A DNA stretch of 45,317 nucleotides from an uncultured Thermoleophilia bacterium. Lineage in GTDB: Bacteria > Actinomycetota > Thermoleophilia > UBA2241. The stretch is from the NCBI GenBank assembly GCA_963715985.1, contig CAVQSP010000005.1, forward strand, positions 1 to 45,317. The letters run 5' to 3'. Below the pieces are notes generated by a model. The model did not search any database. It was not told the origin of the DNA and saw only the letters and a list, made by a program, of their open reading frames with translations. The translations under genes were made by a program, and so were the position numbers. This document shows, in pieces, positions 1-45,317 of this stretch; the first letter of the stretch is position 1; each line of letters starts with the position of its first letter.

Positions 1-26
1 AGCTCGGACTCGCGGTCGCAGAGCAG

Positions 27-947
27 GTGGGGCGCGTCATCGTCGGCAAGGCCGACCAGACGCGCCTGGTCACCGCGGCTCTGCTTGCCGGAGGGCACGT
101 GCTCATCGACGACGTGCCCGGCGTCGCCAAGACCCTGCTCGTCCGTACTTTCGCCGCAAGTCTGGGCCTGAGCTTCTCGCGGCTGCAGTGCACCGCCGAC
201 CTCCTGCCCGCAGACGTGACCGGGTCCACGATCTTCGACCAGGGCAAGAGCACGTTCGACTTCCGCCCCGGCCCCATCTTCGCCAACGTGGTCCTGGCCG
301 ACGAGGTCAACCGCGCCACGCCGCGCACGCAGTCGGCCTTTCTCGAGGCCATGGAGGAGCGCAGCGTGTCGGTGGACGGGCACACGCACGCGCTGCCGCG
401 GCCGTTCCTCGTGCTCGCAACCCAGAACCCGGTGGAGCTCAAGGGCACGTTCCCGCTGCCGGAGGCGCAGCTCGACCGCTTTCTGGTGCGCCTGCGCATG
501 GGCTATCCGAGCGAAGATGAGGAGGCGCAGATGCTGGCCCGCTTCCGCGCCGGCGACCCCTTGAGCGAGGTGCAGGCCGTGGACGTCGCCGGCAGGCTGC
601 CGGCCGCCCAGACCGAGGTGCGCGACGTGCACGTGGCCGACGACGTCGCGCGGTACGTCGTGGCCCTGGCCCGCGCGACGCGCGAGACGCCGTTGTTGCG
701 GCTCGGCGCCAGCCCGCGGGCCTCGCTCGCATTGCTCCACGCCGCGCAGGCGTGGGCGGCGCTGGACGGCCGCGACTTCGTGACGCCCGACGACGTGCAG
801 ACCCTCGCCGTCCCCGTACTCGCACACCGCCTGCTACTCTCTCGCGACGCCGTGATCGAACGCCGCGACCCGGAACAGGTGCTGCGCGCCCTCGTCGCCG
901 CCGTGCCCGTGCCCGCCGAGGCGGCGGACGGCGCAGAGGACGGCTGA
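27..947 (+). CDS. moxR: MoxR-family AAA+ ATPase (frame is open to the window edge, so the true start may lie upstream)
   Basis: Walker A variant DVPGVAKT, RLQCTADLLPADVTG, Walker B LADEVNRATPRTQSAFLEAMEE, ATQNP, FPLPEAQLDRF, GASPRA. Confidence 0.95.
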   Translation: MGRVIVGKADQTRLVTAALLAGGHVLIDDVPGVAKTLLVRTFAASLGLSFSRLQCTADLLPADVTGSTIFDQGKSTFDFRPGPIFANVVLADEVNRATPRTQSAFLEAMEERSVSVDGHTHALPRPFLVLATQNPVELKGTFPLPEAQLDRFLVRLRMGYPSEDEEAQMLARFRAGDPLSEVQAVDVAGRLPAAQTEVRDVHVADDVARYVVALARATRETPLLRLGASPRASLALLHAAQAWAALDGRDFVTPDDVQTLAVPVLAHRLLLSRDAVIERRDPEQVLRALVAAVPVPAEAADGAEDG

Positions 948-958
948 CCCGGGGCTCC

Positions 959-2167
959 ATGCGCCTGCGCTCCATCGCCTGGGCGGCGCTCGCGGGGCTG
1001 GTGGTCGCCGCTCTGCTGCAGTCCGGCGCGCTCGTGTTCGCCACGCTTGCCGCCGCCATCTTCGCGACGCTGGTGGTGGTCAGCCGGCGGCGCGTGTTCC
1101 GCGACTTCACCTTCGAGCGCACGCCGGAGCGGCGGGTGATCGGGTGGGGCGGACGGCTCGAGGTCACCATGTCCCTGACCAACGCCAAGTTGCTGCCGCT
1201 CGTGTGGCTCCGCGTACGGGACCAGTGGCCCCTCGGCCTCGAGCCGCAGGGGTTCGCCCTCGAGCGCTCGGGGTGGAGGGACTCGCAGCGCCTCTCCCAG
1301 ACCCTGTCGCTGCGCTGGTACGAGCGCGTCCGGCGCCGCTACCAGGTGCGCTGCCTGCAGCGAGGCCTCCACCGCTTCGGACCCGCGGAGCTCGAGGCCG
1401 GCGATCCATTCGGCATCGCAGGGGTCACGCGCGAGGTCAGCTCTCGCGAGGAGATCGTCGTCCTGCCCAAGGTGCTGGACGTCCCGGACCTGGAACTGCT
1501 CACGGGGCGTCCGCTGGTGGAGGCGCCGGCCGCGCGCTCCCTGGCGCACGACCCGACGGAGCTGCGGGGCACGCGCCCCTACCAGCCTGGAGACGGCCTG
1601 CGTTCGGTGAACTGGCGGGCTACGGCTCGCACCGGCGCACTGCACACCAACGAGTTCGAGCCGACAGCTCTGGCGGCCACGCGGCTGCTCCTCGACGTGG
1701 GCGTGTTCGAGTACGTGTGGCAGGGCGTGGACCCCGAGCGCGTGGAGCTGCTCTGCGTGGTGGCCGCCTCCCTGGCGTCCGCCATCGCGGGACGCGGCCA
1801 CGCGGTGGGCCTGGCCACCAACGCACTCCTCGGTGGGGACTGGCGGCCCGTGGACATCGAGCCGCGGGAGGGGGCCCTGGACGACGTGCTCGAGACCCTG
1901 GCCCGCGTTGTCGTGATGCCGCCCGACGACTTCAGCCGGCTGCTCGCCGCGGAGATCGCCGACGAGACCGCGTCCGGCGACGTGGTCATCGTGACCGCGG
2001 CGTTGCGGCCGACGGCCCGCGCGCTCGTGGCGCGGATGCGGGCCGAGCGCCCCACGACCGTCGTGTTCGTGGGCAGGCCGTCCGCGGACGAACGCCCCCA
2101 GGTGGACGCCGTCGTGCCGGCGGACTTCGACTGGAGGACGCGCGATGCGCTCGAGCTCCTGGCATGA
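959..2167 (+). CDS. DUF58 domain protein (MoxR-associated)
   Basis: ATG 959 after moxR; N-terminal TM helix; RG..RFGP..GDPFG and RPYQPGDGLRSVNWRATARTG motifs. Confidence 0.9.
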   Translation: MRLRSIAWAALAGLVVAALLQSGALVFATLAAAIFATLVVVSRRRVFRDFTFERTPERRVIGWGGRLEVTMSLTNAKLLPLVWLRVRDQWPLGLEPQGFALERSGWRDSQRLSQTLSLRWYERVRRRYQVRCLQRGLHRFGPAELEAGDPFGIAGVTREVSSREEIVVLPKVLDVPDLELLTGRPLVEAPAARSLAHDPTELRGTRPYQPGDGLRSVNWRATARTGALHTNEFEPTALAATRLLLDVGVFEYVWQGVDPERVELLCVVAASLASAIAGRGHAVGLATNALLGGDWRPVDIEPREGALDDVLETLARVVVMPPDDFSRLLAAEIADETASGDVVIVTAALRPTARALVARMRAERPTTVVFVGRPSADERPQVDAVVPADFDWRTRDALELLA

Positions 2168-3503
2168 GCTCCTGACGCTCGCGCTCGCCGCCGTGGCCGA
2201 AGGCGTGTGGATCGGTGCGGCCGTGGGGCTGGTGACCAGCCAGTCAGGCCCGGCCTCGATGGCGTTCGCGGCGGCCGTGGTCTTCGTGGCGGCCGCGTTC
2301 GCCCGCCGCGCCAGCTTGGGCGGCGGGCCGAGCGGCGTGACGCGGGCTGTCGTCGTCCTGCTGCCGCTCGTCGCGGGCGGCGCGCTGTTCGCCGTCACAC
2401 GGTCCTGGGCCGGGCCGCATGTGGCAGCCAACGCGATCGCCGCGGTGGGCTACGCAGCCCTTCTAGTGCTGGCGGGCATCGCCTTCGGACGCGAACCCGT
2501 CTCGCCACACGACGCGGTGCTCCGCGCCGTTCGCGGTTTCGCTCTGCTGTGTGCCGTGCTCGTCGTCGCCGCACTCGCCGGTCAGACGCCGGCGTGGGCT
2601 GCCGGCGCGGTCGTGACGGTGCTGTTGGGGGGCGGCCTCCTCGTGGCCGCCGCCCGTTACCAGGCGCTCGCGGCCACCGCGCTCCCGTCCGACCGTGCCC
2701 CGGCCTTGCGCTGGCTACTGGCCGTGGTCGGCGTACTCCTGCTGGTCGTGGCGGTGGGAGCTCTCCTCGGTCTCGTCCTCCGCGTGGACGTGCTGCTGTG
2801 GGTGCTCGCGGTGGTGGGCGACGTCCTCCGCTTCCTGCTGGGACTGGTGGCGTTCGGCCTGGGATGGGCCGGAGCCGGGGTCCTCAGGCTGCTGGCCTGG
2901 CTGCTGAGCCTGGTCCACGTGCACGGGCTGCCCACGCCCCAGCCCCCGTCGGCGCCGGCCGGCCAGGTGCTCACCCCGCGGCGGGCGCCCGCGACCGGCG
3001 CCTGGGGGGTCGCGCGCGTCGTCCTCACCGTCGCGGCCGGAGTGGTCGCCGTCGGCGTGCCGCTCCTGCTGGTAGCGCTCGCCTTGCGGCGCACCCGCCG
3101 CGGGACGGCGGAGGACATACCGGAGGAGCGCGAGGCCATCGTGACGCTGCGCGGCGCGGCCGGCGGGGCGGCGGCGCGCCTGGGGCGACGGCTCCGCCGC
3201 CTCGTTCCACGCCGCCACTCCCCCGCCACGCCGGCCGAGCTCGTCAGGCGGCGCTACCAGGAGCTTGAGCGCCGCCTCACCCGCGCCGGGCATCCGCGGT
3301 CGCCCGGCGAGACGGTGCGCGCCTTCCTGCAGTCGGTGCCCGGCGCCCCGGACGCGGAAGACCTCGCCTCGGTGTACGAAGTGGCGCGCTACTCAGACCA
3401 TGCCGTCGACGAGACGCTCGCTCGACGCTTCGAGGCGTGCGCGGCCGTCTTCGGCGCGTCGGGGGCCGTCGGAGCGAAGTTGGCCGCAGGAGGTGTCGCG
3501 TGA
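2145..3503 (+). CDS. Polytopic membrane protein with C-terminal DUF4129-like domain
   Basis: Many hydrophobic helices; C-terminal RRYQELERRL..GHPRSPGETVRAF..LASVYEVARYS; third gene of MoxR operon. Confidence 0.8.
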   Translation: MRSSSWHELLTLALAAVAEGVWIGAAVGLVTSQSGPASMAFAAAVVFVAAAFARRASLGGGPSGVTRAVVVLLPLVAGGALFAVTRSWAGPHVAANAIAAVGYAALLVLAGIAFGREPVSPHDAVLRAVRGFALLCAVLVVAALAGQTPAWAAGAVVTVLLGGGLLVAAARYQALAATALPSDRAPALRWLLAVVGVLLLVVAVGALLGLVLRVDVLLWVLAVVGDVLRFLLGLVAFGLGWAGAGVLRLLAWLLSLVHVHGLPTPQPPSAPAGQVLTPRRAPATGAWGVARVVLTVAAGVVAVGVPLLLVALALRRTRRGTAEDIPEEREAIVTLRGAAGGAAARLGRRLRRLVPRRHSPATPAELVRRRYQELERRLTRAGHPRSPGETVRAFLQSVPGAPDAEDLASVYEVARYSDHAVDETLARRFEACAAVFGASGAVGAKLAAGGVA

Positions 3504-3672
3504 GCGCCGCCTCCTCGATGCCGTACATCCGGCGGCCGCACGAGCCTCCGCAAGCCTGGCCACTGGAGGGTCACCTGTAGGTTGCAGGTTCGCAACCGGG
3601 CGGCCGGCCGGGGAGGTCGGGCCGGCGCGGCCGCCCACTGCGCACGCCGTGTGCGCAAGCCCAGCCCGTCCG

Positions 3673-4171
3673 TCACGCCGCGCGCGCGAACGGTTCCTCG
3701 ATGGCCACGCGCGAGGGGTGCTCCGGGTCGTAGCGGATCGTGACCTCGGCGCCCGGCTGCAGGATGCTCTCCACCACTTCGCTCACGAACTGCGTGGTCC
3801 TCACACGATACGGCGGCGCATCCGGCGGGCAGACCTCGAGATCGCAGCGCACCTGGTGCGTACCGCCCTCGCGTGCCCAGCTCACGGCGCCCGGTCTCCA
3901 CGGCGCGGAGGACCCTCGCCTGCCCGGTGACGCCGCTCTTCAGCACCCGGCGCACCCCTCGCTGGGGGACGAAGAAGACCACCAGCGCGGCCAGCGCCAC
4001 GAAGAGCACCGCCATGCCCATGGACATGAGGATGGCCCCCGTCCCTCCGCCGATCGTCTCCGGCCAGTTGGCGTTCTCGCTCCACCCCAGCGCGTGGCCG
4101 GCCCAGTAGCCCAACCATCCGCCCACGATGCCGCAGAGCACCACAGTGGTGATGTTCAGGACCTTGATCAT
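3673..4171 (-). CDS. Membrane protein with DUF3592-like C-terminal beta domain; apparent frameshift in C-run at 3890-3892
   Basis: Strong RBS before ATG 4171; two TM helices, then GVTGQARVL..ETG; removing one base joins it to AVSWAREGG..LEV..PPYRV..LQPGAEVTIRYDPEHPSRVAI (ORF 3673-3885). Confidence 0.65.
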
Positions 4172-4368
4172 GACCTCTCTCCTCCCCGGCTCCCGGCGAG
4201 CCGACGCACAGACCGGGCGTGCCCTCTGCCGTTCATGTTCCCGGATTCCGCCTGCACTAGAGGCGTTTCGCAGGCTACACTCGGGGGGTATCGAACATGA
4301 GTGGTGCGCGTTTGGAACGCGCGCCCTCTGCGGGCAGAGGGCGAGAGTCACGGGGGAGGAAGCAGCGG

Positions 4369-5853
4369 ATGGGCACCGCGGGGCACGATCTGGGCAGTCT
4401 CATCGACCTGATGCGCGTACAGCGCATGTGCGAGAGTCTCTCGGCGGCCTTCGACATCGCCCTCGCAGTCCTCGACCCCGACGGCAAGATCCTCATCGCC
4501 TCCGGCTGGCAGGACATCTGCACCAAGTACCACCGCGAGCACCCCGAGACGCTCAAGGGCTGCCTCGAGAGCGACCTGCGCATCAACCAGCGGCTCGTGG
4601 AAGGACTGGGCGAGTCTGAGCACTACGCGTACCGCTGCGCCAACGGGCTCTGGGACGTCGCCTTCCCGCTCGTGATCGACGGTGAGCACCTCGCCAACAT
4701 CTACACGGGCCAGTTCTTCTTTGACGACGATGAGGTGGACCCGCAGGTCTTCGCCGAGAGGGCACGCAGGCTGGGCTTCAACGAGCGGGACTACATGGAC
4801 GCCTTTGCGCGGGTGCCGGTGCTCTCCCACGAGCACCTGCGCAAGTCCGTCGTCTTTCTGGCCGACTTCGTCGGCATGCTCGGGGAGATGGGGCTCACGG
4901 CCATGCTGCGCCAGCGCGAGCACGATGAGCTCAGGGAGAGCGAGCGCCGGTACCGTCACCTGTTCGACAACGCGGCAGCGGGTGTGGTCGTGTTCCGGGG
5001 GGCGTCGGACGACGGCGAGGTCGACGACCTCGAGATCGTCGACCTCAACCCGGCGCAGGTCGCCCGCACGCACCACGGGCGCGCAGACATCGTGGGGCGG
5101 CGGATGAGCGAGTACGACGAGGAGGACGCGCGCCTGCACACGTACTTCGCCCTCGTCGCCGACTGTATCGCGGCCGGCGCCCCGGTGAGCCGCGAGCTGC
5201 ACGTGCCCGAAGAGGACACCTACGAGCTGCTCACCGCGTACCCGGCCGGCCGCGACCTCTGGGCGCTGACCACCGCCGACGTCACCGATGCCCGGCGAGC
5301 CGAGCACCTCAAACGCAGGCAGGAGGAGGAGATCCGCCGGGCCTACGTCGACGTACTCGACGCCGTCACCGGCGGCAAGCTCATCCTGCTCACCGAAGAG
5401 GGGCTCCGGGGGGAGCTCGGCGAGCCCCTCAGCGAGCGGCTCACGTTCGCGGCACCGGCGGAGATGGCGCGGGCCCGCCGCCAGGTCGTGGAAGCCGCGG
5501 AGCGCCGCTACCCCGGACAGGTGGACCGCAGCGCCCTCATCACACCGGTCAGCGAGGCGCTCGACAACGCCCTGAAGCACGCTCACGGCGGCACCTACCA
5601 GGTGTTCGCGCGCAACGGCTGCGTGCAGGTGGCCATCAGCGATGGGGGTCCCGGCATCGACTTCCACATGCTGCCCAAGGCGACGCTGGTACGCGGCTTC
5701 TCCACGTCGGCCAGCCTGGGCATGGGCTTCACCATCATGCTCCAGCTCTGCGAGCGCGTGCTGCTCAGCACGCGCCCCGGCCACACCGAGGTCGTCCTCG
5801 AGGTGGCGGTGGACCGCACGCCCGCCGACCGCGAGCCGGCCCTTCTCGACTGA
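4369..5853 (+). CDS. PocR-domain / PAS / HATPase_c (anti-sigma-factor kinase-like) sensor protein
   Basis: RBS GGAGG; PocR motifs GWQDICTKYHR..C..SD, YRCANGLWDVAFPL, GQFF; ESERRYRHLFDNA PAS linker; EALDNALKH, DGGPG, SLGMG boxes; no HisKA His box. Confidence 0.85.
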   Translation: MGTAGHDLGSLIDLMRVQRMCESLSAAFDIALAVLDPDGKILIASGWQDICTKYHREHPETLKGCLESDLRINQRLVEGLGESEHYAYRCANGLWDVAFPLVIDGEHLANIYTGQFFFDDDEVDPQVFAERARRLGFNERDYMDAFARVPVLSHEHLRKSVVFLADFVGMLGEMGLTAMLRQREHDELRESERRYRHLFDNAAAGVVVFRGASDDGEVDDLEIVDLNPAQVARTHHGRADIVGRRMSEYDEEDARLHTYFALVADCIAAGAPVSRELHVPEEDTYELLTAYPAGRDLWALTTADVTDARRAEHLKRRQEEEIRRAYVDVLDAVTGGKLILLTEEGLRGELGEPLSERLTFAAPAEMARARRQVVEAAERRYPGQVDRSALITPVSEALDNALKHAHGGTYQVFARNGCVQVAISDGGPGIDFHMLPKATLVRGFSTSASLGMGFTIMLQLCERVLLSTRPGHTEVVLEVAVDRTPADREPALLD

Positions 5854-5865
5854 AGTCGACGCCGG

Positions 5866-6204
5866 CTACTCGGACCGCAGGGATGGGTGTCGGACTGCAT
5901 CCGTTGCGGCCGCATCAGCGCCGGCGCAGGCCTGCGGGGGCCCCGCGGAGCCTCCGCCGAGCTGCCGGACACGCTTCTTCGCATACGTCCAGGTGGAAGG
6001 GAGACGGAGCAGCACATGCAGGCCGGCAACGAGCGCCATCGCGTAGCCCACAAGTTCGTGCAGGTCGTCCAAGGGCAGGAACTCCTCACCCATGTCGTCC
6101 ATCCCCACGCCGGTGAGCAGCGCCAGACCGACGAGTCCGACGAGTGCCAGACTGGTGAGGATGGTGAGATCCTGGCGCACGGTGCGCACGGTCTTCTTGT
6201 CCAT
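5866..6204 (-). CDS. Small two-TM protein, DUF4405-like (His in TM segments)
   Basis: RBS AAGGAG; LLTG..LHE..G.....LH pattern; putative regulator box and -10 directly upstream. Confidence 0.6.
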   Translation of the reverse strand: MDKKTVRTVRQDLTILTSLALVGLVGLALLTGVGMDDMGEEFLPLDDLHELVGYAMALVAGLHVLLRLPSTWTYAKKRVRQLGGGSAGPPQACAGADAAATDAVRHPSLRSE

Positions 6205-6228
6205 GATGCTCCTTCCGGTGCCGGGACG

Positions 6229-6262
6229 AGTATGGAGGCCAAGAGCTTAAGGGCGTCATAAG
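6229..6262 (-). promoter_or_regulatory. Putative OmpR-family direct-repeat box plus -10 (CTTATG-N5-CTTAAG-N11-CATACT)
   Basis: Same geometry as the boxes at 8167-8200 and 8951-8984. Confidence 0.7.
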
Positions 6263-6313
6263 GGGCGACGGCATACGCCCGTCACCGCGACCGGCAGACT
6301 CGCGCCGGGTTCC

Positions 6314-7480
6314 CTAGGCCTTCAGCGTCACGATGAAGAGAGCGCCGCCGCCGGGCCGGTTCTCGGCTCTGAGACGCCACCCGTGCGCTATCGCGATGTT
6401 CATCGCGATGGCAAGACCAAGGCCGTGCCCCTCCTGGGAGCGGGAGCTGTCGGCCTGATAGAAACGCTCGAAGATGCGCGGCAGATCCCTCTCGGCGATC
6501 CCCGGACCGGTGTCGGCCACGCGCAGGCTGCCGCGCGTTAGCGTCACCTCGACCCGCCCACCCGCCGGCGTGAACTTGACCGCGTTGCCGACCAGGTTCG
6601 CGACCAGCTGCGCGGCTAGACCTTCGTCGGCCTGCGCCGTCACTGCGGGTTCGATCGAGGTGATGAGCGCGACGCTCTTCACCTGCGCGAGCGATGTGAG
6701 ACGGCCGACCTCGCGTTCGACGAGGGCGGAGAGGTCGACCGGCCGGCCCTCGATGGTCGTGGCATCCAGCGCCGCCAGCCCCAGCAGGTCGTCGACGAGG
6801 CGCGCACCGGCCTTGACCTCCTCCTTGGCCGCCACGATGTGGGCCTCGGGGTCGCCGCTGCGCAGCGCCAGGTCGAGCTCCGAGCTGATGACGGCCAGGG
6901 GCGTGCGTAGTTCATGACTGGCGTCGTGCGTGAATTGCGTGAGCCGCTCGAACATGCGCTCCGCCGGGGCCAGACTGCGGCGCGCGAACCAGAGGCCCAG
7001 GACCGCCGTCAGCGCAGTCACCAGGACGGCGGCGATGAAGAACACGGCGATCTCCCCGGGCAGTTCCGCCGGGCCGATGCGGTCCTGCCCCGCCAGCTGC
7101 ACCACCACGTCGCCACGCGAGGGCAGCGTCGTGCTGAGCACGCGATACGAGCTTCCGTCTGCGCGCACGGTCTGCAGCCGCGGCTCGTCGAGACCCAGGG
7201 GAAGGCGGGCGAAGATGTCGCTCGCGTACAGCACACGCCCGCCCTTCGTCACGAGCCGCACGTTGAAGGCTTCCTTGTGCAGCCACTGCGCCTGCTCCAC
7301 GGAGATCGGCGGGCGGATCTCCTCCCGGACGAGCGCGGCCTGGCGCTGCAACCGGTCGTCGAGCTGCCTGTTCACGTCCGTGAACTCGATGGCGATGAAC
7401 ACCACCCCCAACACCAGCATGAGGAGGAAGACGAGCGCCGTGAACTGCAGCGCAAGCTTGAAGCGAAGGCGGCGGAACAC
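6314..7480 (-). CDS. Membrane sensor histidine kinase (HisKA + HATPase_c)
   Basis: Two TM helices; H-box FTHDASHELRTPL; N-box NLVGNAVKF; DTGPGI, IFERFYQ, GHGLGLAI. Confidence 0.95.
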   Translation of the reverse strand: MFRRLRFKLALQFTALVFLLMLVLGVVFIAIEFTDVNRQLDDRLQRQAALVREEIRPPISVEQAQWLHKEAFNVRLVTKGGRVLYASDIFARLPLGLDEPRLQTVRADGSSYRVLSTTLPSRGDVVVQLAGQDRIGPAELPGEIAVFFIAAVLVTALTAVLGLWFARRSLAPAERMFERLTQFTHDASHELRTPLAVISSELDLALRSGDPEAHIVAAKEEVKAGARLVDDLLGLAALDATTIEGRPVDLSALVEREVGRLTSLAQVKSVALITSIEPAVTAQADEGLAAQLVANLVGNAVKFTPAGGRVEVTLTRGSLRVADTGPGIAERDLPRIFERFYQADSSRSQEGHGLGLAIAMNIAIAHGWRLRAENRPGGGALFIVTLKA

Positions 7481-7486
7481 GTGCTC

Positions 7487-8152
7487 TCAGGCCCGGATCA
7501 GGTAGCCCTTGCCGGGCACCGTGGTGATGAGCGAGCTGCCGAGCTTCTTGCGCAGATACGACACGTGTACGTCCACCGTCTGCGAGAACATCAGATCGTC
7601 GGACTCTCCCCACACCTGCTCGAGCAGCGTGAGCCTGTCCTGGACCACGCCCTTGTTGCGGAGGAGATGCTCCAGAAGCGCGTACTCGCGCGGCGCGAGG
7701 CTCACCGGGATGCCGCCCTTGCGTACCTCGTGGCTGTTGGCGTCGAGCTCCACCTCGCCGGCGACGAGCACGGGGCCGCGCTCCGGCGAGGAGCGCCGCA
7801 TGAGTGTGCGCACCCGGGCCAGAAGCTCGTCGATGTCGAAGGGCTTGACCAGGTAGTCGTCGGCGCCGCAGTCCAGGCCGAGCACCACCTGTCGCGTGGT
7901 GCTCCGCGCCGTGAGCATGAGGATGGGCACCGGCGAAGGCTCGTCACCGGCCCGCAGCGCCCGGCACACGTCGATGCCGTCCAGCTTGGGCAGGTTCAGG
8001 TCGAGGATGACGCACTCGAAGCGCTCGGAGAGGGCGCGGCGCAGGCCCTCCTCGCCGTCGTGCGCCACTGCCACGGCGTGCCCCGCGAGCTGCAGGAGTT
8101 CGCTGAGGTTGGCGGAGAGCTTCTCGTTGTCTTCGACGATGAGGATGGTCAT
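7487..8152 (-). CDS. OmpR/PhoB-family response regulator
   Basis: MTILIVED, ILDLNLPKLDG, LMLTAR, GADDYLVKPF, wHTH TVDVHVSYLRKKLG..ITTVPGKGY. Confidence 0.95.
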   Translation of the reverse strand: MTILIVEDNEKLSANLSELLQLAGHAVAVAHDGEEGLRRALSERFECVILDLNLPKLDGIDVCRALRAGDEPSPVPILMLTARSTTRQVVLGLDCGADDYLVKPFDIDELLARVRTLMRRSSPERGPVLVAGEVELDANSHEVRKGGIPVSLAPREYALLEHLLRNKGVVQDRLTLLEQVWGESDDLMFSQTVDVHVSYLRKKLGSSLITTVPGKGYLIRA

Positions 8153-8166
8153 GGGCGCTCCGGTCG

Positions 8167-8200
8167 ACGATAGCCGATGCGAGGTTAAGGCACCCTTACG
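8167..8200 (-). promoter_or_regulatory. Putative autoregulatory box plus -10 (CGTAAG-N5-CTTAAC-N11-TATCGT), overlapping the dedA stop codon
   Basis: Direct repeat with 11-bp period, 11 bp upstream of a -10-like hexamer, just before the response regulator ATG. Confidence 0.7.
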
Positions 8201-8847
8201 GCGTTCCTGCGCCGCCGCAACCAGGCGACGGCCGCGCTGACGGCCGCCGGAGCCAGGGAGAGAGCCACCGTCGCGACCACGATGACGCTCAGGTGGTCGC
8301 GCACCCACGCGACGCTGCCGAAGAAGTAGCCGGCCGCCACGAACGCGCCCACCCACAGGGCCGCGCCCGCGGCATTGAAGATGAAGAAGCGCCACGGGTC
8401 CATGCATGAGAGGCCGGCCACGAACGGCGCAAAGGTGCGCACGAACGGCACGAAGCGCGCCAGGATGACGGTCGTGCCGCCGTGGCGCCGGTAGAACGCC
8501 TCCGTCCGCTCCAAGTGGCGTGCCGGCACGAACCGGCCCAGCCGGCCGTCGAGGGCACGGCGCCCCACGTACCTGCCCAGCGCGTAGTTGGCGGCGTCCC
8601 CGAGCACGGCCGCCGCCATCAGCACGCCCGCGAGCAGCAGCGGGTCGAGGATCCCGGCGCCGGCCAGGGTGCCTGCCGCGAACAGCAACGAGTCGCCGGG
8701 CAAGAAGGGCGTCACCACCAGCCCCGTCTCACAGAACACCACGCCGAACAACACCGCGTACAGCCAGGCGCCGAGGTGTGCGGCCGCGGCGCCGAGGTAG
8801 GCGTCCAGATCGAGGGAGAGGTCGACGAGGCGGACGATGGCGTCCAT
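8185..8847 (-). CDS. dedA: DedA-family (SNARE_assoc/VTT) membrane protein
   Basis: FCETGLVVTPFLPGDSLLFAAG, GDAANY..G, ARFVPFVRTFAPFVAG. Confidence 0.95.
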   Translation of the reverse strand: MDAIVRLVDLSLDLDAYLGAAAAHLGAWLYAVLFGVVFCETGLVVTPFLPGDSLLFAAGTLAGAGILDPLLLAGVLMAAAVLGDAANYALGRYVGRRALDGRLGRFVPARHLERTEAFYRRHGGTTVILARFVPFVRTFAPFVAGLSCMDPWRFFIFNAAGAALWVGAFVAAGYFFGSVAWVRDHLSVIVVATVALSLAPAAVSAAVAWLRRRRNAVRVP

Positions 8848-8950
8848 GGGTATCAGCTCCGTTCGATGCGCTGGGCCGGTACGGGCGGAGTCTGACACGC
8901 CGGGTCATGGCGACACCACCCCAGCCGCCGTACCCCGCGTCCGGCGATGC

Positions 8951-8984
8951 GCTATGCGCCTCTTAACGTCGGGCCCCGCACACT
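8951..8984 (+). promoter_or_regulatory. Putative OmpR-family box plus -10 (GCTATG-N5-CTTAAC-N11-CACACT)
   Basis: Third copy with the same geometry, upstream of the secreted protein at 9053. Confidence 0.65.
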
Positions 8985-9052
8985 CAGCACGTGATCAGAC
9001 CACCGATCGCCCCATCGGGCGCCCATGGGCGCCCCGACGAAAGGAGATAGCC

Positions 9053-9451
9053 ATGAAGAAGCTCATCGCCTCGTTCACGGTCATCGTCGCCGCCGTGGCC
9101 GTGATCGCACCGGCCGCCGCGCTCGCCGGAGGACGACAGGCTCCCGAGACAGGTCGTCAGGGGAGCGTGTCGGGGATCCATGCAGGAGTGACCTGTCACG
9201 ACCCCTGTGACGACCCGTTCCAGCTCAAGGCCTGGGTGCGAGGCGATCACGCGAGCGGACTCAAGGTGAGGTTCGTCGTCCAGGGACGCGTCTTCACGGC
9301 ACGCACCTCGAGCAGCGGCTACGCCCACTACCACCTGGACATGAATCCCGCAGACTACCCGCAGGGTGAGGTCGTCAAGGTCGTGGCGTCCGTCGCCCAC
9401 GGAGGCGTGACCAAGACCGACACGACCTGGTTCAAACCGAACTACAACTGA
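9053..9451 (+). CDS. Secreted hypothetical protein (signal peptide, beta-rich Ig-like domain, CHDPC motif)
   Basis: RBS AAGGAG; MKKLIASFTVIVAAVAVIAPAAALA signal peptide; followed by hairpin terminator. Confidence 0.8.
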   Translation: MKKLIASFTVIVAAVAVIAPAAALAGGRQAPETGRQGSVSGIHAGVTCHDPCDDPFQLKAWVRGDHASGLKVRFVVQGRVFTARTSSSGYAHYHLDMNPADYPQGEVVKVVASVAHGGVTKTDTTWFKPNYN

Positions 9452-9467
9452 CGCCTGCGGCACCGGC

Positions 9468-9499
9468 GGCGGGCGGGCGGCAGAGGCCGCCCGCCCGCC
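9468..9499 (+). terminator. GC-rich hairpin terminator
   Basis: ggcgggcgggcggc-agag-gccgcccgcccgcc directly after the stop codon. Confidence 0.65.
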
Positions 9500-9548
9500 G
9501 GTTCACAGCAGTCCCATTGAGCTGGCGCCCCGCTGGTATGCTGCGCCA

Positions 9549-10109
9549 GTGAACCTGCTCACTCTCCTCGGCGTCGCCGTGGGCCTCGCCATGGACGCCT
9601 TCGCGGTGTCCATCGGCATCGGCCTCAACACGCCGCACGTGAGCCGGCGCACCACCTTCCGTCTCGCGTGGCACTTCGGGCTCTTCCAGGCCCTCATGCC
9701 GATCGTGGGCTGGCTCGCCGGGCTCTCGGTGGAGCGCTGGATCAGCGGTGTGGACCACTGGGTCGCCTTCGGCCTGCTGGCCGCCATCGGCGGTCACATG
9801 ATCTACGAGGCGGTCTGGGGCGACGAGGAGACGCGCGCCGCCAAGGACCCGACGCGAGGCACCTCGCTCGTCGTACTCTCCGTGGCGACCAGCATCGACG
9901 CCCTGGCCGTGGGCCTCTCGCTGGCGCTGCTCGGGGTGCAGATCTGGTACCCGGCCGTGGTCATCGGCATCGTGGCCTTCGCCTTCACCGCCGTCGGGCT
10001 GCACCTCGGGCGGCGCTTCGGCGCCCTGTTCGGACGGCGCATGGAGATCGTCGGCGGCCTGATCCTGATCGGCATCGGCGTGAAGATCCTGGCGGACCAC
10101 CTGCTGTGA
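9549..10109 (+). CDS. mntP: Manganese efflux pump MntP family (apparently leaderless)
   Basis: GLAMDAFAVS, FGLFQALMP..GW, DHWVAF, ATSIDALAVG, GGLILIGIG; TATGCT at 9537-9542, 6 nt before GTG. Confidence 0.92.
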   Translation: MNLLTLLGVAVGLAMDAFAVSIGIGLNTPHVSRRTTFRLAWHFGLFQALMPIVGWLAGLSVERWISGVDHWVAFGLLAAIGGHMIYEAVWGDEETRAAKDPTRGTSLVVLSVATSIDALAVGLSLALLGVQIWYPAVVIGIVAFAFTAVGLHLGRRFGALFGRRMEIVGGLILIGIGVKILADHLL

Positions 10110-10162
10110 GGGCGCTCCGGCGCTGCCCGGCAGCCCGGTGCGGGCGGCCCGGCAGCCCGCCG

Positions 10163-12592
10163 CTACTGGACGGTGAGCTGGGTGGCGGCCGGCGCGAGCT
10201 CGCGGTTGCCGCCGCGGTCGGTGGCGGCGCACGCGAGGGTGTAGACGCCGGGTGCGGGCGGCTTCCACTTCCAGGTGGCCGCCGTCCCCGTCGCGACCCA
10301 GCCGCGCGACCCCGAAGTCACCACCAGGCCGGTGGCGTCGGTGATCGCGTACAGGAGCTCGACCTCGTCGCTGAACGCGTCCTGGGCTGTGCATGACAGG
10401 GTGAAGCTCTTGCCCAGCGCGATGCTCAGGGCGGCCGGGGTCGTCAGGACCGGCCGCTCGAGGTCCACGGCCAGCCTGCCCGCCGCCGAGCTCGTGCCGA
10501 GCGCCGAGGTGGCGGCCACCGTGAAGGTCAGGCGGCCGCTCGCAGCCGCCTCGCCGGTCTGGGTGAAGCCGTCCCACACCACCGCATGCGGACCGGCCTC
10601 GAGCTGCCCGAGGTCGAAGGTGCGCACCGCCTTGCCCGCCACCTTGACGGCGACCTTGACGCCGGCCGTGCGGGTGAGCGTGAAGCCCAGCGTGGCGCCG
10701 TCGTTCACGCCGTCGCCGTTGGGCGAGACGACGTCGGGCGCCGCGGTGAGGAAGCCCACCGTGCGGTCGAGCACCACCGGGACGGTCGTGCGTGAGACGT
10801 TGCCGGCCGCGTCGCGGCTCTCCACGAGGAAGCTGTACTCGCCGTCGGCGGCCGGCGCCAGGGCGCCGTCCGCCGTCACCTGGCCGTTCCAGGTGGCGGT
10901 CTGCTCCGCGTCGCTGGCGTCCCGCCACTCGGTGAGGCGCCGGCGCACCTTGCCGCCGGCGTCGAGCACGGAGACGCGCGTGGCGCAGCGCTCGGACGGC
11001 TGATACGTCACCTTGGCCGTCTCAGCCCAGTCGTCGCCGTTGGCGCTGAACCGGCCCGGCTCCGCGTCCGCGCTCGCCGGCGCCGGCGCCACCGTGTCGA
11101 TGACCAGGGCGACGGTCTTGGGTGAGGCCGCGCCGAGCGCCGTGGACGCGGACACCACGGCGCTGTACTTGCCGTCCGCGTAGGCGCGACCCTGCGGGTC
11201 CAGTCCCGACCACTCGATCGTGTCGTAGGAGCCCTCGCCGCTGAAGCTGCCCAGCCGCTCCCCGTTCGCGTCCCGGAGCTCGACGGTCCAACTGGCCGTC
11301 TTGGTGAGCCACAGGCTGAGCGTCGCGGAGTCGTACGACTCGTCGCCGTTGGGGCTGAAGCGCGCCGGGGCGCTCTTGGCCAGCGTGACGATGGGCGGCT
11401 GCGGCTTGCCGGCCGCCTCCAGGCGGACGGTGGGCAGCAGCGGGTACAGGATGTTGCCGGGGCACTCTGTGTTGTTGGCCTGGCGGTGACCGGAGACCAC
11501 GGGGAACGTGACGCGGGCGCCGGTCGCGAACTTCTCGCCGTAGTCGCAGCGGATACGCGCCGTACCCGTCGGCTTCAGATGGTGGATCTTGAGCTTCCAC
11601 GCGAGCAGCTTCTCGAGCGAGGCCAGCGCCTCGGCGGGAGGAGCGTCGGCGGCGAAGTTGCCGATCATCGAGATGCCGGCGCTGCCCCGGTTGAACCCCA
11701 GGACCTGCGCCCCGATGACCCCCCTCTTCATGCCGCCGTACCGGCCTTCGTAGATGGTCCCGAAGCGGTCGATGAGGAAGTTGTAGCCGATGTCGCTCCA
11801 GCCCAGGGAGCGCGTGTGGTACGCGTAGATGGCGCGCATCACGGCGGGAGCCTCGGCCTGCGTGTAGTCGTTGCCGCTGGCCGTGTGGTGCACGAAGATC
11901 ATGCGCACCTTGGCGTACTCGGGCCGGGCGCCGCGCAAGGATTCATCGGCGCCCCACTCCTTGCGCGTGACGATGCCGAGGCCAGCCGCCCCGCGAGCGG
12001 CACGCGTGGACACGGATGTGCCGAGCGGCAAGCCGGCGACCCGTACGATGCCGGAGGCGGCAGCGTCGGGGCTCGCCCCGGAGATGCTGGAGGCGCCGTC
12101 CAGGGCCGGGTCGAGCGAGACGACGCGCACGTGCGCGAGGGCGGCCGGCGCTCCCGCGCCGGCCTCGGCCCGCACCTGCACGTAGCGCGACGCGCCGGTC
12201 CACAGCGGCTCCGTGTAAGCCCTGGCCGGCCCGCCGGCTTCGCCGGCCAGTTCCAGCGGCACGCTGAACCAGCGGCTCCAGGTGCGCTCGTCGAGGCTGG
12301 TGCGCAGGCGGACAGTGACCGCTCCGTGCACGCCCGGCACTGCGCACGTGACGGCGGCCATCGTGAAGCGCCGGCCGGCGTCGAGCGTCTGAGGGGAGAC
12401 AGGTGGGGCGGCGGCGCTGCGCCGGCCGCCCGCCGCCGCATCCGCGGCCACCGGCAGGCCGCCGGCGACGGTGATGACGCGCATGGCCACCGGCGGCGTC
12501 TGCGCCCGCGCGAGGGCAGGGGACGGCGCCACCCACGCGGCGCAGATGGCCGCGGTCAGGGCGAGCGCGACACCGATGAGGGTTCTCGTCAT
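10163..12592 (-). CDS. Secreted N-acetylmuramoyl-L-alanine amidase (Amidase_2/PGRP-like) with FlgD_Ig-like repeats, paralog 1
   Basis: Signal peptide; VTRKEWGADES, FVHHTAS, GWSDIGYNFLIDRFGTIYEGR, GHRQ..TECPG; repeated SPNGD motifs and W(N/D)G repeats. Confidence 0.9.
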   Translation of the reverse strand: MTRTLIGVALALTAAICAAWVAPSPALARAQTPPVAMRVITVAGGLPVAADAAAGGRRSAAAPPVSPQTLDAGRRFTMAAVTCAVPGVHGAVTVRLRTSLDERTWSRWFSVPLELAGEAGGPARAYTEPLWTGASRYVQVRAEAGAGAPAALAHVRVVSLDPALDGASSISGASPDAAASGIVRVAGLPLGTSVSTRAARGAAGLGIVTRKEWGADESLRGARPEYAKVRMIFVHHTASGNDYTQAEAPAVMRAIYAYHTRSLGWSDIGYNFLIDRFGTIYEGRYGGMKRGVIGAQVLGFNRGSAGISMIGNFAADAPPAEALASLEKLLAWKLKIHHLKPTGTARIRCDYGEKFATGARVTFPVVSGHRQANNTECPGNILYPLLPTVRLEAAGKPQPPIVTLAKSAPARFSPNGDESYDSATLSLWLTKTASWTVELRDANGERLGSFSGEGSYDTIEWSGLDPQGRAYADGKYSAVVSASTALGAASPKTVALVIDTVAPAPASADAEPGRFSANGDDWAETAKVTYQPSERCATRVSVLDAGGKVRRRLTEWRDASDAEQTATWNGQVTADGALAPAADGEYSFLVESRDAAGNVSRTTVPVVLDRTVGFLTAAPDVVSPNGDGVNDGATLGFTLTRTAGVKVAVKVAGKAVRTFDLGQLEAGPHAVVWDGFTQTGEAAASGRLTFTVAATSALGTSSAAGRLAVDLERPVLTTPAALSIALGKSFTLSCTAQDAFSDEVELLYAITDATGLVVTSGSRGWVATGTAATWKWKPPAPGVYTLACAATDRGGNRELAPAATQLTVQ

Positions 12593-12787
12593 GGGACTCC
12601 GGAGGGGCCGACGCCTTCTTCGTTCAACGGCGGCGACCGACTCCCTCGGTCTGGCGAGCGACCCCGTGTCGCCGGGTCGCCCTGCGTTGCGTTCGGCTTC
12701 CCTAAGGATGACGCCCTCAGCCGGGGACGCAACCCGAGGCCGCGCCGGCGGCCGGCGGCGCCTGCTCCCGCCCGCCGCGTCCCCGTC

Positions 12788-13060
12788 TCAGAGTGACGTG
12801 AACGAGTTGACGACCTCCGTCCAGACCGGTTCCAGGAGGTCGGCCTCGTCGGCCGGGGAGCTAGCCTGGGGCTCGAGGCGGTAGTCGCCTTCGCGCGGGA
12901 CGAGGAACAGCGCCGGGAAGTCGAGGGAGATCGACAGGGCCGGCCACGAGCCGACGAGCATGACGAGCGCCGCCCACACGTACACGCGCCTCTTGCCGCC
13001 GAGGGGAGCCACATCCGCTGCCACTGCCGATCCTGCCGGGCACGGTTCCCCACTCGCCAT
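12788..13060 (-). other. Short hypothetical ORF or possible internally deleted gene stub
   Basis: GAGG before ATG 13060; one hydrophobic segment, then a C-terminus (YRLEPQA..LLEPVWTEVVNSF) resembling the tail of PsbP/DcrB-like folds. Confidence 0.3.
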
Positions 13061-13164
13061 CGCCTCAGGCGAGCGAGGCAGGGTGAGCCGGCCGCGCAGC
13101 GCGCCCATCGGGATCGCCAGGCGCAGGGGACACGACGGCCCTCGATGATGCACACTGGGCGGCG

Positions 13165-13731
13165 ATGAGCGAGCAGCACGATCACGCAGATCCCAGGGAG
13201 GAACCGGCCGCCGGCGCGCTGGACGACCCCGCCGCCGCACGCGAGCGGCTGCTCGCGCTGCTCGACGCGCACGGGATCGCCTACGAGCGCGCCGACCACC
13301 CCCCGGTGTACACGTGCGAGGAGGCGCGGCGGGAGGCGCCGGGGCTACCCGGCGCCGAGACCAAGAACCTCTTCGTCCGCGACGCCGGGGGCGACCGGCA
13401 CTTCCTCGTAGTCGTCCGGCCCGAGACGCGTGTGGACCTCAAGGCGCTCGGGAAGCTCCTCAACGCCGGCGGGCTGCGCTTCGCCTCGCCCCGGCGCCTC
13501 AGCGAGCACCTCGGTCTCGAGGCAGGCTCGGTCACGTTGCTCGGCGTCGTCAACGATCACGACCGGGCCGTGGACGTGGTCATCGACGAGGATCTGTGGC
13601 GCGAGCCGGCGTTCCAGTGCCACCCGCTGGTCAACACCAGCACGCTGGTGCTCAGCCGGGACGGGCTGGAACGCCTCTTCGCGCTCACCGGCCACGCGCC
13701 GCACATCGTCGCCGTCCCGCCCAGGGAGTGA
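13165..13731 (+). CDS. YbaK/ProX-family aminoacyl-tRNA editing protein (PrdX/YeaK type)
   Basis: HPPVYT, TKNLFVRD, LRFAS, LGLEAGSVT, CHPLVNTST. Confidence 0.92.
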   Translation: MSEQHDHADPREEPAAGALDDPAAARERLLALLDAHGIAYERADHPPVYTCEEARREAPGLPGAETKNLFVRDAGGDRHFLVVVRPETRVDLKALGKLLNAGGLRFASPRRLSEHLGLEAGSVTLLGVVNDHDRAVDVVIDEDLWREPAFQCHPLVNTSTLVLSRDGLERLFALTGHAPHIVAVPPRE

Positions 13732-13818
13732 CAGCCGCGCGTTCCGCCTGCCGCCTGGCGCGGTACGATGGGCCGAACGGGTGCGCCCGCGCCCGCTGAG
13801 CGAACGGAGGAGTGCGCC

Positions 13819-14277
13819 GTGGCGGACGAGCCGCAGTCCCGCGCCCGAGCACCCGTCGGTGCAGACGCAGGCGACCGGCGTGCCTCAGGAGAACGCTCTC
13901 ATGAGCCTCCGACGCGACGGCGAGGTGCGCTGGATCACGGTCAGCACCAGCCTGGTGCTGGCCCCGGCGAAGACAAGCCGTGGGCGGTGGCCATCTCCTG
14001 CGCCGACATCGCCGCGCGCAAGAAGGCAGAGGACGCGCTGCGCCGCAGCGAGGCGATGCGCGACACCGCCGAGCGCGTGGGGCGCAACGGAAGCTACCGG
14101 TGGGACCTGGCCACGCGCCGCGTCGCCTGGTCGCCGGGCATGCTTGCACTCTTCGACGTGGACCCCGAAGGCTTCGACGGCGACGTCGTAGAGGTGCTGG
14201 AGTCTCGCGTGCACCCTGACGACAAGGCCCGCATCCCGGACATCGGGGAGACGGTCGCGGTCGGCGGCGATGCCTGA
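13819..14277 (+). pseudogene. PAS-domain fragment (C-terminal half of one PAS plus N-terminal half of the next) with two compensating frameshifts
   Basis: RBS GGAGGAG; +1 frame gives EHPSVQTQATGVPQENALMSLRRDGEVRWITVS; main frame gives DIAARKKAEDALRRSE..GSYRWDL..WSPGM..RVHPDD; no output domain. Confidence 0.6.
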
Positions 14278-14806
14278 GACCCCGCCGGCGCGGACGGCAC
14301 TCATCGCCGTGATCGCCGACACGCATGGGCTCATCGACCGGCGTGTGCTGGAGGCCTGCGCCGGCGCCGAGGTCATCGTCCACGCCGGCGACGTGGGCGC
14401 GCGCTCGGTACCCGGCGGCGCGCGCGCCGTCCTCGACCAGCTGGAGCGGGTGGCGCCGGTGATCGCCGTGCGCGGTAACCGCGACCGCCACGAGGAGTTC
14501 GGCGCGTCTCTCCCGGCCGAGGCGGAGGGCGAGGTGAGCGGCCTGCACTTCGTCGTGGCGCACACGCGCCGCGAGCTCAAGGCCGCCCACCCAGACCCCG
14601 CCGCCGAGGGCATCGGGCTGCTGGTCTACGGGCACACGCACCAGCCCGAGCTGCGCTTCCGCGGGCACGAGCACGGCCGGCTGCCGGTGATCTGGCTCAA
14701 TCCCGGCACCTGCACCGCCCCACTCGCCTGGGACCCGCGCCCCAGCATGGCCTACGTCACGGTGCGGGACGGCGAGCCCGAGGCGCGCATCGTCTTCTTC
14801 CCCTGA
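14270..14806 (+). CDS. YfcE/MJ0936-family metallophosphoesterase
   Basis: ADTHG, HAGD, VRGNRD, GHTH, NPG motifs. Confidence 0.93.
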   Translation: MPETPPARTALIAVIADTHGLIDRRVLEACAGAEVIVHAGDVGARSVPGGARAVLDQLERVAPVIAVRGNRDRHEEFGASLPAEAEGEVSGLHFVVAHTRRELKAAHPDPAAEGIGLLVYGHTHQPELRFRGHEHGRLPVIWLNPGTCTAPLAWDPRPSMAYVTVRDGEPEARIVFFP

Positions 14807-14928
14807 GGCCTGCGGGGCGTGACCGGAGCGGCCTCCTTGCGCCGCGCGGTCCGTACCGCCTCCGTACGCGCCGCGCCCGCCGGCGGGCAAGCCCAGTCCC
14901 GGCGGGCGCAAGCGACCGTGCGGGTGCG

Positions 14929-15309
14929 TCACTCCTGCGAGTGCAGCCCCACAGTGTTGCCTTCCGTGTCGCTGATCATCGCGAAGTGGCCGGCGTTCTC
15001 CATGCCGATGGCCGTCTTCGGCATGAGGATCTTGCCGCCGGCTCCCTCGACGCGGTCAAGCACGGCCTGCAGGTCGGGATTGGCGTTCAGGTACACGGCC
15101 GTCCCCGTGGCGCTGGGCACGGCGCCCTCGCCGCAGACGACCGCACCGCCGACCTCACCCTTCTGCCACTCCGACGGGAATCCCCACATCTCCATGCCGG
15201 GACCTGCGTCCATCTTCTCGAGAGAGAAGCCACAGATCGTCTCGTAGAAGGTCTTCGCCCGAGCGATGTCGCTCGCGGGTATCTGGAACCAAGTCACTGC
15301 CGATGCCAT
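14929..15309 (-). CDS. VOC/glyoxalase-family protein
   Basis: WFQIPASDIARAKTFY..RVEGAGG..PKT..G.FA..DTEGN.VGL. Confidence 0.92.
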   Translation of the reverse strand: MASAVTWFQIPASDIARAKTFYETICGFSLEKMDAGPGMEMWGFPSEWQKGEVGGAVVCGEGAVPSATGTAVYLNANPDLQAVLDRVEGAGGKILMPKTAIGMENAGHFAMISDTEGNTVGLHSQE

Positions 15310-15429
15310 GACGCTCTCCTCACGGGAGCTTCCCCCGAAGCGGGGGCCATGGTGGATTGTCGCTCCCCGGCGCGCGCCTCAAACCCCGGCGCGCCTTCGA
15401 GCACCAGGCGAGAGGACGCGCGGCGCCGA

Positions 15430-15924
15430 TCAGGAGGCGGGCGGGTTCCTCTTGTAGGTCAGCGCGTCGACGCGCAGGGCCCACACGCTCGTGCCTTTGA
15501 GGGTGCTGCCCTTGAAAGGGGCGTGCGTCAGACCGGCGTCGTACTTCTCCACGATCAGGCGGAGAGCCCGGTCACGCTGGGCGTCGTCCTCCACGAGCTC
15601 GACCTCGCCAAAAGCCAGCACAGACTCGTAGCGGAAGTTCTCGTCGCAGGGATCGTCGGCGGGCATGAACTCGGGCCGCGTGGTGACGGCCAGACACACG
15701 CGTGGCTCGGCTTCGAGCAACGACGCTTTGAGACTCCCGCCGCCGTGGAAGAAGACCGTGTCGCCATCCGCGGCGAAGGAGATGGGCACGACGTAGGGCC
15801 AGCCCCCGCCGGCCATCGCCAAATACCCGACGGCGCTCGCGTCGAGCACCCGCCGGGCCGGCGCAGACGCCTGGCCCTCCACGAGCGCGTCCCCCAGACG
15901 GTCCCGCAGCTGCTCCCTGTTCAC
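15430..15924 (-). CDS. Pyridoxamine 5'-phosphate oxidase-like FMN-binding protein (NimA type)
   Basis: GYLAM..PYVVPISF..FFHG..K..PRVCL..YESVLAFG; RBS GAGGAG. Confidence 0.88.
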   Translation of the reverse strand: MNREQLRDRLGDALVEGQASAPARRVLDASAVGYLAMAGGGWPYVVPISFAADGDTVFFHGGGSLKASLLEAEPRVCLAVTTRPEFMPADDPCDENFRYESVLAFGEVELVEDDAQRDRALRLIVEKYDAGLTHAPFKGSTLKGTSVWALRVDALTYKRNPPAS

Positions 15925-16030
15925 GACAGCTCCTCTGTCGACGGCGCCACCATTCTACGACGCACCAGTTGAGGACTCCCGCGAGTCTGCCGATGCAGTC
16001 GGGGGATCGAGAACGAGCGGGGAGGAGACC

Positions 16031-16885
16031 ATGGCTTACGAACAGACACACGATGATGCCGGCGATGTGCCGGCCCGCGCCATCGTGCTGCAGAGGCGAG
16101 AGCTCCTGGTATCGGCCGCGAGGCTTGCCTGCGGCGCGGCCTGTATTGGCGCCCTCGGCGCCCTGATGGGCCGGGCCGTCGAGGGCAGTGCAGGGGCAGC
16201 GCCTGGGCCCGACGACCCCGCTCCCACCGGCTACACACAGGCGGTACTCAGCCAGAACTTCAACGAGGCGGCGCCGTTCTTCAGCGAGGTCATCAGCGCG
16301 CGCCACAGCAAGGCGCTGGCCGGCAAGGTCAAGCAGGCGGCGCGCGCCGACTGGGCGAAGCTGGGACCGCAGATCCCGTTCGTGGGCGAGGCCGACTGGC
16401 CGCTGCCAGGCACGCTCATCGGCAGCGCCGTGGCGCTCTCCTTCTACCGCGCCTTGAAGCGTGCCGGCGTCGGCAAGACGGAGGCCAGGGCCCTCGTCTC
16501 ACGGCAGGGCAAGGCCAGTCTGGCCGCGGTCCCGCCGGCGAAGCTCGCGGAGGAGGGCGCCGAGCAGTTCACGGAGGAGTGGTACGCGATGCAGCGCCAG
16601 TACGCCGCGCTCTCGCAGCTGCACCACTACCCGGGCGACTGGGTGTACAGCTTCGTCGAGGGCGTGCCGGGCGAGTTCGACTGGGGGTGGGACTTCACCG
16701 AGTGCGGCGTCCTCAAGCTGTTCGCGACGCAGCACGGGCTCGACCTGATGCCGTCGATCTGCGTGCAGGACTTCTACGTGAGCGCCGCCCAGAAGACGGG
16801 GCTGCGGCGCACCAAGACCCTGGCCAAGGGTGGCGACTGCTGCGACTTCAGGTACGAGCAGGGCCGTCCCGTGAGCCCGTCCTGA
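16031..16885 (+). CDS. L-2-amino-thiazoline-4-carboxylic acid hydrolase-like family protein with Tat-like N-terminal signal
   Basis: RBS GGAGGAG; QRRELL plus hydrophobic stretch; C-terminal YPGDW..DFTECG..C..D..GLRRTKTLAKGGDCCDFRY. Confidence 0.8.
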   Translation: MAYEQTHDDAGDVPARAIVLQRRELLVSAARLACGAACIGALGALMGRAVEGSAGAAPGPDDPAPTGYTQAVLSQNFNEAAPFFSEVISARHSKALAGKVKQAARADWAKLGPQIPFVGEADWPLPGTLIGSAVALSFYRALKRAGVGKTEARALVSRQGKASLAAVPPAKLAEEGAEQFTEEWYAMQRQYAALSQLHHYPGDWVYSFVEGVPGEFDWGWDFTECGVLKLFATQHGLDLMPSICVQDFYVSAAQKTGLRRTKTLAKGGDCCDFRYEQGRPVSPS

Positions 16886-16913
16886 AGCACGAAGTGCGCG
16901 TCCGGGGACTGCC

Positions 16914-17090
16914 GTGGAGAAGCTGACCATCTACATCGGGCTCACGATCGGCGGCATCGTGGGAGGCTACCTGCCGGTGGTGCTGTTCCACGTGAGCGCC
17001 TTCTCGTGGATCAGCATCCTCTTGGGCTTCGTCGGGTGCGTGATCGGAGCGTGGCTCGGGTGGAAGGTAACGCTCTGGATCGAAGAGTGA
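16914..17090 (+). CDS. 58-aa two-TM glycine-rich small membrane protein (not in the ORF track)
   Basis: My translation: MEKLTIYIGLTIGGIVGGYLPVVLFHVSAFSWISILLGFVGCVIGAWLGWKVTLWIEE; high GC3, GxxxG motifs. Confidence 0.75.
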   Translation: MEKLTIYIGLTIGGIVGGYLPVVLFHVSAFSWISILLGFVGCVIGAWLGWKVTLWIEE

Positions 17091-17199
17091 CGCCCGCCCG
17101 GTACCAGGTGTCGGTCTCCGACCCGTCCCCCGCCCTCCGGGCCGGACTGCGTCGGTGTCCCGGCCGGGCCGCACGGAGGCCGCAGAGCCGGAGCCCGCG

Positions 17200-17748
17200 C
17201 TACTTGGCCACCGGCGTCGCTTCCACCTGTGCTTCCGCCTTCGCCTCGGCCTCAGCCTCGACGTCCCGCCGGTAGCGCAGGGCGCCCAGCCAGAAGATGC
17301 GGTCGGCGATGGCCAGCGCGGTGCCCACGGCGATGTAGATGATGGAGAGCGTCACCCGCCCCCACCAGTAGTCGATGAGCGGCGAGTGACGCAGCATGAC
17401 GCCGCCGCCCATCATCACGAGCACGAAGATCCACGACTTCACCGAGAAGAAGCCGAAGAAGCAGGCGTGGTCGCGCCTCTTGATGCGCGCCACCGCCTTG
17501 TTGGCGTAGCGGATGAGCACGAAGCGCGCCTTGATGATGCCGAGCACGACGGCCACGAGGACGACGGGCAGGATCCAGAAGCTGAAGTGCGTGCCGGCGC
17601 CCGGCACCTCCACGAACATCACTCCGCGCACGAGCAGGAAGCCGGTACCGACGAGCCAGACCAGCGCCGCCGCGTACAGCTGCAGGCGCGCACCGGTGCG
17701 CGGCGTGAGTCTGTCCCACCAGGGACGTGTCGTGTGCAGTGTGGCCAT
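17200..17748 (-). CDS. Four-TM hypothetical membrane protein
   Basis: AALVWLVG..LL.RG, K..F..RI, CFFGFFSVKSWIFVLVMMGGG, YIAVGTAL; high GC3. Confidence 0.8.
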   Translation of the reverse strand: MATLHTTRPWWDRLTPRTGARLQLYAAALVWLVGTGFLLVRGVMFVEVPGAGTHFSFWILPVVLVAVVLGIIKARFVLIRYANKAVARIKRRDHACFFGFFSVKSWIFVLVMMGGGVMLRHSPLIDYWWGRVTLSIIYIAVGTALAIADRIFWLGALRYRRDVEAEAEAKAEAQVEATPVAK

Positions 17749-17968
17749 GGGATCGTGTTCGGCGAGACGCGCGATGCAGGTGTCACGGGCAGGAGGCGTC
17801 GCGCGGGCAGGTCGACTTGACACAGGATAGCAGCTGCGGCGCATGCTGCACCCCGCACACGGCACAGCCACGCCGCAGCACGCCCACGTAGACGGATATT
17901 CCAAGGCGGATCGTCGCCAGATGACGATGATAGGAATAGGAACAAATGGCCTGGCGAAGTGGAGCCGA

Positions 17969-18325
17969 ATGGGCATGAGGACGAGCGCGAAGAACCTTGC
18001 AGACGCGGCGATGACCCGGAGCGGACGGGTCCACATCGCCGATTGCTCCGACGCGAAGCTGCTGCTGCGCGAGGTGCGCGACACCGGGCTGCCCGCCTAC
18101 TTCTTCGACCACGGCGAGCGGCTTCTCTACCTCGACGGCGACATCTACGACCTGCGCGAGGTGGGAGCCGCGGCACGGGCGGGCACAAGGCCCTTACCTC
18201 TTCCCCACGCCATACTCGAGACCGGCGTCGGCCTCGAGTACGGCTGGCGCCACGTCGCCGACTGCGGCTGCCCTTACTGCCGCGACGAGTCGCCGGCCGG
18301 CGGCCGGCGCGGCGCGGTCGCCTAG
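17969..18325 (+). CDS. Hypothetical protein with C-terminal HxxxCxCxxC motif
   Basis: GGAG before ATG 17969; coding-like codon usage; WRHVADCGCPYC. Confidence 0.65.
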   Translation: MGMRTSAKNLADAAMTRSGRVHIADCSDAKLLLREVRDTGLPAYFFDHGERLLYLDGDIYDLREVGAAARAGTRPLPLPHAILETGVGLEYGWRHVADCGCPYCRDESPAGGRRGAVA

Positions 18326-18423
18326 CAGCGCCCTTCTCGCCGGCGCGGGCCCCCGAAGGGCCGCCCGCGCCGGACTCGCCGTGTACACTCCCGCTTGGGG
18401 ACCCGAGAGTGAGGCGGCACGGC

Positions 18424-19065
18424 ATGGCGGACACCGGCGGCGAACAGACACCGCGCCGCGACTTCAAGAGCAGGTCGCGTGCCGCCTTCGACCGCCAGGC
18501 GCGCGACTACGACACGGCGCCGTGCGGTCGGCACGCGCGGCGCCTGCACGACGACGTGATGACGGCGGTGAGCACGTTCAGCTCCGCCGACGTGCTCGAC
18601 GTCGGCTGTGGCACGGGCGCCACACTCGCCGCCATCCTCACCGCGCATCCGGAGGTGCGCGCCCTGGGCATCGACCTCTCCCCGCAGATGGTCGCCGTCG
18701 CCCGTGAGCGGCTCGGCGACGGCGCCGACGTGCAGGTCGCCGACGCGGAGCACCTCCCGCTGGCCGACGGCTCTGTGGACCTCGTGACCTGCGTCGACTC
18801 GCTGCACCACTACCCGGATCCCCGCGCAGCCCTGGCAGAGATGCACCGCGTCACGCGCCCCGGCGGCGGGCTCGTGCTCGGCGAGTGGCGGGCGGCAGCG
18901 CCCTTCCGCCAGTTGCTCAACTGGCTGCTGCCGCGCCTGCCGGAGGGCGACGTGCGCATCTACACCGCCGCCGAGCTGACGCGGCTGGCCGAGGCGGCAG
19001 GCTACCGCGTGGAAGCCTGCGCTCGCGCGGGCGTGCGCGGACAGCTGCTGGTCGCGCGCCGCTGA
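18424..19065 (+). CDS. Class I SAM-dependent methyltransferase (UbiE-like)
   Basis: VLDVGCGTG, GIDLSPQM, DAEHLPL, LHHYPDP..RVTRPGG. Confidence 0.93.
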   Translation: MADTGGEQTPRRDFKSRSRAAFDRQARDYDTAPCGRHARRLHDDVMTAVSTFSSADVLDVGCGTGATLAAILTAHPEVRALGIDLSPQMVAVARERLGDGADVQVADAEHLPLADGSVDLVTCVDSLHHYPDPRAALAEMHRVTRPGGGLVLGEWRAAAPFRQLLNWLLPRLPEGDVRIYTAAELTRLAEAAGYRVEACARAGVRGQLLVARR

Positions 19066-19171
19066 CGGCGGACGCGCACGCGCTCACGCGCCTCCCGAGG
19101 CACCTGCCTCAACGCCGGGCCCGTGCCGGGCGCGGGAACACTAGGATCGTGAGGTCGACCGCCAGGAGGGG

Positions 19172-19615
19172 GTGACCACGATGTTCGAGGCGTTCGCGAC
19201 GCGGCGGGACCGCACCCGCAGCTTCCTGCTCTTGGCGCTCTGCGCGGCGCTCGCCGGCGCGACGGTCCTGCTCACCAGGCTCGGCTTCAACCCGGCCGGC
19301 CTCCGCGGCCTGCTGGCGTTCCTCGCCGCCTGTGCCTTCGTGTCCGCGTTCGCGCACCCCTGGAAGACGTCGAAGAAGTACGTGCACCTCATCTACGCCT
19401 CGGCGGCCGGCCTGGCGGCCTGCGTCGTCCTCACCAACGTGTTCGAGATCCTCGCCGCGGCGGCGGGGGACTCGGGCCTGCTGCACGGCGCCCTCGACGC
19501 GGCCTCGCTGGTCTGCTTCGCCGGTGCGCTTCTGCTGTGCCCGGCCGGCCTGCTGGTCGGCGTTCTCGGCGCGCTGGTCAGGTACCGGCACGAGGGGCAG
19601 CCCATGCTGCGGTAG
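19172..19615 (+). CDS. Four-TM hypothetical membrane protein
   Basis: RBS AGGAGG; hydrophobic helices; AFAHPW, LTNVFE, LCPAG motifs. Confidence 0.75.
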   Translation: MTTMFEAFATRRDRTRSFLLLALCAALAGATVLLTRLGFNPAGLRGLLAFLAACAFVSAFAHPWKTSKKYVHLIYASAAGLAACVVLTNVFEILAAAAGDSGLLHGALDAASLVCFAGALLLCPAGLLVGVLGALVRYRHEGQPMLR

Positions 19616-19665
19616 GCGAGGCAGGGCGCGATCTCGCCGCCGCCCGACAACGACGGCCTGCTCTG

Positions 19666-19761
19666 TCAGCCCCGCCGGCTGATCGCGAGGCCGACCGCCA
19701 CAGCCACGACGGCCAGCAGGACGATCACGAAGAACGGGTTCACGGCAAGCGCGACGATCAT
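19666..19761 (-). CDS. Possible 31-aa single-TM micropeptide
   Basis: MIVALAVNPFFVIVLLAVVAVAVGLAISRRG; high GC3, positive C-tail; weak RBS. Confidence 0.4.
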   Translation of the reverse strand: MIVALAVNPFFVIVLLAVVAVAVGLAISRRG

Positions 19762-19839
19762 CTCAGAGGAGCACGTACCCGGCGCGCGGCCGGCCAGTCC
19801 CGTTTACGGCGATCCCACACGCTTTCGGCTCCCACCAGA

Positions 19840-20058
19840 GTGACGAATGTCGGCGGAGGAGGGGACAGGCGCGCCGGCCGCCGAGTGGGTCTGCACCCGG
19901 TTCCTCGTCGACGCGCGCGACCAGGACCGCGACAGCGGGTCCGTCTTCGATATCCCCAAGCGCGCCGAGTCCCTCGCGTCACTGCCGCTCGGGACAGGGG
20001 CCTGAACGTCCTGATGTTCAGCTGTCGCGAGGGCGCCCCCGACTGGCTGGCAGAGTAG
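19840..20058 (+). pseudogene. Degraded STAS/SEC14 (SpoIIAA-like) remnant
   Basis: Fragments in different frames: CTRFLVDARDQ..SVFDIPKRAESL and AARDRGLNVLMFSCREGAPDWLAE. Confidence 0.4.
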
Positions 20059-20610
20059 GCCGCAGTCTCCTGAGCTCGCGCTCGAGGGCCCAGAGCACCT
20101 GCGTCTCGAAGCCGGGCAGGTAGTCGTAGGAGTGGTGCCGCTCGCCCAGCGACGTGAAACCAAGCTTCTCGAGCACCCGGCTGGCCGCGACGTTGTCCGG
20201 GTGCGTCTCCGCGACCACCCTGGCGGCGCCGAGGCCCTCAAAGGCGATGCGCACGAGGGCCTGCGAGATCTCCGTCGCGAAGCCGCGCCCCTGGTGCGCG
20301 GGCAGCACGAACCACGAGAGCTCCATGCCGGGCTCGCCGGGCACGGTGTCTCTTGTGAGCCCGGCCGTGCCGATCGCCTCTCGCGAGTCCCTGCGCACGA
20401 GCACCCCGGACCAGCGCTGCCCGACACCCCAGTCGTCGCGCCACTCCTGTAGCGCGTCAGCGACCTTGTCCGCGGTCCAGACGCCCCCGAGAAGGCGCAT
20501 CATCACCGGGTCGCAGAACACGCGCTCGAGGGCGGGCCGTCACCCGGCCACGGGCGTCTCATCAGCAGCCGAGCCGACTCGGCCAGAACGTCATTCGGGT
20601 CAGACTGCAT
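20018..20610 (-). CDS. RimJ/RimL-type GNAT N-acetyltransferase; apparent frameshift near 20533
   Basis: GGAG before ATG 20610 gives MQSDPNDVLAESARLLMRRPWPGD, joined by one base to PALERVFCDPVMM; HQGRGFATE, NVAASRVLEKLGF. Confidence 0.85.
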
Positions 20611-20822
20611 GTTCGGCTCCGGCACGGAACGATCGTGCGTCTACTCCCTGGCGGAGACCTCGGCGGTGACGACCTCCTCCCGCACTCAGCCCCCGCCGGC
20701 CGATGTCCCGCACCCCGGCACCCTCAGCCAGGATGACGATGCGGGCGACGCAGAGAGCCGTCACGACGAGTCTGGTGACGATGCGCACACCCCTCCCCGC
20801 TGTCGATCCGCCGCGCGCCTGG

Positions 20823-21272
20823 CTAGCGCAGCGTCGAGACGGTCAGCTGAACGTCGTAGCCGGGACCGCCCTTGGGGCGGAACCGCTGCGTGAAGAAGAT
20901 CCTGTACTTGCCCGGCCAGATGGGCTCGACGACCATCGCCTCGTCATCCACAAGGTTGACGCCCGCGCCGGAGAGAGGCGACACGGTCTGTCCGTAGTTC
21001 ATGCCCTTCTCGACGTTGAAGATGCGAAACGTCAGCTTGACCGGCGGCCGCTCCGGGCCGGAGAGGACCCACCCGACCCGGACGCGGGCTCCCAGATCGT
21101 AGATGCCCAGGTTCAGCTTGACCGGCTGTGCACCCGAGATCTGTGTGGTGAGGACCTTCTCCCACTTCGCGGCTGGGCTGGGGGAAGCCTTGTCCGTGGC
21201 GCTCCCACCGCAGGCGGCCGCCAGGATCGCGAGCGCGAACGCGCCGAGCACAGTCGCGGCCAGCCTAGTCAT
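20823..21272 (-). CDS. Hypothetical lipoprotein
   Basis: Lipobox LAAAC-GG followed by an SPSP linker and a beta-rich domain. Confidence 0.75.
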   Translation of the reverse strand: MTRLAATVLGAFALAILAAACGGSATDKASPSPAAKWEKVLTTQISGAQPVKLNLGIYDLGARVRVGWVLSGPERPPVKLTFRIFNVEKGMNYGQTVSPLSGAGVNLVDDEAMVVEPIWPGKYRIFFTQRFRPKGGPGYDVQLTVSTLR

Positions 21273-21468
21273 CGGGCGCCATCCCCTTGGTCTCCCTTCC
21301 GCTGCCTTCAGGCACGAACCCTAGCACCCGCGTCGGAGCGATGCGCAGCCCGAGCGAACACCTGGACCGTTGCGGATGCTCGGCACCGGCACACACCAGT
21401 CGGCCTCGAGTCCGTGCCGGAACCCCGGCTCAGGCGGCACGACATGGCGCCGCGGCGCCGGCGAGCCT

Positions 21469-21517
21469 CAAACGAAGGCCGGCGGGGCGGGTGGCGCAGC
21501 CACCCGCCCCGCCGGCC
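21469..21517 (-). terminator. Rho-independent terminator
   Basis: Long perfect GC stem (ggccggcggggcgggtggc/gccacccgccccgccggcc) followed by TTCGTTTG on the minus strand. Confidence 0.8.
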
Positions 21518-21526
21518 GAAAGCGTC

Positions 21527-21578
21527 GGCGTCAGGCTGCCTTTGCCTCGACTGGCGTCAGGCTGCCTTCGCCTTGTAG
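21527..21578. repeat. 26-bp tandem duplication of a gene 3' end
   Basis: ggcgtcaggctgcctttgcctcgact / ggcgtcaggctgccttcgccttgtag (21 of the first 23 bases identical). Confidence 0.8.
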
Positions 21579-21853
21579 TCCGCTGCGTCGGCCTCCGAGG
21601 CCCATGTGATGCGCGGCTCGCTGACGACGCCGCCCTTCTCCATGGCCTCCTTCAGGGAGGGGTCGGCGGCAAAGGCCTCGCCCGCCTCCCTGGAGGGGAA
21701 GTGGTTGACGACCGTGACTTCGTTGGGATCGTCCAGGCCCCGGTAGAGCTCGTGGCCCGTGGCGCCGTGTCGCCTGCGTACGTCTCCGTGCTCGTCGAAC
21801 ACGGCCTTCCATGCGTCGTAGTCACGAACCCTATGCTGCACGATAACCACCAT
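21557..21853 (-). CDS. Dimeric alpha-beta barrel (ABM/cyclase-like) small protein
   Basis: HRVRDYDAWKAVFD..RR.HG..YRGLDDPNEV..LKEAMEKGGV..P. Confidence 0.85.
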   Translation of the reverse strand: MVVIVQHRVRDYDAWKAVFDEHGDVRRRHGATGHELYRGLDDPNEVTVVNHFPSREAGEAFAADPSLKEAMEKGGVVSEPRITWASEADAADYKAKAA

Positions 21854-21998
21854 GATGGCCTCTCAATGTAGGCAGCGCCGCTCCCGTCAGGAGGCGCGCG
21901 ACTGATAGCGATAGAGGCTTCTACCGCACTAAAGGCAGACCTAACCCTGCGGATGCCACCGGCGACGTATCACGCGCCTACGAGAGCAAGGAGAAGCA

Positions 21999-22220
21999 GT
22001 GAACCGACAGCGCGAGTCCCGTGTGAGTCAGGTGACGTGATTCGACTTCGAGGCGAGCTGCACCGACCCTGACGGGGCACGCTACTGTGGCACGACGGCT
22101 GCGGGCTCCGCGTGGACCCCAAGACGCTGGACGTGGCGCCGGTCACGGACCCGTCACGCCGGCCCCAAGGTCCGTGACTCGCCATGCGACTCGGCGAACA
22201 GGAGCTCGTCGAAGGCGTAG
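21999..22220 (+). other. Small ORF interrupted by an in-frame TGA (22038-22040): selenoprotein candidate or pseudogene
   Basis: RBS AAGGAG, GTG start, sigma28-like promoter 21930-21956; MNRQRESRVSQVT*FDFEASCTDPDGARY; possible further frameshift near 22085. Confidence 0.4.
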
Positions 22221-22270
22221 AGGGCGAGGCGAGGCGGCACGTCCGCGCGCAGCGCCCGGAGGTGGCCCGC

Positions 22271-23704
22271 TCAGACGCCCGTCTGTGCCTTGACCCTACC
22301 CGTCTCCACCGCCTCGCGCAGCGCCTGGAAGTCCTTCCAGTTCTGCTCGGTGTACGCCTCGGCGAAGTCGGCCACGGCCCTGTCGAAGGAGTCGCCGCTC
22401 CCCATGTAGCCCGCGATGGCGATGCGGTCGCCCGTCCGCGCGTGCGCCCGCGCCAGCGTCCAGGCGCACATCTCCGCGTAGCGCGGCCAGGAGTCGGCGG
22501 CCATGGCCTCCACGCTGAACGCGCCCTTGCCGTCCCACAGCTGGCGCACGTAGAAGTCGTAGCGGCCGCCGTCGAACCCGATAACGTGGTACGAGCCAAG
22601 CAGTACATCGCTCACCGCCTGCATCAGCTTCTGACCCTCCACGACGCGCTTGCCGGCGTGCCGGTAGCGGCTGCGGCCCACGAAGCGCTCCATCACCGAG
22701 GCCTGGGCCTGCTTCGACTGCAGGAACAGGGGGTCGGCGTCGTCGCGACCGGCGAAGTGCAGCACCCAGGCGCGCGTGCCCACGCTGCCCACGCCGACCA
22801 CTTTGCGGGCCATGCCGCGGAACCGGTAGAGGTCGTACAGGGCCTGCCGGTCGTGCGGCAGGCTCTCGCGGTAGCCGTGCAGCGCCGCCTCGACGGTGTG
22901 CGCGTAGTTCCTCCGCTCGCCGTCGCTGAGGAGCTCCTCAGCGGGCACCATCAGGGGAGGCTCGCTTCTGAGCCGGATCTTGCCGTCCACCGTGTACGTC
23001 AGTCGGGACAGCGCGCGCAGGTCGTCCTTGGCCACCGCGCGAGAGAGGTCCTTCGCGAAGCGCCGGGCATCGCCGCCGTGCAAGGACTGGCTCTGCTCGC
23101 GCAGACTGTCGACGTCGAGGTGCGCGTACCAGACGTCGACGGCGCGGGCCTCCGCCATCTCCATCATGGCCTCGCGGTACTTGCGCACGCAGGCGAGGAG
23201 GATGGCACGCCGCATCTTCGTGTCGAAGCCGCGGTCCTGGGCGGCCACCTCGAAGCTCGCGGCGAGGCGCTTGACGTCCCACTCCCACGGCCCCGGCAGC
23301 GTCTCGTCGAAGTCGTTGATGTCGAAGACGAGCCGGCGTTGCGGCGACTGGAACAGGCCGAAGTTCATCAGGTGAGCGTCGCCGCAGAGCTGGGCCGTCA
23401 GCCCAGAGACGGGCAGGCCGGCGAGGTCCGACGCCATCAGCAGGGCGCCGCCGCGGTAGAAGGCGGCCGGCGAGGTGAGCATGCGGCCGTAGCGGATGGG
23501 CACGAGGTCCGGGGCGCGCTCGAGCGCCTGCTCCTCGAGGAGGGCGACCGGATCGGGACGGTCTGCGGCCGGCTTCCAGTCGGCGTGCGCGGAGCGGGGC
23601 GCGCGCTTGCGCGCCTCCTTGCCGTGCGCGGCGCGCTCCTTGGGAGTCTCCTTGATGCGCTGCCTGATGTCCGGAAGCGCCTCGGGTACGACGCCAGCAT
23701 TCAC
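22271..23704 (-). CDS. DUF2252 domain protein (kinase-like fold)
   Basis: LVPIRYGRM..FYRG, QLCGDAHLMNFG, FDINDFDETLPGPWEWDVKRL, KVVGVGSVGTR, YVRQLWD.K, LARAHARTGD. Confidence 0.95.
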   Translation of the reverse strand: MNAGVVPEALPDIRQRIKETPKERAAHGKEARKRAPRSAHADWKPAADRPDPVALLEEQALERAPDLVPIRYGRMLTSPAAFYRGGALLMASDLAGLPVSGLTAQLCGDAHLMNFGLFQSPQRRLVFDINDFDETLPGPWEWDVKRLAASFEVAAQDRGFDTKMRRAILLACVRKYREAMMEMAEARAVDVWYAHLDVDSLREQSQSLHGGDARRFAKDLSRAVAKDDLRALSRLTYTVDGKIRLRSEPPLMVPAEELLSDGERRNYAHTVEAALHGYRESLPHDRQALYDLYRFRGMARKVVGVGSVGTRAWVLHFAGRDDADPLFLQSKQAQASVMERFVGRSRYRHAGKRVVEGQKLMQAVSDVLLGSYHVIGFDGGRYDFYVRQLWDGKGAFSVEAMAADSWPRYAEMCAWTLARAHARTGDRIAIAGYMGSGDSFDRAVADFAEAYTEQNWKDFQALREAVETGRVKAQTGV

Positions 23705-23832
23705 GGTCAGGACCGCCCGGAGACGGTCGGAGTCGTCACTGCGATCATGGCGTGACCCCCGCGTTGGTCGTTCGGATGGACGTCACTATGCTCGCGCACC
23801 GGCGGACCCAAACACCCCGGATGGCGCCGGCG

Positions 23833-24600
23833 TCAGGGCGCCGGCGCACTGCTCGCCGCCTCCGCGGTGGACTGGTCGCTCTTGCGGCCCGCAGCCCAGG
23901 CCTGTGCCCGCAGGCCCACGAGCATGGCGACGAACGTCACCAGATAGACCTGGCCCGACACGGCCTCGGCCGTCGAGACGAGGCGCGCAAACGGGGTGAC
24001 GGCGGTCAGATCACCATACCCGACGGTCGTGAGCGTGCTGAGACTGAAGTACATGAACGACGTGGACGGCTGCGCCTGACCGAAGAACGGGGTGGCTTGA
24101 GCAGCGTCGATGCTGAGAAACGCGTAGCAGAAGGCGATGGGGATCAGCAGAAAAGCGGAGATGGCTCCCAGCAGCGTGCCCGTGGTGACCGTGCGGTGAT
24201 GGATGAGCCGACGCACGATGACGATCGGCGCCAGCGCAGCCAGCACGAGCAGCGACCAGGGATGCGTGCTGTTGTTGATACTGGCGACAGGCACGTCGGT
24301 CACCAGATCGGCCAGGACGAAGAACACGAGCACCACGACGATGGCGCCGACGACCACATCCGCGACTAACTGCCACTTGCGCGCGACCCCCGATGCGCGC
24401 ATCGCCAGCATCAGCGTGATGCCCACCAGCAGCGTCGTGGCCGCCGAAGCGACCGCCGCCAGCAGATGGCCGGATGTCGACGTGAGGTCGACGAGAGCCA
24501 GCGCGATGATGCTCACGACCGCGAGGAGCAGTACCCACCCGAAGCGGTCGAGGTGGACGGACCTGTCGTCGAACGGGCGGAGCTTCGGTCTTGCGGGCAT
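23833..24600 (-). CDS. Potassium-channel-family (Ion_trans_2) membrane protein
   Basis: YFSLSTLTTVGYGD selectivity filter; EAVSGQVYL; RBS AAGGAGG. Confidence 0.92.
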   Translation of the reverse strand: MPARPKLRPFDDRSVHLDRFGWVLLLAVVSIIALALVDLTSTSGHLLAAVASAATTLLVGITLMLAMRASGVARKWQLVADVVVGAIVVVLVFFVLADLVTDVPVASINNSTHPWSLLVLAALAPIVIVRRLIHHRTVTTGTLLGAISAFLLIPIAFCYAFLSIDAAQATPFFGQAQPSTSFMYFSLSTLTTVGYGDLTAVTPFARLVSTAEAVSGQVYLVTFVAMLVGLRAQAWAAGRKSDQSTAEAASSAPAP

Positions 24601-24727
24601 GACGCCTCCTTGAGCGGCGGACGATGGACTACGACCCCTGACTATTCGCCGCCCAGGGATCCCGCCCGCCTTCGGCGGGCCGCCATCCGTGCTCCTGCTC
24701 TTCGACGCTCGGCCGTGCAGGGCGCAC

Positions 24728-25243
24728 TCAAGATAGAGCGCCGTCCGGCGGCGTGTGGGGCGGAAGCTCCGCGGCGTAGCGCGCGACGATCGCCGCGAGT
24801 CCGTCCAGATACCCGCCGATGCGCCGCCGGTCCTCCGTCGTCAGTCCGCGCGCCAGCTCCATCACTTCGTCGACCATGGGGTGCAGGAGCGCCATGGTCT
24901 CCGAGCGCGCAGTGCCGGTGAGGCGCACGAGGAGCTTGCGCCTGTCGCTCGGGTGGGGCACGCGGACGACGTGCCCGCGCCGTTCGAGCCTGTCCAGCAG
25001 CGCGGTCACTGCGCCGGTCCGGATGTGCAGACGATGCGCGAGCTCTGTCGGCCCGAGGTCGCCGTCCATACCGAGCCACTCGATGGCAAGGAGCTCGGCC
25101 TGCGTCATGCCCATACGACTCGACGTCTCGAGGTGCATGCCGACCGCCGCCATGTCGAACCGACGCGCAGCCCGCGCAAGCTCCGCGGGCGTGTACTCGA
25201 CACCGTTGTCGCCTGACCTTTCAGACCTGCTCTCTGCTCTCAT
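24728..25243 (-). CDS. MarR-family transcriptional regulator
   Basis: LGPTELAHRL..GAVTALLDRLERRGHVVRVPHPSDRR; RBS before ATG 25243. Confidence 0.93.
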   Translation of the reverse strand: MRAESRSERSGDNGVEYTPAELARAARRFDMAAVGMHLETSSRMGMTQAELLAIEWLGMDGDLGPTELAHRLHIRTGAVTALLDRLERRGHVVRVPHPSDRRKLLVRLTGTARSETMALLHPMVDEVMELARGLTTEDRRRIGGYLDGLAAIVARYAAELPPHTPPDGALS

Positions 25244-25248
25244 TCTCC

Positions 25249-25265
25249 TACTCCTCAGAAGAGTA
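25249..25265. promoter_or_regulatory. Putative MarR operator TACTC-N7-GAGTA overlapping the marR RBS
   Basis: tactcctcagaagagta, a near-perfect 17-bp palindrome. Confidence 0.6.
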
Positions 25266-25535
25266 TCTTCTTCATTGAGATTCCCATCCACGGTGATTCT
25301 AGACCGCGCGGCCGACAGGGGCCAGCACGACGTGCGGTACCGACCGAGCACAAGCGACTTCGCCGCGGGCGCCTCGCACCTCCGGGTGATCCGTTCTGGG
25401 GCCGTGGTCAGTCCGCCGATCCCAGCCACCGGCCTCACCCTTCGTTCTGATGGCACCGTTTGCGCCTGACTCCCGCACTCTCACGGCACTCACCCCACCT
25501 CGTGGCCGAGCGAGGCAACGCGGCCGCAGCGAGGA

Positions 25536-25588
25536 TTACTGCTCTATTGATGAGTTACTCAATAGAATGATTACTTTACGAGAGAGTG
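25536..25588. promoter_or_regulatory. AT-rich tandem operator-like sites upstream of the fasciclin gene
   Basis: TGCTC-N7-GAGTT (25540-25556), TACTT-N7-GAGTG (25572-25588); also TCTATTGA-N8-TCAATAGA (25543-25566). Confidence 0.55.
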
Positions 25589-25708
25589 GGGAATCGAGTA
25601 CCTGTGAGCTCCGGCCGGCAGGACCTCGAGGGAACGACCGGTAATCGGACAAACGCCGCTCCAGACGGATCTCATGCGGGTAGCGCGGCAGAGAAGAAGG
25701 AAACGACA

Positions 25709-26245
25709 ATGAGACGTTTATGGATCATCATCGCGGTGGTGGCTCTCCTGGCCCTGCCCGCCGTCATCGCGGCGTGCGGAAGCAGCTCCGAAGAGGCCGC
25801 CTCACCGTCGCCCTCGCCGACAATGGCGCAGAAAGACATCGTAGACACCGCCGTCGATGCGGGCAGCTTCACCACCCTGGTCACCGCCTTGCAGGCGGCA
25901 GGCCTTGACCAGACGCTGAAGGGCGAAGGCCCGTTCACCGTGTTCGCCCCAACGGACGACGCGTTCGCCGCGGTGCCCAAGGAGACGCTCGACGCGCTGC
26001 TCGCCGATCCCAAGGGTGCGCTGACCGACGTCCTCACCTATCACGTGGTGCCCGGCAAGGTCATGTCCGGCGATCTCTCCGACGGCATGGAAGCCACCAC
26101 GGTGAACGGCGCGACCCTCACGATCACCGTCAAGGACGACGGCACGGTCATGATCAACGACGCGACCGTGACCACCGCCGACATCGAGACGGCCAACGGC
26201 GTCATCCATGTGATCGACGCAGTGCTGATCCCGCCCAGCAACTAA
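25709..26245 (+). CDS. Fasciclin (FAS1) domain lipoprotein, MPB83-like
   Basis: Lipobox IAAC-G; [46 protein letters not shown]. Confidence 0.95.
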
Positions 26246-26512
26246 CTAGACAGAGCCTTACTGCGCGCGGCCCGGCGGGTCCCTGAGGGACCGCCGGGCC
26301 GCCGTCGCGTACGGCCTTGAGTGGTCGGGACGGGACGCGGCTCGCGAACGGGAAGCGACGAGGCAAGCAGGCGGCGCCACGTCACTCCGACAGTCGGGGC
26401 GGCCGGGACGATGCCATCCGAAAGCCGCAGTCGAATCGCATGGAGTGATCGCCCGACTGGTGCACGCCGCCAGTCAAGATAGACTCTCGCCGTCACGCCA
26501 GAAGGAGGCCCA

Positions 26513-27538
26513 GTGGACTACCACGCCGCGCTCGCCTCAGGCCGCGTGCCGGACGTGTTTCTGCGCGGCCTGGTCCGGCGACGGCTGCGCGAGCGCCTGC
26601 AGCAGCTCGAGGCCGCGACGGGCGGCGACGAAGCAGCGGCGCTGCGCCGCCACGCCGCCGCCCTCGCCCGGGGGCCGCTGGCGATCCACCAGGAGGCGGC
26701 GAACCGCCAGCACTACGAGCTGCCCACGGCCTTCTTCCGCGAGTTCCTCGGGCCGCGGCTCAAGTACAGCTGCTGCCTTTGGCCGCCGGACGTGCAGGAG
26801 CTGACGGCGGCCGAGGAGGCGATGCTGGCGCTCACGTGCCGGCGCGCCGGGCTCGAAGACGGGATGGACGTGCTCGACCTCGGCTGCGGCTGGGGGTCCC
26901 TTGCCCTGTTCATCGCCGAGCGTTACCCGCACTGCAGCGTGACGGCCATGTCCAACTCACGCACGCAGGCTGAGCACATCGCCGCCGCCGGCGCCGCGGC
27001 TGGCGTCGAGTCTGTGACCCCGGTCACCGCGGACATCGCCACCTTCGATCCCGGGCGGCACTTCGACCGCATCCTCTCCGTGGAGATGTTCGAACACGTA
27101 CGCAACTACCGCGAGCTCTTCGCCCGCCTGCGCGGCTGGCTGACACCCGACGGCCGCGTCTTCGTCCACGTGTTCAGCCACGCGCGCTACGCCTACCTGT
27201 TCAACGCCGAGGACCCACGCGACTGGATGGGCTCGCGCTTCTTCAGCGGCGGCCAGATGCCGGCCCACGACCTCTTCCTCGAGTTCGACGACGACCTCGT
27301 CACCGTGGAGCGCTGGTGGCTGCCGGGCGAGCACTACGCGCGCACGCTCGAGGACTGGCTGCGGCGGTACGACGAGCGTGCCGCGGCTCTCCGTCCCTTG
27401 CTGGCCGGGACCTACGGCGCCGCGGCAACCGACTGGGGGGTCGACTGGCGCCTGTTCCTGCTCTCCTGCGCCGAGACGTTCGCATATGGCGACGGGCGGG
27501 AATGGGGCGTTTCACACTACCTGTTCGCGCCCCGGTGA
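26513..27538 (+). CDS. Cyclopropane-fatty-acyl-phospholipid synthase-like SAM methyltransferase (CMAS/coclaurine N-methyltransferase-like subgroup)
   Basis: ANRQHYELP..LGPRLKYSCC, LDLGCGWGS, SNSRTQ, SVEMFEH, WM..FFSGG.MP, HYARTLEDW, EWGVSHYLF. Confidence 0.92.
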   Translation: MDYHAALASGRVPDVFLRGLVRRRLRERLQQLEAATGGDEAAALRRHAAALARGPLAIHQEAANRQHYELPTAFFREFLGPRLKYSCCLWPPDVQELTAAEEAMLALTCRRAGLEDGMDVLDLGCGWGSLALFIAERYPHCSVTAMSNSRTQAEHIAAAGAAAGVESVTPVTADIATFDPGRHFDRILSVEMFEHVRNYRELFARLRGWLTPDGRVFVHVFSHARYAYLFNAEDPRDWMGSRFFSGGQMPAHDLFLEFDDDLVTVERWWLPGEHYARTLEDWLRRYDERAAALRPLLAGTYGAAATDWGVDWRLFLLSCAETFAYGDGREWGVSHYLFAPR

Positions 27539-27589
27539 GACGCAACGCCACCGTCAGGCGGACCGCGACGGCGTCGAGGGAGACCGCTC

Positions 27590-28849
27590 ATGCATGATGG
27601 ACCGCACCGCGTGGTGATCACGGGAGCGGGCATCATCTGCCCCTTGGGCAACGACGCCGAGAGCGTCTGGCGCAGGCTCGTGGCCGGGCAGAGCGGCATC
27701 GCGCCGATCACCCGCTTCGACACCTCACGCGTGGAGTCCCGCATCGCCGGCGAGGTCAAGGACTTCGATCCGGGGGACTACCTGGATCGACGCGCGGCGC
27801 GCCGCATGGACGCATATTCGCACTACGCCGTCGCGGCGGCGCGCCAAGCGGTGGACGAGGCCGGACTCGACGTCGGCGCCGAAGCGGAGGACATCGGCGC
27901 CGTCGTGGCGAGCGGCGGCGGGGGGCTCACCACCTTCGAACAGCAGTCGCGCGTGCTCCTCGAGCAAGGACCGCAGCGCATGAGCCCGTTCTTCGCCACG
28001 ATGATGATCCCCAACATGGCCGCGGCGCACGTCTCGCTGGAGCTCGGGACGAAGGGCCCGCTGAACGCCGTGTGCACCGCGTGCTCCGCCGGCGCGTCCG
28101 CGATCGGCGACGCCTTCGAGATCGTCCGGCGCGGCGCCGCCGTGGCGATGCTGGCCGGCGGCGCCGAAGCGCCGATCTGCGAGACCGGCGTCGCCGCATT
28201 CGGAGCGATGCGCGCGCTCAGCACCCGCAATGAGGCGCCGGAGGCGGCGTCGCGGCCCTTCGACGCCGGACGCGACGGCTTCGTGATCGCGGAGGGCGCG
28301 GGCGTGCTCGTGCTCGAGGAGCTCGAGCACGCCCGCGCCCGCGGCGCCCGCATCCAGGCCGAGATCGTCGGCTACGGCATGAGCTCGGAGGCCTTCCACG
28401 TCGCGCTCCCCGACGAGACCGGCACCTCACAGGCGCGCGCCATGCTCGCGGCCCTGCGCGAGGCGGGCCTGACGCCCGACGACGTCGACTACGTGAACGC
28501 CCACGGCACCGCGACACCGGCCGGCGATGTGGCCGAGACGCGCGCCCTCAAGATCGCCCTGGGCCTGCGCGCCTCCCAGGTGCCCGTCTCGTCGACCAAG
28601 TCGATGACGGGGCACCCCCTCGGTGCCGCCGGCGCCATCGAGGCGCTCTTCTGCGTGCGCGCCATCACCACCGGCGTCGTGCCGCCGACGATCAACCTCA
28701 CCGATCCGGACCCCGAGTGCGACCTGGACTACGTGCCCAACGTGTCGCGGGCGCTCTCGGTGGGCACGGCCATGTCCAACTCGTTCGGCTTCGGCGGCCA
28801 CGATGTCTCTCTCGTGTTCCGCCGCTTCACTGAGGAGGGCACGGGGTGA
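27590..28849 (+). CDS. fabF: Beta-ketoacyl-ACP synthase II
   Basis: RVVITG, catalytic [36 protein letters not shown]. Confidence 0.95.
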
Positions 28850-29646
28850 CGACCGGCCTGTTCGACGGCAAGACGGCGCTCGTCGTCGGCGTGGCGAACG
28901 GGAGCTCCATCGCGTGGGGCATCGCCCGGGCGCTCCACGACGAAGGGGCGCTGCTCGGCTTCTCGTATGCCACCCCCGGCCTGGAGCGCCGCGTGAGACC
29001 GCTGGCCGAGAGCGTCGGCGCGGAACTGATCGAGGAGTGCGATGCGACCGACGATGCGGCCCTGGACCGTCTGTTCGAGCGCGTGGGGCAGGTCTTCGGA
29101 TCGCTCGACGTGCTGGTGCACGCGATAGCCTTCGCGCCCAGACAGGAGCTCATCGAGCGCTTCGTGCGCACCACCCGGGAAGGCTTCCATGAGGCGCTGG
29201 ACGTCAGCGCCTACTCGCTGGTCGCGCTGGCCCGCCGCGCCGCGCCGCTCATGCCGCCCGGCAGTGCGATACTCACCCTGACCGCCCACGGCAGCGTCGT
29301 GGTGCTGCCCCACTACAACGTCATGGGCGTCGCCAAGGCCGCCCTCGAGGCCTGCGTGCGCTACCTCGCCGACGACCTCGGCCCTCAGGGGATCCGCGTC
29401 AACGCCCTGTCGCCGGGGGCGGTCAAGACTCTTGCGGCCACCGCAGTGCCGGGCTTTCGCGACGCCTACCGCCACAACGAGAAGGTCGTCCCGCTGCGCA
29501 CGAACGTCACCGCGGACGATGTGGGTCGGACCGCGCTGTGGCTGTGCTCGGACTGGGCGCGGGCCGTGACCGGCGAGATCGTCTACGTGGACGCCGGCTA
29601 CCACATCCTCGGCTCGACGACGACGCCGGACGACCTCGACCGCTAG
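28846..29646 (+). CDS. fabI: Enoyl-ACP reductase
   Basis: [49 protein letters not shown]; GTGA overlap with fabF. Confidence 0.92.
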
Positions 29647-31355
29647 GCCCTGTCCTCCACCAGCTGCTGCTTGATCTCGCGCTTGAGCACCTTGCCGACG
29701 GCGTTGCGGGGCAGGCTCTGCACGCAGACCAGCTTGCGGGGCAGCTTGTAGGCGGCGATGTCCTTCTCCTTGAGGAAGGCGGTCACGTCGCTCAGCTTGA
29801 CCTCCTCCCCCTCCTTGGGCACCACGATGGCCGTGACGACCTCCTCGCCGAGCCTGCGGCCGTCGGGCACTCCGACCACCGCGACATCCTCGATCAGCGG
29901 GTGGTCGGCGAGGAGGTACTCGATCTCCTCCGGCGCGATGTTCATCCCGCCCCGGATGATGAGGTTCTTGAGGCGGCCGACGAACCGGTACCGGTCGTCG
30001 CCCTCACCGGCGACGGCGAAGAGGTCGCCCGTGAGGAAGTAGCCGTCGGCGTCGAACGCCGCCTCGGTCAGCTCGGGCCGCCGCCAGTACCCTGAGAAGA
30101 CGGTCGCGCCGCGGATCGCGAGCTCACCGGGCGCGCCCGGCTCGGTGACGATCGCTCGCGTCTCCGGGTCGAGCAGCTTGGTCTCGATCGTCCCGGCCAC
30201 GCGGTTCGACCACTTCAGGCCCGGCACGCCCAGACGCGGGAAATAGAGCGCCCGTTCCTCCGGATCGGGGATGTCGACCGGATCGCTGACCAGCGCCGTG
30301 CCTTCGTTGGCGCCGAAGAAGTTGAGGATGGGGATGCCGTGTCGCTCCTGCCACTGCGCGACCATCCAGGGGGAGAGAGGCGCCGATCCGGAGCCGATGT
30401 TCCTGATGTGGCTGAGATCGGCGTTCTCCAGGAGGCCGGGCCTCATCAGCAGGAGGTTGAGGAGCACGGGCGGCGCGACCGTGTACGTCACCTTCTCGCC
30501 GCCCAGCTGCGCCAGGAAGACCGGGAGGTCCAACGGCTGATGCATGACCAGCGTGCCGCACTTCAACAGCCAAGGCACCAGCATGCCGCCGATCGCCGAC
30601 ATATTGACCAGAGGGAAGGGGTTCAGCAGCGTGTCGCCCTCCTCCAACCCAGCCGCATCGACGGTGGCCCACGCGATCGCGATCCACAGGTTGTGGCTGC
30701 GGGGCACGCCCTTGGGCTCGGCCACCGTCCCAGAGGTCCAGCAGATCGTGTACACGTCGTTGGCCGAGACCGGATGCGCGGCCACATAGGCATCCACGCC
30801 GCTCGTGTCGACGTCCCCATCGAGGATAGCGGCCAGCGAGCGCACGCCGGCCGGCAGGTCGTCACCGAGGGCGATGACGTGTCGCAGTGAGGAGAACTCG
30901 GGGCGCAGACCCTGCACCATCTCGACATGGTCGTGGCCGCCGAAGCTCCCTGCGGTGACGAAGACCTTGGGCTCCGTGAGGCCCATCGCCTGGCGCAGCT
31001 CATGTGTGCGGAACTGCACCGGAAGCGGCGTGAGGATCGCGCCGATCCGGGCGCACGCGAGGTAGACGACGACCAGCTCGACGACGTTCGGCAGCTGCAC
31101 CATCACGACGTCGTCCTTGCCGACGCCCGACTCGATGAGCGCCATCGCGAGACGGTCGGTGACCGTCTTCAGCTCGGCGAAGGTCAGCCGCCGCGGCTCA
31201 CCGGCCGCCAGGCCGGCACGGTTGGGCGGATCGACCACCGCCAGGGCATGCGGCGCTCTGAGCACGTCGTCGAGGAACAGATCGGCGAGGGTCTGCGTTC
31301 CCCACCAACCGCGTTGCGTGTAGTCGGTGACGAGACCCGCGGTCTCGAGGATCAT
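29643..31355 (-). CDS. AMP-forming acyl-CoA synthetase (FadK/cyclohexanecarboxylate-CoA ligase-like)
   Basis: RBS GGAGGA; [44 protein letters not shown]. Confidence 0.93.
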
Positions 31356-31457
31356 AGGTCCTCCTGCGTCGGCCGGCGTGCAGCCGGGTGGGGAATGGAG
31401 CACTCCGACAGACTATAGGCAGGCGCGGCGGAGACGGCAACAGGGCGCGGGCGGCGG

Positions 31458-31883
31458 CTAGCTGCCGATGCCGCCGAGCAGCTCGCGCACCCAGTCGGGC
31501 AGCCGCATAGCGCAGGCTGTACCGGTCTCGATCACCGCCATCCGCGTCCACCCCGTGGCCAGCAGAAGCCCGTCGCGCTCGACCTCATAGCTGAACGAGA
31601 ACGAGGCCGGCCCTATCCTGTCAAGGAGCACGCTGACCTCGAGCAGATCATCGAGATTGGCCGGCTGCAGGCACCTGACGCGCGCCTCCACGACCGGCAT
31701 GAGCACGCCGCGATCCGCGAACTCGCCGACCGGCACGCCGAGGCCGCGCAGCGCCTCGACGCGCGCGACCTCGAAGTAGGTGAGATACCTGGCGTGATGG
31801 ACGGCCCCGGAGGCGTCCGTGTCGGCGAAGCGCACGCGCACGGGGATGGTGAAGCGCGTGGGTCGAGAGTCCGGCGTGCTCAC
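31458..31883 (-). CDS. Acyl-CoA thioesterase (4HBT/YbgC hotdog family); apparently leaderless
   Basis: VRVRFADTDASGAVHHARYLTYFEVAR; TACACT 7 nt upstream of GTG. Confidence 0.92.
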   Translation of the reverse strand: MSTPDSRPTRFTIPVRVRFADTDASGAVHHARYLTYFEVARVEALRGLGVPVGEFADRGVLMPVVEARVRCLQPANLDDLLEVSVLLDRIGPASFSFSYEVERDGLLLATGWTRMAVIETGTACAMRLPDWVRELLGGIGS

Positions 31884-32074
31884 GCGGCGCAGTGTAGCAC
31901 GGGGTGGAGGCAGCGGGCCGAGCGATGCCCCATCTCCACCGAGAAGAACGCGCGCATGTTCGGCATCGGGCCCTCAGGGCACGAAGTCCCGGGAGCTGGG
32001 TGGCCGATCAAGGATGAGAGGCAAGCCCGTCGCAGAGGGTCCGCAGCCGGTGCGCGATAGAAGACACACTGGCG

Positions 32075-32124
32075 CAAAGAAGCGGAAGGGGCGCGGCTCC
32101 GTCCCGGAGCCGCGCCCCTTCCGC
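32075..32124 (-). terminator. Rho-independent terminator
   Basis: gcggaaggggcgcggctcc-gtccc-ggagccgcgccccttccgc followed by TTCTTTG on the minus strand. Confidence 0.85.
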
Positions 32125-32148
32125 ACACCGCTGCTACCAGCCCGGATG

Positions 32149-32397
32149 TCAGTAGTACATGGTCTGGTAGCTGGAACTGCTCGTACCGCCGTCCGGATTC
32201 AAATACGGGCACTGATGCGCCCGCAGGAACGGGCACTCGGTGGCCGAGCCGGAGCCCTGCGACGGGGCCGGGGCCGCGGTCGACGGCCCGCTCGGGGCCG
32301 GCGAGCCGTTCGCGGCCGCAAGCGCCATGGGAACAAGCCAGACGGCCAGGATCAGGACGAGAACGGCGATGACGCCGATGAGGTACTTCTTGCGCAT
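32149..32397 (-). CDS. Small secreted or membrane-anchored protein with twin CP(F/Y)L motifs
   Basis: RBS AAGGAGG; MRKK plus hydrophobic signal; Pro/Ser linker; ECPFL..QCPYL; own terminator. Confidence 0.75.
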   Translation of the reverse strand: MRKKYLIGVIAVLVLILAVWLVPMALAAANGSPAPSGPSTAAPAPSQGSGSATECPFLRAHQCPYLNPDGGTSSSSYQTMYY

Positions 32398-32748
32398 GGT
32401 GGACCCTCCTTGGCATGGGAGTCGCGTGCCGGAGTTCTTCCCAGTGCGCGCGGCGGCCAAGCGCCCGTGACGCTGGAGCACGAAGCCGACTGGTGCCCTC
32501 GTTTGACGTGTTCTTGCCCGCACGTCGTATGGTCCACGTCGGACGCGAACGGCGCGGTGTCGCAAGCAGAGAGGCCATCGATTCACGTGAAGAGGCTGAC
32601 CGGGAAGCGCTCGGCCGCAGCTCACTCGTCGTTCGTGAGCGGAACGACCGTCTCGCGCACGCCGCGGTAGACCCCACCCTCGTCCGACGCCCCGAGGCTC
32701 GGCACGTGAGGCGAGAGGGGCGTCTCGTCGGTCTGGTCGGGCGCGCCG

Positions 32749-33234
32749 TCAGGCGACGGGGCCGGTCGAGGCGTTGACCTCGTCGGCCAGAGCCAGGACC
32801 TCTGCGTTCTCGGGGATGTCGCTCATGTCGTGTCCGTAATGGACGAAACGCGCGACCCCGGCCTTGTCGATGAACACCTGGGCCGGCATCCGTCCGAGCT
32901 TGAACAGCTTCACCTCCTGCCCGTAGAGCTTGAGCACGCTGTGCTTGGGGTCGGGAAGGCCGACGAACGGCAGGGACTCGTTGCGCCAGTAGTCGGCAAA
33001 CGCGTCCGCGTCCTCGGGGCCGACCACCACGACTTCGATGTCGCGGGCGACGAACTGGGAGTAGTCATGGCGCAACTGCGCCATATGCCTGCGGCAGAAC
33101 GGTCAGCGGAAGGTGCGGTTGAAGACCAACAGGACGTTCTTCCTGCCACGGAAGTCCGAGAGGCTGACCATGCGGCCGGAGAAATCGGGCAGGCTGAAGT
33201 CGGGGGCGATCTGGTGCAAGGACACGCGGGGCAT
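32749..33234 (-). CDS. Selenocysteine-containing peroxiredoxin-like (AhpC/TSA, redoxin) protein, UxxC motif, 161 aa with Sec44
   Basis: RBS [86 protein letters not shown] reads continuously through TGA 33105-33103; hairpin directly downstream. Confidence 0.9.
33067..33105 (-). promoter_or_regulatory. Bacterial SECIS-like element
   Basis: ATGGCGC-AGTT-GCGCCAT perfect 7-bp stem with a G-containing loop, 25 nt 3' of the in-frame UGA. Confidence 0.8.
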
Positions 33235-33386
33235 CGTGATCTCCTTCTGGCGCGGCGGGATGTCGTCGTTGCAGTCAGGACTATCACACCTCGGTCGGCG
33301 CCGCCTCGATCTGGCCCCGCTCGTCGGCTCTGATGAGGCCGTCCGCGTCGGAGCGGTCGGCCCGCTCTCAGGAACGAGGGCGCGGC

Positions 33387-34241
33387 TTACCCGTCGAGGC
33401 CGAGACCCCCGGCAGAAGGCTCGTCCCCTGGGGCGCACAGCGCCGCGAACGCGCGCAGCGCTGGAGCGGCATGTCTCCCGGCATACGGTGTGCCGTGGCC
33501 GGTCGCCAGGACCCACGGGTCGAGCTCGGCCAGGGCGACGACCGACGCGGCCGCATCTCGCCAGTCACAGGTGAAGACGGTCGGTGGACCCGAGAGCCGC
33601 TGCTTGCGGCGCACCAGGTCCCAGAGCCAGCCGGCCCCGCGACCGCCGAGACGGCTCGACCAGGCCATCGTCAGGACGGCGTCGCCGGCGATCAGCGTTC
33701 TGTCGCCGGGCCGGAAGAAGGCGACATGGCCCGGCGTGTGCCCGGGTGTCGGAACGCAGACCCACTCGGGCAGGCCGGGCACGCCGGCTTGGGGGTCGAA
33801 GGGCCGGACGGCAGCGCCGAGATCGCTGCCGCGGACCAGCGCCTCCATGGCCCGCCGCGGCAGCACCCGCGCCAGCCAGGCGACCAGCGGCTCGGGGTAG
33901 AGGGCCGTGCCGTCGATGAACGGCATCTCGCCCGCCGGGGCCAGGATCGGCACGTTCCACGCAGCGGCCAGGCCGACGGCGCTGCCGACGTGATCGGGAT
34001 GACCGTGCGTGATGAGGATCGCTTCCGGCCGGCCTGCCACGCCGCACAGCCGTCCGGCGGTCTCGGCGATGATCCGCCCCGAGCCGGGGAACCCGGCATC
34101 GATAAGCACCCAGGACTCCCCCGAGCGCACGAAGTAGACGTTGGTGCCGCGGATCGGCAGCCGGTGCACGCCGCGGGCGACCTCGACACTCCTTGCCGAG
34201 CTTCTCGCCGACACTCCGCTCCCCCTCGATGCTCCCATCAT
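33387..34241 (-). CDS. MBL-fold metallo-hydrolase (exact start uncertain)
   Basis: NVYFV, LIDAG, THGHPDHVG, TPGHTPGH, IAGDA, ATGHG. Confidence 0.93.
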   Translation of the reverse strand: MMGASRGSGVSARSSARSVEVARGVHRLPIRGTNVYFVRSGESWVLIDAGFPGSGRIIAETAGRLCGVAGRPEAILITHGHPDHVGSAVGLAAAWNVPILAPAGEMPFIDGTALYPEPLVAWLARVLPRRAMEALVRGSDLGAAVRPFDPQAGVPGLPEWVCVPTPGHTPGHVAFFRPGDRTLIAGDAVLTMAWSSRLGGRGAGWLWDLVRRKQRLSGPPTVFTCDWRDAAASVVALAELDPWVLATGHGTPYAGRHAAPALRAFAALCAPGDEPSAGGLGLDG

Positions 34242-34371
34242 GCCGTCGGCCGTTGCGGGGCGGCCGTCGATCCTCTCTCTCCTCAGCTTCTCCTGGCCCG
34301 CCGCACCGCGTCAGCGAACTGATCGACGCGAGATCGCAAGCAGCCGCAGCAGGCTAGGCAGTCGCTCCTCG

Positions 34372-34590
34372 CTACCGTCGCCGGCCGAGCGTGAAGTACG
34401 CGATCGGCCCTGCGAAGCTGACGAATGCCAGCGCGGTCCACATCCGCTTCGAGCCTTTGATCCGATCGGCCGGTCGACGCCTGATATCGATGAGCGTCGC
34501 CACCAGGAGAGCGATCTCGACTACTCCGGCGACAACGATGAGCCTGCGGCTGAGCCTGCTCCGCTCGCTCCACTTCTTCCCGGCGCTCAT
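34372..34590 (-). CDS. PLDc_N (phospholipase D N-terminal-like) small membrane protein
   Basis: RBS GGAGG; LIDIRRRPADRIKGSKRMW..GPIAYF..GRRR. Confidence 0.82.
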   Translation of the reverse strand: MSAGKKWSERSRLSRRLIVVAGVVEIALLVATLIDIRRRPADRIKGSKRMWTALAFVSFAGPIAYFTLGRRR

Positions 34591-34751
34591 GACACCCTCC
34601 GCGTAGATGGCTGGATCCCTGATGGTCCGCACTCTACATCGGGGTGCCGGCGACGCGAGACCCCGTGTCAAGAGATTGTTCGTGGACGCGCGACGATGAG
34701 GCCTTCTCGAAAGGGCAGCAGCCCGGCCCGTGGACCCTCCCGACCGAAGCG

Positions 34752-34931
34752 CTACCTGCGGGTGAATCTGCTCCCGACGGCTCCGACCGCGCCCATTACG
34801 ACGATCAGCATGAGCACCCAGCCGAGCGCGGCCCACCCGCCGCCGGCGCGGATGGCGAACACGCCTGCTACGAACAGCACAACGCCGATGGCGACCGCGC
34901 CGACGAACGCGTTTCGTTCCGGACCAGCCAT
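34752..34931 (-). CDS. 59-aa two-TM small membrane protein, leaderless
   Basis: TAGAAT 7 nt upstream of ATG; MAGPERNAFVGAVAIGVVLFVAGVFAIRAGGGWAALGWVLMLIVV; homologous copy at 39402-39500. Confidence 0.7.
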   Translation of the reverse strand: MAGPERNAFVGAVAIGVVLFVAGVFAIRAGGGWAALGWVLMLIVVMGAVGAVGSRFTRR

Positions 34932-34939
34932 GACCGCGA
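34841..34939. repeat. 99-bp dispersed direct repeat, copy 1
   Basis: 86/99 identical to 39402-39500 by my manual count. Confidence 0.9.
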
Positions 34940-34941
34940 TT

Positions 34942-35403
34942 CTACCTCCGCCGGGACCGGGCGGCATGCTGTTGGGGCTCGGCTTGAGCGGGGCCCTGGG
35001 CCGCACCACTGCAGACTGCCTCGAGGCGATGGCCTTCTGGATCGACCACGAACGCAGCGAAGTAGTCGGGGCCGTAGTGCTCGCGCAGACCCGGCGGGCC
35101 ATCGTCGATACCGCCGGCCAGGAGCGCAGCAGCATGAAACGCGGTGACGGCAGCGCGCGTCTCCGCCGCGAACGCTACGTGCAGGCCGGGTACAGGGCCC
35201 GTGCTTCCTTCTGGGATCTGCTTGATCGCCAGCTCGTCAGCGCCGCCCGGGAGCCCGTAACCGACTGCTTGTCCTTCCTGGCCCGGCCTCAGGTCGCTCC
35301 AGACTCGACCATAGCCCAGCGGGGCCAGAGCCCTGTCGTAGAACTCGGCGGCCCTCTCGATGCTCACGAAACCGAGCGAGATGTGGTGGAGCATGTGTGA
35401 CAT
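34942..35403 (-). CDS. VOC/glyoxalase-family protein
   Basis: LHHISLG..FYDRALAPLG, HVAFAA, GGIDDGPPGLREHYGPDYFAAFVVDPEGHRLEAV. Confidence 0.92.
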   Translation of the reverse strand: MSHMLHHISLGFVSIERAAEFYDRALAPLGYGRVWSDLRPGQEGQAVGYGLPGGADELAIKQIPEGSTGPVPGLHVAFAAETRAAVTAFHAAALLAGGIDDGPPGLREHYGPDYFAAFVVDPEGHRLEAVCSGAAQGPAQAEPQQHAARSRRR

Positions 35404-35507
35404 GCAGCCTGGCTTTCTGCGCCATGAGTCGCACCCTCGTCTGCCCATGACGATAGCACCCCGCCCGGACGACCGTCGCGGACGGTCTGTGAGGGAAGCC
35501 CGGCGGC

Positions 35508-35924
35508 TCAGCCGACCTCGGCATCGGCGAGGTGGAATGCGAAGGCCCCGTTGTGCACATACACCAGCCGGCAGGCATTCACGTAGTTGGCGTCGTGGAC
35601 GCGGCCTGCGCGGATATAGCCGACATCGCCCTTGTCGAGGGAGACCCGCTCTCCATCGGGGACCAGTGAGCGCCCTTCCCGGCGATAGAACTGGATCGAC
35701 ACCTTACCTTCGACGACGACGGTCATGTCGTCGCCCGGGTGTGAGTGAGGCGGCTCCTCGGTACCCGCCTGCCAGCGCTCGAGCATCACCTCTACCCCGT
35801 CCGGGTTCGTTGGGTAGGTGGTGCGGACCGTGAATCCCTCTGGCGTACCTGGAGCGGGGACGTGGTTGCTCCACACCTCGCTGGTCGCTGAAGTGACTTC
35901 TTGAGTCGCGTCATCGACGGGCAT
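35508..35924 (-). CDS. Cupin-domain protein
   Basis: RBS GAGGAG; PPHSHPGDDMTVVVEG..GDVGYIRAGRVH. Confidence 0.85.
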   Translation of the reverse strand: MPVDDATQEVTSATSEVWSNHVPAPGTPEGFTVRTTYPTNPDGVEVMLERWQAGTEEPPHSHPGDDMTVVVEGKVSIQFYRREGRSLVPDGERVSLDKGDVGYIRAGRVHDANYVNACRLVYVHNGAFAFHLADAEVG

Positions 35925-36241
35925 CGTCTGACTCCTCTCGTGAGAGTGACGGGCGCGCCACGGCAAGGTCGGGTGAGAGGTCGCGGACCGGGGCAGATGT
36001 CACTCGATGTCGCCGTAGGCCCCGGAGCAGTCCGGCGGGCGTGGCCTCGCCGTACTCGAAGCGCGTCATCGCTCCTCCTTCACCGCACCTGAGCGAGTCC
36101 TCCCGCGCGGTCGCGCGATCCTCGGTTCCTACCCGGGGGCGGAGAGTACCTCACCCGATGCAGTCGATCCTGGACGACTGGGGCCGATCGGACATCCTTG
36201 ATTCCGAGGGCACCGACGAGGCGACGGGACGGACGGGGCGC

Positions 36242-36670
36242 TCAGACGTTGTAGGCTTCGCGCCCCAGGACCTTCACCCAGTTGTCCGCCAGCACCTGCT
36301 GGGCCTCTTCGGGCTTGTCGACGCCCAGGATGACGATGGCCTCGTCGTTGATCCGGCCCAGGTGGGGGTAGAGGTAGTGGACGTTGATGCCGGCCGCCTT
36401 CAGTGGCTTCAGCACCGCGCTGACGCTGCCCGGATGGTCCGGTATCTCGACGGCAAGGACGTCGATCTCCTTGGGATCGTAGCCGGCGCCCGTAAGGATG
36501 TTCCTGGCCTTCTCGTGGTCGTCGACGACGAACCGGACGGTGCTGATGTCGGAGGTGTCGGCCACCGAGATCGCTCTGATGTTCACGCCTTCCCGTCCCA
36601 GAAGCTCGCTGATGGTGGCGAAGCTCCCCGGGACGTTGGCGAGGCTCACGGACAACTGCCTGATGGACAT
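36242..36670 (-). CDS. Tandem ACT-domain protein
   Basis: IRQLSVSLANVPG..GVNIRAISVADT..DHPGS..INVHYLY. Confidence 0.92.
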   Translation of the reverse strand: MSIRQLSVSLANVPGSFATISELLGREGVNIRAISVADTSDISTVRFVVDDHEKARNILTGAGYDPKEIDVLAVEIPDHPGSVSAVLKPLKAAGINVHYLYPHLGRINDEAIVILGVDKPEEAQQVLADNWVKVLGREAYNV

Positions 36671-36676
36671 GCGGCC

Positions 36677-37209
36677 TCAGTCCTTTGTGTAGTCGTGGCC
36701 CAGGGCGAGGGCTCTCTTGTTGAGGTCCAGGAGCTTGGCTCTGCCTTTGCCGAGGATCTCGGCGAGGTTCTCCACCATGGCGTCGTAGGAGATCATGCTG
36801 CTCGCCCTGACCAGGGCTCCGAGCATGATCATGTTGGCCACCTTGATGGAGCCCAGCTGCTCCGCCAGCTCGCTCGTGGGGACCGCGAGGATCTCGATGT
36901 CGCTCCTCGCCGACTCGGTGTGCACGAGCGACGAGTTGGCGCAGAGAAGGCCCCCCGACTGCAGAGCGCCCTGGAACCTGACGAAGGAGGGCTGGTTCAT
37001 GGCGATGACGACTTCCGGCGACGACGCCACGGGGGAGGCGATCTCCTCGTCGGAGACGGCGACGGCGCAGTTGGCGGTGCCGCCCCGCACCTCCACGCCG
37101 TAGCTGGGCAGGTAGGTGACGTACTTGCCCTCGAGCATGGCTGCGGTGGCCAGGGTGGATCCCATGGAGAGGACGCCCTGCCCTCCGGATCCCGAGATGA
37201 TGGTCTTCG

Positions 37210-37216
<7 letters not shown>
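36677..37216 (-). CDS. 2-oxoacid:ferredoxin oxidoreductase gamma subunit
   Basis: SGSGGQGV, PSYGVEVRGGTANC, ANMIMLGA. Confidence 0.95.
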
Positions 37217-37946
<730 letters not shown>

Positions 37947-37950
<4 letters not shown>

Positions 37951-39026
37951 CGCTGCTTCCGATCGCCGTCCGGATGGGCCTGGTAGTAGTGGCGGGAGAT
38001 GATCCTGTACAGCTCGACAGGCATGGGGACGACGCCTCCGGGCCTTCCGTAGAAATGGATGTGTCCCTGGCCCGCCAGCGCCAGTCTCACGTCCTCCACC
38101 ATCTGGCCGGCGCTCATCTCAAAGACGAAGAAGTCGGTCACCGTCTTCGCCATCTCCTGGAGGGCCTTCGCAGGGAAGGGCCAGAGCGTGATGGGCCTGA
38201 TCATGCCCACCTTCTGGCCCTCCTCGCGCAGTCGCTTGATGGCGCCCTTTGCGATCCGCGCGCCGATGCCGTACGCGACCACGATCATGTCGGCGTCATC
38301 CACCAGATGGGTCTCGTAGCGGACTTCGTCCTGCTCGATGAGCCGGAACTTCCGCTGGAGCTTCCAGTTCTTCTCTTCCTGCAGCTTCACGTCGAAGATC
38401 AGGGAGTAGATCGACTGGGCCGGTCTGCCCTTGGCTCCCGTGAGGGCCCAGCTCTTGTCGTAGTCCGGCGGGCGCTGCAGGCCGTCGAAGTCGACCGGCT
38501 CCATCATCTGGCCCAGGATGCCGTCGCCGAGGATGATGACGGGATTGCGGTACTTGTCCGCCAGGTCGAAGGCCAGCGGTACGACCTCCGTCAGCTCCTG
38601 GACGGACGCGGGAGCGAGGACGATGGTCCTGTAGTCGCCGTGGCCGCCGCCGCGCGTCGCCTGGAAGTAGTCCGACTGGGCCCCGGCGATGCTGCCCATG
38701 CCGGGGCCGCCCCGCACCATGTTGACGATGACGGCGGGCAGCTCGTCGGCCACGAGATAGGAGATGCCCTCCTGCTTGAGGCTCATGCCCGGGCCGCTCG
38801 ACGACGTCATGGTGCGTGCTCCGGCCGCGGACGCCCCGAGCACCATGTTGATGGCGGCGATCTCGCTCTCCGACTGGATGAAGACCCCGCCGGCGCCCGG
38901 CATCCGCCTGGCCATGTACTCCGTGATCTCGTTCTGCGGGGTGATGGGATACCCGAAGTAGTGGGTGCATCCGGAGAGGACCGCTGCCTCACCCAGGGCG
39001 GCGTTCCCGCTCATGAGACGTCTCAC
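37947..39026 (-). CDS. vorB: 2-oxoacid:ferredoxin oxidoreductase alpha subunit (VorB-like)
   Basis: GN.A..EAA, GYPITPQ, QSESEIAA, TSSSGPG.SLKQE, RGGPG, QSDYFQ, RPITLWPFP; GTGA overlap with the ferredoxin. Confidence 0.93.
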
Positions 39027-39232
39027 GACTTGCTCACCTCGATGGCCACATCCGGGCACATGAGGGCGCAGCTGCGGCAGGCCGTACATTCCTTGTCGTC
39101 GTCGAAGGCGGCGACGAAGTACCCCTTGAGATTCAGTTCATCGGAGAGACGGATGCAGTCCTCCGGACAGAAGTCGATACAGAGGGCGCAGCCTTTGCAG
39201 CGCTCCCCGTCGATCTGGATGCTCCCTTTCAC
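39023..39232 (-). CDS. 2x[4Fe-4S] ferredoxin (delta subunit)
   Basis: CKGCALCIDFCP and CTACRSCALMCP. Confidence 0.95.
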   Translation of the reverse strand: MKGSIQIDGERCKGCALCIDFCPEDCIRLSDELNLKGYFVAAFDDDKECTACRSCALMCPDVAIEVSKS

Positions 39233-39401
39233 TGATGCGTCCCTCGCTCCTCGTTCGGTCTGTCTTGCGGGGACGACTGCCCATCAGCCGTCCGCCCATG
39301 GATCGGCTGCCTATGATAGCGCCTGGAGCCGCTCTCGGTTGGAATCCGGGGCGTGGAGCCAGGGAATCGCCACGCCCTGCTGAGCGTCGCGTTCCAGATG
39401 G

Positions 39402-39500
39402 CGCCGGCGCGGATGGCGAACACGGCGACGCCGAACGGCACGACACCGACGGCGACCGCGCCGGTGAACGCGTTTCGTTCCTGACCAGCCGTGACCGCGA
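39402..39500 (-). pseudogene. Degenerate copy of the 34752-34931 small membrane gene (direct repeat copy 2)
   Basis: ATG changed to ACG, -10 TAGAAT changed to CAGGCT; similarity is lost after the first TM segment. Confidence 0.75.
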
Positions 39501-39709
39501 GCCTGTCCGAGCCGTGGCCGGTGTGCTGCGGTACCAAGGGTCCAGCGCCGCAGGCGGGACGAGGCGCCATGCCCGGCCGCACTTCTCCCTTCAGGAACCA
39601 AGGGGGCAGGCCGACAGTGTTGAAGCAGACACGCACGCCTGTCACGCCGGGTCAGTTCTGTTCGCCCTGCGGCAGGTGCGTCCCCGGACCGACGGAGGTC
39701 GGCAGCCAC

Positions 39710-42138
39710 ATGACGGCATCGTTCACGGCGCGGTGCCCGCGCCTCTCGCGCACCCTCGCGATGGCCACGGTGGCCCTCGTGGTGCTGCTCGTCACCGCCT
39801 GGGTGACTCCCCGGGCGAGCGGCGCCGCGGCCGCGTGGCCGCGCAGCCCCTCAGTGAACCTCAAGACGCTGCGGGCGCCGGGCGGCTCGCTCACCGTCGC
39901 CGGGCCTGAGGGCCGAGACGCCGGCGCGCCCGTGACACTCGACGCCGGCGTACGCTTCTCCATGGCCGGCGTGGTCTGCGATGTGCCTTCTCCCGGCGCC
40001 GTCACCATCCGCTTGCGCGCAAGCGCGGACGGCGCGTCATGGGGTCCGTGGCTCACGGCCCCGCTCGAGGTCGTGGACGAACACGGCACTCCCCAGGCCT
40101 TCACCGATCCCATCTGGACCGGCGCGGCCCGCTACGTGCAGGTGCGGGCCGCCGGGAGTTCCCAGCGCGGACCGGCGCGCCTCACGGGAGTGCGGCTCGT
40201 CGCCATCGACCCGACCGGGGAGGCCGGGGCCGCCGCCCGCGTCACCGGCGTCCCCCGGCGCATCGCAGCTGCGGTGACCGACGTCGGCCTCACGGGCGGT
40301 GCCTCGGCGACGACCGCCGCACCCGCGATCGTCACTCGGGCGGAATGGGGGGCGGACGAGAGCCTGCGCTCCGGCTCCCCCTCCTACGCGCCGGTCGCTG
40401 TAGCGTTCGTCCATCACACCGCGAGCGGCAACGTCTACTCTCAGGCGGATGCGCCCGGGATCGTGCGCGCCGTCTACGCGTACCACACGAAGACGCTGGG
40501 CTGGGACGACGTCGGCTACAACTTCCTCATCGACCGCTTCGGCACCATCTACGAAGGGCGCTACGGCGGCGTCGCGCGCGGTGTGATCGGGGCGCAAGTC
40601 GGCGGCTTCAACACCGGGAGCACCGGCATCGCGGTCCTCGGCACATTCACGGACGAGGCGCCGCCCGCCGAAGCGGTGGCGGCGCTCGAGCGCTTGCTTG
40701 CCTGGAAGCTCGGCGTCCACGGGCTCGACCCGACGGGAAGCGCCACGCTCACCTGCGGCTTCACGGACAAGTACAAGAAGGGGGAGACGGTGACGTTCCC
40801 GGTCATCGCCGGTCACCGGCAAGCGAACCATACGGAGTGCCCCGGCGACGCCTTCTACGCACTGCTGCCGGCCATCCGCGCCGCCGTGGCCAAACGGATG
40901 GGGTCCGCCGTGGTCGCGACCCTGAGCGCCACTGCCCCGCTCATCAGCCCCAACGGCGACGGCGTCCTCGACGCCACAGAGCTGGACGTCAGCATCACCG
41001 CGCCCGCCGACTGGCGCCTCGCACTGAAGGACGCCCGCGGCCAGACCGTCGCTTCCTGGAGCGGTCAGGGGGCGACAGCCACCATCACCTGGAACGGGAC
41101 CTCGAACGGCGCGGACGTGCCCGACGGCGTCTACACCGCCCGACTCACGACCACCCCGGCCGGCGGAGACGCGACCGGCGCGACGGCGCAGATCACCGTG
41201 GACACGGCGGCGCCGCCACTCGCGAGCGCCGCCGCATCACCAGCTTCCTTCAGCCCCAACGGTGACGGCCAGACGGAGACGGCCTCCGTCTCGTACCGCC
41301 CCACCGAGGCCTGCGACATCCGCGTCGGCATCCTGGACGCCGGCGGCCGACGTCGTCCGCTGGCTTCACGGCTGGGACGCCCGGGAGTGCTCGCCCGTAC
41401 TCCGTCACCTGGGACGGCCGCGTCGCCTCCGGCGGCGGCCTCGTCGCCGCGCGCGACGGCCTCTACCGCTTCACGGTGGAGCGCCGTGACACAGCGGGTA
41501 ACGTCGCCCGGCAGGGCATCAAGGTCACCCTCGACAAGACCCTCGACTCCGCGGTCGCCGCCCCGGTCACGATCTCTCCGGACGGCAACGGCGTACATGA
41601 CTTCACCAAGCTCGGATTCACGCTGACGCGCAAGGCGGCCGTCACCGTGCGCGTCACGGTCGGCGATCAGGTCGTGCGCACCCTGAAGCTGGGCGACCTG
41701 GTCGCCGGCCGCCACTCGGCGACGTGGGATGGCCGGGCCGGCTCCGGCGAGTACCTCGCCAGCTGCCGGCCCGCGTTCACCGTCACGGCCATCTCGGCCA
41801 TCGGAAGAAGCAGCGTGGGAGAGGACCTGGTCGTCGACCTCTACCGCCCCAAGCTCTCTGCCACCGGCGGCACGCGTGCGGCCCCGGGAACAGCCGCGAA
41901 GCTCGGGTTCAAGGCGACGGACCCGTTCAGCGCGAGAGTGGACGTGAGCTACGTCGTCACCGACGCCAAAGGCCGCCGGGTCGCCTCGGGCCATCCCGGG
42001 TGGCAGCCGACGGGCGAATCGCTCAGCGTCACGTGGAAGCCGGCGTCACGCGGCGTCTTCACGGTGACCTATCGCGCCACCGACCTCGGCGGCAACCGCG
42101 AGGCGAGTCCCGCGCGCACCGTCGTCACCGTGCGCTGA
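39710..42138 (+). CDS. Secreted Amidase_2 + FlgD_Ig-like amidase, paralog 2; two apparent frameshifts (about 41347 and 41395)
   Basis: Colinear with 10163-12592: WGADESLR, FVHHTAS, GYNFLIDRFGTIYEGR, GHRQANHTECPG; the C-terminus continues through ORFs 41262-41489 and 41476-42138. Confidence 0.88.
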
Positions 42139-42181
42139 CAACGCCCCGGCGCGCCTCCCCCTGGTGGCTTGGGCAGGCGGT

Positions 42182-42590
42182 CTAGCCTGCGTCCTTCATC
42201 GCCTGGAGGAATGCCGGCGCGAGCGCTTCCTCGAGCCGCACAAAGCACGCCTCCAGATCCAGCTCGGTTCCTCTGGCCTCGTACTGGAACGCGAGACCGG
42301 TGATGGCGGCTTGCAGGACGGACATCAGCACGCGCGCTTCTGCGTCGTCCGGCCGCAGGTGCAGGGCTGCCATGTCCAGGGCGGCGCTGCGCCCGAACAC
42401 CTGGATCTTCTCGTCGTGGTAGGGCGTGCGCCAGAGAGCGAAGGCCAAGCGCCGGTGATCGCTGGTCGTGAACGGCGCGGCCGCAGGCCACGGAGAGACC
42501 GGGTGACACGCGGGCGGAAAGCGGCGGGCGTCGTCGCCGGCCTCATCGGCATCACAAGGGCAGGCGGCAAAGTCGTACCATGATCGCATC
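42182..42590 (-). other. Hypothetical ORF or possible stub of a TetR-like C-terminal helical domain
   Basis: Amphipathic helical C-terminal part (EARVLMSVLQAAITGLAFQY); N-terminal part does not look coding; no HTH seen. Confidence 0.35.
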
Positions 42591-42662
42591 GTTCCGGGAC
42601 CGCGCGACGGAAGACCTCTACTACGGCCGGCCGAGTGCGCGCGGCGATTCGAGGAGGTTCGC

Positions 42663-43163
42663 GTGATCGTCCGCCCAGAGACCGAGCGGGATCTCGATGG
42701 CATCCGCGAGGTCAACATCGTCGCCTTCCAGGGTCACCCCTACAGCCAGCAGACGGAGCATCTCATCGTCGAGGCATTGCGGGCGGCCGGCGCCCTGGAG
42801 CTGTCACTCGTCGCCGAGTCCGACGGCGAGGTGGTGGGCCATATCGCCTTCTCGGCCGCGGAGATCGGCGGCTCCTCGACGGGTTGGTTCCTGCTCGGGC
42901 CGGTGGCGGTCCAGCCGGCCCGACAAGGCGAGGGGATCGGACGCGCGCTGGTCGAGACCGGTCTCGATGCGCTGCGCTCTCGGGGAGCCCGCGGGTGTGT
43001 TCTGGTCGGCGATCCGGCCTTCTACGGCCGTTTCGGGTTCAGGCAGTATCCGGGCGTGGAGTGGCACGGCGTGCCGGACGAGAACGTGCTCTGCCTCCTG
43101 ATGTCCGGTGAGATGCCGACCGGCGAGGTGGCGTATCATCCCGCGTTTCTCGCCGGGACGTAG
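42663..43163 (+). CDS. GNAT N-acetyltransferase (YhbS-like)
   Basis: RBS GAGGAGG; IVRPE, EHLIVEALR, VVGHIAFS, LGPVAV..QGEGIG, GDPAFYGRFGF, YHPAF. Confidence 0.93.
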   Translation: MIVRPETERDLDGIREVNIVAFQGHPYSQQTEHLIVEALRAAGALELSLVAESDGEVVGHIAFSAAEIGGSSTGWFLLGPVAVQPARQGEGIGRALVETGLDALRSRGARGCVLVGDPAFYGRFGFRQYPGVEWHGVPDENVLCLLMSGEMPTGEVAYHPAFLAGT

Positions 43164-43274
43164 GCCGACCGCGATCCGGGTCACTGCCCGCGGCGTACCC
43201 GAAGGGCGACGGCAGGGAGACCCCAGACGCCGCGGAGGGTCGCCGCGGCGATCGCCCGCGGCCAACTTCGGTGT

Positions 43275-44267
43275 TCAGACGCGCTTGCCGACGCGGCTCG
43301 ATGTGCGCGCGTCCTCCAGCTGATCGAGCGTCGGAATGCCCGTGTTGCCGAGCTGAGAGACATTCAGTCCCGCAGACCAGGCGGCGATATCGACGCACTC
43401 GGCGGGCGACAGCCCCTTCGCCACGGCCCAGGCGTAGGCGCCGTGGAAGGTATCGCCGGCTCCGCAGGAATCCACCGCGGTGACCGGGACAGCGTCCCAT
43501 CGCTGCAGACACCCGGGCTCCTTCCCCGCTGTGAACACGCCGCCCCTCCGCCCCTGGGTCACCCCGAACACCACGCGGCAGGAGTCGCCCCAGAGCTCCA
43601 CGGCCGCCCTCTCTGCCGGGTATCCCGTCTCCTTCAGCACATACTTCTCGGGCGCTATCACGTGATCGACCCGGCCCAGCAATCCCCCTGTCCATGACCG
43701 CCCTGACCCGGTATCGATGACGGTCGTCACCCCCCTCCTCTCACACGCGTCGAGCGCCGCTACCGCCAGAGCCTCATCGGTCGAGTCCAGGAGGGCGACG
43801 TCGACGCCTTCAAGGAAGTCCGGCAGTCGCTCGATCATCCGCGCATCTGCCATTGGTTGTGGCAGCCAGACGATCGTCCGCGTCGCATCTCCCCGCGCAA
43901 GGATCACCGCCGAGTGCTGCGAGGGCCGGTCATAGGCGACCCATGTGCACTCCACACCCTCGGCAGCCAATCCCGCCATCAGGACCTGGGCATGCACGCC
44001 GGTCCCACACGCCGCCAGAAGCCTGGTCGCGCCCCCCAGTCTCGTCGCTGCTATCGCGCTCCGACCGGCCGGCCCCCCCACCACTGTCTGATGCTCGAGC
44101 GCGCGAGTCACTGAATCCGCATTGGGATAGTCGTCGAGGACGTAGAGGTAGTCCACCGTCGCCATCCCGATCATCGCGACCACCGGCGGGCGGCTCAGTC
44201 CGGGTCCAGCACCCACGGGGCCGCCTGCTCCGGGCTCGACATGATCGTGATCGCCTTCTTCGTGCAT
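43275..44267 (-). CDS. PfkB-family carbohydrate kinase
   Basis: GGPAG..A..RLG; VTQGRRG; VDSCGAGDTFHGAY. Confidence 0.92.
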   Translation of the reverse strand: MHEEGDHDHVEPGAGGPVGAGPGLSRPPVVAMIGMATVDYLYVLDDYPNADSVTRALEHQTVVGGPAGRSAIAATRLGGATRLLAACGTGVHAQVLMAGLAAEGVECTWVAYDRPSQHSAVILARGDATRTIVWLPQPMADARMIERLPDFLEGVDVALLDSTDEALAVAALDACERRGVTTVIDTGSGRSWTGGLLGRVDHVIAPEKYVLKETGYPAERAAVELWGDSCRVVFGVTQGRRGGVFTAGKEPGCLQRWDAVPVTAVDSCGAGDTFHGAYAWAVAKGLSPAECVDIAAWSAGLNVSQLGNTGIPTLDQLEDARTSSRVGKRV

Positions 44268-44387
44268 CCGATCTCCTCAACGATGGCGCGCGGTCGGGAC
44301 GCGGGCAGTTGCGGTGGTGCGGCAGGGCGACGCTCTCCCGACCGCGCGAGCGGCCCACGAGGGGGTCAAGCATAGCGCGAGAGACTC

Positions 44388-45230
44388 TCAGGTACGTCCG
44401 GCGCCGCGGGACTTGTCCCAGGCGAGAAAGGCCCAGCGGACGGTGATCTCGGGCTCCTGCCTCCACTCGCGCCGGTCATCGTCGCCGGTGGTCTCGACGA
44501 GATGCTCAGCCACGTAGCGCGCCAGCGCTCTCTCCTCGCGCTCGTCGGCCGGGGCGACGACGCGGCGCAGAGACTCCAGGGCGGCCTCCCGGCTCTCGTA
44601 CCGGCTGGCGCTCGCATGCTCGAGGGACCGGACCTCGGACTCGATCCCCATCTGACGGAGCACGTTCACCGCAGTCCTCTGGTCGCCGCGCTTCGTGTAC
44701 GGGCGGCCGACCGCCTCGTGCGCGAGGAGCTGCGGATAGAGCAGGCCGTCGGCCGGCAGGGTGATGCAGACGCGGCGGCGCGCGAGCGCATCGAGCTTCT
44801 GGAGCGCAGCGCGAAGGTCGCGCACATCCAGCGAGCGCGACGCGATCGCCACATCTGCGGCGCCGACCCCGGCCGCGCGCCAGTCGTCGTCCCAGCCGGC
44901 GTGGATCGTCTTCACGTTCCGCAGGCCATCCGCGGAGGCGCGTTGGCGGAGCACGTCCAGCATGCCCGCAGAGAAGTCCAGGGCGACCACGTCGTGGCCG
45001 GCTCGCGCCAGCGGCAGCGCGAGCGTGCCTGAGCCGCACCCCACATCGAGGACGCTCTCGCCCGGCCGTATGCGCATGCAGGCGATGAAGCCGGCGACGT
45101 ACGGCGAAGCCTCGTCCCCGCCGCGGAACTCCCGGGCGCGCCGGTCCCAGAACGCGGCGTCGTGGGCCACCTCACGCAGATCGCTGAGCCGCATCCACTC
45201 GGCGTTCCAGTCCATGTCTTCCTGTAGCAC
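44388..45230 (-). CDS. Class I SAM-dependent methyltransferase
   Basis: FWDRRAREF, VLDVGCGSG, LDFSAGML, DVAIASRS. Confidence 0.9.
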   Translation of the reverse strand: MLQEDMDWNAEWMRLSDLREVAHDAAFWDRRAREFRGGDEASPYVAGFIACMRIRPGESVLDVGCGSGTLALPLARAGHDVVALDFSAGMLDVLRQRASADGLRNVKTIHAGWDDDWRAAGVGAADVAIASRSLDVRDLRAALQKLDALARRRVCITLPADGLLYPQLLAHEAVGRPYTKRGDQRTAVNVLRQMGIESEVRSLEHASASRYESREAALESLRRVVAPADEREERALARYVAEHLVETTGDDDRREWRQEPEITVRWAFLAWDKSRGAGRT

Positions 45231-45317
45231 CCGCCCCCCTTGCCTCGCGGCCGCACGACCTTACGCGGAAGCGTACCCTCCACCCGGCGCGGAGGCGATG
45301 TCGAGCCGCGCCCATTC

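Follow-up and report, generated by a model that had tools for sequence, protein, structure and literature searches.

Selenoproteins of the AhpC/TSA fold that carry selenocysteine (Sec) in a UxxC motif have been catalogued since 2004-2008 (PMC1794560, PMC2398784, PMC13188914, PMC9312934). Such families are named by their conserved domain together with the Sec motif, as set out in a 2022 review (PMC9312934), and a 2026 review places the 'Prx-like thiol:disulfide oxidoreductase, PF00578, UxxC/UxxU' among its high-confidence predicted families, its table also containing a 'Redoxin family protein, PF08534, UxxC' (PMC13188914). For the Prx-like thiol:disulfide oxidoreductase family, the reviews name WP_010940744.1 as reference. 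In Table 2 of the GOS survey the family 'Prx-like 1' (pfam00578, UxxC) is represented by 225 Sec forms and 2,740 Cys forms (PMC2398784), and a table of the 2016 survey gives the figures 28 and 32 for a Prx-like family (PMC5029168). The published hosts of Prx-like selenoproteins, as they appear in Table 3 of PMC1794560, are mostly Deltaproteobacteria and Clostridia, while Table 2 of the same study includes Sec-decoding species within the Actinobacteria and the Chloroflexi.

A model of the bacterial Sec insertion element (bSECIS) is summarised in the legend to Fig. 2 of the 2026 review: a stem of 4-16 bp closed by a loop of 3-9 nt, with a G among the first two loop nucleotides, a distance of 16-37 nt from the UGA to the loop and a minimum free energy (MFE) of -7.5 kcal/mol or lower (PMC13188914).

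The DNA analysed here, referred to as the window, is a stretch of 45,317 nt from an uncultured Thermoleophilia bacterium. It very probably contains a genuine selenoprotein gene, coding for a full-length redoxin of 161 residues with the motif Sec44-Pro-Phe-Cys47, in which Sec would be decoded by means of a hairpin located just downstream of an in-frame TGA.

A reading frame with a conserved in-frame TGA

The gene lies on the minus strand (Table 1), and from its start ATG a single frame extends to the terminal TGA, broken once, by the TGA at codon 44, in the context AAC CGC ACC TTC CGC TGA CCG TTC TGC. The ORF listing splits the gene in two, an ORF at 33103..33516 that ends in ...NRTFR and a 111-aa ORF at 32749..33084 that starts with MAQLRH, whereas translation of TGA as U yields one protein of 161 residues containing NRTFR-U-PFC. 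The initial annotation had claimed both the continuity of the frame through one TGA and the splitting of the gene by the ORF track, and it is borne out by the sequence, the ORFs and the translation. The start ATG of the 111-aa ORF (Met51) coincides with the first three bases of the hairpin, beginning at 33084. A scan of positions 32550-33450 for promoters and terminators, in which only sigma-70 consensus sites were considered for promoters, found nothing.

Table 1. Location of the selenoprotein gene and its features in the window
Feature	Coordinates	Strand	Basis or remark
Selenoprotein CDS, 161 codons plus terminal TGA (32749-32751)	32749..33234	minus	sequence, ORF list, TGA=U translation
Shine-Dalgarno AAGGAG	33241..33246	minus	6 nt 5' of codon-1 ATG
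Start codon ATG	33232..33234	minus	sequence
In-frame TGA, codon 44, proposed Sec codon	33103..33105	minus	conservation among relatives
Redox motif U-P-F-C, codons 44-47	33094..33105	minus	Sec first, Cys47 second
bSECIS-type hairpin, encodes M51-A-Q-L-R-H56	33067..33084	minus	fold energy and frozen synonymous sites
Hairpin 5' arm	33078..33084	minus
Hairpin loop AGUU	33074..33077	minus
Hairpin 3' arm	33067..33073	minus

A genome scan yielded at least 565 confirmed relatives of the gene in species-representative genomes, of which the best 80 were analysed. According to the labels of the submitters these comprise 57 Chloroflexota (43 of them Anaerolineae), 19 Actinomycetota (10 Thermoleophilia and 5 Coriobacteriia), 1 Planctomycetota and 3 sequences without a label. 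The proteins of the 80 best relatives are 67-85% identical to the window protein, and the genes of the relatives, with G+C contents of 47-68%, show pairwise nucleotide identities of 60-99% (median 72%). A quick tree, with support that was not strong, placed four Thermoleophilia MAGs as the rows nearest to the window gene, which makes an origin of the window in this class probable. The record titles of the carriers refer to soil, sediment and bioreactor lineages, which are common ones.

At codon 44 every one of the 80 related loci (the best 80 of at least 565) has TGA, and reading of their DNA showed neither TGC, TGT, TGG nor GGN there. The complete signature TGA-P-[FY]-C is present in 78 of them, the other two (L004 and L035) carrying R instead of P. 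In the window alone, a lone TGA within an otherwise intact frame is also what would be expected of a pseudogene, or of a sequencing or assembly error in a TGC or TGT Cys codon. However, the same TGA recurs in 80 of 80 independent genomes belonging to three phyla, protein conservation extends to either side of it, and TGC, TGT and TGG are absent from the position, so that this explanation is in effect refuted and we give it next to no credence.

Codon usage along the gene was compared among 81 sequences. In codons 1-43 and 45-50 the amino acids are kept and the synonymous sites vary; for instance, L35 is 100% conserved with a codon entropy of 1.83 bits, and P45, immediately after the TGA, is 98% conserved with a codon entropy of 1.32 bits. 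Since residues are kept and codons vary on either side, both sides of the TGA are translated in the same frame, and at the level of codon comparison the frame on either side is shown to be under protein-level purifying selection. A selenoprotein gene is recognised by a conserved in-frame UGA with the frame maintained on both sides, which was found here in the form of TGA in 80/80 loci, and by a Cys/Sec pair at the same column, which was found as well: Cys occupies the residue-44 column in four close full-length homologues (P0003, P0013, P0016 and P0028) and in 17 of the 22 relatives that are more distant. These homologues agree with the earlier claim that the TGA sits at the first Cys position of a CxxC motif, for which an alignment to AhpC/TSA homologues, with Cys or Sec expected at that column, had been proposed as a check.

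Protein searches returned two types of match. The first consists of near-full-length proteins with 56-77% identity; the second, a large set, consists of proteins of 105-143 aa, mostly 111-115, which are 79-93% identical and align with no more than the C-terminal 65-76% of the query. Counted from the table, C-terminal-only matches make up 64 among the 120 listed homologues, the window's own P0007 included, and many homologue representatives start at query residue 51 or 54. This crowd of C-terminal-only matches is, as judged from the alignments, the signature of a common in-frame stop.

Taken at face value, the same matches would fit a true stop at the TGA, with a 111-aa product starting at Met51 and perhaps a separate N-terminal peptide of 43 residues, since gene callers yield exactly the 111-aa form and the 64 shortened homologues cover 65-76% of the query. 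The placement of ribosome-binding sites argues otherwise: an SD-like core is found 4-16 nt 5' of codon 1 in 74 of the 80 relatives, compared with 2 of 80 for Met51. Furthermore, the stretch from the TGA to Met51, codons 45-50, keeps its amino acids while its synonymous sites vary, the shortened product would lack the redox motif and, according to an AlphaFold2 model, the first three beta-strands, and the Cys-form homologues are single full-length chains. We therefore regard termination at codon 44 as very improbable, and the 111-aa 'peroxiredoxin' starting at Met51 is, on the evidence of the alignments, an annotation artefact derived from a gene whose predicted product is the full-length Sec-containing protein.

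The downstream hairpin and the decoding of codon 44

Exactly 25 nt downstream of the UGA is the first loop base of a perfect stem-loop, AUGGCGC-AGUU-GCGCCAU, with a 7-bp stem and a 4-nt loop, which spans positions +22 to +39. It had been described in the initial annotation with this same stem, loop and distance, and the sequence confirms every detail. The isolated 18-nt hairpin has a fold energy of -11.1 kcal/mol, which was equalled by 0 of 200 shuffles. In a 45-nt context the z-score was -1.63, with 11 of 200 shuffles as good in this 70% G+C DNA, and in a 71-nt context it was -1.43, with 19 of 200 shuffles as good. Judged from the window alone, the hairpin could have arisen by chance; it is its conservation among relatives that lifts it above chance.

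Synonymous sites in the hairpin are frozen. Among the 81 sequences, Ala52 is encoded by GCG in 99%, Gln53 by CAG in 100%, Leu54 by TTG in 100% (81/81) and Arg55 by CGC in 79%, the remaining Arg55 codons being CGT, which preserves a G-U pair. The normalised codon entropies of codons 52-55 are 0.05, 0, 0 and 0.29, whereas the mean for 75 other conserved codons is 0.735 (Mann-Whitney p=0.0005). In the rest of these genes TTG accounts for just 14.6% of the Leu codons, and thirteen other conserved Leu columns show codon entropies of 1.07-2.11 bits. This freezing of synonymous sites supports a function of the hairpin at the RNA level.

The pairing pattern is consistent with a conserved core. For each of the six inner pairs, standard pairing is seen in no fewer than 75 of the 78 distinct sequences. 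Three results weigh against the element. The outermost A-U pair is present in only 28 of 78. Covariation is not significant, 197 of 500 shuffles scoring as high in a stem that is too invariant for such a test: one substitution is compensatory (G-C to A-U in L017), G-U replaces G-C in 15 distinct rows, and a mismatch was found in two rows, L054 and L060. The RNAalifold consensus contains four inner pairs only, the outer bases of the 5' arm being paired elsewhere. The core of the predicted hairpin is thus well supported by conservation, and its lower boundary is uncertain.

All four features of the published bSECIS model are found in the hairpin, namely a 4-nt loop on a 7-bp stem, G at loop position 2 followed by U, a spacing of 25 nt and an energy of -11.1 kcal/mol. 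In most relatives the stem is of 6 bp, and the MFE of the hairpin in three relatives ranges from -8.4 to -10.8 kcal/mol. The earlier description of a SECIS-like hairpin with a G in the apical loop is therefore in keeping with the published model and with the frozen synonymous sites. No Rfam family matched anywhere in the window at the gathering threshold, so the hairpin falls under no curated SECIS or other RNA family.

The database proteins raise a further alternative, in which UGA44 is read as Trp, Cys or Gly through near-cognate decoding, a suppressor tRNA or a partial change of the code. W occupies the residue-44 column in 14 of the 20 close rows that span it and in 3 of the 22 distant rows, and G in 2 of the 22 distant rows. 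However, all 14 close W rows derive from contigs no longer than 1,450 nt, on which a gene caller can presumably prefer code 4. Genetic codes 4 and 25 read TGA as W and G, respectively. Because the contigs are short and these codes return W and G for TGA, we infer that the W and G rows are gene-caller artefacts. Codons that specify these residues, TGG and GGN, were found in none of the 80 loci. In addition, of the 30 window ORFs with Pfam support, 21 have TGA as their ordinary stop, the selenoprotein gene itself included. Among the relatives, the terminal stop of this gene was counted in 79 cases and is TGA in 26. Since it ends 21 of the 30 window ORFs, TGA remains a stop codon in the source organism and has not been reassigned.

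Also in favour of a non-Sec reading is that Sec machinery was not found in the window or in the flanks examined. ARAGORN predicted no tRNA at all in the 45-kb window, nor did it predict a tRNA-Sec among the 80 loci, and no SelA, SelB or SelD domain was detected among the 35 ORFs of the window. A six-frame regular-expression screen of 1.27 Mb of flanks gave 0 hits, this being a weak screen built on short SelD- and SelA-like motifs and GTPase P-loop motifs, and an NCBIfam search of 225/354 flank ORFs of SelA/B/D-compatible length returned 0 sel genes. These negatives weigh little because the flanks examined represent about half a percent of each genome, in which only one or two sel hits would be expected by chance. 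Against the non-Sec reading, the position is a redox-active one that is occupied by Cys in true homologues, and a conserved hairpin with frozen synonymous sites is a hallmark of SelB-dependent decoding. Incorporation of Trp, Cys or Gly at codon 44 is accordingly assigned a small probability. The core reading of the initial annotation, TGA as a Sec codon, has instead gained the backing of an invariant TGA in 80/80 loci, a Cys-filled column, frozen hairpin codons, agreement with the published bSECIS model and the placement of the SD sequence.

Three other TGAs in the window, at 7487, 22271 and 36677, have a coding signal on both sides. On the basis of the flanking residues only, they were read as ordinary gene ends, followed by a gene in the same frame or a short tail, and the window showed no other selenoprotein candidate that would bear on the earlier suggestion of further, probably mis-annotated selenoproteins in this organism.

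Protein fold, redox motif and proposed function

Pfam searches identified an AhpC-TSA domain (PF00578) at residues 8-129, with 81.1 bits against a cut-off of 26 (E=8.6e-23), and a Redoxin domain (PF08534) with 65.1 bits against a cut-off of 26.6. No NCBIfam model reached its cut-off. An AlphaFold2 model built with 34 sequences (pLDDT 84.2, pTM 0.83) places residue 44 directly before a helix formed by residues 45-56. In Foldseek comparisons the best PDB matches of this model are peroxiredoxins of the BCP/PrxQ and AhpE types, with best TM-scores of 0.79-0.85; the scores were 0.81/0.85 for Bcp1 (3drn) and 0.80/0.84 for AhpE (4x0x), and the top set as a whole (3drn, 3hjp, 5enu and AhpE) had E-values of 1e-12 to 1e-10 and TM-scores of 0.73-0.85, as expected of a peroxiredoxin fold. 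The domain score, these structural matches and the U44-P-F-C47 motif accord with the earlier view of the product as a peroxiredoxin-like UPFC protein.

The position of Sec within the motif, however, differs from that of the reactive residue in peroxiredoxins. The peroxiredoxin pattern P-x3-T/S-x2-C, in which the reactive residue is the last, is not found here, as Sec is first in UxxC. In HMMER alignments, U-P-F-C aligns with the CPYC of the thioredoxin-family structure 3hdc, and with respect to the TPG(C/S) of Bcp1, U44 is opposite Thr and C47 opposite the active-site position. Among relatives, C47 is invariant and P45 is conserved in 98%; Thr41 is present in 78% of the sequences, with G in most of the others, and 94% have Val, not Pro, seven positions ahead of U44. 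In distant homologues the first-position Cys persists also in the rows with Thr, Ser or Leu at the second position (4 of 22). Since Sec is first in UxxC, Thr41 is present in only 78% and there is no Pro seven positions before, the chemistry is suggested by analogy to be of the thioredoxin/glutathione peroxidase type, with Sec44 as the attacking and Cys47 as the resolving residue. Sec44 would be situated at the N-terminus of the active-site helix, a position that we take to be equivalent to the one occupied by the attacking Cys in thioredoxin or by Sec in glutathione peroxidase. The protein can thus be regarded as a putative cytoplasmic thiol oxidoreductase of the thioredoxin/peroxiredoxin fold.

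Translation begins at the ATG at 33234, behind a strong ribosome-binding site. The subsequent steps are proposed as follows. SelB carrying Sec-tRNA(Sec) would bind the hairpin, by the established bacterial mechanism, and, competing with release factor 2, would deliver Sec to UGA44. In the finished protein, Sec44 would attack an oxidised substrate, which may be either a peroxide or a disulfide. Resolution of the intermediate by Cys47 would give an intramolecular selenenylsulfide that a thioredoxin-type reductant could then recycle.

The gene neighbourhood was inspected in the window and in the related loci. None of the 10 window neighbours recurs beside the gene elsewhere, the search returning two weak AMP-binding and two weak SDR matches, and no neighbour family was found in more than 7 of the 80 loci. 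Gene context therefore gives no functional clue, because the neighbours are not conserved.

Beyond the identification of the gene, the relatives could possibly form a distinct clade of UxxC peroxiredoxin-fold selenoproteins, nearly always in the Sec form, horizontally spread and provided with an 18-nt SECIS that is invariant in both sequence and shape. The Sec form was found in 80/80 of the best 80 among at least 565 relatives, and protein identities of 70-85% are shared across three phyla; the high identity among Chloroflexota, Actinomycetota and Planctomycetota would be the reason to invoke horizontal spread. We put this idea forward tentatively and consider it rather doubtful. If it were true, the invariance of the hairpin could mean sequence-specific recognition by the SelB of these lineages, and the element would be a compact, portable SECIS with a peptide cost of only M-A-Q-L-R.

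Recognition of the full-length gene has consequences for annotation. In public protein sets it is mis-annotated throughout, either as a 'peroxiredoxin' of 111-115 aa without the active site or at full length with the catalytic residue given as W or G, and annotation-based inference of redox capacity or selenium use in Thermoleophilia and Anaerolineae MAGs will overlook it. The gene also marks its carriers as probable Sec decoders. With its short invariant hairpin, plentiful natural variants and Cys-form controls, it offers a clean test case for SECIS function. Its interest lies in how widely and uniformly the Sec form occurs in these lineages, the invariant 18-nt SECIS, the cross-phylum identity and the systematic mis-annotation.

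Comparison with known selenoproteins and peroxiredoxins

The fold is common to the Prx (pfam00578, TxxU), BCP/PrxQ and AhpE proteins, as reflected by TM-scores of 0.79-0.85 with Bcp1 (3drn), Bcp4 (3hjp) and AhpE. The window protein also shares with these proteins an N-terminal APDFxL...G...V.LSDF region and has an invariant Arg, R115, within a GRMPAQ-x-x-ID segment. The difference lies in the reactive residue, which in Prx is the last of TxxC/TxxU, whereas Sec is the first of UxxC in the window protein.

The top NCBIfam match, the SelL-related redox protein NF040769, is likewise a thioredoxin-fold selenoprotein with a Uxx(C/U) motif. Nevertheless, the match scored 73.2 bits, below the cut-off of 120, and extended over only positions 3-99 of the 173 of the profile, so that the window protein is not a member of this family. 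The 'Redoxin family protein, PF08534, UxxC' of the 2026 review table (example HEU0032618.1; PMC13188914) is similar in that PF08534 scores above its cut-off here, a comparison made by domain and motif only.

Regarding the hairpin, the window gene resembles the E. coli fdhF-type bSECIS in having a stem-loop within the coding sequence just 3' of the UGA, with a small loop that contains G and then U. Its spacing and energy are within the limits of the fdhF-type and consensus model, and binding by SelB is putative here. The sequences of bSECIS elements are described in the 2026 review as usually unrelated to that of fdhF (PMC13188914).

The closest known system is the Prx-like thiol:disulfide oxidoreductase family, with which the window protein has in common PF00578, here above threshold, a UxxC motif with Sec first and a presumed redox role. 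In both, Cys homologues outnumber or accompany the Sec forms. As PF00578 together with UxxC satisfies the naming rule of the reviews, the gene is, by domain and motif, a predicted member of these known selenoproteins. The window gene differs in that the carriers analysed here are MAGs of Chloroflexota and Actinomycetota and in that the clade described here has a SECIS of nearly invariant sequence. A literature search, judged by title and abstract, found no paper singling out a Chloroflexota/Actinomycetota clade, members of which may be listed in supplementary tables. The picture of selenoprotein families is unchanged by this gene, and a UxxC selenoprotein of the Prx fold will not surprise a specialist: the type is already known, and the window gene is an unannotated member of it rather than a new kind of selenoprotein.

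Database records of the selenoprotein family

Gene callers begin the truncated 111-aa ORF at an ATG (window 33084-33082) that also forms the first three bases of the 5' arm of the SECIS hairpin. This hairpin-borne ATG was invariant in all 80 relatives, and the truncation point is uniform across databases because the start codon belongs to the conserved hairpin.

Other database homologues carry a standard amino acid at the Sec column (codon 44). In the close-homologue alignment this was Trp in P0002, P0004-P0006, P0008-P0012, P0014, P0020, P0058, P0085 and P0090, and the source contigs of these proteins (14/14) were 1,450 nt or shorter. The distant-relative alignment contained Trp or Gly at this column in P0122, P0125, P0156, P0149 and P0180. 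These residues look like the product of gene callers that, when given short contigs, picked genetic code 4 or 25, a practice by which Sec codons silently become W or G in database proteins.

Two further homologues were unusual. P0015 (135 aa, from a 12-kb contig; 81% identity in the close-homologue alignment) has Arg at the Sec column (FTRPFC), and the protein begins just ten residues before that position; a genuine CGA/AGA variant, decay of this copy or an error of the gene caller may account for the record. P0043 (161 aa, 14.5-kb contig) matches on either side of the Sec codon and carries unrelated residues around it (…RRTSCLSSIAPLPDPTAARHMAQLR…), which points either to a predicted ORF that changes frame across the TGA region or to a copy with a genuine frameshift.

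Among the genomic loci, L049 (CP059258.1, a complete-chromosome MAG) contains masked N bases within the selenoprotein gene, just 3' of the hairpin (L049:10130-10190), and was therefore omitted from the RNA alignment A2.

Other features of the window

Three further in-frame TGAs with coding-like composition on both sides were found in the window (see table). They are not read as recoding sites: the flanking residues resemble those of normal gene termini with another gene behind them, as in ...GKGYLIRA-stop ahead of a histidine kinase and ...stop-GRM... ahead of an ACT-domain gene.

Two ORFs with FlgD_ig and Big_13 Ig-like domains, the larger of which adds an N-acetylmuramoyl-L-alanine amidase domain, may encode paralogous cell-wall or surface proteins.

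Coordinates and strands of features in the window and in related loci
Feature	Location	Strand	Remark
TGA, same frame on both sides	window 7487-7489	-	
TGA, same frame on both sides	window 22271-22273	-	
TGA, same frame on both sides	window 36677-36679	-	
FlgD_ig + Big_13 ORF	window 10163-12787	-	
FlgD_ig + Big_13 ORF	window 41266-42138	+	
Hydrogenase-related gene	L020:7001-8032	-	profile match below curated cut-off
Hydrogenase-related gene	L035:1299-3164	-	profile match below curated cut-off
Hydrogenase-related gene	L035:3363-4562	-	profile match below curated cut-off
Hydrogenase-related gene	L026:14021-15478	-	profile match below curated cut-off
MsrA/MsrB-type domain	L013:7835-9178	-	E=1.2e-60
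Selenoprotein gene	L013:8639-9121	+	

Gene neighbours and identity across phyla

In one locus only, from a Coriobacteriia MAG (L013), the selenoprotein gene is directly adjoined by a methionine sulfoxide reductase domain of the MsrA/MsrB type, another oxidative-damage repair enzyme. Hydrogenase-related genes lie within 2-6 kb of the selenoprotein gene in L020, L035 and L026. Two of these loci, both from Thermoleophilia, have genes resembling the alpha, beta and gamma subunits of sulfhydrogenase, and the third, from Anaerolineae, has a VhuA-like [NiFe] large subunit; every score is below its curated cut-off.

The window is probably derived from Thermoleophilia. Its protein shares 77-81% identity with the Anaerolineales, Chloroflexia and Planctomycetaceae rows of the 80 loci kept (L001-L080), which is unusually high between phyla for a small redox protein. 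Class labels were also mixed on the tree of these loci and the window, where Anaerolineae need 11 changes and Chloroflexia 8. Together, the high identity and the mixed labels suggest horizontal transfer of the gene, or binning errors in the MAGs.
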